Assembly: GCF_026210795.1 (NCBI RefSeq)
Contig: NC_089435.1
Coordinates: 3,844,001 to 3,908,000, forward strand
DNA: 64,000 nucleotides
Direction: 5' to 3'
Origin: Rhizophagus irregularis
Lineage: Eukaryota
The number at the start of each line of letters is the position of its first letter. Position 1 is the stretch's first letter. The translations under genes were made by a program, and so were the position numbers. Below the pieces are notes generated by a model, which was not told where the DNA came from, searched no databases, and worked only from the letters and a program-made list of their open reading frames with translations. Below, piece by piece: positions 1-64,000 of the stretch.

Positions 1-48
1 TTATACTAACGTATTTATCATCATATTTATTCAATGATTATTATTTAG

Positions 49-788
49 ATTTGATAAACTTCTTTATCTTGGAGTAAGTCAAGATCACGAATCACAACTT
101 AAAATAATTCAAGCATTAACAAGAAAGTATGCAATTTTTTCATTTTTAATCATAAGAATACTTCTGGACATTTAAATAATTTTTTCGAAAATTTATTTTG
201 TTAGGTTCCGTTTACATCCTTCATTGGACCTTGGAGTTGTCGCAAAGAAATGTCCTTTTAATTATACAGGTGCTGATTTTTATGCACTTTGTTCGGATGC
301 AATGTTAAAGGCAATGTCAAGAACAGCTGAAGCTATAGAAACCAAAGTTGGTACGTATTATGTAATGAGCGAGATTTTTTGTCCCATTTGATGAACTAAT
401 TTATTTAAATTTGATTTTTAAAGCTGAAATAAATGCCAATCCATCATCAAAATTTCCTAAACCTATTAATTCGCAATATTATCTTAATCATCTGGCTACG
501 CCTGAGGATACTCTGGTTGAAGTTAATCAAAACGATTTCGATAGAGCCTTAGCTGAGTTAGTACCTTCAGTCTCCGAAAAAGAATTAGAACATTATAAAA
601 TGGTAAAAATGAGATTTACTCAACAAGAAGTAAATAAGTTCGAAAGGAACAATGAACAGAATTTGCTCGCCGAAGAAGAATATTCTAACATTAACATTAT
701 TAGCGGTGGGAGTGGAACTATCGATTTTATTGGAAATAACAATGAAAAGTCGCAAGAGGATAAAAAAGGTAAAGCAAAAGTCGGTTGA
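49..788 (+). CDS. PEX6: Peroxisomal AAA ATPase PEX6, 3' exons only (gene starts upstream of the window)
   Basis: Spliced exons 49-126, 205-350 and 424-788 (GT-AG) read FDKLLYLGVSQDHESQLKIIQALTRK|FRLHPSLDLGVVAKKCPFNYTGADFYALCSDAMLKA...LVPSVSEKELEHY. The GADFYALCSDA and PSVS..EL..Y motifs are typical of the Pex6 D2 AAA domain. Confidence 0.9.
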
Positions 789-2173
789 TTAATAGAAATC
801 TTATTCCTGATTTGTTGAGCTTTTTGTAATACTGCGGCAAAAATTACCTTCTTGAGTCCTCGTATTACTTTCTTGACCCGGTCAAAATATGCATGATTAT
901 GTATGACAAACATATTCTTTTCTTGACTCGAAACTCGATAACTGATAGTGTGATAAACAAAAAAGAATATTTAATAAGAATAACAATAACTTGTTAAAAA
1001 CTTTGCTGTTTATATTGTTTTATAATATATGATAATGTTTTAGTGTAACAAAAATTTTTTAAAAAATAAGTACCGTATTATTTTTTCATTAAGTATTATA
1101 AATCTATTTATAATATTAATGTCTTGCAAAATTCTTTTTGTGTCTACACTCTTGTAAAAGAAATGAAATAACAACGTGTTAATGTTTTTTAATTTCGAAA
1201 AAGAATATGTTTGTCATAAGGTAATTTTTGCAATACTGCGGGTTCTTTGATTTTATTGATCGCGTATTCGCGTGAGTTGGCTGATTTGTTATGTTTATAC
1301 CAAAAAAGGAAATTATTAACTAAATAAGTTGACCTGTAAATAAAAAAAACCAGATTATTTCTAGAAAAGGCAAAATCCGGAATTAACATTAGCAAATTTA
1401 ATAAATTAACGGCAAGTCATTACTATAAGTGGAGAATAAAGCATAGCCTTATTTCCAGAAACAAATTGTTCTTTTACGAATACGAGAAAACCATTTTAGG
1501 CTAGTCCCAAATCATTTATCGAAAGTGTTACTTTTATTCTTTGTCTTACAACTCCATCTTCCGCAATTAAAGATCCGTAAACAACAATGTAATGAATTTT
1601 CAAAATTGTTATATTTTTACGGAGCACGACGATTTATCCTAAATCCATAATTGATAAATTAATAAATTACGACCGCAGTCGAATAACCAAAATTTTGTAT
1701 TGAACCCAAATTTATCCACAATAATTATATATTAATATTATTAATATTTTGCGTAATTTTTTAATGAAAGAAAATTATACTAGTAATTCCAAACAAACAA
1801 TGATATCCTGAAATAATTTAATTGTGTCGATTACATGATTATTGATTATTTACATCATTCAAACACCAGCATGTCATACACTCCTTATTCTAAAAAAATC
1901 GCCCAATAAAATTTCAATGAATTTCTACTTAAAGTTACAAGAATTCTTTGTTTTTTTTTTGGTTTTTTCTTGTTGAAACAAAAAAAAAATTTTATCGTTA
2001 TCGTCGCTATTCATTATTTTATTTGCGAAATATAATATTAATTTTTTAAAAAAAACTCCTTAAATAAGGTTGGTATAACTTTTTCAGGTTGGAAAGTGAA
2101 ATAACATTTGGACAATTCCCGTTTATATTATATTTTATTTTATTTTTATAAAAAGAGAGAAAATTCAACAGTA

Positions 2174-5100
2174 ATGGCTTCTGGAGCGACAAAAGCGGCA
2201 GCTAACATTGGTATGATAGTTGCTAAACGGCCCGAAAAGCCAGGTAGTGCTGGCAAAGTCGTTGAATTAAAGACCAACTTTATAGCAGTGTCTACTGAGG
2301 TAAATAGAATCAGTAAATATTTTATAAACTTTACATAGTGAAAAATTAAGTATTCGAATTACTTTTAATAGTTTAAATATCCGAAAGTGCACTATTATTC
2401 TTTTGAAGTTTCTGATGCGAAAAAGAAAAAAGCTGGAAGAAAGGACTCTCAGAAAGTGTTCGAGCAAATGAAAAAAAATCAAAAATTCGGTGCAAAGGCT
2501 TTACCGGTTTTCGACGGTGGGCAAGTTTATTCAATATCACAGCTTGATATAGGGCATAGAAAAGAAACAAGGAGCCATTCGGTAACATTGGAGATATCGA
2601 TTATATTTGATTATTCAATTAAGCAATAATACACTATAAATTAACTTTGTTAATGTTACGATTTAAGGTAAAAATTCCCGTGGATGCTGATGGTTCAGGA
2701 CGTGAAAAGGACTTAAAGGTTGAAGTTAAATATCAAGGAGAAATAGATTTGAGTCCTATCGGAGATTATGTTAAAGAGAAATCTACTAGTGCTTGGGATG
2801 GGAATATTCAAAGTAGTTTGACTGTCTTAAATGCTTTTGCAAATAATAAAGTCCGATTATCGTTTTTATCTGTGGGAAGAAAGGCGATATTTCCGCCGCC
2901 TCGTGATAATAGACCAATTTTTTTGCCCGGTGGTATCGAAATGAAACAGGGGTTCTATCAATCAGTAAGACCTGGATGGGGTAAATTTTTTTTTAAATTT
3001 TTTATATTTAAAGTTAACTTAAAGAAACATTGATTTCACATATTGTTAAAACTTTCGCAGGAAGGCTTACAATAAATGTGGACATATGTGCTACCACTTT
3101 TTATCCTGCGGGTCCTATAATTGATCTCATACCAAAGATTATCAAAACCAAATTTGACAGGCATGAAAAAACGAGAGATGAATTACGTAGAGGCTTGGAT
3201 AGGAGAGAAATTGATACTCTTAATAGATTTTTCAGAGGTGTCATGATTTTTGTAACTCACAGATCAGACAACCGTAAACCAAAACATAAAGTGTCTTATC
3301 TAGATTCTCAACCAGCTGATCAAGCTAAATTCAAACAAGGCAATAAAGAGATTACAATTGCTCAATATTTCAAAGAAACCTACAAACAAACCTTGCAATT
3401 TGGACGATTACCATGTATTGTTGTAATTAAACCAGACAAGACAAAAGTGTTTTTTCCTTTAGAAGTGTGCGAGATATGTCCTGGTATATTTGTATAAATA
3501 CATATTTTTTTTTGGCTTATAATAATTTTTCTTTGAAGTGAGAAAATAATTACTAATAATTACAATTTTTGTAGGACAAAGATACGAAGATAAACTTTCT
3601 GATGATGCCCGAAGGGAAATGGTTCAAAAAACTGCGATCAAACCGTGGGAAAGATTTGATCGTATCGAAACAGCTATCAAAGATATTTTTCGACATCAAA
3701 GAGACGAAAATTTGCGCTCTATTGGGATGAATGTAGACCCAGAGTTTATTAAGGTCAAAGGTAATTGTCAGAATGAATGATACAAGGTCTTGTTTTTTTT
3801 TTAACTTTTCAAACTCGACATTATAATATTAAGGTCGCGTCATTCAACCACCAAGATTAACTAATGGTACAGAAATAGTCCCGGATGGAGGACGTTGGGA
3901 TTTGAGAAAATTCATTAAAGTAAAAATTTATAACATTGAAATAATAGTAAATTTATTACTTATTTTATTAAAATTTATAATTTATATGAAATTTTTATTT
4001 ATTTTTAGTGTCCTAGGCTTCATAATTGGTCAGTAATTGTATTTGAAAACAGGAATTATGCTCCTCTAGAAATGGTCAAAAATGCTATTAGACAATTAGT
4101 CAGTTCTTTAAGTGAAAGAGGGATGGTAAGCATAACGAAAAGAAGTTGTCAAATATTTTTAAATTTAAAATTTTATCGTTTTATATTTATTTATACATAC
4201 GACACCTCTGTGTATATATATATATAGGACGTCTATCCAGATCCACCAATAGAATATGGTAACCCACAAGGCGGTTACGATAAAGTAAATTTTCTTTTTT
4301 TCTCACTTTTTTTTTATTTATATATAATTCATGAATTACTTTTTTTTCAATTTAGTCGCTATTACTTGCTGCTCAAAAAGCCAGGATAACGCGTGATAGG
4401 CCCGCACAACTCATTATTTGTGTAATTCAGAAAAAGGTCTTAGGTGCATCTGGTATTCATGCTATAATAAAACGTATTTGTGGTACTCAACTTGGTGTAA
4501 TTTCCCAATGCATTGTTGCCAACAACATGAAAGGCCAAAACCCTAGTCGGTGGAGGCAAATATGTGGTAACATTTCTTTGAAAATTAATGGAAAATTAGG
4601 TGGTAAAAATTGTGTTTTAGCTGACAGGGAACTTAATTTTGGAACGAACAAACCGGTACTTTAATATATTATCTCTATCTTAATCCTTTGTTCATAGTTT
4701 ATATTAATTTTGTGTTTATAATTGTTTCCTATAAGTATATGGTATTCGGTGCTGATGTTTTTCATCCTGGTCGTGAAGAAAAGGGACGGCCAAGTGTAGC
4801 TGCAGTTTGTGCATCAGTAGACAAGACAGTTACAAGATATGTTGGCCGACACAGTATGAATCAAAAAATAAAAAATGAAATTATCGAGAATCTCGAAGGC
4901 ATGGCAGTAGAATTATTAAATCAATTTCAACGAGAAAATAATATACTACCTTTCCAAATTGTGTTCTACCGTGATGGTGTTGCTGAAGGTCAATTTCAAC
5001 ATGTCGTCCAAAAAGAAGTAGAAGCACTAAAACGTGCTTTCAGTCGAGTTTATGGCGAAAAGGGTGAAAAAGGGCAAAAACCACAATTAACGTTTATTAT

Positions 5101-5792
5101 TGTGCAAAAACGTCATCATGCACGGTAGGTTACATTTTCTTACAACATATTTCATGGCTATTTCTATGATTTATAAATTTTACACATTTTATCTATAGGT
5201 TTATGCCTGTTCAGAGAGGAGACTCTGATAGAAGCGGTAATTGTAGACCTGGTACAATTGTGGATACTGAAATTGTGGTACCTCAAGAATTCGACTTTTG
5301 TAAATAACCAATCATTCATTTTTATTCTATAGTTATATGTATAACAACAGCACTTATGTTTAATATGTACGAATTGCATTCTATTTTAATATAGATTTAC
5401 AGTCCCACGCAAGTCCTCTTGGAACGGCTCGTCCTACGCATTATCATGTGTTATTAAATGAAGCTAATTTTCCTGTTGATGCTATACAGACCTTAACATA
5501 CAAATTATGTCATTTATCTGCCAGGTAATATATATCATTTAAGCTTATGAATAACAAAGTAAAAACTTATCATTTGCATTTAAATTTCAGATGTAATCTT
5601 GCCATATCTCATGTGACTCCGGTCCACTATGCTCATCATATTGCGAACCAAGCAAAACATTTCGTTTCATGGGATGGTTCTGGCAGTGGAAGATCAGGTA
5701 GTTCAGGTGGTCGTGGAGGTGATACTGTTCCAAATACCACCAGATGCGAGAAAATGAAATCCGGGATTGAAAACGAGATGTTTTTTGTTTAG
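2174..5792 (+). CDS. AGO: Argonaute (N-L1-PAZ-L2-MID-PIWI), 13 exons, catalytic tetrad DEDH present
   Basis: Exons ~2174-2299, 2372-2581, 2668-2980, 3061-3483, 3575-3760, 3834-3919, 4009-4125, 4228-4284, 4356-4655, 4736-5124, 5199-5299, 5395-5524 and 5591-5792 join in frame. Motifs: GFYQSVRP, PLEVC..PGQRY, LKINGKLGG, FGADVFHP, NEIIENL, FYRDGVAEGQF, VQKRHHAR, GTARPTHY, HYAHH and C-terminal MFFV. Confidence 0.96.
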
Positions 5793-6252
5793 GGGATTTT
5801 AAAGTTAAACCTACATTATATGGTCATTTATAGAATAGATACCGGATAACGAATTAAATTTTTCAAAAAAAAAATATATATATATATAATAATAATAATT
5901 AGGTAACTACTGTATTATTAATAATGTTCTTAACAAATAATTTTTCCCTTTAATATTATATACTACTATATTTATTAAATTAGGATTAAATTAGGATTAG
6001 TTCTATTTGACATTAATTGTAATTTATTTTTGCGAATTTGAACAAATATTAGATTATGTACACATATTTTTTTACTCACGGTGATTTCATATATTTTAAT
6101 AAAAAAATCAACATTGTATTAAATTTCATTCATTAAATTTTTGTATAACTTCACATTTTTTTTTATTTGATACCTAATTATTTTATAGAAAGTAATTCTA
6201 ATAAAGCTATTATATATCTTCTTAAATAATAGCTTATAAAAGTAGATTTTCA

Positions 6253-10094
<3,842 letters not shown>

Positions 10095-10122
<28 letters not shown>

Positions 10123-10221
10123 AGTATAATGTTACAAAATGAACAGAGATAGCGCGAAACCAAAGAAGTAATTTTATATAAACCATCATAACTACCATAG
10201 AAGTTGATCAAACACGCGAAA
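10095..10221. promoter_or_regulatory. Cluster of MCB/SCB-like G1/S motifs at the MCM2 5' end
   Basis: ACGCGT at 10095-10100 (intron 1), CGCGAAA at 10153-10159 and 10215-10221, in a CpG-poor context beside a replication gene. Confidence 0.45.
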
Positions 10222-10428
10222 AAAATTAGACAATATTACAACATGTTAATTACACGCAAAACTAACCTATAATTGGTAATATAAAATGTGTTCTCTCTTT
10301 GATCCGTTACGGATCTACTAGAGTTGACGAATTTGTACAGCTACAAAAAAAAATCTTCCACAAAGCGATTTACACATCTAAAAGTGTAACATGTAATGAA
10401 TATTACCATAAAAAAATGGTCAAGCAAG

Positions 10429-10471
10429 TTAGAATTAGGATTAGGATTAGGCCCGTTAGGGTAAGGGTTAG
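10429..10471 (+). repeat. Short degenerate telomere-like (TTAGGG-variant) tract
   Basis: TTAGAA TTAGGA TTAGGA TTAGGC CCG TTAGGG TAAGGG TTAG. Confidence 0.5.
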
Positions 10472-11016
10472 CAATTTTATAATTATTCTGGAAACTCTGA
10501 TTTTTTTAAATGCGCACCCATTTTTTAAAAATATATCATAATAAAAATATTTATAATGTAATAAAAATACAATTTTATATAAGTTTATATAAATCTATAC
10601 TATAATAATATTATAATTATATTTTAATTGCAAAAATATCACACCACTAGTATTCAACATCACAGTTATATGTATGTTAAAATTATTTTTATAATTTTTT
10701 TAATCTATATTATTAATAGTCTAATTAAAATGTTTTCATTAATAAAATATTATAATCCATATTGCAATATTTAATGCTATATCATATACTTTACATATAT
10801 TTTTTTAGTTTTTCAATTTTTTTTTATTTTGCAATATTTGTAATATAAAAAAAAAAAGTACTAAGTAAACTTTTCTGATCATTTAAGCTATAGTTTTTAT
10901 GAAAACACATATTATAGTATTAAATACCAGTGGTATGATTTATAAAACTTCATTAATAATATATCTTTTTTATTATAAATAAAGTATATTAACAATATTA
11001 CAAAAGCTTTTTCATT

Positions 11017-11400
11017 ATATTATAGAAAATTACTAAACTTAACCAGGGGAATTTTTCTCCCCTTTCCTTTTATTTCACTTTTTAATTAAAATGTTGATTT
11101 GGATAGTAATCTAAGAATAAAATTATATGTAAATTTATGAAAAGAAAAGGTTTTATTAAGTTGAAAAAGGTAGTTGTTCAAATAGTTTTTGAAAAAATTA
11201 CATAATTTTGATTTTTATAATTAAATTGTATTTTTCATAATAAAAAATTTTTTTAAAACCAAGAATTGCCAAATTTTTATGCAATTAATATCCAATTATA
11301 TTTATTTTATATATTTCATAAAAAAAGTTTATTTTTTTTAATTTTTAAGAGGAGGGAAAATTATCCCTCTGGTTAAGATTAGCAATACTCTATATTATAT
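11017..11400. mobile_element. Degenerate MITE-like element with ~45-bp imperfect inverted repeats
   Basis: Left end tatattatagaaaattactaaacttaaccagggg...tcccc; reverse complement of right end tataatatagagtattgctaatcttaaccagaggg...ttccct. Confidence 0.55.
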
Positions 11401-11811
11401 ATAAAAATTAAAAATTTCAATTTAATTAATTTTTAAAAATAAAAATAAATAAAAAATGCATATATAAATATAAGAAAATTACCAAATGGTAATTATCATT
11501 ATACTAGCATTAGCAAATATTAATAGTATAACTTATAGAAATTAACTAGTAAATTAACTTTATAAATTAAATAGAAAATAGTAAATATATAACTATATAC
11601 TGTATTTAGCAAAATATAAATTATATAATTAATATAATAGTTTACAATAACAAACTAAAAAGTGATAATTTATTATAGAAATAAGTAAATCTTTAAAAAG
11701 AAGTTGATCAGTTAATTGTACTACTTTAATTATTATATATAAGATTTAAAGCATTAAAAATTTTATAAAGAAATACAAAATTTTAATAAAATTAATAATT
11801 TAAAAAGAATT

Positions 11812-11950
11812 TTTCTAACTATTTTCAGAGGTGATAATCACTGGTGACTGAAATTATGATGATCAACCGACATTAAAAAAATATAGTGCTGGTAAAAATT
11901 GATAATTCTGACCAATAGGGATGATCGCTTCCAGTGATTTAAAGTAAAAA
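11812..11950. repeat. Decayed copy of the ~130-bp hairpin/MITE repeat also at 29312-29445
   Basis: Colinear match with the 29.3-kb copy: ttttctaacta...ggtga..atcac..tgactgaaattatga...gtg..ggtaaaa.ttgataattctg.ccaa...gatgatc...gtgattt.aagtaaaaa. Confidence 0.75.
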
Positions 11951-12409
11951 TCAAATAAATAAAATTTATATTTATTAAAAAAAATTTCTAATTTTAATTA
12001 AAGGTGAAATTTCTCTTATAATAAATAAGGGATAGCAAATAGAATTTTTAATAATAAAAAATTTCCAAGTTCTCAGATTAATTAATAAAAAAAGACTTTA
12101 AAGTATAATACATTGTAATAAATAAACCTAATTACTAATATAACTTAACTTAATTCTAATTCTAAACCCTATCTAATTCTAATAAATATTAGAAAAAGAA
12201 AATTTTCCTTTCAGTTAAATATAGTTATTTTCTTTATTAAATATATATATTATTTTAGTATTTAACTGGTATAAAATATACTTTATTTATAACTTTATTT
12301 TAATATTTAACTATATATTATTAATAATAAAAGTAATATTTATTTTATTTATTTAAATATTTATATATAAACTTTTTATAAAAAATATTTTTAATTATTA
12401 TTTATTCTA

Positions 12410-12680
12410 GTATTTTATATAAATTGAATTATTTAAGTTGAATTATCAAATTAAAATTTTAAATTGAATTTAAATTTAAGTTAACTATATCAAATTGATT
12501 TGAATTTAATTTAAATTTAATTTAGATTTAGATTACTTAAATCAAATTTAATAAATTCAATTCTAATTTAAATTTAAATTTTAAGTTAAATTATATTAAA
12601 TTAATTTAGATTTAATTTAAATTTAACTTAGATTTGAATTGTTCAAATCAAATACAATTTCAATTTAAATTGAATTTTAT
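12410..12680. repeat. AT-rich degenerate tandem/low-complexity repeat (aaattgaatttaaattt-like units)
   Basis: Recurring aaattgaatt, ttaaatttaa, ttagattt and atcaaat units; no ORF. Confidence 0.5.
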
Positions 12681-12855
12681 CTTATTAAAAACTAAATTTT
12701 ATTCTTTATATTTTTTTTAAAAAAAATTTACTAATATAAAAAAACTTAATTCAATTATTACTTTTAATTCTATTTATTTTTATTTATTATATAATATTTA
12801 AAAAATTATCTTATAATAATTAAATACTTCTATTTAAATATTCTAAATATATTAC

Positions 12856-13965
12856 TTAAAAATTAATATTAATATTACCATTCTTTGTATTAGCATTCAA
12901 AGTACCATTTTTATCACCAACTTTACCAGTTTTCTTTTTATCTTCACTAATAGCTACAGTAGAAGGATTATCAATATTAACTTTACCATAATCTGTCTTT
13001 GCATCATAACTTCCACTAAAACTAGAATTCTATATTAAAATTAATATTGAAAAAAAAAAATTAATACTCATTTCATGTATAATAAATAATTTTAAGATAC
13101 TTATAATACTTACGAAATTTAATTGGATATCACTAAGTGAATTTGTAATTTCAATCTTTGGATTAGTAGCATTAGAACTAATCGAAACATTTAATTGAAT
13201 TCCACCATTATTTGTAATAGCAATCAACTCATTAACAATTTCCGAAACAGAACCTGTAATACCACCATTATTGGTATTTAATGTTAAACTTCCAACTGCA
13301 AAATTATTAACATCAATTTCACCATTTACAGTTTTAGCAATAATTTGAGAAGAATAGGGTACTGGATTTGCATAAAAAACAATATCATTTACATCCGTAT
13401 CAATTGTTATAACAGAAGGAATTGTCTGCGGTAATACTACTTCTACTTTTGCTAAAACACATCTTGGTGGTAAACTAAAGTAACCTATCCATGCCAAAGA
13501 ACCTTTAAAAGTATCTGCTCGTTCCTAAAGTTAAAGAAGAATATGTTACAGTGACGTGTTATTATTTATGATACGTTTATAATACTTACGAGGAATATTT
13601 TCTTTGTAGAATCAGCATTTTCTTCTTTAATAGATGTTGTTTCATCTTTTGTAGCCACAACACGAACCGAGACAGATACATTTGTATCGCTGGTTGAATT
13701 ACTTTGTGTGACATAAATTTGACCCGTCTAAAAATAATATAATTAATACTTTTAATATCAAAAAAACATTATTTCATTATTTCAATTACTTACTTTAGTT
13801 AATATACTATTAAATGAAATAAAATTGAGAATTGGAAAAATTTTTGGATCATAAGTATGAACAGAAGGCGTAACAGTATTAATATCCACCGTTTGACTAA
13901 GTTTACCACAAACATTAACATTTACTCCCAAAATAACCTAAAAAAGAATTAAATTAATAAAACCT

Positions 13966-14006
<41 letters not shown>

Positions 14007-14164
14007 TCGTTACTTACAGCTATAATGACAAGTGAAATAACAACTAAACAACAGAAAACACCGCACAGTGTAAGGATAGGAGTCCAAATGCAACCACAAC
14101 ATCCTGTTATTGATCCTCCGGTTTGTTGTTGTTCATATTCATAATATTGCCCTTTTGAAGACAT
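12856..14164 (-). CDS. Type II membrane protein with Cys-rich N-terminal TM anchor and DUF4097/putative-adhesin-like beta-repeat ectodomain (5 exons)
   Basis: Exons ~14164-14018, 13937-13794, 13727-13589, 13524-13114 and 13029-12856 splice in frame. Starts MSSKGQYYEYEQQQTGGSITGCCGCIWTPILTLCGVFCCLVVISLVIIAVILG and has repeated (K/T)T.NG.I units (KTVNGEI, NTNNGGI, ITNNGGI, KTDYGKV, NTKNGNI). The domain label is inferred from that motif pattern. Confidence 0.75.
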
Positions 14165-17100
14165 TACTAACTAAATGTAGCTCAATTATCAAGAAAACTA
14201 AATAAAAAAAAAATGAAATGGCAATTCACTTCTCATATTCTTGTTTTTTATAAAAAAAAATTAGAAAAATTTCTATTTGTGAAAGCAAAGCCCAAAGTTA
14301 CGCGAAAATTCAACAAAAAGTCTTTAGCACATAGCCACAAATACCACCCATTTGCCACCACTGTTAATGATAAATTATTAAAAAAAGTATAAGTATTGTA
14401 TAATTTTCTTCCGTTACATAATTGTTAATTAAACATAATTTAATAAAATTATTAAAAATTATAACGAAAATATTAGAGAGAAAGTAATTATTATTATTGA
14501 ACGAGTATTTTTATTAAAGATATTTAAACATCATAATGATCATATAACAGATTGATCATTTGTTATGATCGATATTGATCATAAGTAAATATTTTTGAAA
14601 TATTTTTAAAGATCAAAAAATTTAAAATTAATAATTAATTTCACAGCCACAACACAAAAAAAAGATGCTTATGACTGATCGCGGCAATAGCAGATATACA
14701 TTTACAGATGGTGACTTAGTTGTGTAAATTCATCTTCATCAATATTAAACGAATCAAAAGAATTGTTCATAAAATAAAATACAATAAATACATTTTTTTT
14801 ACGCGATTTAAATTAATAATATATAAAATTACGTCATATTTGGGATATTCATAACACAAATGACACAAAATTAAAAAGGGATCACCTATGTTCTAAAAGA
14901 AATATTGATTAGATGATATACGTAATATAAAAGATAAGGGAAAACTGCATTAGTGAAATGGTAAAAAAATGCATAAGTAAACGAAAATCCATATTTTTTT
15001 ACATGTGAAATTAAATTTTTCAAATGATTTGCTACGCCCAATTTAATAAATTGTGACATTTGACAATATTCATAAATTATTGGTTGAACATTTTTAATAT
15101 GACTAAAATTGGTTAAATTGAACCTAATTTAATGCAGAGTTATTATCTTTTTCACAAGCACATTCTATTCTTAGGAAAGATAATAAAAGATAATAAAGTT
15201 GTGTGAGAAGAAAAATATGCATGAAATTAATACATGTTAGGAAGAAAATGAAACCAAGGGAAATAATAATCATTGATGCAATATAATTCCATTCTGAGCA
15301 AATAACCAACTAAAGTTAATACAGATTCAATAGATTAGGGAAAAAAGAGAAAGAGAAAAAGGGATGTACAATTTCAACATTTTATGCATTTTTTTCGCGA
15401 TTTTTATGAAATCTCTTTCATAAAATTCTAAAATTCTCCTCATTTCCCCGGGAATTATTTACATGATTTTTTATTGCGTCTATAATTTATGATTTTTTAC
15501 CCAAGTACGCATATATTATGCAAATAGCTGCAATGCTGCATATATGACTGATAATGATAATTATTAAAATGGAAATCAAAAAAAGGGTGATTTAGATTTT
15601 AGATTTTAGATTTAATGAGAAAATAAAGATATTCAACGTTGAAAGAAAGAAAGATATTAATTATATTAAGATCATGATGCAGAAAAAGTAATAGAAATAA
15701 CGTTTTTTTTTTTAATGCATCGCGAGAAATTACTCACTTGAGAGTTTAAACTTTGTAATGCACGTGTCAACCTTTTAATAAAAATTCAGTTTTCTTTACG
15801 AAACATTTTTTTTTTTTTTTATTTTTATTATCAAAAAACAAATATTACAAAGGATTACATACAGTTAAAAAGTACTGTACATCAAAAATAAACAAATTTT
15901 CTAAATAAGTTTTATTTTATTTTATTTTTTTTTTTATTTCTCTAAAATAAGTTATTGTGTGTGATTATCTGTTATTATAATAAACGAAAATCATTTTTAT
16001 AGACCTTAATTAGTAAAGTACAAGTGAGATTATTAAAAATTTCTACTTTTATTTTACCAAAAAAACTTTAAATTCCATTTTTTTTTGAGATCACACAAAG
16101 TTTTAAAATTAAAATTTCATTGAAGTCATTCCAGTTTAATAACCGGTTTTTTAAATCCGTGATTAATAATTTTGATTTACTAATGATCATTATATCATTA
16201 TTATCACTAAAGAAGTGATTTACGTATACTTAAATTAGAAAGTTTTTAAATTTAACGTATAATAATAATTAATAATTAAATTATTATACTTACCCTCGTT
16301 ATTAAATTAATTTTGAATGGTTGAAAAAATTTAGGAAATTTCTTTTCATTTTCAAAATATTATCATATTTAATCAATTATTTCCAAGTAATTCTTTGCAT
16401 TATAAGCAGGTGATTATATGTATTAAATGTATTTTTGAAATTTTTTATTTATTTTTATTTATATTTACAAAATACTCAGCCAAAAATAACATTATTATTA
16501 TTATTATTATTATAATACAATGAAATTGATGCTAAATTAAAACAATGTATTGATACAATGCCTTTTTCTTCACTTTCTTTCTTCTCTCTTTAGTCATACT
16601 ATATAATATTACACAATGTTTCGCTGCGAAATATTAATGCAAGGGTTTTCATGGTCTGTGTATTTTTTTTTTTAAAAAAAATTGATATTGTTCGTTTAAT
16701 CGTCACAAATTTTATTTGTGGCTGATTTTTTTTTATATCACTTTATCCCAAATTACTGGTCATAATGCATTATATTGTGGGATTGTGGGAATATTTGGGT
16801 AATATTTCCTTAGATAATGTGCATTACATCTTCTTTATTTTGCGTCTTTTTTCCGAATCTCTTTTAATATTCATTCTTTTTTCTTTTCCCCGCAAGGTTT
16901 CGGAATTCGTTATTTATTTATTATACAGTTTCCGATTTTTCCTTTAAATAGTAATTAAGTACAAAAGGTTACACGCATAATTTTTATTTCTTCATTATAC
17001 ATAATTGTTTATTAACTATCCGCAGCGATCAGCTCATTTTCAATGAATATTCATCGAATCCGCATTTTCTTTCATTTTTTTTCTATTAAATTTATTAAAT

Positions 17101-18271
17101 TATCCGTTTATTAATTATTTATTTCTTTTGGTAAATTTCTCTTTCATTATCATGTGAAAATAGCTTTTGAAAACAATCTGAAAATGGTCAAGTCAATTAA
17201 AAAAACTTGTTAATAAAAAATCTTATGATAAATGTATTCGAACGCGTAAATCACCTCTTAATTGGGGAACTCGATAACAATTTAAGATTAGAAGGAAAGT
17301 TGATTCCAAAGTGGTTTTTAAAATCATATGAAATGATTTTTTTTGTGTCCGTTATGTTATAAATCAATTTAAGGATTAGGGAGCTTTTTTTTTTCTTTTT
17401 ATTAAAGTACTTTACTGCGTATTATATTATTTTTATTATTTGTATGGAAAAAGGCGGGTAAATAATTTGTCATTTGTATTACAAACATAATTTTATTCAT
17501 AACATTTCTGCAATCCTATGACCTTATTACTTTGTTCTCCAGAATAAGTTCAAAACAACTTTTTAATTTTTTTTTCCAGTATCTCTCCACTCAAAATGTT
17601 TTGAAAAGGTCTTGATTTATTAAAAGAAATTTCAATATTCAAAAGACAAATACGGTGAAATGGCTGCAAAAGTAATTTTTTAAATTGCCGCTGGAGTATG
17701 ATTGTCATCTGAAAATGTAATTTTGATTCCGATTTTTCGGTTAGTTTGCAATTTTTTTTTTCTATTTCAAGTAAAACATAACAGTAAAAGCATAAGAAAA
17801 AAAAAACCATTAATCAAAAAAAAGAATATTTCCTTAATACACGATTGAATTCGCATCACTCCTATGTGTTTCATATTGGAATATCAAATCACAATTATAC
17901 AATGTTTCTTCTTATCTTATTAAATAAAGGTGATATGTTGACCTATTAGTCACACGATTTCAATCGTCACACAATAGTTAACCCACATAAAAAAAAAAGT
18001 TTAAATATTTCTACTCGAGATCTTCCATTCGTGTATATATATAAAGAATCAGAAATGATGAGTCGCAAAAAAAGTTGAAATTTCAATTTTTTTTTCTTTT
18101 TAAAAAAAAAAATAAAAAAAATAAAAAAAATTGAAAATAACTAAAAAAAAAAAAAACTAAAAAACCCTCCAAAAAAGACCAAAAAAAGTATCACGATTGA
18201 AAAAAAAATTTTTTTTTTGAATAATAATTCGTTCTCGAATAAAAAAAAAGAAAAACTTTTCACTCATAATA

Positions 18272-19677
18272 ATGGCTCCAACAAAAACAATTAATGTTCA
18301 CTTAGCAAGGGCTAACCAAGTCATTGACGTTGTTAGGCAATTGCCTTATGACCCGACTTATAAATCCGAAGACGTCGTTCACATTTCTCTTACTATGGCA
18401 CCAAAAGCTAGAATAGAAATTGCTTCTATAGCAGGAATAATTCAATATTCTTGTGACTTGGTTATGTCAAAAACAATTCATGACGTTATATTCGACTTTT
18501 CAAAAGTTAAACTACCTTTCACTTGGCCGGCAAAGAAAACTATTCGTGATATCCTGACTTTGAAACCAAAAGACCCAGTAGCGATTGAATTAGTTAGTAA
18601 AGACTGTCGTTTGACAGTTTTCAAAAAAAATGACCCTAAACGCCGTGATGAATGGTATGACCATATCAAGAACTGGAGAAAAGATGTACCTCAACGTTTC
18701 CACTTAATGTTGAATGAATTGGTTGAAAATGTATCAGCTCATGCTCAACTTGAAGAATCGCGTTTTGTCTTTACGGTCGGTTTATTATTCAGTACAAAAA
18801 AGGTATGTACTTATAATCAACTTAAATTTATTTCACATGCTTATTGAATATAATCATTTTGACATTGTTTTCGTTTTGTTTTTAGCAACTTTTATACTGC
18901 ATCGCAGATTGTGGTGTAGGCCTTAAAGGATCACTTAATCACGCAATCGTTTCCGAAGCTAAACAAGTTTCAACACGTGCTTGTGCATTAAATTTAACTC
19001 GCCCTCAATTCACGTCAAAAGGAATTCAACGTGGTCATCAAGGTGTCGGACTTTTCATCACTTCAGAATTATCGCAAATGAACCAAGGTTACCTCGAAAT
19101 TATTTCTGGAACACAGGAATATGAACAAAGTGGTAAGTAAAAAGAATATTGATGATATAATATATATTATTATTAATATTTTTAATAACAAATTATTTAT
19201 AAAATTAAAATACTTTTTCTTTATTCTGTGTAAATAGACAATACAGTCATGCGTATACGTGGTGTTGCAGAATGGAGAGGGACAATGGTTCATGGAGCAA
19301 TTAATCTCGATAAGGAATTTAATTATCGTCAAGCAATGAGATTATTTTCTGATCCTTCCAAGCTCTCTAAGGACCGTTTCTTGGTTGCTCATCTTCACTT
19401 GAATGTATATGGAGAACGAACCTTAAGAACGAGAGAACTTTGTGAAGAAATAATTCGGGACCTTGAACTTTCTGTTGAACGTTCACCAAAAATTATATTA
19501 GATTTCAGCGATATTGACGAGATCAGTCAGGCCTTCCGAGGTTTCTTACGACAATTCGTTGTAAATAATAAACATGTAAAAATTATGATTATGGTTCCTC
19601 CAAATGCAGACGAAGATTTGAAAGAAGATTTACAAGAATTAGTCGAGCTTGCTGCTCAAAATTTAGATGATGATTAG
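18272..19677 (+). CDS. GHKL/HATPase_c ATP-binding domain fused to a C-terminal STAS-like (DUF4325-type) domain; 405 aa, 3 exons
   Basis: Exons 18272-18802, 18886-19132 and 19238-19677 (531+247+440=1218 nt, in frame, GT-AG introns). N-box LNELVENVSAHA, G1 IADCGVG, G2 RGHQGVGLF, G3 WRGT. The C-terminal LRTRELCEEI...KIILDFSDIDEISQAF resembles STAS/DUF4325. Confidence 0.85.
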
Positions 19678-20569
19678 ATGAGATTTTTTTTTTATTAGAT
19701 AAATATATATACATTATAAAAAAAAATTATCATTAATAATTTTCTTTTCTCTTTGTATAATTTGTATAATTTTCAAAAAAAAAAAAGAAAGAAAAATAGA
19801 CTAGAACTTTTTAGTAGATAATAGATATTGATTATTTCTTTTTAAAAAAAAGGCGGCGTAATGAATGCGCGTGGTTATAGAAAAATTTTTTTGGGATTAT
19901 TATTTCATTAGATTTCTTTTTCGTAATTGTATCACATTTAAAAAAAAAAATTCAATATACATTTAACTCTTTAAAAAAAGCTTCATTAAAATTTTCTGTT
20001 TTCAAAAAAAAAAATTTATTTTTATACATATTCGATTCAAACTTTTTTGTGCCTTGGGCGTTTGAACATATGTCCATTAAAGTTTCAAACACTTTGCTGT
20101 TACGTCTGAAATTACAGAATAAATTTTAAAACTACCAAAATTAAAAATATTCTTCAATAAAAATCACTTTAACAAACCATCCAAGAAAAATTTTATATAT
20201 AAAAAAAAACCAAAAATTTTTCTGCTAAATTTTAATGATATATAACCAAGTATACAAATATATAATATATATAAAAGAAATAAAATAATTTTTTTTTTTG
20301 TTGATAAAAAATAATTACATACAGAAAATATATATATATATAAAAATTTTCAAAATATAAAAGTCAATAAATTTTTTGATATAAAAAATAAAAATAGGAA
20401 ATAAAAAATAAAAAGATATACAGAGAAAAAAAAATATGTATATATGTTATGTATATGTATATATATAAGAATTCAGTAATATAATATATCCCAAATATAA
20501 TAATATAATAAAATATGTGATGGTTTATATATAAAAACAAAAAAATATGTAATATAAAAATAAACTACA

Positions 20570-20603
<34 letters not shown>

Positions 20604-20878
20604 TTTCAAACCCAATGCAATAATAATAATAAAATGATGAAATTAAAATGTCAAGTAATCAAAAAAAAATTAAAAAAAAACCCACCCACGGCACAAATTT
20701 GTGCAAATCCAATAAAATATCCATTTCTTAAATTTAAAATAATCGAATTATCTTCATTTTAATGAATTCTTGTCACCTAATCAAACAAATTGTGGAAAAT
20801 ATTAATTACATCTCTATTTATCATTACAATTGATATTATCCTCAAAAAACCCAAAATAATATTCCATGGTCCTTCTAT

Positions 20879-23802
20879 CTAATTTTCACGTGACTTATTC
20901 GATCTATTGATATTGGAATTTTCGTCTCCATTGGTTGTCATACGAGAGACAGAAATCGACGTTGACAAACCAGAATCTGAAGCCGTACTACCCGAATTTG
21001 AACCTGTAGTCGAAGAAGAATGGCAAGAATCAGATGATGAAGATCTAGATGCATTGCCGTGTCCGTGATTTTGCAAGTGATGATTATGTTGTAAATGATT
21101 ATTTTGACTATTATGATGCTGTCCATGATTATAAAGTCCATGATTTGAAAGATTATTGTTAACCACCACCCAACTACTTCTTTTAGAAAGTTCAGCACTC
21201 GGTGTACCATGAGTTGTTGATACACCATTTGTGTGAATATGATTATGTCCATGACCATTCACAATCGTATTTTGTTTTCCTGACAATGATGATGACGATA
21301 TTGGTACTGAAGAAATTGATAATGAAGACCCATTACCCATTGTCGAATTCCTTGATTCAGGATTTAACCCACTAGCACCATTTGAACTTCCATTATTACC
21401 ATTAGATATACTACTTCCACTCCAAGCAGGAACAGAACCACGTCGTACAAGACCAGGACTCAAATTATCAGGAGGAACTGTTGATACAGGAGAAGGTATG
21501 CTACTGCTAGTAAATCCGCCTAAATGACGGGGAAGTGGTAAAAGAGCAAGAGAAGCTCTACGAGCATATCCTCCTATGGCATTACTAATAGCAGCAGTAT
21601 TAAAAGATAGTCCTGGAAGTGAAGGAGGTAAAGTAGTCACAGGAGTTGTAGGTAATGACTGTGTTGATGGAGCTGGTGGATAAGCCGGATAATGATAAGA
21701 AGGTGGAGGATATTGAAAAGGATTTGAAGGAGAATCATGAGACATACGTCGCATAAGGTTTGTTATATTATGTGTAGGAGATGGAGTTGGTAAGGTAGTA
21801 TTGTTAGACGAAGGCTGAGGACAATTTCTATTACCATTTATAGATTTTGAAGTTGGTATAGTTAATGTGGGAGTTGTTGGAGGAGCTGATGAATATGGAG
21901 GTGCCGCCGCTGTTCGATAAGCGAGATCTTCTGGATTCATTGGTTTTGGTGATGAATGTCTTGGATGATGATATTGTTGTAAATCATCTGACAAGTCACC
22001 ACTTCTTGCACGACTAAGTAACGAACCGCTACTATTTGCACGTTTTATTGTGGAACCTAAACTCATTGATCTATGATGTTGTGATTGGTGGTGTGGATGA
22101 TGTGGATATGGTTTATGCAAATGATGATAAACGGGGTGATGGGCATTAAACACGCTACTTGAAGCGAAAGGAGCGTGCATGGGTGAATTATTAATGGAAT
22201 TTCCATTTCCATTTGATGCTGAAACCATTGATGGTGATGAACCAGGTAATGGAGGTGGTGGTGTCTTTGATAAATGTGTTGAATATTGTTGTGGAGATGA
22301 TGTTAACGTTGATTGATATGATGAGGTAATGTTCAGTGACTTTGTCGAAGAAAAACTACTATCCCGACGATGCGAACGAATAACATGATGATTATTTTCT
22401 ATTTGATCTTCTTCTTTCATTGCTTTCGATCCACCACCTTTACTTGTCGTATCATCAGTAGAAGGGAATTTACGTGACCTTTTGCTTAGACTCTTATCAA
22501 AGCTATGTCCTGAATCCCATCTGCCATGTCCATTAGGATATCTTATATTATCGTATATGCCCGCACCTTGTCTCATTTCTTCTTCCTTTACCCAATGTTT
22601 GAGTAATTGATCACCGTATTTCTGCAATTCTTCCACTGTAATTGCTAAACGAAAGTCGTTTAAAACGAGAAATTCTAACTCGAGTTGATTTAACTCCGAT
22701 ACCGGTAGTCCTCCAACCTATTAATTTTGGATGATATTGGGTAAAAAAAAATACATATATGTAACAGACATCCAAAAAAGGAATTCAGAACGAAAAAAAT
22801 TTTTATATATTAATCCAATATTTCTCTGAAATAATTTCAAAAAATCAAAAAATAATAAAAAAATAGAAATGGACTAGAAACAATTAGTATTTTTGATTTC
22901 ACTCATTTAAAAAAAAAAAAAAATTTCGTAAAAGTAATAAATATTAATTGTTTCTTAAATTATATCCAAACATATATATATACATACATACATATACATA
23001 TATATATATATATTTAAAAATCAATTAAATATTTTAATTCTAATGAATTCCATATTAAAAAAAAAATTATTATTAATTTCCCCAAATTTTAGGAATAAAA
23101 ACTCCGAGGTTCAAAAAATTTTTAATTGAATTTTTATCCAATTTTCAAAAAAAAAAAAATTAATTGAATTAAATTGAATTGATGGATAAATCTTTTTATA
23201 ATTCATTTATAGCTCACATCCTTGATTTATCCAACAATTCTGTTTATAAAAAAAAAAATAAGGAAGAATTTCCTTTTCGCCCATATATTTCTTTGGCTAC
23301 AAAAAAAAAGAAATTCATGTTGCACCTTTGGAACATAAAAAAAAAAGTTCCTTAAAGAACCTGCTTACCATACCTTTGCGTATCTTGAATTCGTGAAAAA
23401 TACGTCTGAAAAGAATTTGGAAGAGACCATGATACCAGCAATTATTAGACGATGAATATTAAAAGAATCGATAGAGAAAGGTTTTCCAGTTGTTGCTATG
23501 GCATTCTTTGACATACGATCAAAATAAACTAGTAATGATAAGAAACATTCATTTGTTGTTGGACAATATTTCAGTATCCTTGAAAGATAGGAATGAATAT
23601 CTATTGAAGGAACTGAACGAGCATGAAAACGCGTGAAAGAAGGTGTGGAAGCTACTGAAACTGTTGAGGGTGATGTCTCCGTATGGTTTATATTGTGTGA
23701 CTTTAATTGGTCATTAGCACTTGTAATCTTTTCTAGAAGCGAAGCTAGCATCTTCAGAGTGTCCGTAACAGGGAAATTTGCTAAATCCAGCGTGTGCATC
23801 AT
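20879..23802 (-). CDS. Pho80/Pcl-family cyclin with long low-complexity C-terminal tail (2 exons)
   Basis: Exon 23802-23374, intron 23373-22718, exon 22717-20879. Reads FHARSVPSIDIHSYLSRILKYCP...LLVYFDR...NIHRLIIAGIMVSSKFFSDVFFTNSRYAK|VGGLPVSELNQLELEFL, a Pcl6/7-like cyclin box. Confidence 0.92.
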
Positions 23803-24884
23803 GAATGCAAAGTTTTAATTTATTATTTTTTTTTAAAAAAAAAGTAAAAATTGTCTTTTGACAGGAATAAAAATAATATTAGCGTCAAAGAATAAATAAA
23901 GAGATGTATAGTTTTGTTTATGGAAAAAAAAAAAAAGAGTGGAAAAAAAAATTGTATACCATATAGCCAGGTCTCAAGCTCTTTTAGGTGAGAAAAGCTA
24001 TATAACAGGTAAAAGTATTGTATTTGGAGTAACAAAGTGGTACAAGGAGGAAAACCACAGCCAACCAACATATACAATGACAGGCGTCATTCACTTTTTT
24101 ACTGACATAGAACACTGACTTTATAAAAAAGTAGTATTAAACAAGGTTTGGGTTTTTTATTTATTCTATAAAATGTGAATCGAAAGGTCACACAAAAATC
24201 GTAATTAGTTTTGATATGTGATGCGGATTATACGACAGATAGTGTAATTAATTCTGGCAGCACAAGATTATGACGAAAATCTTGGTAGAAGACTTGGAAG
24301 ACTAAGACTAATTATTGATTAAATTAAGAAAGAAAATCACCTTTTCTATCAGATTTTATTCTCTATTTATGAATTACCAAATTTCTATGACTCGAATACT
24401 TTAATTTCGAGTCCGGTCCGCATTTTTTTATTTGAATTGAACTTCAAATTTATCACAAGATTTCTCGCCATGATTTTTCAACTAAAAAATAGATTCGATT
24501 CGCGTTATCAATAAAAGACTTTGGTCAAAAAAACATTCATTACTAAGCAATAATTTAGGCCACAAAACTATAAATTAAAATTGGTTATGGACCGAATTCA
24601 CGTGATTTAAACACAATGTAACTTAAGGGAATTCGTGTAACCAAAAACGTTTCAAATATATGCATATTTAATTAATAAATGTTTCGGAAAATGCAATTAC
24701 AAATATATTATATGTATTATTTATTATCATTACTTTTTGAAATAAAAAGGATACACCCGCAATTAAAAATTTTCTCTTTTCCTTTTTTTTTTTTTAAAAA
24801 AAAAAACCACATTCTCACATATTTAAAAATAAATATACCTTTCATTTATTCTTTTCTTACTTTTCTTTTATTTAGAAAGGAAAA

Positions 24885-26138
24885 ATGACTTTTAAGAAGA
24901 AAGTTGTTGAAGAAATTTCAGGGTATGAATATATTCATTCCGATATAGTGATAATACCAGGATTTAGAGGGTCAAAATTAGTGGATGAAAAAAGCAAAAG
25001 ACCAGGATGGATATCATTACATACCCCATTTTTTCCTAATAGTAAAGAATCAATAGATTTACCATTACATATAACCAAACATGAACATGATAGATTAATC
25101 CCAGGCGGAATTGTGAAAAAAGTTGCATGGTTAAAATTTTATGAAAGTTTAGTTAATCATCTGGATGATTTATCTAAATCTCGAGAAAGAAGTATAAAAA
25201 AAGAAGAAAAAAAATTAAAAAAAAAGGAAAGAGAAAATATTGAAGAATTGCCATCGTCATCATCTAGTGCAACATCCGATAGTATGAGTGATGATACAAA
25301 TATTAATATTAATCAACAATTTAAATTACATAAATTTTCATATGATTGGAGACGTACAAATGAAGCTTCAACTGAAGTTTTTATTGAATTTCTTCAAAAT
25401 ATTTATAATAATAATGGGAATAAAAAAATTTATATAATCGCACATTCAAATGGTGGATTAATAAGTCTTTCGGCATTACATCAAAGACCTCATTTAATAG
25501 GAGGGATCATATTTGCTGGTACACCATTTAATGGAGCTCCTGGAATATTTGGTAATTTAAGACATGGTATTTCATTATTATTTAATAAAAGATTACAAGA
25601 TGATGCATCACATTTTGCTCTACGTACGGTATTCACATTAATGCCACCTAAATTAGATGCTTTCAAACATCCAAATAATTTAAGTAAAAATGCCAATGTT
25701 GATTATTTTGATATTGAAGAATGGAAAAATAGTGACTGGTCACTAGTTATTAATGAAGATAATCCAAGATATGATGAATTAGGAAGTAAACAAGAACGTA
25801 TTGATTATCTTCAAAGAACTTTAGAAGCCGCGAAAAGATTTCATAAAACTTTAGAAAAACCTTTTGAAGATTTTGAATATCCTCCATTATGTACATTAGT
25901 TAGTAATAATCATCTTACCAATGGTGGTTATGCAATGGGTAAATGTGATGGTAAACATAGTATCTTATTTGATAGGGCTATCTATACTAGTGGTGATAGT
26001 GCTGTTCCCTTTGAAAGTACCAGATTACCTCAAGGAATACCTTTTGAAACCGTTTTTTCAGAATTTTCTCATGGTTCTTTATTAGAAGATGTAGAAGCTG
26101 TTGGAAAAGCATTAGAGATCATCTTTAAAAAGTATTAA
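24885..26138 (+). CDS. Alpha/beta-hydrolase, LCAT/phospholipase-like, intronless (417 aa)
   Basis: IIPGFRGS oxyanion region, FSYDWRR, nucleophile elbow IAHSNGG, GTPF, GDSAVP and C-terminal H (FSHGSLL). Confidence 0.85.
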   Translation: MTFKKKVVEEISGYEYIHSDIVIIPGFRGSKLVDEKSKRPGWISLHTPFFPNSKESIDLPLHITKHEHDRLIPGGIVKKVAWLKFYESLVNHLDDLSKSRERSIKKEEKKLKKKERENIEELPSSSSSATSDSMSDDTNININQQFKLHKFSYDWRRTNEASTEVFIEFLQNIYNNNGNKKIYIIAHSNGGLISLSALHQRPHLIGGIIFAGTPFNGAPGIFGNLRHGISLLFNKRLQDDASHFALRTVFTLMPPKLDAFKHPNNLSKNANVDYFDIEEWKNSDWSLVINEDNPRYDELGSKQERIDYLQRTLEAAKRFHKTLEKPFEDFEYPPLCTLVSNNHLTNGGYAMGKCDGKHSILFDRAIYTSGDSAVPFESTRLPQGIPFETVFSEFSHGSLLEDVEAVGKALEIIFKKY

Positions 26139-27504
26139 AACTTGATCATCATATAAGGCAAAATTATTGTTCCCCTTATTAAGAGAGTAGTACTTCTTTA
26201 ATTACAATAGATACAATTATACTATATGCATATTTAAATATAGACTTGACAATAATTATTTACTTAACAATGTCCCCCCTATTTTTGTAATCAGTTAAGA
26301 CTTTTTAAGTCGATCTACTAAATAAAAATAAATCAAAGATTTAATCTTTCATAATAAATTGCTTATGTAATAATGTCAAAATAAATAAATTGAATAAAAT
26401 TGATAAACTCCTCTTTCGTGTGGAATTAGTGAATTTCTTATTATAGATATTCGTGCAACATGTAATTAAAATAATTTCCATATTTGGATAAAAAAAAGAT
26501 TTTGTCGCATATTTGTTTGTTTATTAAAACTGGAACATTTAGAAACAACTCCACACAACTCCTGAAATTAGTTTATGTGACAAATTTGGTTATTTAATAA
26601 TTTTATTGTTAGAACTCGTCGTTGTTTCATTAAATTAATTATACAAATTCAAAACAATATATTTTCTTTGTCACATTATGATTGGGAGTGAAGTGTAACG
26701 TGTGAATATATTTTTTCCACCTTTTTTTTGTGTAATATTCCGAACGAGCGTACTCAAACAAATGGTTTTTCACATCCTGTTCCTTGTTTGTTTAAGGTCG
26801 CATAGCACGTTTTATTTGACAAAAGTTTCAGACCTAAATTTAACTCTTTTCTTATCACCTTTAATTACAAATTACTAAAATAAGTATTTGCACAATGAAT
26901 TGAAAACAACGAATTTCCTGGGTTTCACACGCATGGGTCGATTAAAAACAGGGAACAAATAGAATACATACATAAATTTATGCAATGTAATATTTGAAAA
27001 GACTATCTACATATTATTCTATTTGTGCACTTGATATTGTTTTCTTAACTGAAATTGTCTTTGTAAACATGTAATAAAGTAATGATCTACACGAAACTAA
27101 TTTGTGCGAATAAGATGATTTCTTGCAAACGCCCGGGAATGATGAAACTTGATGAAAAACAAGGGGTGATGTATTAAGTGTTAATTCTTTATTGAAGAAA
27201 ATAACGTCTTTACTGTAAGACAAATCAAAAAAATTTTCTATAAATATGGCTTGATTTTATCGTAAGATGTTTCTTCATCCAAAAATAATACATTTCATAA
27301 GATCAATATCCCTCAGGAGGGCTCTATTGTTTTATATACAAAGTTTGAAAAAAAAAAATACACATACTATAATTCTTCCTTCTAGCAGGCTAGAACTTCT
27401 TGTTTTTTAAATATAATATAACTTCGGATTTAGATTTTCATTTTCGTTTTATTTATCTATCAGTCTTTTCTACCTTTTTTTTTTTAATTTACTAAATCCT
27501 AATA

Positions 27505-28665
27505 ATGAAGTTCTCTTCTGCTATTTTCACAATTGTCGCTACATTTATCGCTTCCGTGTCATCGCACACTACAATGTCATTTCCTCCAACTAGGGGACAT
27601 CCATTAAATAAAAATGCAGCTGTCCAAGACTTTGAATGTATAATGGCACCATTAAATGGTGGATCGGGATGTGCACCTAAAAAATTTCCATGTGGTGGAT
27701 ATCCAAAAGATAAAAAAATCGTTACAACTTTCAAAGCAGGAGAAGTTTTTGAAGTTAAATTTTTTAATCAAAACTTCCCTAAATTAAAAGATGAAGATAA
27801 ACAAAAAGATCAAGCAAGACATAATGGTGGTTTATGTGAATTTTCTTTATCTTATGATGGTGGTAAAACTTATACCGTTATTGCCTCTTATAAAAAAACT
27901 TGTCCTGACATTTTCTTTGAAGGTTGGAAAGTTAAAATTCCTGAAAATGCTCCTTCTTGTGATAGTCCCGGAAATTGTATCTTTTCTTGGAGTTGGATTA
28001 ATGCTGTTGGAAATCGAGAATTTTATCAAAATTGTGCTGATGTTAAAATTGAGGGAAATGCCACCGAACCTTTACCTATTATTGATATTACAAGAGCAAA
28101 TTTACCTCCTCTTTTCAAAAAGATTTTAACTCCCGAAGGTGATGATTTAAATAGTGGTAATGCTGTAGGTTCTGGTCCAAGAAAAGAAGATGTTCAAGCT
28201 AATTTGGCTTTAAAGATTGGTAATGGCAATAATGACAATAAAAAACCTCCACAAAATGATGATAAACAAGATGGTGATGATACACAAGACGACGATAATA
28301 AAAGCCCTCCACAGGATGATGACAATGATAACAAAAGTCCTCCACAGGAAGATGATAACGATAATAATAAACCTCCGCAAAATGATGATGATGGAAATAA
28401 CGATGATAACAATGACAATGAAAATGACAATAACAATGACGATGACAATGACAAAAATGACAATGACAATGACAATGATAATGAAGACGACAATAATCAA
28501 GATATTCCATGTAGTGAAAATGGAACGATGGTTTGTGGCAAAGAAGGTGGTGCTGAATTTCTTACTTGTGATAATGGTAAATTAGTTTCAAGATCTTGTC
28601 CTGGAATTTTAGTCTGTACACAAAATGGTAAATCAATCTTTTGTGGTTATCCAAAAAGAAGATAA
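27505..28665 (+). CDS. Secreted lytic polysaccharide monooxygenase-like protein (AA11-like), D/N-rich linker, C-terminal Cys-rich chitin-binding (CBM19-like) module
   Basis: The signal peptide ends ...ASVSS|H, giving an N-terminal His. Motifs HNGGLCEFSLSYDGG and WSWINAVGNREFYQNCAD; C-terminal CSENGTMVC...FLTCDNGKLVSRSCPGILVC. Confidence 0.82.
   Translation: MKFSSAIFTIVATFIASVSSHTTMSFPPTRGHPLNKNAAVQDFECIMAPLNGGSGCAPKKFPCGGYPKDKKIVTTFKAGEVFEVKFFNQNFPKLKDEDKQKDQARHNGGLCEFSLSYDGGKTYTVIASYKKTCPDIFFEGWKVKIPENAPSCDSPGNCIFSWSWINAVGNREFYQNCADVKIEGNATEPLPIIDITRANLPPLFKKILTPEGDDLNSGNAVGSGPRKEDVQANLALKIGNGNNDNKKPPQNDDKQDGDDTQDDDNKSPPQDDDNDNKSPPQEDDNDNNKPPQNDDDGNNDDNNDNENDNNNDDDNDKNDNDNDNDNEDDNNQDIPCSENGTMVCGKEGGAEFLTCDNGKLVSRSCPGILVCTQNGKSIFCGYPKRR
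28225..28500 (+). repeat. Coding tandem repeat (KPPQNDD/KSPPQDDD units and a GAC/AAT microsatellite) in the LPMO linker
   Basis: Four PPQ(N/D/E)DD units, then aatgacaatgac runs. Confidence 0.8.
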
Positions 28666-29311
28666 ACCTTCAAAGCCATTTTTCCGTTTCAAACTTTGTA
28701 TATTTACATAAAAAATAGAAAATTTTATATAGATGTATTATTTTTGGATCAAAAAAAAAAACTTTATTATGTATTTTTAAAAAAATTCATGTAATGTAAT
28801 TTCTCCTTTCATTCTTTTGTTAAAAAAAATTTTTTTCGTGATTTAATACGATCCCTCAATAGAAATAAAAAATGAATTTCAAACATAAATGCTTAGTCAA
28901 GTTGTTATTGGTTTTTTTAAGTTTATAATGTAATTTTCACTTTTTTTTTCAGGGACGTAAACACTATTCATAAACCATTGCGTATAACTACAAAAATGAA
29001 TTTATACTACAGTGATGAATGATTCAAAAGCTAATAGTTAACTAAGAGTACTTGTTATAATCAAATGGTAAAGGAATATATATTTATAATCTCTTAGTTA
29101 TTAAATACAGTGAACTATTCGGTTATAAAATTGGCCAATAAAAATATGGATATGTGATCATTCGCACACTTTCCGAACCAACAAAAATTGTCTATAGTTA
29201 CCATATTATACATTTTATTATATTGATTATTTACATATTTCTTGTTTTTTTTTGTTTATTGTGCAAACAAATGGATTTTACTATGTAAAATATATAATTA
29301 AATGTTTGAAT

Positions 29312-29445
29312 TTTTCTAACTATCACCGGGGGGTGATGATCACCGATGACTGAAATTATGACGCATTAAAAAAAATAGAGTGCCGGTAAAATTTGATAAT
29401 TCTGGCCAACGGTGATGATCACCTCCGGTGATTTGAAGTAAAAAA
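29312..29445. mobile_element. ~130-bp hairpin/MITE-like repeat (better preserved copy)
   Basis: The ends tcaccggggggtgatgatcaccg and cggtgatgatcacctccggtga are imperfect inverted repeats; paralog at 11812-11950. Confidence 0.7.
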
Positions 29446-30442
29446 CATTAATGTTTATAATTTATAAATATATATAGATCTTTGGACAACAAGAAAATCA
29501 GTTTTACAATACATGATTCAGTATAATAAAAATTTGGTAAATAGATTTGCTATATTCAGAATTAATTGTATAGTAATATATTTATTAAATAAAATTTAAA
29601 TATATTTTTATAAACTGAAATTATATATATAATTAAAGATTTTACTTTATATAATTATCTGACCATATATTTTTATATTTGCTATAATAAAATAGTAATT
29701 TTTTATGCATTTTTAATATATACAAAAGTTTTGCACTTTATATAAATAAGATAAATAAACTGCAAAGAATATAATTAATAATTATAATATTGGAAAAATA
29801 CTTACTTAAATTTTATTATAATAAATTTTATAGGTAATCTTAATGCTTATTAGAAGTAAAATTCATTAAAAATAAAAATTCATTAGAAGTAAAGTTTATC
29901 TATATCATGTAATTTATATTTATTATATTAAAATTTGAATTTTTTGTTTTAAAAATAACTAATAATTTTTATTAATAAAAGTATTTAAAAAAAGTTTACT
30001 CAAATACTTAATAAATATATACTAAAAAAAATTTATTGACTAATTAAATTTACAGTTAATCAGATAAACTAATTTTATTTATTGCATAATCTTCTTTTAA
30101 TGTAATCAAATTTCATTTATTTTTAATATATATTATATTTCAGCTCGCTGTTCCTTTTTAACAAATTTTTTCTTTACTAATTTCTTTTTTTTCAGGTTTC
30201 TAATCTTAAGTTTTATAAATAGTAAGTTTCAACTATTAGTATTACTTTCAAACTTTTTTTTTTATTTAATTATTTTTTTCTTTTATTTTTATAAGCATTT
30301 TATATATAATTTTGTAAATAGTAAGCTTTAACCAGTTTTATTATTTTTTTTTAAATTATTTTTTTTAATTAATTAACAATAAGTTTTTTTTTCTTTTGGA
30401 TATAACTTCCAAACTTATTTCAAAAATATTTCAATTTATAAG

Positions 30443-30678
30443 TAAAGTTACTGAAAAAACTAGAGGATTTTAGCAAGTTTGTAAAATGCCAAAATAGCTA
30501 ATATTATATAAAAATCTTATTAAGAAGTTAGCAAAACTTTAAAAAAATATGAAACTTATTATAAATGCCAAAATTGCTAAAATTTTACTAAAATTATAAT
30601 AAAATTATAAAATTATAGTAAAATTTTAAAGAAACTAATTGTAGAATTATTATAGAGAAATTTAAGTAAATAACTTAA
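30443..30678 (+). repeat. AT-shifted decayed copy of the hAT-like MITE at 48146-48390
   Basis: Colinear blocks with the 48-kb copy: aaactag, caagtt, aaatgccaaaatagc, tcttattaa.aagtt.gcaaaact, gaaacttattataaatgc, gaaactaat..tagaatt. Confidence 0.7.
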
Positions 30679-30831
30679 CTTATAAGTATTTTAAAAGTTT
30701 TTTTTATTCTTTTTAACCATTTTTTCCACTTATTAGAATGTAAAAAAAATACTAAAAAACAAAAAATATTAAGATAAAAGTTCTTTAGTATATTATAAAT
30801 TTTTTTATAAAAATACTCTAAGATTTATAGG

Positions 30832-31072
30832 TCAAAAAATGAAAAATCAGGTATCAATTAGTTACCAATTAGTCACCAATCAGATACCTGATAAATAGCT
30901 AATTGATGATTGTCAAATACTGTTACCAATCTGGCAGTTTACTAACTTTTGATCCAATAATCAAAAAAGAATGTAATATAGCTCATTGGAATCATTTTTG
31001 ATTATTGGATCAAAAGTTAGTAAATTGCCTGATTGGTGACTATCAATTAATACCTAATTTTTCACTTTTTGA
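30832..31072. mobile_element. Foldback/palindromic MITE-like repeat (short member of the family that hosts the 32.5-41.5 kb nest)
   Basis: Inner arms 30926-30967 and 30995-31036 are 42-bp near-perfect inverted repeats. Outer arms are tcaaaaaatgaaaaatcaggtat and atacctaatttttcactttttga. Confidence 0.75.
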
Positions 31073-32953
31073 TTTAGTATGATTTAAGAAAATACTTTTT
31101 CTTTGATTTTATCTGATAAGAACTTTTTATAAATGCATATTTTTATAAGGTGGTAAATTTTAATTACTTTTTTTTTTAATTTTTATTTATACTAATTATT
31201 ACTGATTTTATTTTTTTTTTAAAAAAATATTTTTTTATTTATTATCTAATAGAAACTTTTTGTAAATGGTATAAGTAATAAAATATTATCATAAAATTCT
31301 GTATAATCCTAATAAAAGTTAGAATAGATTTTATTGCAGATTATATTTATATAAATTAATTTAAGATAAAAAGTTATAAAATGATATTAATCAATTTACA
31401 GTGTATTGCAAAAAAAACTGGAAAACTATTTACATGATAAAAATATATGTTATACATCCAAAATAAATTTAATTTACATTATGTAAATTGTATAATAAAC
31501 CTAAGACTCAAGACTATATTTTAATATCTTTTGAAGTTATAAATACTTCATTATCTTTATTTGCAATAATTATTTATTTTAAATTAAAAATATAACAGAA
31601 AATTAAATTACATTTATAAAATAATAGTGGATTAGATTTAATTTAAAATACTCAAAAATTATTAAGAATAATGCCAAAAAATAAATATCAAAAAATTTGC
31701 AGTAAAGAAGCATTTATGATAAAATGATGGGAGTTTTATTCTATAAATTGTCACAATTTCAGTATATAGTAAAAAATACTAATAAATGGTTCAAATTATA
31801 AAAATATGTATAGTTTACTTAAAATAAAATTGAATATTGGGACTATATTTTGATATCATTTAGGACCTTACATTTTTTTTTTTTTACTTTTTATAAAAAT
31901 TTCAATCATACCAAGTTCAAAAGAGTTGTATTTATTTTTTTTCTGGTTTAATTTATTGTATGGAAGTGAGTAGGGTGAAGGGAGAATTTATTCTAAACTT
32001 CAGCTTTTTTTATATATTTATGTTTTTTATCATGCGAATTAATAAAAGTGAATAGAAAAAAAATTTATCTATAATACAGATAAGTTCAGATTATGTAAGA
32101 ATGATCCAGATAATCCAAATGAAAATATTACGAATATTTCAGATGATAGATTTCTAATCAGATTAGATAAACGAAAGATGGATTTTAATTAGATCAGATA
32201 AAATGGTGACAGATATCTTTGCTATACCTTAAGTAAATTTTACCCCTAATCTGGTGACTGGTAAGCATTAAGATTATTCTTTAATTTAAATAGGAGATCT
32301 CTTTGATTTATATTTGAATTGTAAAATTTTTACTAGTTTAACAGAATTATTAATACTTTTAATTATATCTTATTGTAAATTTTATTTATTATATCCTTTA
32401 TATCTTTAGAAATATGGTGCTAAAGTTATAAAACATCTATTTTGGCATATCACACTAAATAACAAATAATTTTTCCTTTTATGAATTTTTTAAAATTCAA
32501 CTTATTAAGATAAAATTATTAGATAAAATATACAAATCCAATTTACTAACTTTTGACTTAGTGATCAGAAAAGAATAAAATATAGCTTATTGGAATCGTC
32601 TCAGTAAGATGAATCTAATGGTAGTAAAATTGCATTTCTAGGATTAATAGTTGATAAGAAATTAAATTAAATATAAATAATATGGGTAACATTATTTGAC
32701 GACCCGTCACCATGGCGATACTCAAATTTTTTTTTAGTTGTACTACGTAATTTTTATACTTTAATTTTTATGACATTTATAATAATTTGTAACCGTAATT
32801 TGAATAGCAATTATAGGTATTCATGAACGAAATTTGACTCATTTTTTATTGGATTTATTCATATACTGTACTACTGTACTTCGTTAGCTTTAATAGTAAT
32901 AATAACAGTAAATCACATGTGATTAGAAGCATATTAACGCATTTGAATAAAGC

Positions 32954-35900
32954 TTACCTTTCAAACACTTCATTCTCTTTATTAGCATTATCCAATTTTT
33001 CCTTACAAGTTTTGCTATTATGTCCCTTTTGTTTACACAATTTACATGTGTATTGAGTTTTAGTATTAGATAACTCTAAAGTATTTTTCATTCTCTTGTT
33101 TGATTTAGGACGACCTTTTGGCCTTCTTTCAACAGGATTTCGAATATTCATGATATTATCACTTTCGCCGTTGTTATTACTGTTACTAACACCACCATTA
33201 CTATTATCAACAACAATTCTTGGCTGTAATTTTTTTTGAATTGACAGAAAAACCTCACAAAGTTCTCGGTAAGTATCCTCATTGTTGTTTTCAATTACAT
33301 CAACCATTACTTTTCTTCCTAAACCCCAAAGTTCTCCAAACTTACGTTTTTTTGATATAGATTTAGTTATTTCAGTATTTATTGCCGAAGCTCCAACTTG
33401 AATAGCAGATCCATTTGAATTCAAAAATTGTGTTGGCAGAGAATGCGTCTTTAATGCCGACATTTTCATTGAAGAAATGGCAACAAATTCTTTATTTGAT
33501 ATATCAGTCCCTTGAAGTATATCTTTATACCAACGCTGGTTTACCAAACCAATGTGAAATCTAGCAGTAGACGTAAGAGTCATTACACGGTAAAAATGGC
33601 GACATGGATAACCATGAGTCTTGTTGATCATACACGTGCAGAGAAAGGTACCATTATTCAAAAGACATACAAAGTGGGATGTCTTTTGGCTTGTTAAATA
33701 TACAACCTCCCATACTTCAAGAATCAATGAGGTATCTTCTAAAAATAAACTTATTTGTACTTGTGGGCAATCAAATAGGTTATCAATACATTGATTTGAC
33801 TCGTCAAGTATCTAAGTAGGAGTTAATAAATTATTTTTTAAAAATTATTGCCGTTAGAAAGCAAATTAAGCTAAAATTAATAGCGTAAGTCTTACCATTT
33901 CCTTAGAATGCAAAATTTCAAGCTCAATTTCCACAGCATGATAATAAAGACTTAGTTCCATTTGTTCCTCCTGCTTCTTCATAATATTTGGCATTACAAA
34001 TTCATTCAGCTGCTGCGCTACTGGTCCAAAAATAGATGTTGATACATTTTGAGGTCTGATTTGAGGTATAGTTTGATGCCAATTTATGAATTCGCAATAG
34101 TCAACTTCTTCTTGATATCTCTCTTCTAATGCATCAAATAATTCACATAATGAAAGGTTTGAATTTCCAAAAAGCCGTTTTAATACTGAATTTTCACCTT
34201 CATTGCGAGAAGTTGTTTGTGCACCAGCAGTAAAATATTTGCTAGTAAAAGCTCGTGCCCATGATTGAAAATTACATCCTAAAGACCTTATCAAATAATT
34301 TTTAGCTTGTGGGTAATTCTGTAGTAATATCTCCCACCTTTTATTGAATGAACAAATACATAAATTAATTACAATATACTTTCTATTAAAATCAATAAAC
34401 AAATGAACAATTAAATTTATTTAATTTCAAAGCACAATAAACAAAATTCTACAATAGATGATATACTGTAAAACAATGGAAGAATTTGAATAGACTATGA
34501 TAAAAAAATAATGGAGTCTAATGAAACAATGATAGAGTCTAGTGATTACAACAAAAAAATTAATGATGGAGTCTAATTAAAAAATGACAAAGTCTAATGA
34601 TTACAATGAAAAGGTTAATGGAATTACAATAAAAAAACAATGGTAGGAATGGCAAAATTGTAAGTACAATAGAAAATTTGTAAAACAATTTAACACAATA
34701 AGTATACCTTTCGTTAAACTGTTTTTCTGTTAAACTGTTTCTTGTCATGTAAAAGTCCTTCATAAAATTATCAAAATTAGATCCAAGCTTCCCCTTTAAT
34801 TGCTTTGGCAAGTTTTGGCCTATATGCCAAATACAATGCATATGAAAAGTATCAGAAAATAGTGTTGCAACAGCACCACTAACTGCTGGATCACTATCTG
34901 TAACAAAAACTTTCGGCGATATACCGGTAGCCTCTTTTACACATTGAAAAACCCATTCATATGAGAATTGTGTCTCATCATCAACAATTGCCTGAGCTAC
35001 AATTCGTGTTTTCAAATTATTATCAGGTGTAACAAAGATGGATAATGGTCGATTATAACGGTTAGTTTTACAAGTATTATCATGCATTATCACATCATGA
35101 TAACGTAACCATAATATTTGTTGTTCTGGACTCATCCAAAAAAGATGAGTTAATGAAGAAGTAATAGGATCTAATTTCATTGAGACTACCCATCGAGGAT
35201 CTTCTATTTTTTTTTCGTGGAGTCTTTTTAGCAAGATTCCCGCATCTGCTTCACCTGGTGTTGATTCACGACGAAATTTACTAATAGCATTATAAAGATC
35301 TGGTCTATGTATTCTAATTTTAAATTTTTCTCTAATAATTCGATATTGTATAGTTGCATCTGCCTTAGCAACAACTGTTAAAAAGCGAATTTCTTCCATA
35401 ATCTCATCTGATAATTTTCGTAATGTAGGGACAAATTTAATTGCTGATGGATGAAGCTCATGACCGACATGTTGATCATGTAAAGTTGTGACCTCAAGAC
35501 ATCCTTTACTTTTTTTTGCCCAAATATTTACTCTCCATGGACATTCAACTCGGCAAGATGAAGTTTGTCTTTTCGATGATTTGGACTTAGCTTTTCCAGC
35601 ATGGCGACACAAGTATGTTCGTTTTGTTATTTCTTGTGTTGTTTTATCTACCCTTCCTCCTCCACCAATTCTTACTCCATGGCCTTTGGTAGCAGCGTAT
35701 TTTTTCATAAAATTTGCTACACGATCCCAATTATGAAAGGTCTTGCCAACATAAAGCTTCATAGTATCCTCCTCCTCCTCCTTCTCCTCTTCCTCCTCTT
35801 CCTCCTCTTCCTCCCCTTCGGCAATATCTTCAATTTCATATTCATTATCGGACATGCCATTTAAACTATAGTAACAAAAGGCATAGCTAATATCATTAGA

Positions 35901-36018
35901 TATATTCTAACTACCTAAGAAAATCTCTATTACTTAACCTGTCAGTATCAGAAAATTCTTCCGCACTATCATATTCCAACAAAGCTTCTAATTCGGCGTC
36001 TTGAATGTTTTTTTCCAT
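32954..36018 (-). CDS. FAR1/MULE transposase, apparently uninterrupted after splicing (4 exons)
   Basis: Exons ~36018-35939, 35865-34708, 34337-33896 and 33811-32954. FAR1/WRKY-like zinc finger (CRH..CPW..HVGH); DDE core HDNTCKTN / FVTDSD / CIWH / TTSRNEGEN; SWIM CTC...PCRH; AT-hook KGRPK; CCHC knuckle CKLCKQKGHNSKTC. Confidence 0.88.
34470..34640. repeat. Degenerate ~21-24-bp tandem repeat inside intron 2 of the MULE transposase
   Basis: Units aataatggagtctaatgaaac, aatgatagagtctagtgattac, aatgatggagtctaattaaa and aatgacaaagtctaatgattac. Confidence 0.65.
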
Positions 36019-37008
36019 AATACACAATTGTAAGTTAAAAAACAAAGGTAAAGTGTGTGTAATTAGTTTTAAAAGAAGTAAACAAGCAGTTTATTGTCAA
36101 ATAATCAAGGTAAAATATGTATTTTAGTTAAGAAATACAGGCCATTTATTCTGAATAAACGTGAATAAAACAAACAAGAGTGAAAAAAAAAAATTAGTTA
36201 TTGGTATTTGGTAATACGATGGTCACGCACGTGATTATTATGAATATGTACGCGTGTGATAATATGTGATAACTCGCGATCTATCATATGCATGATGTCA
36301 TAAATATACGTGTAATACAAAATTATATGATTTATTTATAGGGGTCGCCATGGCAACCTGGGTCGCCAGCTACATTTTGCCAAATAATATATTTTTATTT
36401 TTATATTAATATTAATCCTAAAAATGTAATTTTACTACTATTAGATTCATCTTATTGAAATGGTTCCAATGAGCAGCTACAGTGCGATACCTCTATAACC
36501 AACCCAATTTTATAGTCATAATGTGACATTTTCAAAAAAATGTCACATTAGCAAAAAATAATATTTTAAAATTCTAACTGATAATTTTAATAAAGCATAT
36601 CAAGAGCTTTTAAACTTATCGGATTAGATTAAAAAATAATAAATTTTGCTAATGTTACATAAGTTTGAAGTTCAGGTAATTTATTATGATGGGAAAAATT
36701 TAAGAATAAGTAATTTTCATGTAACATAAAAAAAAACAATCATTTGATAGTACTTATTCAAATAAATCATTTTAGCTTATAAACTTACTCATGCTTTATT
36801 AAAAAAATTTTGAAAAAAAATTTAAAAAAAATTTTGGTAGTTTTTATTTATTGCAAATTATATTATGTCTATTTCTCAAAAAGAAATTACAGGAAAACTT
36901 GCTAAAAAAAATATAAATCACATAGAAAAGTTCTTGATGATATACTTAATTAAATTACTTTAAATAATTATAATGAATAATAAATTATATATAAAAAATT
37001 ATGCATAA

Positions 37009-40000
37009 GGCCGCTCCAACAAATAGTTTCGTTTAACATCACATGACATGAAAAAAATAGAGGGGGTGGGAGGTAAAATTTTGTACATATTAAATTTTAA
37101 ACACATATATAAAGTCATGTTATTTTATTAGATGTAATGATTGTAACATTAAGTTTGCGATATTGTATTACAATCGACCACTTGTATCAATACTTAATTT
37201 ATATTATTAACATGTGAACAAATCGTATTTTCTTTTTCTTTTTGCTTTGTTCGATAAACTTTTCTTTTTCTTTCGTGTAGTATCTGTAAATAAAACTGCA
37301 GAACTGACGATACTTTTTTTGGAAATTATATACATCAAATGTTGTATTTGTTTGTAACAGCCTATGAAAATGGCATATCTTTAGTAAAATCAGCAGTGGT
37401 TGGTATTAAAGAATCCGGAAATTTTGAAGATTTATTAAAAGAAGCACTTTCAAATGAACTTTTTTTAGAAGATAAGCTGGTAAAAGTTGATCTTCAATGT
37501 AATGATTCTTCAGCTTGGCATCCTGTATTAAATGGCCTTACCGAAAATTTAGAAGCATGTTTTCAATTGAAGGCGCAGCATGTACGTTTTACAATATCTC
37601 ATAGTATATCAATTCCCGATGAGTTATCTAATGAAGGATCTTCAGCATTTAATTTCATGATGACACAACAACGCCTAAAAAAACTTCCACTACTTTACAA
37701 CTCCCAATTTCGTAATGATTTGCTCTATAATGATTTTTTAAAAATTTTGCAAGAAAGGAAACTGGGATGGCTGAATGATAATCATTTAACTATTGGGCAT
37801 TCTTTTATCTGCAGAGTTACCGATTTAGTATGGTATTTGGATCCTCATCTTGGCAAATTGGAAAAACGCGGCTTGAAACTACCAAAAATTATAGCCAAAC
37901 TTCCTGTATATGCTTCTGAAAGTCATTATAATCTCTATCATGATACTACGAAGCATAAAAAAATTGAAATATCACGAGAAAAACTTGAGTCATTTGTTAA
38001 AGCTTTAATTTTATCTATTCAACAACCTTGGACACGCCTATTACATTGGGAAGAAGTAATTAAAGATATTGATGATCTGATAAAAATAGCTCAAGAATAT
38101 GCCAACTATTTTCAAGGGGTTAATAATAGAATGCGTACTATACATACGAGTCTAGTTCCTGTAAGAAATGGGCGGGATGATATTACAGTTGAGGATATTG
38201 AAGCTGTTGACTTATATCCATCTCAATATGAGTTTTTAGCACAGCTTCTTCGTGAATCCAATGATTATGATCTTCTAAATATAGATCATTTGCTTCCTCC
38301 CAAGCCACAAAATATATATCTCTTTTTTCAAAATATTTGTGCTGATGTATCCTTCACGCTATATCGTTACTATCATGGCAATTGTCTCAATACATTAAAT
38401 TTTGTATGGAAAATTCCTTCTTTGGATAAATGTGACAAGACAAAAGAAGCAAAAAATATTTCTGCAGCATATGATCAAATCCCAATCTATTGTACAAGAC
38501 AAATGCGAAAAAATGTGATAAATAAGGTTTTTTTCTTTTTTTTTTTTGTTTATACTTCAGTTAAAATATTTCTTTTGAAAATATACTAAATATACACCAA
38601 CCTTTTTATAGTATTCTTTAATAGTTAAAGCATCACGCTCAATTCTGCAAGTACTTTATCAAGATTTAACAGGAGATGTATCAACACCAGATAATGAAAT
38701 CAATAAGAAAACACATGAACGGATAAATTGATGCTAGATACCCAAGATCCTGATATTATTATAGATCTTCGTAAGATTATTAATGAAAAAGGCACAAAAT
38801 TTGATGTCTTTTGGAACGAAATGCAAGATTACTTTAATGAGGTAATGATTATTAATTTAAATACTATTTTTGTATTTATATCTTATATAATTTATATCAA
38901 GATCATCTCAAATTTTAAAAAGGTTACGCCTGCAGTGCATGATTGATGACATACCTCAACTTTATATATGCCAATTGCCATCTCAGTTAAGGATCTGGTG
39001 CAAATCATAATTGAACGATTAGAAAATAAATATGGCACCATACCAAATGATATTGAAATACCTTCTACTGAATGGGTGCGATTACAATTTTGGCCAAAAA
39101 CAGAATTTTCAGAAAATCGGTATACAGGCAGGTTTCAAATTCGATATATGATTCAAGCTCGTCAAATACGCAAGTCTCATATTGATTCACATTACTGTTC
39201 TGCACTTTGGAGATATTTACGTGAATTTGCTATTAAATTTAAAGAGTATACAACATTAATTTGTGCTGATGACAAACATAAAGTTCCTATTGGAGAATCA
39301 GTTGCTACTTCAACAGGAGTGAGAAATAAATCAGCATTAACTACTATAGATGGAATACTTAATTCTTGTGATCACAATTTTACAAAATTATCTTTGACCC
39401 CTTTGGCATCTTTATTTGTTGACATTCCAAATAGTATATCAGATTCATTTTACCAGGGTCAAGTATATATAGCATATAAAGATACAATTTTCCAACCAAG
39501 TTCTGCTATACGACATGCAACAGAATTCTATAATAATTATTCTATTCAATATCAAGATAATATTAACAAACCTAAAATTTTACTTTTATATACTGATGGT
39601 GGTCCAGATCATCGATGCACATATGGATCTGTTCAAATATCATTGATAGCCTTGTTTTTAAAAGGTAACTTTGATTTCTTAGCTGCTGTACGAACTGCTC
39701 CTTACCACAGTTGGGCCAATCCAGCTGAACGTATAATGTCAATATTAAATCTTGCTTTGCAAGGTGTTGCTTTAAAGCGAGAAGATATGAGTGGATTATC
39801 AGAACAAGCTTTTGAGAAGCTTAAAACTTTATCTGAAATCCGTGAAGGAGCTAATTCTAATTCACATTTAAAAGAAGAGCTTATTAAATCAATTAAAATT
39901 ACTCAAGAATTCCTTGAAAATCGTACTTCACGACTTTCTTTACATGATTTAAAATTCAAAATCGCTTCTCCTGCCATAGAAACTGAAATTGATTCTTTAT

Positions 40001-41166
40001 TTGAGGTATTTTTTATATTAATATTTGCTTAAATTTATTTTTGTTAATCATTAATATTATAATAGTCTATATTAACAGCTGAAAGTCAGCTTACAATTAA
40101 TGATACAACGCTAGTAGAATTAAGAAAATTTCATAAATTAAAGGAATTTATTGATACGCATTGTCAAATTAGACAATATTCATTTCAGGTATGTCAAATA
40201 GAGTAAAATGCACTTATATATATTTATTGTATTCGAAATTTATCACAAAACTCTAATTTCTGCAGATTAAGAAATGCAATAATAGTGAATGTACTATCTG
40301 TTTACCAGTTGAATTACCAATTGAAGTATTTGATGAATTGCATTTTTTGCCTGATCCTGAACCATCTATTGGTAAGAATTATACAACCTTTTTGCATAAA
40401 GTGCTCAAAATTCTAATTATGTTTTTGGGCGTTTTTATTTTAGCTGATTCTAATCATTATAAGGATTTTTCAAGTATATATGGGACTCAAACATCTGAAA
40501 ACTTTCGTCCAAGTAAAGCAGGACAACTAGAAGCTGATAATTTACCCCAGGGCATTTTCAATAATAATCGTGTTCGCGAATTTATTGAATGTGATTTTTG
40601 TGGAAAAATTCGATGCATTTATAGTATGAGTGCTTTAAAAAAAGAGCAGATATCCACATTACAGCTCAAAATAAATGATAATGATTTTACTTGTGGAATT
40701 GAAGAATGGATGCCACCTTCACATGAGCTGAAAGGTATTGTTTTTATTCGTCAATCTCTTAGCTGTGATTCTCCAATTGAAAGTGGTTATTATTCAAATC
40801 GCCTAAAAAAACCTCCTATTTGTTATTATTGTGGTAAAAATAATTCATTGGTGGAGGCAACTGACGATTTACTTCATGGATATCAATCTGTATATCCACT
40901 TTGTTCTAATTGTCAACTTTTGGGTCATTCTTTTCATACTTGGGGCAAGAAAAAAGTTGGTGAATTAACAAGAAAAAGGAAAAGAGAATAATTTTTGTAT
41001 TATATAATCTTTTAATAAATAATTTGTTAAGTAAAATGATTGTTATTTTATCTTTATTATCGTATTTTTATAAAATCACGTGATATACAAAATGTACATT
41101 TAAATCTGAATTTTTTGAAATAATGAGGGGGGTTGATGTTAAACGAGACTATTTGTTGGAACGGCC
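37009..41166 (+). mobile_element. Zator-like DNA transposon (GG...CC termini, TAA TSD, 33-bp TIR)
   Basis: TIR ggccg(c/t)tccaacaaatagt(t/c)tcgtttaacatca at 37009-37041 and 41134-41166 (2 mismatches). TAA at 37006-37008 and 41167-41169. Termini, TWA TSD and transposase motifs fit Zator. Confidence 0.8.
37339..40991 (+). pseudogene. Zator-like transposase, multi-exon, with two adjacent premature stops
   Basis: Motifs ADDKHKVPIGE, YTDGGPDHR and APYHSWANPAERIMSILN, plus C-terminal Cys clusters. After splicing at 38923 the frame reads VTPAVHD-TGA-TGA-HTSTLYMP (stops at 38944-38949). Confidence 0.8.
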
Positions 41167-41679
41167 TAATTCTAATTAACATTAAGTATTGCATTAGCCA
41201 ATCAAATTTATTTTAAGTCATGTGATTTTGTATTATGTCAGCAAAAAAAATTGAGAAAATTTTTTTATTTGCTTAATGTATTTATCTTTTTAAAAGCTAT
41301 CTAATTTTAAAATTTTATAAAATTCTGACCATTAGATCACAAGATATAAGAGGTACCTATTATAGAGGTATCGCACTGTATATTTCATCCTTTCTGATTA
41401 CTGGATCAAAAATTAGCAAACTGCCTGATTGGTAACAGTATTTGGTGAAAATGCTAATCGATTACTAATCGGTTACCAATCAGCTATCTATTAAATACCT
41501 GATTGATGACTGATTGGACCTGTGTCAGCTATTTTTTTTCTTTTTTTGATTAATTTTTTACTTTAATTTTTTCTTAAAAGACTATATAGCTTTATTTTTA
41601 ATAAGTTTATTTTATATATTTTTTTTATTTGTTTGTAAATTGTAAAATTTGATAAATTTAATAAGGATAAAAGCTACTA

Positions 41680-42440
41680 TACCATGTTTATTTATGTCAG
41701 CTATTTCTGGTCTGAATGAACCAAAACTTCATGAAATCAACAATTACTTATTCCAATTTAATAAGTTATGGAGTGGATATAATGTAATAATATGTAAATA
41801 CAACAATAGTCATTTTGTCTGAGGAGTGATAATTAGTTATTTTAGCGATGTACCTGCTATTCAGAAACTGTGCTTTTATCTCTGCATGTATCATGTATTA
41901 TTAGTGAATAATCAGCCAAATTTTGGAGGGTTTGCAGATTTTGACAAATGGTTTGTTAAGCAAGATATCAATATAATTAGAGAAAATGAAAGAGTGTACA
42001 ACTGAAAAAGCATATATAAAAGCTCATGTTTCTTAATTTCATATCCATTGGTCAGAAATTTACTGGTTGCATTATTTTAATATGGTATAGTTTTGTGTAA
42101 TTATAGATTGGGAAAGGCATTTTAAATAATTAACAGTTTAAGACAATGCAAAGGTGAGCTGACACAATAAAAATAACAAGTGATCTTGGATGTTACTCTG
42201 TCAGGTTTATTATAATTTTTGCAATACCTATCATATAGGACTTTTATGGTTAGATTGACAGAAAGATCCTTGCATATTTTATATGTTCCTATAAAATTTT
42301 AATAAATCAGAAACTACGAAAAAATGAGCTAAATTAAGCATTTAGTAAACTAATCAAAATGAATAAACTAGTTGAATACAAATACAGTCAAGCCTGAATT
42401 TGCATTTGTGCTTATATACTCATTCTGGTGTTTCATTTTT
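41680..42440 (+). pseudogene. Highly decayed CACTA/EnSpm (tnp2-like) transposase relic
   Basis: Fragments NEPKLHEINNYL, DVPAIQKLC and NQPNFGGFADFDKWF parallel NEPKLH.LNHYL, DIPAARKLCG and NQPNFGGFNNMEQWF of the 54-57 kb element. Confidence 0.7.
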
Positions 42441-42899
42441 TAGGTACTGTGTATAAATTAAAATTTCTTAATGACTATATATATCAAATATGTTGAATGA
42501 AATAAACTGTTTTAAATAATAATCTTTTTTGAATAAAATATATAAGTTCTTATAATAATAGTATTGAAGATACTTTTGATAACTAATAACTGGAAGCCTA
42601 TCCCTTTTTTGAAAATTTTTAAATAGTAAATTTGTGGATACCAAATCTTCCCAAAATGATCCTATTATCATTTGACATAAATATTTTTGTTGTTTATCAA
42701 GTGGAAATTATGAAGCTCAAAAAATAATTGATCAAAAATCACATCATTTATGTGGTACTATCAAAGAATGGAAAACTGTACATTGTATAAAATGTATAAT
42801 GATAAAAAAATGTCAGAAAGTATTGTTTGATTTAAAATTGATACCAAAAATGGCCAAATTTTATTGATTTTTATTAAACTTTACGTAAAAAAAATTTTT

Positions 42900-43260
42900 A
42901 AAGTAACTAATAATATATTGGCCCTCCTTTTGCTTCTAACACTGTCTTCAAAAATGGAGCAATCTAAATTTTCACTCATGGTTCTTGGAAAGGCCTTACA
43001 GGCTTAGATATTGTCTTTTAATTGTTTCCAGATGTTCTCTATTGGGTTTAAATCTGGAGAATTTGTCAGCTAATCAATAATGTAAGTATTTGAATTGATT
43101 TTTTTCATTTCCTTTATTTTCATCACAAAAAATTAATAATCCTTTTATTCCTCCAACTGTCCAGCAAAACATTTCCAAACTATAACTGATTTTTAATCAC
43201 TTTTAAAAGTAGGTGTCAAACATTCAATGTTAAACCTTTCTCCTGTATGTTTCCAATAGT
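42900..43260 (-). pseudogene. Tc1/mariner DDE transposase relic (C-terminal part)
   Basis: Minus strand encodes SPDLNPIENIW (~43030-43060) and TPTFKS..VIVWKCFAG-like fragments. Confidence 0.7.
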
Positions 43261-43559
43261 AGTTAGATCTGTGGATGACCTATTAAATATACGAATATCC
43301 AGATGATAATTTTCAGCCACAGATAAATTTTACAGATTTTATGGATATTTTCATATCATATGACAATGATGAATGATCTACTTATAATCTTGTGACTTGT
43401 GACTTTTATTATCTGTGCAATGTCTTCTTAAAATTAAATTACCCATATTTATCCAGAATTAATGTTATGAAGCAAAACCATTCAGTTGTTGGTTAAATGG
43501 CAATACAAATATCAGACTCTTAAAGTCAGATAGTTTTCCACAAGTTGAAATCTGAAATC

Positions 43560-43985
43560 TTTGAGAAAGGAAACAAAGAAAAAAATTTCAAACCGTTATT
43601 TATGATATTTTGGAAGAAATGATAATGGCTACCTTGTGGGATGAATATAAACTGATACAAACAAGTAAAGGAAAGAGGAAGCTTGTGGACTATTTCAAGA
43701 ATTGGAAGGTCACACTCAAGGTCTTAAATAAACCACAAGTTTTCCTGACCACAGAAAAGAGTTGAAATGGTGTTGACACTCTATACCTAACTTGATGCAT
43801 TTTTTTAATTTTTCTTATCGGTAATGTTAACCTTAAGAAGAAAGATAATAAGTCCTCATCTAATGCCAACAAGCAAGTTAAGAATCCCATGTCTCAGAAA
43901 TCGAAGTCCAATAAAAAAAAGAAGGCTAAAGGAGGTGGTAATACAAACAAAGAGGTTTTAGCAGAAATTTTAGTATTACTACAGA
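43560..43985 (+). repeat. Fragment of the ORF1-like retroelement family (cf. 49824-51468)
   Basis: Shares atggctaccttgtgg, caaacaagtaaagga.gaggaa.cttgtgg.ctatttc.agaattgg and gagttgaaatggtgttgacac with 50860-51060. Confidence 0.75.
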
Positions 43986-44338
43986 ATTTAATTTAATTTC
44001 TACTTTATTTTGATTTTGTAGCTGAATAATTAATTTTAAGACAGGAATTTTTTTACTTTTGACTGAGAATTCAGCTAAAGTCATGCTTTGGTGGGTAAAA
44101 TAGATTCTGTGCACCTTTATGGAGGGCTTCACTGTTAATATCTTAATTTAGGTTTCCACAGTATCAGTCTTTATTTAAAAATTAAAAATAAAAAATAAAT
44201 TATTAGTTACGTTTTTTAATTTTTTTTTTTCATATCAGGTATTAAAACATGACATATATTAATGAAATCCTCAATGATATTACATTTGATGAGCCTGGTA
44301 TTTCAGAAGAGAAAGCTGAAAATTCACAAAATGTTTTA

Positions 44339-44617
44339 TAGCTGATTGCAAAATTGTAAGACCACCCTATGACTTTTTAATTTGAAAATTTGATATTTTG
44401 AATTTTTCAATTATTCAACTCCTTAAATAAAAATAGAAATATATCATATGATTCAATATAAATAAATTACTTTAAAATCTTTATTAATTTTAAGGAGTTA
44501 AAGTTATTACCAAAATAGGTATTTAAACTTGCTTTTTTACTAATTCTTGAAAAATTCAAAATATCAAATTTTCAAATTGAAAATCATAGGGTGGTTGTAC
44601 AATTTTGCAATCAGCTG
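44339..44617. mobile_element. MITE with ~70-bp TIRs and TA TSD
   Basis: Left end tagctgattgcaaaattgtaagaccaccctatgactttttaatttgaaaatttgatattttgaatttttcaa; right end ttgaaaaattcaaaatatcaaattttcaaattgaaaatcatagggtggttgtacaattttgcaatcagctg; TA on both sides. Second copy at ~61045. Confidence 0.85.
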
Positions 44618-44879
44618 TAAAAAAAATTGTAATTTAGCATGCGGAATTTTTCCAAAAAATGATAATGTATTTTCAATAATTCAAGATTAATATTTCATAA
44701 TCTGTAATTATTTCTTATTTTGTCAATATAATTTTGAATATAATTTTGTATTTTTGGTTTTGACATTTATAAATAATAAAGAATTGAACATTTTAGTTAA
44801 GTTACATGAACAATTGTTAACAAATTTTATGAATAAGTCACAGATTGGATAAACTGGATCTAACCACTAGTTTCCAAAC

Positions 44880-45135
44880 TCTTATCTGTCTTGACTGCTT
44901 GCCAATCTCAACACTTGGTTCCAATCCTGGATTGTTTTTTCTTTATATTTCTCACACCAACTAACATGAGATAATGTATGCTTTTTTGATACAATAGGTT
45001 TTTTGCTGCAACATGAAAATGGATTCCAGCATAATATAGTGTCTGTCTAGCAGTTGTTAGGCTGCAACTTAAGCCCAATGTATTAATAATTTCATGTAAA
45101 GGTTCATGTCTGTTCTTCTTAACTTCATTTAGGTG
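44880..45135 (-). pseudogene. Tc1-like transposase N-terminal HTH relic
   Basis: LHEIINTLGLSCSLTTARQTLYYAGIHFHVAAK followed by a frameshifted KPFVS, the Tc3/Tc1 HTH pattern. Confidence 0.55.
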
Positions 45136-45139
45136 GAGT

Positions 45140-47900
45140 TGGCAGGGGAAACTGTAAGAGCAGCATAGATAGCAACAAGTGGAGGAAGGCCATTCTCTGA
45201 TAATTCCATGAGATAGAGTTGAGGAAACCAGTATCTTTCTTCTTGGGTAAAATTTCATTATAACATGAGTGAGTTGGAGGAGGAAACTATTGGAGATTTG
45301 GAAAAGGCATGGAAGAAATATCCATGGGAGAAAAGTCAGGGATGATATCCAGATGTGAATAATAAGAATGAACCACTTTATTGATATCAGCCCAAGTAAA
45401 AGGGAAAACAACTTCTGTAGTATCATACCTAATATGTTCATTAGCCATGGGAAGGATAAGAGAACATAAAAGAGAGGCCTTTTGGGTACAAAGAATAAGT
45501 TCAGCAGGACGTTTTTTGGGGCAGGCATAGGTTTAATAATGTCATCCAATGTACGAAAAAGCAAGTGGCACGAGCAGAGAGTTGTTTGCCAAATAAAGGT
45601 GAACTAGAATCATCTAAAGTAACAATCCAATTTTTAGTTGAAGGTGGAAAAGAAGTACAAGGAGGCAGATATTTATCGATCAACTGGTTGTTAGAATTAG
45701 GGATTGTGGTTTGTGGTTTGTTTCTGAATATCCAAATACCACTTATGAAAAGAACATAACCACGCTTATCAGTTAAATTGATAAGATATGAAGCCCAAGA
45801 TAAAAGATGGGTGCCTTGTGGAGTGATAAATTGAGAGAGATAGAAAAGTTGTTTCTTGCAAAAACCTTAAGAGTCATACATTTATACAAAGGAGTATGGC
45901 AAGAGATCAGGAAGCTGTGAGAAATAAATGAGCAATTGTGCAAGTGATATAATCTTTCTTAAATGAAATAAAGGATGACCATATAGATCAATCATTAACT
46001 AATAAAGGTGAAATAGGAATCAAAAACCTATATTGAATTAATTTTAATCTATAAATAAATAATAGATTGAATAAAAAAAGAAGAATTAGCTTAATAAAAA
46101 TAAATAAGTTAAATGACATTGTTGTTAATGAGCAAACAAATTAATTTAACCCAAAGCTTGAGATAAAATAAAATTGTATTAGGAAGAGAATGGTAGCCAA
46201 AGAACATTCAGATTCTGAGAGGTGAGTGACTTGCATATGGTATTTGAGCTTTGGGATAAGAACTGTATTGTGGAAATAAACAATTTGTTTAGCAGAGAGT
46301 TTAGTGGCAGCGAAAGAGTTACATTTGTTTTCTAACAAAATCGCATGAGCCATTAATGTTAAACCAAACACCTAAAAAATGAAAAGAAGTGGTCATAGGT
46401 ATTGGTGTAATGGATATAGAAAAAATCTTGTTCAAAGGTGACAACTGACAAGGCCAAGTCAAAAATAATTAGAGATGGAGACTAGGCAGAAGTTAAGGGT
46501 AGTGAATTAGTAGTTAGCACATATTTTCTGTGATTAGCTGAAGTATTGTTAATAAAATAAAATTCTTCAGTGATGAATAATATCAACTCCATGCTAGCTT
46601 TGGACAAGGAAATAAGAGTAGAGTCATCCATAAAAACCAAGTTGTTAATACGCAAATCAGCCGTATCAATGGGATCATGAGTTGTTGTCAATAAGGGAGA
46701 AGATAGAACATAAGGGTCCATCATACTATTCTTCAAGACAGTAAGCAATGGATTAATATAAATGACCCATAAAAGAGGGTGAAATAACTTCGTCCTGGTC
46801 AATACAGTAGATGTTGGACTGGTTGAAGAGAGTTAGGGAAGTAACAGGTAGCTGAGAGATTTTTAAGGTAGTCATAGTCAGACGAGAAGGGGGATCAGAG
46901 AAATGTAAATTGACCAGAACATGAGTTACAGAAGGATCCTCTTGCATGGGTGTAGGGCCAGAATCATTAAAAAAAGCAAGATGCAATTCAATATGAGACA
47001 TCCTTTGATTAGCTAATTCAAACATTAGCAACTTCATATTGCAATTCGCAGAGTAGAGTTAGAATATTATTTGCATCATCTTTAAATAAAGCAGAATTAG
47101 GAGTTTGTGGAAAGGCTTGATGTTTCAATGATTGAGAAGAGGAGGAAAATGAGATAGAGCAATCTTTGCCATGGTTATTTCGGGACTGGGTATGACCATT
47201 ATTAGTATTATCAGGTGAAAAGAGGTTTTGATTGCCAGCATTAGCATGGTGGGAAGCAGAAGCAGAACGATCATGAGATTTAGATCTAAAATGAGAACAT
47301 TGGCCAGCAGCTTGACAAGAGTGGAAAGGTTGATTAATGTTAAAACACTCCTTAAGTTTAGCTACAGGATCCCAAGTATAAGAATTAAGAATGACCCTGG
47401 ATTGTTTTAAGGGGCAAAAGTTGAAACACAACCAAGGCAGAATCTATGGCTTTCTGAGAGTTAAACGTAACATAAGCCCATTTCTTAGGTTTGTAGGAAT
47501 TAAGGGAAAGAAACATTTACAGCTTTAGCTTGAAGATCATGGGTTTAAAGGAGCCAGATCAATATCTTGAGTCAGCATTATTATAGACAATGTGAGCTTG
47601 TTGGACCTTAGCGTTTTTCCTAGAGAATAATAAATAGGAGGTGATATTACCAAATTTCTTAAAGTAGGTAAGGAGGTTGTTTTTGTTAATGAAGAATGGA
47701 ACATCAGTAATCTGAATAGCTCAGAGATCTTCATTACTTCAGAGTTGGTGAGGGTCGGGAATTCAGCATGAGTACCAGTGTCTCTGTCCTGAGCAGTATG
47801 GGGCTGTTTATCTTTGTTTTAACATTGGCTAAAGTCATGATGTAACTGGACATAGAAGACGCAGCAGAATTATTCGGAAAGACATCTGCTGAGTTGGCAA
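45140..47900 (-). mobile_element. Decayed non-LTR retrotransposon (LINE) with RT fragments; boundaries approximate
   Basis: Minus-strand fragments PLLWVIYINPLL, NNLVFMDDSTLIS (YxDD-equivalent), FLGV and VLIPKLKYHMQVT; many frameshifts and deletions. Confidence 0.7.
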
Positions 47901-48145
47901 CGTTGAGTTATCAGAGTTCAGTTGTTAGCATTATTATTTTTTCTATCTTGGTGGTTAGCTTTCCTACTGTTAGGATTATGGTTGCCATGGCCTCTGAATT
48001 GAAAATAACTGACTGCTAAGTTTATGCTTATTTCTTCATATGAAAATTATCTGCAATTATTGACAAAATTCTTCTTTTTCTATTAGGTCCTTTTTGTTTC
48101 TTTTTAGGGATTCGTTAAAACAAGACCAAAATTTACAGTCAACTC

Positions 48146-48390
48146 TAAGGTTGCTGGAGAAACTAGGGAGTTTTGGCAAGTTGGCGAAATGCCAAAATAG
48201 CAAAACTTTGCCAAAACTATATGAAAGTCTTATTAAAAAGTTGGCAAAACTCTGGAGAAAAGCGAAACCTGTCGAAACTTATTATAAATGCTGAAACTGC
48301 CAAAACCTTGCCAAAACTATAATAAAACTATAGTAAAATTTTGGAGAAACTAATCATAGAATTTTGGAGAGGTTTAGGCAGGCAACCTTA
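48146..48390. mobile_element. hAT-like MITE (TAAGGTTGC TIR, 8-bp TSD) inserted into a pogo-like terminal sequence
   Basis: taaggttgc ... gcaacctta, flanked by gtcaactc (48138-48145) and gtcgactc (48391-48398). Removing it restores ta-cagtcgactctggttataacgaacc. Confidence 0.75.
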
Positions 48391-48549
48391 GTCGACTCTG
48401 GTTATAACGAACCTGTTTGTACCAAAACCTCACTATACTGAATCATAATTTCCAGAACCAATTTTTTATAAATAATTTCACTGGATATAATGAACTTTTA
48501 TAATAAACACTATATAATGCATCTGAACCAAACTTAACCAGCCCCTATA

Positions 48550-49575
48550 TATATATTTTATTTTATGCAAAGCAGGAGGGGAATACATATAAGAGCATAT
48601 ATCAACACCAAAAGTGCTGAGTTCACCCTAAAAGAAAGACCTGCCACCAAAAACCAGAGAAGCTGGCACCCGACCTTAACTTCTTGAAAAAAAAGACCTA
48701 TCTACAAGCACGCCCACAAGTAGCTAGGTAAACACACTGAGTAAAAAAACAAAAGTGGAGAGGACAAGTTCCCTTTTCAAGAAATTGTGGTACTAAACAT
48801 AAATTGATTCGGCTATGCTAATATCAAGTACAAATTAGTAGAAATAACTAAATTCTATTAAGACTAAACTAATTTTTGTAATAATTCTAAAATTTTTGCT
48901 AAAACCTCCTTGTTCGAACTATTACCACCATTCACCTTCTTGTTCAAATTGTCCAATTTCTCAGATGCTTTCATTTTCTGACCCAAGGGTTTTTTCAACT
49001 TATTACTTGTATTAGGTATTTATTTATTTATTTTATGTGAAGCAGGTAGTTAATATATATAAGAAGAATGCGTCTTAAAAAAAACCTATCATCGAAAACC
49101 AGAGAAGCTGGTGCCTGACCCTAACTTCTTGAAAAAAAAGGACCTATCTACAAGCACGCCCACTAGTAGCTAGGTAATCACACTGGGTAAAAAAAAAAAC
49201 AAAATGGAGAGGACAAGTCCCCTTTCCAAGAAATTGTGATACTAAACATAAAAAGATTCGGCTATGCTAAAAACAAGTACAAATTAGCAGAAATAACTAA
49301 ATTCTATTAAGACTATACTAATTTCTGTAATAATTCTAAAATTTTTACTAAAATCTTCTTGTTCGAACTATTACCACCCTTCGCCTTCTTGTTTGAATTA
49401 TCCAATTTCTCAGATGCTTTCATTTTTCTGGCCCAGGGGTTTCTTCAACTTATTACTTGTATTAGGAGCTTTGGATGAGGAATTATTTTCCTTCTTCTTT
49501 AACTTTGCATTACTGGAATGGTCTTTTTTTCTTCTGAGCTCAAAACTTGATGGTAATCTAAGAGACCCCGAACAA
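48550..49575 (-). repeat. Two tandem 5'-truncated copies of a non-LTR retroelement 3' end
   Basis: Direct repeat ~48650-49016 versus ~49095-49465. Both contain the reverse complement of cacaatttctt.aaa.ggga.cttgtcctctcca seen at ~51240, and end in (TAAA)n-type tails at ~48550-48565 and 49017-49036. Confidence 0.8.
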
Positions 49576-49823
49576 TATATATATAGGTCAGATAAAAAAT
49601 TCAAGGTCAATAAGCAAATATTTTTCATGTCTGCTAAGCAAACTTTTATCTAACCCATAAATTTTTTACACTGCTAAGCAATTTATTTTATAACATATAT
49701 ATATTTATGAAAAAGTCCTCTTGCCACCCGGGGTGGTAACATGATTTTTACCACTCCTACTGCACGTGATACTATAACGTTATATAACATGTGTAAATAT
49801 TTTAAATATTAACGTAATGCGTC

Positions 49824-51468
49824 GATAGTCCAAAAAAACTCTTTCCCGAATACATTTTTTACGAAAATTTCTGCGTAATAATTTTTTTTTAAAAAATAAT
49901 CCCCTTTATTAAATTTATTACATAAATATAAAAATGTCTATGGATAAGAGCCGAACACCAAACGAAGCAGCTTTAGACTTCGTTTCCAAGTTTAACGAAA
50001 TTTATTTTCAAACTTTGACACACCACTTAAGTTCTTTTGTACAGGACGGTTTCCTCAAGGACTTATTTGAAAAAAACCCCTCAGTGACTAAGGATAAAGC
50101 TCAGTTACTGATACAGAAGTTTGGCGAAACAGCCAACCCTGCGAACTTCACTTCACAAGCCCAGGCTACGAATATACAACCCACCACCCTTTCGCTAATA
50201 TTTTCTATAGCGCTATATGCTGCGTCCAAGTCTTGGGATAATTTTTCAACCCAATTCTTTTGCAATTTTGGCGATATGGGTGATGATGATAATGACGATG
50301 ATGATGGATCTCAGAATACTGATGATTATCTGATGGATGAGTCATCTTTGCTAACGCTTGATGAAGATGATCTTATACGCAAAGGATTACAAAAACCACC
50401 AAATCCAGTACCAATCAAGCTTCCATCAATGCCTGATTTAGTAATGACCCTGTTGTTCAAACTGTAATACCCGAAAACTCCCAGAAGAAAGATAAATAAA
50501 AGGCGTGTGTTACAGCTGATAAACAAATCACGAACTAATCAACGAAGGCAAAACCTGATGTAAAAACATCAGCCAAAAATTCCCATAAGGGAAAGAATAC
50601 CTGAGACCTGCAGAAAATTATAGTAGAGTTAAAACTTTGGGGGAATACTATCAAGTGTTCTGTCAAACGACAGCACAAGTATCAGACTCTTAGAGTCAAG
50701 ATAGCACTATCCTCCTTTGCCCTTCCCCAGTTTAATAAATATTGGATGACAGACCTGGGAGGTATACCCGGTAGATAGTTCCCTGCAAGTTGGACTTTAC
50801 GAGAAAAAAAACAACGTGAAAAGTTCCAAGCCGTCATTCATGACATTCCAGAGGATATGATGATGGCTACCTTGTGGATGGACCGTAAACCATGTGAATT
50901 TTTAATGAAGTGCGGTGCTAGCTCATTTAAAATAATTCAAACAAGTAAAGGAAGGAGGAAACTTGTGGCCTATTTCGAGAATTGGGAGACCACACTAAGG
51001 GCCTTAGATACGCCACAGTTTTTCGTACCTGATGGTAAGGAGTTGAAATGGTGTTGACACTCCATCCCTTCCTTGAAGAAAGCACAAAGTAAACCGAAGG
51101 CTAAAAATACTCTGAATACGAAAAAGTCAGGTAAGTCTGAATCGTAATCAGCCTAAGAAGAATGATAAACCTGCATCCTCGAAACAAGTCTCTAAAAATA
51201 ATAACCAGGAGGAGAAATACCCGAATACTCAGAAGATGCCACAATTTCTTGAAAAGGGAACTTGTCCTCTCCATTTTTGTTTATTTTTCCCAGTGCGTTT
51301 GTCTGGACCTTTATCGGACGGGGTAGTAGTTCAGGTCTTTTCTTTTTAAGAAGTTAGGAGCTCCTCTGGAATCTGATGGTAGGATTATGTTGGGTTGTAT
51401 TACTTCGGAATCATGCCCTCTTTGTATCCCCTGCCTGCTTCACATAAAATAAATAAATAAATAAATAA
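49824..51468 (+). mobile_element. Non-autonomous ORF1-only non-LTR retroelement with (TAAA)n tail and 16-bp TSD
   Basis: ATTAACGTAATGCGTC at 49808-49823 and 51469-51484; tail taaaataaataaataaataaataaat at ~51445-51470; ORF 49934-50467 plus broken downstream frames; no RT motifs seen. Confidence 0.8.
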
Positions 51469-51523
51469 ATTAACGTAATGCGTCAAGAACGATACATTTG
51501 CCAATGTAACATTTAAAACAAAT

Positions 51524-52635
51524 ATGGATAACATCAATTTAAATAAGGAAAACACTTTACCAAAATCTATAGTCTCAAGAAAAAACCGTTTGAGAGTTCT
51601 TCAAGAGCTTCAGACTAGTGACAATCTAAAGGAGCAAGCACTTGAGTTAAAGGTTGGCTATAAATTTGAGAATTGGGAGCATGTAGACCAAGTTCTACAT
51701 ACATATGCCAAAACAAAAGGTTTTTCCTGGAGATTGCAAAATACTTATCATAGAGTTGATGGAAGCGTTAGTAAAAAGGTATTTGAATGTCATCATGCTG
51801 GTAAGCCAAGATCGCGTAAAGGAAATAATCCAGATATAACATGAAATACAACATCATCTCACATTGAGTGTACGTGTTATATAAATATTTGTTGGCCAAA
51901 AACTGACTCAATTCCAAGAGTAACTACTTTTGAACCAGGGCATAAAAACCATAATCTTAACACTTTAACAGCAATATTCGCACCATCATATCGTAGTTTA
52001 CCTGAGTCAGTGATGAATCGAATAAAATTGCTGAGTTTCCACAGCAAACATTTCTAGAAAGAGATGTAATAAATGCGATTCAATACTTTAAACAGGATAA
52101 TTCTCATAGTGAAGTTAATGATCCAGACAATGATGCGTTTTGGCTATTGAAATGCTTGAAAATCAGCAAAAAGAAGATCCTGGGATGTTTATTGCTAAAA
52201 AAATCCATCAAGGGAGGTTATTTCATATTTTTTGGATGGATTTGAATCAACAGGATTTATATCAGTATTATCATGATGTTATTGTAACAGATAACACTTC
52301 AAGAACAAATAAGTACCACATGGCTCTTTGCATCTTTGTTGGTGTTGATAATCGAAACAATACCTGTATTTTTGCATAAGCATTATTATCTGATGAAACA
52401 TCAGCGTCTTATACATGGGTTTTAGAACAACTTTTAGAAGCAAACAATGGAATCACGCCAACTATTATTATTAGTGATGCAGATACAGGCCTAGATGCAG
52501 CGTTAAAAACACTTTTATCTCATATAAAACACATCCATTGTATATTTCATATTTGTCAAAATCTGGATCGTCATATGCAAAGCTCTTTGGGTGAGAATAA
52601 TCGCAATTTTTTATCTAAATTTTATAATTTTAATG
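51524..52635 (+). pseudogene. FAR1/MULE transposase relic (truncated, stops and frameshifts)
   Basis: LKVGYKFENW..YAKTKGF, FECHHAG, IFWM, TDNTSRTNKY, FA*ALLSDET, IISDAD and HCIFH; homologous to the 33-36 kb transposase. Confidence 0.85.
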
Positions 52636-52849
52636 TTACGCGGATGCGTATTTGTTTTATCAAAAACACATTACACAATCACGTCTAAAAATGTTTCCTG
52701 TATTACATATACAATTAACTTATTCTTTGTATTAAAAATAGTAAATTTTTTTTACACAAAACTATTTATAACTTTGTTTACATATTTTATTAAATTTTTT
52801 TTAATGTGAAAAATGTAAATATATATTATATTATATGATAGTGAAGGGT

Positions 52850-53528
52850 CAAGGCAGGAGAGAATTTGCACTATTTCATCCTAAATTTACAAAATAAAAA
52901 ATAAATAGATTAGTGATTAGTTATGAAATCCGAATTTGGAAAAGGTCACGATACCTATACCCTAAAACTCTTGAATTGCCTTTTGGTCATTTTTTCTAGT
53001 GGTTTACGGGATCTTTGTTTGTAACCACCAAGTGGTTCAAGTGAAACTGAAATAGTTCGATCTCTACCGGCGAGAGATTGAGATAGTACCGCCGATTGTG
53101 TGGATTGTGAGGATTGCTAAACTACTAATTTCACTAACAAGATAATCAAGAGTCGAATAAATTTTTGCAATTTCTATCGTATATGATTATATACAAATAA
53201 AATTAGTAAGAATAATCCCATATTCTAATTAAACTTAATACATTATACCATTTTTATCAACACTATCGCTTCTTCCACGTTTGCTGCAGCCATCACTTCT
53301 ACTTCTACTGCTGCGGTTGTTACTTCTGCTGCGGTCTCTTCTCATACTTCTTCTCCGGTTGTCATTTCTTCGACTTCTACTGCGGTCTCTTCTTATACTT
53401 CTTCCACGGTTATCATTTTTTCGACTTCTGCTGCATTCACTACTTCTACTTCTTCCGCGGTCGTCTGGACTGGAAGTGCGTCAAGATTTTGATCGTGCGT
53501 TATGATCATCCAGACTAAAACGAGACAT
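52850..53528 (-). pseudogene. Arg/Ser-rich spliced ORF divergent from the CACTA transposase (probable element accessory gene), early stop
   Basis: ATG at 53528 reads MSRFSLDDHNARSKS*RTSSPDDRGRSRSS...RSRKNDNRGRSIRRDRSRSRRNDNRRRSMRRDRSRS (45-bp tandem units). GT donor at ~53248; further exons lie downstream. Confidence 0.5.
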
Positions 53529-53576
53529 CAATCGTCTCTTCAGGTTTGTGATTAATTTAAAGTAATTATGTCGACG

Positions 53577-53865
53577 TAGTGTTTGGAATCGAATATATTC
53601 GAATATACTCGAGTATTCATTTAAATTTATAAAGTGTATTCGAATAATATTCGAATAAGTTAAATTTCCTTTTATAGTAATGATTTACATAATTTTTAGC
53701 CTGAATTATGATTTTAACTCAGTTAAATTTAAGGATTTAATGCCCAATTAGAATTTTAACTATACTATATCTGGCTAAATGAATACTTGAATAACCACTA
53801 TGCTTATTCAAATACTCGAATATACTCGAGTTATTCGAATAACTGTTACATGATTCCAAACACTA
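53577..53865. mobile_element. hAT-family MITE (289 bp, 14-bp perfect TIR, 8-bp TSD)
   Basis: TAGTGTTTGGAATC ... GATTCCAAACACTA; TGTCGACG at 53569-53576 and 53866-53873; subterminal palindromic motifs tattcgaata and tactcgagta. Confidence 0.9.
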
Positions 53866-54235
53866 TGTCGACGCATAAATATTTTTTTGAAATAGATAGA
53901 ATTTTTGATTATGTGAAATTTTTTTTTTTTTTTTTTAAAAAAGAAAAGTTGAAGAATCAAATTTAGGTCAATTGATTCTTTATATACTTTATCGAAATAA
54001 ACTTTTTTATACTTTTCTTATTATTGCACAGCAACGAATATTTGATCAACTGATGTTGATGTATAATCCCATTTAAATTTGATTATACATTTTACTTTTA
54101 TTATTATGTAATATAAATATTTTATATTTAAAAGTGCAAGCAAAAGTATTATAAATTTATTACTGATAATTGACATATTTTATATATAAATATATCTCTT
54201 GTATTTATTAAATTCTCGCTAAAACTTTAATTACA

Positions 54236-57200
54236 ATGGTTCGCAAATCAAAAAAAACTTTTGTAATGACACAGATGACACAGACAAACCTTCGAAAAAA
54301 CAGCGTAAACCGATTTTAGGTACTTTTAAATCACGTTCAAGACAATTTGTGGCATGCAACTGTAATAAATGTAAAGGTCGTAAAGTTGATCCACGTACAA
54401 GAGAGTCGCATATGAGAGAAAGAGAACTACCAATAAGAAGTGAATCTTCTAATATGGCAACGGAAGGGGGAATAAGCCAAATAAATGCTCCATATGATCC
54501 TATAGAACTAGACGAAATAAATATTAATGATGTTGATAGTGATACCGATTTTAATAATAAACAAGTGTTTAGCTTTCTTGTTAAAAATCCAAGAAACCCT
54601 AAACAAAAACAAGCAAGTAGTCATGTTAGTTTTCCATTAGTTGTAACTGAACAGCTCTTGTATAATAGTGAAGAAGAACAAGCCACCAACGAAGATGAAG
54701 ATGTATATTTTAATGAAGATGAAGATGATGATGATGACTTGTTGGGGCAACATGTTAATTTTGATACTCCAGAATATGATGGTGGAATTGAAGGTGCTGA
54801 ATTACCCATTCCAGATATTAATGCAGGATTTACATGGATTGTATATTGGATTTTTAAGTATCAAGAAAGATACCGTCTACCTGATACAGCTATTGATTCC
54901 CTTTTAAAATTTGTTAGATATATACTGGTCTTGGTTGATGAAAATACCTATTCAAAGTTTCCGAAAACTTTGTATATGGCACGTAAATTATTCGGCATTG
55001 GCAATCAATTAATTAAATTTGCAACTCGTAAAAAATGTTGCAAATTATATGCAGTAAAAGATTTGCCGACCGATCAACCTTATCATTGCACATTTCAAGA
55101 TTACCCAAACCACCCAATAAGTAATTTAAGATCTTATTGTAATAATATTATTACAAAGCAAATTCCCACAATCAAGGAATGATGTTTAAACCATCACTTA
55201 TTTTTCCCATTATTAGTATTAAACGAAGATTGCAACAATTATACAATACAAAAGGATTTGAGGAGTCGTGCAGGAAGTGGACCAATCGACCTAACAATGA
55301 AAAAGAATTGGCAGATATCTTTGATGGAAGAATTTGGAAAACTTTTGAAGATCCAAATAATAGCCAATTATTTTTTTGACATGAGGTAGCAGACAGTCAT
55401 TTGGGAATCATGATGAACCTTGATTGGTTCCAACCCTTTGACAATTCTCAATATAGTGTTGGAGTAATATATGGGGTCATATGCAACCTTCCGCGGAGTG
55501 AAAGGTTTAAGGTTTCTAATATAATTACTTTGGCAGTAATTCCTGAACCTAATGAGCCAAAATTGCATTAATTGAATCATTATTTGGCTCCAGTAATTGA
55601 CCAATTTATTGAGTTATAAGAAGGAATTAATCTGTCTAGTACGTATGAAAATCCAGCTGGCAAACATATACGAGCTGCAATTATATGCTGTGCATGTGAT
55701 ATACCAGCTGCAAGAAAACTTTGTGGCCATATATCTGCACGTGTAGCTTGCTACAGATGTCAAAAATTGGCTGATTTTACCATTGTAAACCAGCCAAATT
55801 TCGGAGGTTTTAACAATATGGAACAATGGTTTGTGTCAAGAAATGTTGAAAAAATGAGAAATAGTACAGTTTTATGGAAAAAATGTAAAACTGAAGATGC
55901 ACGAAAGAAACATGTGTCTGAGACATTAGTGCGATGGTCAGAGATGTACCGGCTTCCATATTTTGACCCTGTTCAATTCCTTATTGTTGATCCTATGCAT
56001 TGCTTATTTTTGGGCATTGCTAAATGGATCGTCACCCGATTATGGATTGAGGAGAGACGACTAACATCAGAAAACTTGACTACCATGCAGGAACGAGCCA
56101 ATAGGATGAAGTTACTATCAGATATTGGTAGAATCCCAAGTAAAATAATGATGGGTGAAGGTTTCTCAGGGTTTACAGCTGACCAATGGAAAAATTTTAT
56201 CCTTATATATGCTACTTCTATTACTTGGGATCTACTTAAAAATGATGATAGAAAAATATTAAGTTACTTTGTACGAGCATGCAATATTCTTACATGTCGC
56301 ATTATTTCAAAATCTGGGTTAGAAGAGGCGCATAAATGTCTTTTATCTATGGTAAAATTAGTTGAAAATAGTTATGGACCAGGAAAGATAACGCCAAACA
56401 TGCATTTATGTTTACATATATGTGAATGTGCATTGGACTATGGTCCACTTTATGCATTTTGGTGCTATAGTTTTGAAAGAATGAATGGATTGCTAGGTAA
56501 TTACTTTGATATACTTATAATAAATATTCTGATATTTAACCAGATTTTTTTTACAGGCTCATTACAAAGCAGTAATCAAAACATATAGCCAGCCAATGAA
56601 AACCAACATCTTTCAGAATGTTTGCCTTACATCACTCATAAAGAAAAGGTCGGTAGTCTTGCTCATGATGATTTTGACTTGTTGGAATATTTTGAATTTT
56701 TATCAATGTCAAAGAATGTTAAAGAGAAAGCAGGAATAGGGTCAGAACCTTTTCCAGGAGCATTGCTCAAGCCGAAAAAAGAAGCAAATCTTCCACAAGA
56801 TATATTAAAATTACTGATAGAGTATTACAATAGTGCATATGATAATTACTTTTTCATAAGCTTATCAGATATTCATAACACATTACCAGAAGCAATAGGA
56901 GTTTTACCAAAAGTCACTAAGTTCGGTAGATTAAGAATCGGAGTAGAGGTGATTGGCTCAACATTTTCAGCAAGACATATAAGATCGGTGAATGTACTAT
57001 CTCAATTTATTTTAGATGATAATCATACAACCGATATCTATCCTGGTCAGGTTCAGTTTTTTTTCGAGCATACAATTCACCTACCGGAAGGTTCTAAAAC
57101 TCACTGTTTAGCTTTTGTAAGATGGTACAAGAAAACAGAAAATCGTAAATATCGATTTCATTGTCAAATTGACAATGATGATTTGAATATTTGTAATATT

Positions 57201-57359
57201 GAACTGTGGGAGAATGAGTTTTATGAATTAAGTCAAGATTGTATCATACCTATACACAATATTTTAGGACGATTTGTTGTGGGAAAAATGACAATTGGTA
57301 AAAAAAATCCTAAAAGTTATTTGTCAGTTATCCCTATAAACAGAAAAATACATATATAA
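54236..57359 (+). pseudogene. CACTA/EnSpm (tnp2-family) transposase pseudogene
   Basis: ADIFDGRIWK, NLDWFQPF, ICNLPRSERF, CDIPAARKLCG, DPMHCLFLGIAK, TPNMHLCLH, DYGPLYAFWCYSFERMNG, PGQVQFFFEH..AFVRWY. Frameshift at ~55180 and stops at ~55377, 55569 and 55617. Confidence 0.85.
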
Positions 57360-57689
57360 TAGAATAATAAACTGCTTTATTATTATTATCCAATGTTTGT
57401 AAATATTATATACGATGTATAATGGCTTTGTTAATAAGTTAATAATAAAATTTATTGGAATACTGAGATTGCTGATACTTCTAATATTAGGAAACGGTAA
57501 ACTGTTGTTAAGAATTTTATTTATTATAAAAAGTTTATTCAGTGAATACAATGATAATGATTGTATAATAATAAAGTTTTTATTGTAATAGTAAAGTCTT
57601 AGTTTTATATTATAATAAAGCATTTCTTTGTATCGACATATCTGATATTATAAAAATTATTCCATGTAGAAAGACAAGACACATCTATA

Positions 57690-58530
57690 GCTAGAAAGCC
57701 ACAATAGCGAAGATGCCAACGAATCTTCATTAGTACGTCTATCATAAAGATGGAAAACAAAATTTTTAACCACAGTACTATTCGAAAGCGAAAACCAAGA
57801 GAAAATGAAACTTCTGAACATTGTCAGGAATGCATTGTAAGCAATGTGAGAAAAATCGTTGAAAAAAACGGCAGAAACTGAGACGTGTGTCACGCATGTG
57901 AATGTGAACGAAAATGTCTAAAGTTAGCATCAGAAATCAACCAACAATGTGAAAGGCGTTTAGAAAACAATCGTTATATTCGAACCATTAAACGGCAGCA
58001 GTTTCAAGCGCTGGAGTCGCAACAAGATCAAATCAATGTGGCATCTCCGCTTCTGTTCTCTCTTTTTGTCTTGTGATACAAAGAATGTTTTTCATCTATT
58101 GTACTTATACAAGGAAATGTTAACGCTGCCGCAAAGAAAAGAAACAAAATAAGTTTTCATGAGAAAACGATATGGATCCAGGTGATGTGCCGTAATAAAC
58201 TACACCAAAAATGTGCAAGAATTCGCCATTCACTTTCCTCGAAATCTATTGTCATTAGAAGTACCTATTGTATGTCGCCCATCGGCAAATAACCTGGCAG
58301 GACTTAGAGATTTTAAAAGTTCATCGTGCTAAGGTCGCTCATGCATTGTGTTGGTTGAAAGAAAATAATCGTTATTACAAAGATATGATAATTATAATCG
58401 ATAATGAATTTCTTCAATCCTTATCTGTCGATGGTTCCATTGATGACCAAAATACTCAAATAGTTGCTGAAGATTTGGATCATGATGAGGAGGATATGTG
58501 ATCACATGCACCTTCATTCCGGTTACCTAA
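57690..58530 (+). pseudogene. Helitron-associated ORF relic (DUF6570-like region)
   Basis: Fragments ENDMDPGDVP and KVHRAKVAHALCWLKENNRYYKD match the motif found N-terminal to Helitron Rep-helicases; heavily frameshifted. Confidence 0.6.
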
Positions 58531-59439
58531 AAAAAAGAGAAATTGAAGAAATCCCATGCGTCCAGAAGTCCATCTAAAAAAGATAAATGGAAACGTTAAT
58601 AAACGTTTCGTTGAAAAGAAAGTTTATAAATACTTCCACTCTTATCTGAAGAAATCGTCTAAAAAAGATAAAAACGTTTCATCAAAGAAATATTCAAAAA
58701 AACTCCATACTAAATTTCTCAAAAGGAATAAAATTTGAAGCATTAGAAAACATTTCATTAAGATAAATAATTAAGAAATAAAAAATTATTCGTTAAATAA
58801 AACAAGTAAAGAAAAAAAATGACTAACCAAATGTCACATCCAGGAAGGCTGAAAGAATGTCCAAGTCTAACGGCGTCTCTATAAAAATAGAAAAAGAAAT
58901 GTTTTTATAATCTCTTAATTAAAAAAAATTTCCTAAATTCCCATTTTACCTTGGGAGTCGGTGTTTCTACAAAAGTTGCAAAAGAAAAAAAAATTTTTTT
59001 CCTCCCCTACGATCCATCGATCCGTACTAATTATAAAATATCAGATGATTATCATATGACATATCGAAAGACTGATATGCATCTCCGATATTTTAACAAT
59101 ATGTTTTCGAAAAATAAGTTTATTAATAATAAAATATCAGCGTAATATTATTATACTCTAATATTTAATAATATTTTTTCAAAAAACAGTTTTATTATTA
59201 GTAAAAAATCATTGCCATATCAAATATTGATATATATATGATTTTTAATATTACCTATCACATCTATATCGGGTTTATGATATCTGACCGATATGTTATG
59301 ATAGCATATGACCTGATATACCATCATTTGACCTGTGTTTATTACAATGATAAATTATTAATAAAGCACCTCAAAAATAAATTACAGCAACCCGTATACA
59401 TGAAATTTCTATCTAATAAGCATGATTATTTTTTTTCAA

Positions 59440-60515
59440 AATACTCTTGAACTTGTTGTTTCTTCATTACTAACTCCTTCTCAACATCTACCTATTCTTC
59501 AATAACCCTCTATTACTCGCTTTACATTTTTACACAATTCTTTTTTGTCCTCCAAATTCTCTATTAAAGCAGACTCGGTAAATCGGATATTAAGAGGATT
59601 TTTACTTGTACAATATATTCCATCTGAAGCATAAAGGATGAAATACCAATCCATAGCTGTTGTAACGATTCCATAGATATAATCGAAGTCATCTCTGAAT
59701 GCATCACCCAACTTATGCCTTCTCTTATTTTTATTTACTTGCAACACACTTTCGCCAATGACCACTTGATATAATTTCCCTTCTGTGATGCAAATAAGTT
59801 CCTCAAGAGCCTTGATTGCATAATCGACTCAACCAGTATTTTCTTCACCAACAATTTCTAACTGGGGAGCCAAAGTAATCTCCTTTTTTATTATTCTCTT
59901 GACAATATATAGCGAAGTGTGAAGAATAACGAAATATATTCACACTGCATGGCTTCATTGCTATCGGCAAGAATAGTCCCCATATTTCCCAACCTGCGTT
60001 TTATTTCCCTTATACATTGTTTTAATTCTTCATCATTGTCTTCAAGTGTATATGTTTCTAGAAAGTGGAACATTAAAATTAGCCCATCAACTCATGTAAT
60101 AGTTTGTAAATAATAAACTGAGAAAATAGGACTCACTTGGTGGAAATTGATGGATTGCACCTATCCCATTACCATCAATCCCATACTTTGCTAATACCTC
60201 TTTTAAGTCTTTCTGAGTCTTATACGAGGTAAACGAGCGCTTCTTTCTCTCCTTACACTCCTTAATGAAGTCTGCAAGCCTCGATGCAGGTCCCAGTTTC
60301 ATTCCATGTCACTCAAGTTTTTCTTCGGTTAACTTGAGAAAGTCACGCCCATTAACTTTTTCTTCACGAATAACTTTCAAGTTATCGTCATCAAGCTCTA
60401 AGTCCTCCTCTCTCTGTAAAAATTTGATAAGAGCATCTGTTTTATATTTTTTGATTTCGTCTGCTAATGTGAGTGACACATTTCCAGTTGTGAAAGTCGA
60501 AACAGCTTCTGACAT
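59440..60515 (-). pseudogene. SAM domain + PD-(D/E)xK nuclease-like (Crinkler-type effector family) pseudogene
   Basis: IREEKVNGRDFLKLTEEKLE*HGMKLGPASRL (SAM pattern), SNEAMQCEYIS, LEIVGEENTG*VDYAIK..ICITEGK and YGIVTTAMDWYF. Stops at 60309-60311 and 59829-59831, plus frameshifts. Confidence 0.7.
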
Positions 60516-61044
60516 AATGAGTTTATGGATCGATTATCCTAGGATGATTACTCAGATTACCTGTTATCCTAATTTGACAGGATATCCAGATCTTTAAATT
60601 TCCCAATGGTTATCCTAAATTATTCATAGGATAATCCGGTGAAAAGCTCTACTTTTATTAATGAAACATCATATTTTTTACACTTGCTCATTTTATAAAT
60701 GTGGTTTTTTAGGGATAGTAGTATTAAAAAATGAGAGATTGAGATGCTAAGCAAATTTTCATATTGCAATTATCACCTGAAATTTTTATGTTTCACAGGC
60801 AGATCACAAATTAATATTTTATTAACATTATGTTCATACTAATATTTTCTATTACTAACCATTTTTTATTTCTTTTACTAACATTTTTACTACCATTTAT
60901 ACCAATATTATCCTTTACTAATACTTTATACACACTACTAATATTTCTATTTCTTTTTTTTAAATATCAATAATTGATCATTATAACAGACTAACATATA
61001 AAAGGAGATTTATTTGTGTTTTATGTACATAATAAATTTAACTT

Positions 61045-61218
61045 ATAGCTGATTGCAAAATTGTATAATTTTTTAATTTGAAAATTTAATATTTTGAATT
61101 TAAAAACCTGTTTATTCAACTTCTTAAATAAAAATAGAAATATATCATATGATTCAATATAATAAATTACTTTAAAATCTTTATTAATTTTAAGGAGTTA
61201 AAGTTATTACCAAAATAG
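61045..61218 (+). repeat. Partial second copy of the 44339-44617 MITE
   Basis: Near-identical tagctgattgcaaaattgta ... aaataaaaatagaaatatatcatatgattcaatataataaattactttaaaatctttattaattttaaggagttaaagttattaccaaaatagg. Confidence 0.85.
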
Positions 61219-61482
61219 GAGCATGGCTAAAGCGTAAGCTATGTGGCTCAAAAAATTTTCCAGATTCCCCAATGTAGCACGTGCGGTAAAATATTTACGC
61301 GTGGTGCCCAGCTGGCATAATGTTGAGCCATGGAGATCCTTTGTAGGTGTAGCGAGTGCTTGCACAAGCCACACAGCTGTGAAGGACCGGCCTGCCACGC
61401 CACAGTGACACTGTTGTGACAGCTGGGCCACTGTGGGTAAATATTTTCCCACTATGTGCTGTCAGCCGCTTTAGCTGTGCCC
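61219..61482. mobile_element. GC-rich ~264-bp MITE inserted in the MITE copy
   Basis: Ends gagcatggctaaagcg and cgctttagctgtgccc; flanked by direct repeat (C)CAAAATAG(G). The paralogous empty site is visible at 44510-44520. Confidence 0.8.
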
Positions 61483-62169
61483 CAAAATAGGTACAAATCT
61501 AAATTAAAATTATAAAAATTTATAAATTTGACCTAAATTAAAATTATAAATTTATAAAATGATATATCAGGTATATTTAGGATTTTGCTATATATAACCG
61601 ATATTTTACTACCCGATATGTATCTGATATATATAATATATGTGTCTGAATTTCTACATTTATACTATACATATCAGGTACCCAATAAGTGTTTACAATA
61701 TATATCACTGATTTTCTATATTTCTATTACACTCATCAGGTATTAATTTTGACTAGTTTCAATAAAATTTAATAAAGATAAAGGCTACTATGCTACGTTT
61801 GCCTTAATTTTGACTAGTGACCAGTGTATTTCTCTCCACTGATCTTCAGTCCAAAAATTTTTAAGAAGAAAATTTTATTTTCGTACTAACCATATTACTA
61901 ATATTCTCTATACTCATATCCTCTACTATAGTTTTACTATATATAGTAAGCATATTTGTCAGAAATCTTAGCGATTTTACAATCTAAAAAAAGTGATTTT
62001 TCGTGATCTTTACTTTTTTCTCAGATTTTTACATAATAAAGGTATCAAAATAGTCTTTTATAAAATTTATTATTATAAAATTTGTATCTAATTATATATT
62101 TTACAATATATTACAGTAAAATGTTGAGTGAAGATTTAAAATGGCGTATTATCTATTGTTATGAAGAAG

Positions 62170-63302
62170 GTTATAATAAATAATATAATATGGTAATTAT
62201 TTTGATAAATACTTACAATATCTTGAGCCCACATCGAAAATGATATATTTGATAAAAATAAATGACGACCATCTTTTACAAAACAATGTTTGTGATTATA
62301 ATGGTTACAAACATATTTATCTTTTAATTGCATCATAATTTCACCGATTATTTTCTCCTTTTCATCAAGTTTACTTTCTTTCAGAACTCTATTCATTGCT
62401 GTACCTTTTTTTTTAGTTTTAACTGATTTAGATTTTGGTGCTTCTTCTTCTGTTTCTTCGCTTGTCACTTCTAATTCCAAATTATCATCCTATTTATTAT
62501 AACATAATAAGTATTATAAATTAATACAACACATAATCAACTAAGAATTCAGATTGAACCCAAAATTTACTTTATATTCTCGTTTTTTCTTATCTTTTTT
62601 CTTATCCTTCATAGTTACAATTATCATCACTTTTTTATTATTAGAGATGTAACGTTTATAATCTTTTAGAAATTCTTCAAAAGTAATTTCATTATCTAAA
62701 AGTGTTCCTGCTCCAACTTCTGAACTACCCTTATATGCCAAAAAATATTCATTACTAAAGGTTAATCCTATATGTTCAGAGACAAGTTGTTCAATTTTTG
62801 TTGAAAGATCATTATATTTTATATCATCAAAAGACCAGTTGACTAAAATAGATGGTAAAATCTCTTTTCCATTTTTAATTGATATACGAAGCTGTAATTC
62901 TGTTACTTGATTCACTTCAGATTTTATGATATCTTTTTCTTTTTTTATTTCCTTTCCAAATTTGTTATTTTCTCAGCTTATTTTACTATTACAAGCTGTA
63001 CAAAGTGAACAATAAAAGGAAGTTGCCAGGTTGACTTCATAACCAAACTTAAGATTACTTTTCTTCATAAATTCTTTTAAAAATGGTTGAGCGTTACTTG
63101 TGTCATAGCACAAACCTCTATAGCCACGTACTTTGGCTGTTCGGTTATTTTTAGTTGGTTTTTCATACTTATTACAATGACAATTTTCAAATGTAAGGTC
63201 TTTTTCACAGTATAAACACTTTTGACAGGTAAAACACGTCCCTATTTGATATTTTCTTGTATATACTTGTATTTCATATACTTCATTTTCATTAAGTGAC
63301 AT
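62170..63302 (-). pseudogene. Cys-rich hypothetical protein (probably transposon-borne), interrupted by a TGA
   Basis: MSLNENEV...CFTCQKCLYC...CHC...CSLCTACNSKIS* (stop at 62973-62975). The frame continues towards ORF 62915-62541, and ORF 62480-62136 follows after an intron. It abuts a truncated plus-strand IS630/Tc1-like start MLSEDLKWRIIYCYEEGY at 62121. Confidence 0.55.
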
Positions 63303-63505
63303 TTTAACGTGTCAGCAATATAAAAAATGTGTAGTATTAGACGCAGTAATGAGCGTGAATTTCTATATACAGTATAAACTACAAAATCAGAGAAAAATTG
63401 AAAAAACATGATTGGTTAAAAAAATAATATTACACAAAGATCGAAATTTTTTTTGGTGAAACTATATTGATCAGCTGATCACATTTTATTGAAAACGGCG
63501 ATAAT

Positions 63506-63739
63506 AGGACCCAGAAATATGTATATAGGGGTCAGGTGATGAAAAAATTTTTTACTATGAGCTGTACGCATTTTTTCAGGGCCGGAATTATGATAATGTC
63601 AGTCGGTTACTATAATAGGAAATAAAATTCAGACTGGAATTATCAAAAATTATCTAAAAAAGGAAAGATTTTCATGATTTTTTTTAGTTCAAAATAAGCA
63701 AACTCAAACCTGACCTTTTTATATATATTTCTGGGTCCT
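63506..63739. mobile_element. MITE with ~32-bp TIR and 8-bp TSD
   Basis: Left end aggacccagaaatatgtatataggggtcaggt; reverse complement of right end aggacccagaaatatatataaaaaggtcaggt; GCGATAAT at 63498-63505 and 63740-63747. Confidence 0.85.
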
Positions 63740-63779
63740 GCGATAATTTGGCAACTATAATTTATTTAGAATAAATTTA

Positions 63780-64000
63780 TTCAACATATTGAAAATTTAC
63801 AATGTTACCTAAAAAGATCATATGAGCAAAAATTTAAAATATCAGAAAATGGTACAACCAAACATGACTCTTGCATTAATCATTGCTTACTTTATACTTT
63901 TGGAACTTGTGATGAATTACACACTAAAGTATGTAATGAATGTCAAGAGTTATTTACTTTTTTTATCAATCTCAAAGAAATTATTGATTCAACTACTCAT
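63780..64000 (+). pseudogene. Cys/His-rich transposase-like fragment running off the window
   Basis: HDSCINHCLLYTFGTCDELHTKVCNECQELF; superfamily uncertain (possibly Sola-like). Confidence 0.35.

Follow-up and report, generated by a model that had tools for sequence, protein, structure and literature searches.

An intron-containing gene of probable bacterial origin encodes a fused GHKL–STAS protein in Glomeromycotina

Results

Gene structure and genomic setting

The window analysed here is a stretch of 64,000 nucleotides of the Rhizophagus irregularis genome (contig NC_089435.1, positions 3,844,001 to 3,908,000). Three exons on its forward strand, chosen among candidate splice combinations, form a gene for a protein of 405 residues with a single terminal stop (Table 1), as the initial annotation had proposed. 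The product is identical at every residue to a database protein of R. irregularis (P0001; RirG_098050/RhiirA5_357600), which is named DUF4325 domain-containing protein in UniRef. The boxes of the Bergerat fold that had been read from the DNA are all found in it, ELVENVSAHA at residue 149, DCGVG at 185, GHQGVGL at 227 and WRGT at 272, and the motif IILDFSDIDEISQAF is located at 345. The C-terminus had been placed at EISQAF, but 46 more residues follow this motif.

Both annotated introns are confirmed by RNA-seq. The spliced-read counts of Table 1 are from the polyA RNA-seq row X24 and come from about 24% of that run's data. Both splice joints are also present in the contig rows X4 and X12 and neither in contig row X1, i.e. 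the gene is found spliced in three of four rows. The exons have a GC content of 37% (GC3 27%) and the introns of 22% and 11%, which fits the window (about 18–38% GC), and thus the gene resembles the host's own DNA. Neighbouring genes code for an Argonaute, an MCM protein, a cyclin and an LCAT-like hydrolase, in addition to transposon ORFs (20 ORFs of at least 100 aa scanned). These neighbours are eukaryotic genes. Neither adjoining capS (STAS-wHTH) or vapS-vapC-like genes nor a separate STAS gene is found among the 20 long ORFs, and no CapS-type wHTH or VapC-type output domain is attached to the 405-residue protein.

Contamination was rejected on the basis of the introns, the eukaryotic neighbours and orthologues concordant with the fungal orders, and a pseudogene on the basis of the spliced reads and the invariant catalytic boxes. 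A membrane protein is unlikely, the highest hydropathy over 19 residues being 1.26.

Table 1. Features of the gene, with positions in the window
Feature	Position	Strand	Description
Spliced transcript contig including UTRs	~18171..20018	+	Contig record 9, run X12
Exon 1	18272..18802	+	aa 1-177: N-terminal STAS-like domain (probable) and start of GHKL domain
N-terminal alpha/beta domain, aa 1-~110	18272..18601	+	Probably a STAS-like sensor as in CapK/VapK
N box E149-x-x-E152-N153-x-x-A156-H157	18716..18742	+	Invariant 23/23
K176-K177, hairpin before G1 box	18797..18802	+	K176 22/22, K/R177 22/22 ungapped
Intron 1	18803..18885	+	83 nt, GT-AG, phase 0; 386 spliced reads; acceptor position shared with Paraglomus-like locus L003
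Exon 2	18886..19132	+	aa 178-260: G1 box D185-x-G187-x-G189, ATP lid, G2 box G230-x-G232
Intron 2	19133..19237	+	105 nt, GT-AG, phase 1; 203 spliced reads; position and phase match L003
Exon 3	19238..19677	+	aa 260-405: GHKL end (W272-x-G274-T275), linker, C-terminal STAS/DUF4325, stop
C-terminal STAS/DUF4325 domain, aa 308-399	19381..19656	+	VIA and hhalign
S356-Q357-A358	19525..19533	+	Helix-cap Ser, then VapS (+9) and CapS (+10) acceptor positions

Domain architecture and fold

An AlphaFold2 model of the 405-residue protein (pLDDT 91.8, pTM 0.91) has a separate N-terminal alpha/beta domain, which the initial annotation had overlooked. Modelled alone (aa 1 to about 95), this domain reaches a pLDDT of 88.7. 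It is probably STAS-like: its beta-alpha order fits STAS and about 19 of the top 34 rows in VIA are STAS proteins by title, at Z scores of only 4.2–5.1 and with two non-STAS rows on top, while Foldseek gives zero matches at E ≤ 0.001. By hhalign it aligns to the N-terminal domain of bacterial STAS-GHKL-DUF4325 proteins of the TPS group (31%, E 5e-4, 94 columns), compared with 0.1–1.5% for three non-fused groups. The N-terminal region is basic (17 K+R against 12 D+E in aa 1–118) and the C-terminal region acidic (12 K+R against 22 D+E in aa 305–405).

The GHKL domain (aa 109–285) has its best structural match in SpoIIAB (1l0o, Z 12.5, rmsd 2.7, 133 residues aligned), followed by the RsbW domain of Rv1364c (Z 10.5), UsfX (Z 10.2) and RsbW (Z 9.7). 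Foldseek with the full model returns mostly GHKL domains of GyrB, ParE and topoisomerase, two of them at E ≤ 0.001. Across the AMF alignment the catalytic boxes are invariant in 22–23 of 23 sequences, the sole gap being a partial model, and Glu149, Asn153, His157, Asp185, Gly187, Gly189, Gly230, Gly232 and Gly274 are invariant among four fungal and 24 bacterial-type sequences. HisKA and receiver families are absent from all 12 orthologues scanned (Pfam, E ≤ 0.1). The proposed GHKL kinase of SpoIIAB/RsbW type that lacks a DHp domain is therefore in line with the top structural match, the absence of HisKA in that scan and the alpha/beta N-terminal region of the model. A PADLOC identification as DrmA, obtained for 20 of 23 members at E values down to 1.4e-6, was rejected; it covers the GHKL stretch only (aa 143–294 of P0001 against a model of 1750 positions) and is read as generic GHKL similarity.

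The C-terminal domain has the predicted STAS fold, with structural matches in VIA to 4qtp (Z 8.7, rmsd 2.0, 84 residues aligned), 1sbo (Z 8.1) and SpoIIAA (1tid_B, Z 8.0). By sequence, P0001 scores 17.8 bits against the Pfam model of DUF4325 (PF14213; gathering threshold 23), and only P0016 (23.2 bits) of the 12 orthologues passes. An NCBIfam scan of P0001 gives zero matches, an AMF-only profile finds nothing below E 0.015 among PDB sequences, and exon 3 alone finds only chance syntaxin matches there; P0322 gives none.

Distribution, age and selection

A search with exon 1 returned 23 longer proteins of the family and the family profile returned 33. The records with a named source come from Rhizophagus, Glomus, Funneliformis, Gigaspora, Cetraspora, Dentiscutata, Racocetra, Diversispora, Acaulospora, Entrophospora, Geosiphon, Ambispora and Paraglomus, which we take to represent five orders of Glomeromycotina. 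The orthologues share 63–91% identity with the query. No other named fungus or eukaryote is found among these 23 and 33 matches, save for one Anthurium-labelled record (85% identity) from a plant transcriptome, which we infer to be fungal mRNA.

When rooted, the tree of full-length proteins (38 rows; LG+G4) groups the sequences into Glomerales (100/100), Diversisporales (98/98), Archaeosporales (100/100) and Paraglomus (99/100), as vertical descent predicts. Vertical inheritance throughout the subphylum, with orthologues in all five orders sampled, had not been mentioned in the initial annotation. A genomic locus (L003) that is 99–100% identical to a P. brasilianum protein has the acceptor of intron 1 as well as intron 2 at the positions and phases of R. 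irregularis. Because these introns coincide, they were gained before the radiation of Glomeromycotina. Judged by these sequence comparisons, the gene is ancient and not recent, and predates the last common ancestor of Glomeromycotina.

Comparison of the window gene and two metagenome orthologues that lack introns gives a pN of 0.24–0.27 and a pS of 0.88–0.98 (all three pairs). Since pN is well under pS, purifying selection is indicated, as had been expected; the dN/dS ratio itself is not obtained, dS being saturated. Across the alignment 131 of 405 positions are invariant. A further locus (L001; GC 56%, GC3 73%, 63% identity) branches, with weak support (81/61), outside every named AMF sequence and could derive from an unsampled fungal lineage.

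The putative phospho-acceptor

Acceptor positions are numbered here relative to the Asp in the LDF strand (Asp348 in the fungal protein) or the residue equivalent to it. The mapped acceptors are Ser48 of VapS and Ser54 of CapS according to the available text of Chambers et al. (EMBO J 2026, PMC13373217). VapS Ser48 corresponds to +9 (HMM alignment, by eye) and CapS Ser54 to +10 (by eye); the residue at +8 is Ala in VapS and Asp in CapS. Asp57 and Ser58 of SpoIIAA presumably occupy +8 and +9. In the fungal proteins +8 is Ser356, which is invariant (23/23) and precedes a helix that starts at residue 357 in the model, +9 is Gln (21/23) or Lys (2/23), and +10 is Ala (23/23). Of 45 pattern entries, 42 have SQA and two have SKA as their helix-2 motif, and the unparsed one (L002) is SQA by eye. 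As the mapped acceptors sit at +9 and +10, where Gln or Lys and Ala are found here, Ser356 is doubtful as an acceptor, and the proposed self-phosphorylation of the STAS Ser in EISQAF is not supported as stated, Ser356 being at +8 and before the helix. At +8 to +10, SSS, TSS or TPS is found in the fused bacterial groups, and a plasmid partner STAS has TQS, i.e. Thr at +8 plus a separate Ser at +10. The simplest reading of Ser356 is a helix cap, and that of the C-terminal STAS domain a pseudo-substrate.

Bacterial relatives and origin

A profile search of 1.84 billion representatives gave 319 matches. Among the best 150 of these 319, four AMF-type sequences come first, followed by proteins at E values of 1e-12 to 1e-5. 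Pfam analysis of 124 of the best 150 identified mostly HATPase_c, some with a STAS domain at the N-terminus and 28 with a C-terminal DUF4325. The fungal proteins share 15–25% identity with these relatives. That the relatives are bacterial is based on the nearest ESM Atlas clusters, where 89–100% of the members that have a record are bacterial, on 80 loci of one subgroup in bacterial genomes and on a Pseudomonas plasmid pair. The fusion of HATPase_c and DUF4325 is thus a bacterial architecture, as had been stated earlier.

The different parts of the protein point to different relatives. The GHKL-linker-DUF4325 part aligns to a bacterial wHTH-GHKL-DUF4325 family over 244 columns (hhalign 99%, E 7e-18). 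The linker and C-terminal STAS domain resemble those members of this family that carry a GQAFADE motif (GQAF type; hhalign 95%, E 4e-8, versus 55% and 14% for two Ser-bearing groups). The N-terminal and GHKL domains resemble STAS-GHKL(-DUF4325) proteins and score better against the Ser-bearing groups, which were themselves chosen by the fungal profile. This leaves a mosaic or a member of an unsampled lineage as the parent.

The AMF sequences fall into a single clade on a long branch both in the full-length tree and in the GHKL tree, a quick search in which 13 of 23 AMF rows were thinned out and one fragment below 110 aa was dropped. Three proteins (P0141, P0191 and P0192) are sister to the AMF clade in the GHKL tree (SH-aLRT 90), with long branches. 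Of the phylogeny that had been anticipated, a single fungal clade is recovered. Scans with the AMF pattern, in which exact peptide words detect close relatives only, matched 60 stretches in GTDB genomes, none of them confirmed, and found nothing in viral contigs; a plasmid match was obtained for neither P0001 nor P0155, and a viral match was not obtained for P0145. With the bacterial-type relatives and, apart from the Anthurium-labelled record, no named eukaryote outside AMF among the matches, the horizontal acquisition suggested in the initial annotation is probable, and the gene was likely taken once from bacteria.

The GQAF family has at least 5,682 members. In a set of 120, gathered with a GQAF-derived profile and thus biased in its motif counts, GQA is present in 103, Ser or Thr at +9 in none and Ser at +10 in five, with one unparsed; the GHKL boxes are retained in 105 (N), 120 (G1) and 106 (G2). 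As this family keeps the boxes and mostly lacks an acceptor, an intact GHKL domain combined with an acceptor-less STAS domain is a stable bacterial design. The GQAF proteins are like the fungal one in that GHKL, linker and STAS align, Gln is at +9 and Ala at +10, and the genes stand alone; they differ in having an N-terminal winged helix instead of a STAS-like domain (hhalign 0.1%) and Gly instead of Ser at +8. Their genes have no conserved neighbour, no neighbour cluster occurring in more than five of 80 loci, and the neighbours are mostly housekeeping genes with few of defence type (81 scanned of the 123 nearest of at least 100 aa). GQAF-type proteins are uncharacterised and annotated as ATP-binding, DUF4325 or anti-sigma regulatory factor.

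Hairpin lysines and single-stranded nucleic acid

Lys176 and Lys177 in the hairpin before the G1 box coincide by eye with Lys237/Lys239 of CapK and Lys180/Lys181 of VapK, which contact ssDNA in AlphaFold 3 models in the available text of PMC13373217. At least two basic residues are present in this hairpin in 54 of 87 parsed non-fused relatives. Basic hairpins are thus common in the family, and the lysines are not specific evidence for ssDNA binding. The same text gives an aromatic residue required for activation by ssDNA, Trp68 in CapK and Phe54 in VapK. By eye, this stacking aromatic has no evident counterpart in two loops of the fungal N-terminal domain, and Phe83 and Trp85 are conserved elsewhere.

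Discussion

Comparison with known systems

To our knowledge, anti-sigma-type STAS-GHKL kinases are regarded as prokaryotic. The nearest characterised relatives of the fungal protein are the ssDNA-activated CapK and its relative VapK, and VapS (9Z7O) is the top PDB match of a mixed fungal-bacterial profile (E 2.4e-9). In the available text of Chambers et al. (PMC13373217), CapK is an HTH-STAS-GHKL kinase that is activated by ssDNA and phosphorylates CapS at Ser54, and VapK is modelled to phosphorylate VapS at Ser48, which releases the VapC RNase; the character string 'fung' never occurs in the main text of that paper. The fungal protein shares with these systems a probable STAS-GHKL layout without a DHp domain (the STAS identity of its N-terminal domain being weak, Z ≤ 5.1), a DUF4325-like STAS domain as in VapS and the lysines of the hairpin that precedes the G1 box. 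It differs from them in that kinase and STAS domain are in one chain, the STAS domain has no Ser or Thr at +9 or +10, an HTH, wHTH or PIN output is absent and no equivalent of Trp68 or Phe54 is evident. Furthermore, its gene is eukaryotic, nuclear and carries introns.

SpoIIAB and RsbW provide the best GHKL matches, likewise with intact N, G1 and G2 boxes and no DHp domain, and SpoIIAA is similar to the C-terminal STAS domain. Compared with the SpoIIAB/SpoIIAA and RsbW/RsbV pairs, the fungal protein is fused, has an extra N-terminal domain and lacks Ser or Thr at the mapped acceptor positions; we also know of no sigma factor in a fungal nucleus for it to hold. The Bergerat fold is shared with BCKDK (Z 7.9) and PDK2 (Z 7.8). 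Unlike PDK, BCKDK and the hybrid histidine kinases of fungi, the protein described here has no helical regulatory domain, HisKA or receiver and has STAS; none of these kinases is present among the sequence matches. By the defining partner and acceptor features it is outside the SpoIIAB/RsbW and CapK families and is a variant of the STAS-GHKL design.

Proposed mechanism and alternatives

We tentatively favour, at less than even confidence, a one-chain ATP-binding switch with a pseudo-substrate STAS lid, which possibly senses single-stranded nucleic acid. The GHKL kinase would have the C-terminal STAS domain docked on it, as a lid that cannot be phosphorylated. A signal, by analogy with CapK and VapK most likely single-stranded nucleic acid, would enter the basic groove between the N-terminal and GHKL domains and alter nucleotide turnover, upon which the lid would move, so that a fungal partner bound to the STAS surface would be freed or exposed. 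Partner switching would thus proceed by conformation and not by phosphorylation of the lid. Predicted docking of the kinase half with the STAS half scored 0.43 (best control 0.01), which supports the interaction weakly and concerns two halves of one chain; at least 96% of contacts agree between runs and the partner pLDDT is at least 79. Of 78 solved pairs 51 attain the docking mark, as do 2 of 108 mismatched ones, and values up to 0.60 comprise only 5 of the 78 solved pairs, yet all 4 passing mismatches of 180.

A more specific form of this idea, resting on analogy, is that the AMF ancestor took up from bacteria a CapK/VapK-type immune sensor, which has been kept since and would sense single-stranded nucleic acid or DNA damage through the pseudo-substrate STAS lid, with a fungal output. 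We consider this unlikely. If true, it would be a sensor of eukaryotic partner-switching type in a multinucleate fungus with endobacteria and a heavy transposon load.

With intact kinase boxes, the GHKL domain could instead phosphorylate Ser356 of the STAS domain attached to it, within one chain or between the chains of a dimer, and so switch partner binding, which we judge rather improbable though worth weighing. Ser356 is invariant at a position that is Gly in the nearest bacterial STAS group, and the acceptor register already shifts by one residue between VapS and CapS, so that +8 is conceivable. Against this, +8 is a helix cap in the model and is Asp in CapS and Ala in VapS, as presumably also Asp in SpoIIAA (Asp57). 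Moreover, Ser or Thr at +8 is usual in the fused bacterial groups and the plasmid partner STAS, thus capping suffices as an explanation, and the invariance of one Ser is unremarkable among so many invariant positions. The active site of SpoIIAB type, which is intact, could also act as a Ser/Thr kinase on a fungal substrate in trans, for example a STAS-bearing sulfate transporter, the own STAS domain being autoinhibitory or an adaptor. The substrate of CapK is a STAS protein on a chain of its own, and the same is modelled for VapK (available text of PMC13373217), and eukaryotic SLC26/SULTR proteins, which are among the structural matches, bear STAS domains; none of the window's 20 long ORFs scanned is a separate STAS gene, and the chance of this reading appears slim.

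A housekeeping sensor of adenylate (ATP/ADP) or a small ligand, with a nucleotide-dependent STAS lid and no connection to nucleic acids or immunity, is also an unlikely reading in our estimate. Binding of SpoIIAB to SpoIIAA is ADP-dependent, the gene is retained in all five orders sampled and, if it is ESA12330.1, highly expressed (see below), the ssDNA-stacking aromatic is not evident, and the GQAF relatives lie amid housekeeping genes with few defence-type neighbours among those scanned. The CapK/VapK layout of the N-terminal and GHKL domains, the basic N-terminal domain and the invariant hairpin lysines argue in the other direction. As to origin, descent from an ancient eukaryotic GHKL lineage that other fungi have lost, with no transfer at all, would agree with the long branch, a donor not pinned in the trees, the low identity to bacterial-type relatives, profile matches judged from the best 150 of 319 and the discarding of an entry that is very probably this gene in one earlier survey for low coverage of the homologous region (Ciach et al., 10.1101/2021.12.02.471044, available text; entry ESA12330.1). 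We regard it as highly improbable, because no named eukaryote outside AMF appears among the 23 and 33 matches except the Anthurium-labelled record, the nearest ESM Atlas clusters are overwhelmingly bacterial among members with a record, and the whole GHKL-linker-DUF4325 part aligns to a bacterial family.

Previous reports and significance

In the available text of Li et al. (2018, PMC5982333), the R. irregularis protein ESA12330.1 (JGI 184991) is a bacterial 'ATPase, DUF4325' that was recently acquired and is possibly specific to Rhizophagus, with an FPKM of 166.6 (97.9th percentile). It is very probably the product of the gene in the window, since species, ATPase and DUF4325, bacterial best match and high expression agree; our searches returned one ATPase-DUF4325 gene in R. 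irregularis. That text gives neither an architecture nor a mechanism, and its recent acquisition contrasts with the age before the Glomeromycotina ancestor suggested by our comparisons. In the literature searched, which covered papers available without subscription, we found neither an account of the architecture, age, mechanism or CapK link of the fungal gene nor an example of a eukaryotic anti-sigma-type STAS-GHKL kinase.

The gene is real, ancient, conserved and expressed, and its bacterial origin is probable. Bearing introns and older than the radiation, such a copy would supply AMF with a signalling component of their own, in fungi where few innovations in signalling are known. The assays used for CapK and VapK (ssDNA activation, Phos-tag, N-box mutant) allow in vitro testing, although the fungus is non-transformable. 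The fungal protein also directs attention to bacterial GHKL-STAS proteins of one-component type, which number in the thousands, are uncharacterised and mostly lack the usual phospho-acceptor. The very high steady expression of the gene, if it is ESA12330.1, suits a housekeeping sensor and a damage response alike.

A diverged orthologue and a possible second copy

The orthologue at L001, a locus apart from the named sequences, is 63% identical to the studied protein, and its composition is GC 56% with GC3 73%. In the rooted full-length tree it is placed outside every named sequence from arbuscular mycorrhizal fungi (AMF), with weak support (81/61). The source of L001 may be a fungus that branched off early and is missing from the sampling, and such an origin would move the gene transfer to an earlier date.

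Protein record P0049, which is without a locus, is the Diversispora eburnea model 9351_t, and it fuses a methyltransferase, a diverged fragment of the studied GHKL and an AIG1 GTPase. The GHKL fragment is perhaps a decayed second copy inside a chimeric gene model. Annotation oddities are also seen among the orthologue records P0040, P0013, P0048 and P0009. The RefSeq model of DAOM 181602 is cut down to 258 aa, Dentiscutata erythropus has two partial models without most of the exon 2 region, and a protein with 85% identity goes under the label 'Dedicator of cytokinesis 7' from Anthurium.

Features by locus or window position
Feature	Location	Strand	Remarks
Orthologue of the studied gene	L001:168-1385		intronless
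wHTH-GHKL-DUF4325 genes	L005-L084		bacterial, stand-alone
STAS-GHKL gene, then small STAS gene	L085:641-4438		Pseudomonas plasmid NZ_CP072560.1
Argonaute gene	window:2623-5125		multi-exon; Pfam domains ArgoL1, PAZ, Piwi
MCM gene	window ~7100-10000	minus	adjoins Argonaute gene
ORF	window:27496-28662		signal-peptide-like start then His (…VSSH-TTM…); low-complexity tail
MULE/FAR1 transposase pieces, several long ORFs	window:32957-40029 and 54223-57356

Bacterial relatives

The wHTH-GHKL-DUF4325 family is large and uncharacterised, with at least 5,682 matches. Its STAS domain (GQAFADE) is mostly without a Ser/Thr acceptor, and no conserved neighbour gene was found at the 80 loci compared. The Pseudomonas plasmid pair, whose small STAS gene carries a TQSF motif, resembles CapK/S but lacks a wHTH or PIN. 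DNA adenine methylase, 8-oxoguanine glycosylase and queC adjoin this pair.

Other genes in the window

The Argonaute gene lies about 13 kb upstream of the studied gene. The ORF with the signal-peptide-like start, which has zero Pfam matches at 1e-3, may resemble His-brace copper proteins. Several long ORFs beside the transposase pieces have no Pfam matches either, and they are probably of transposon origin.
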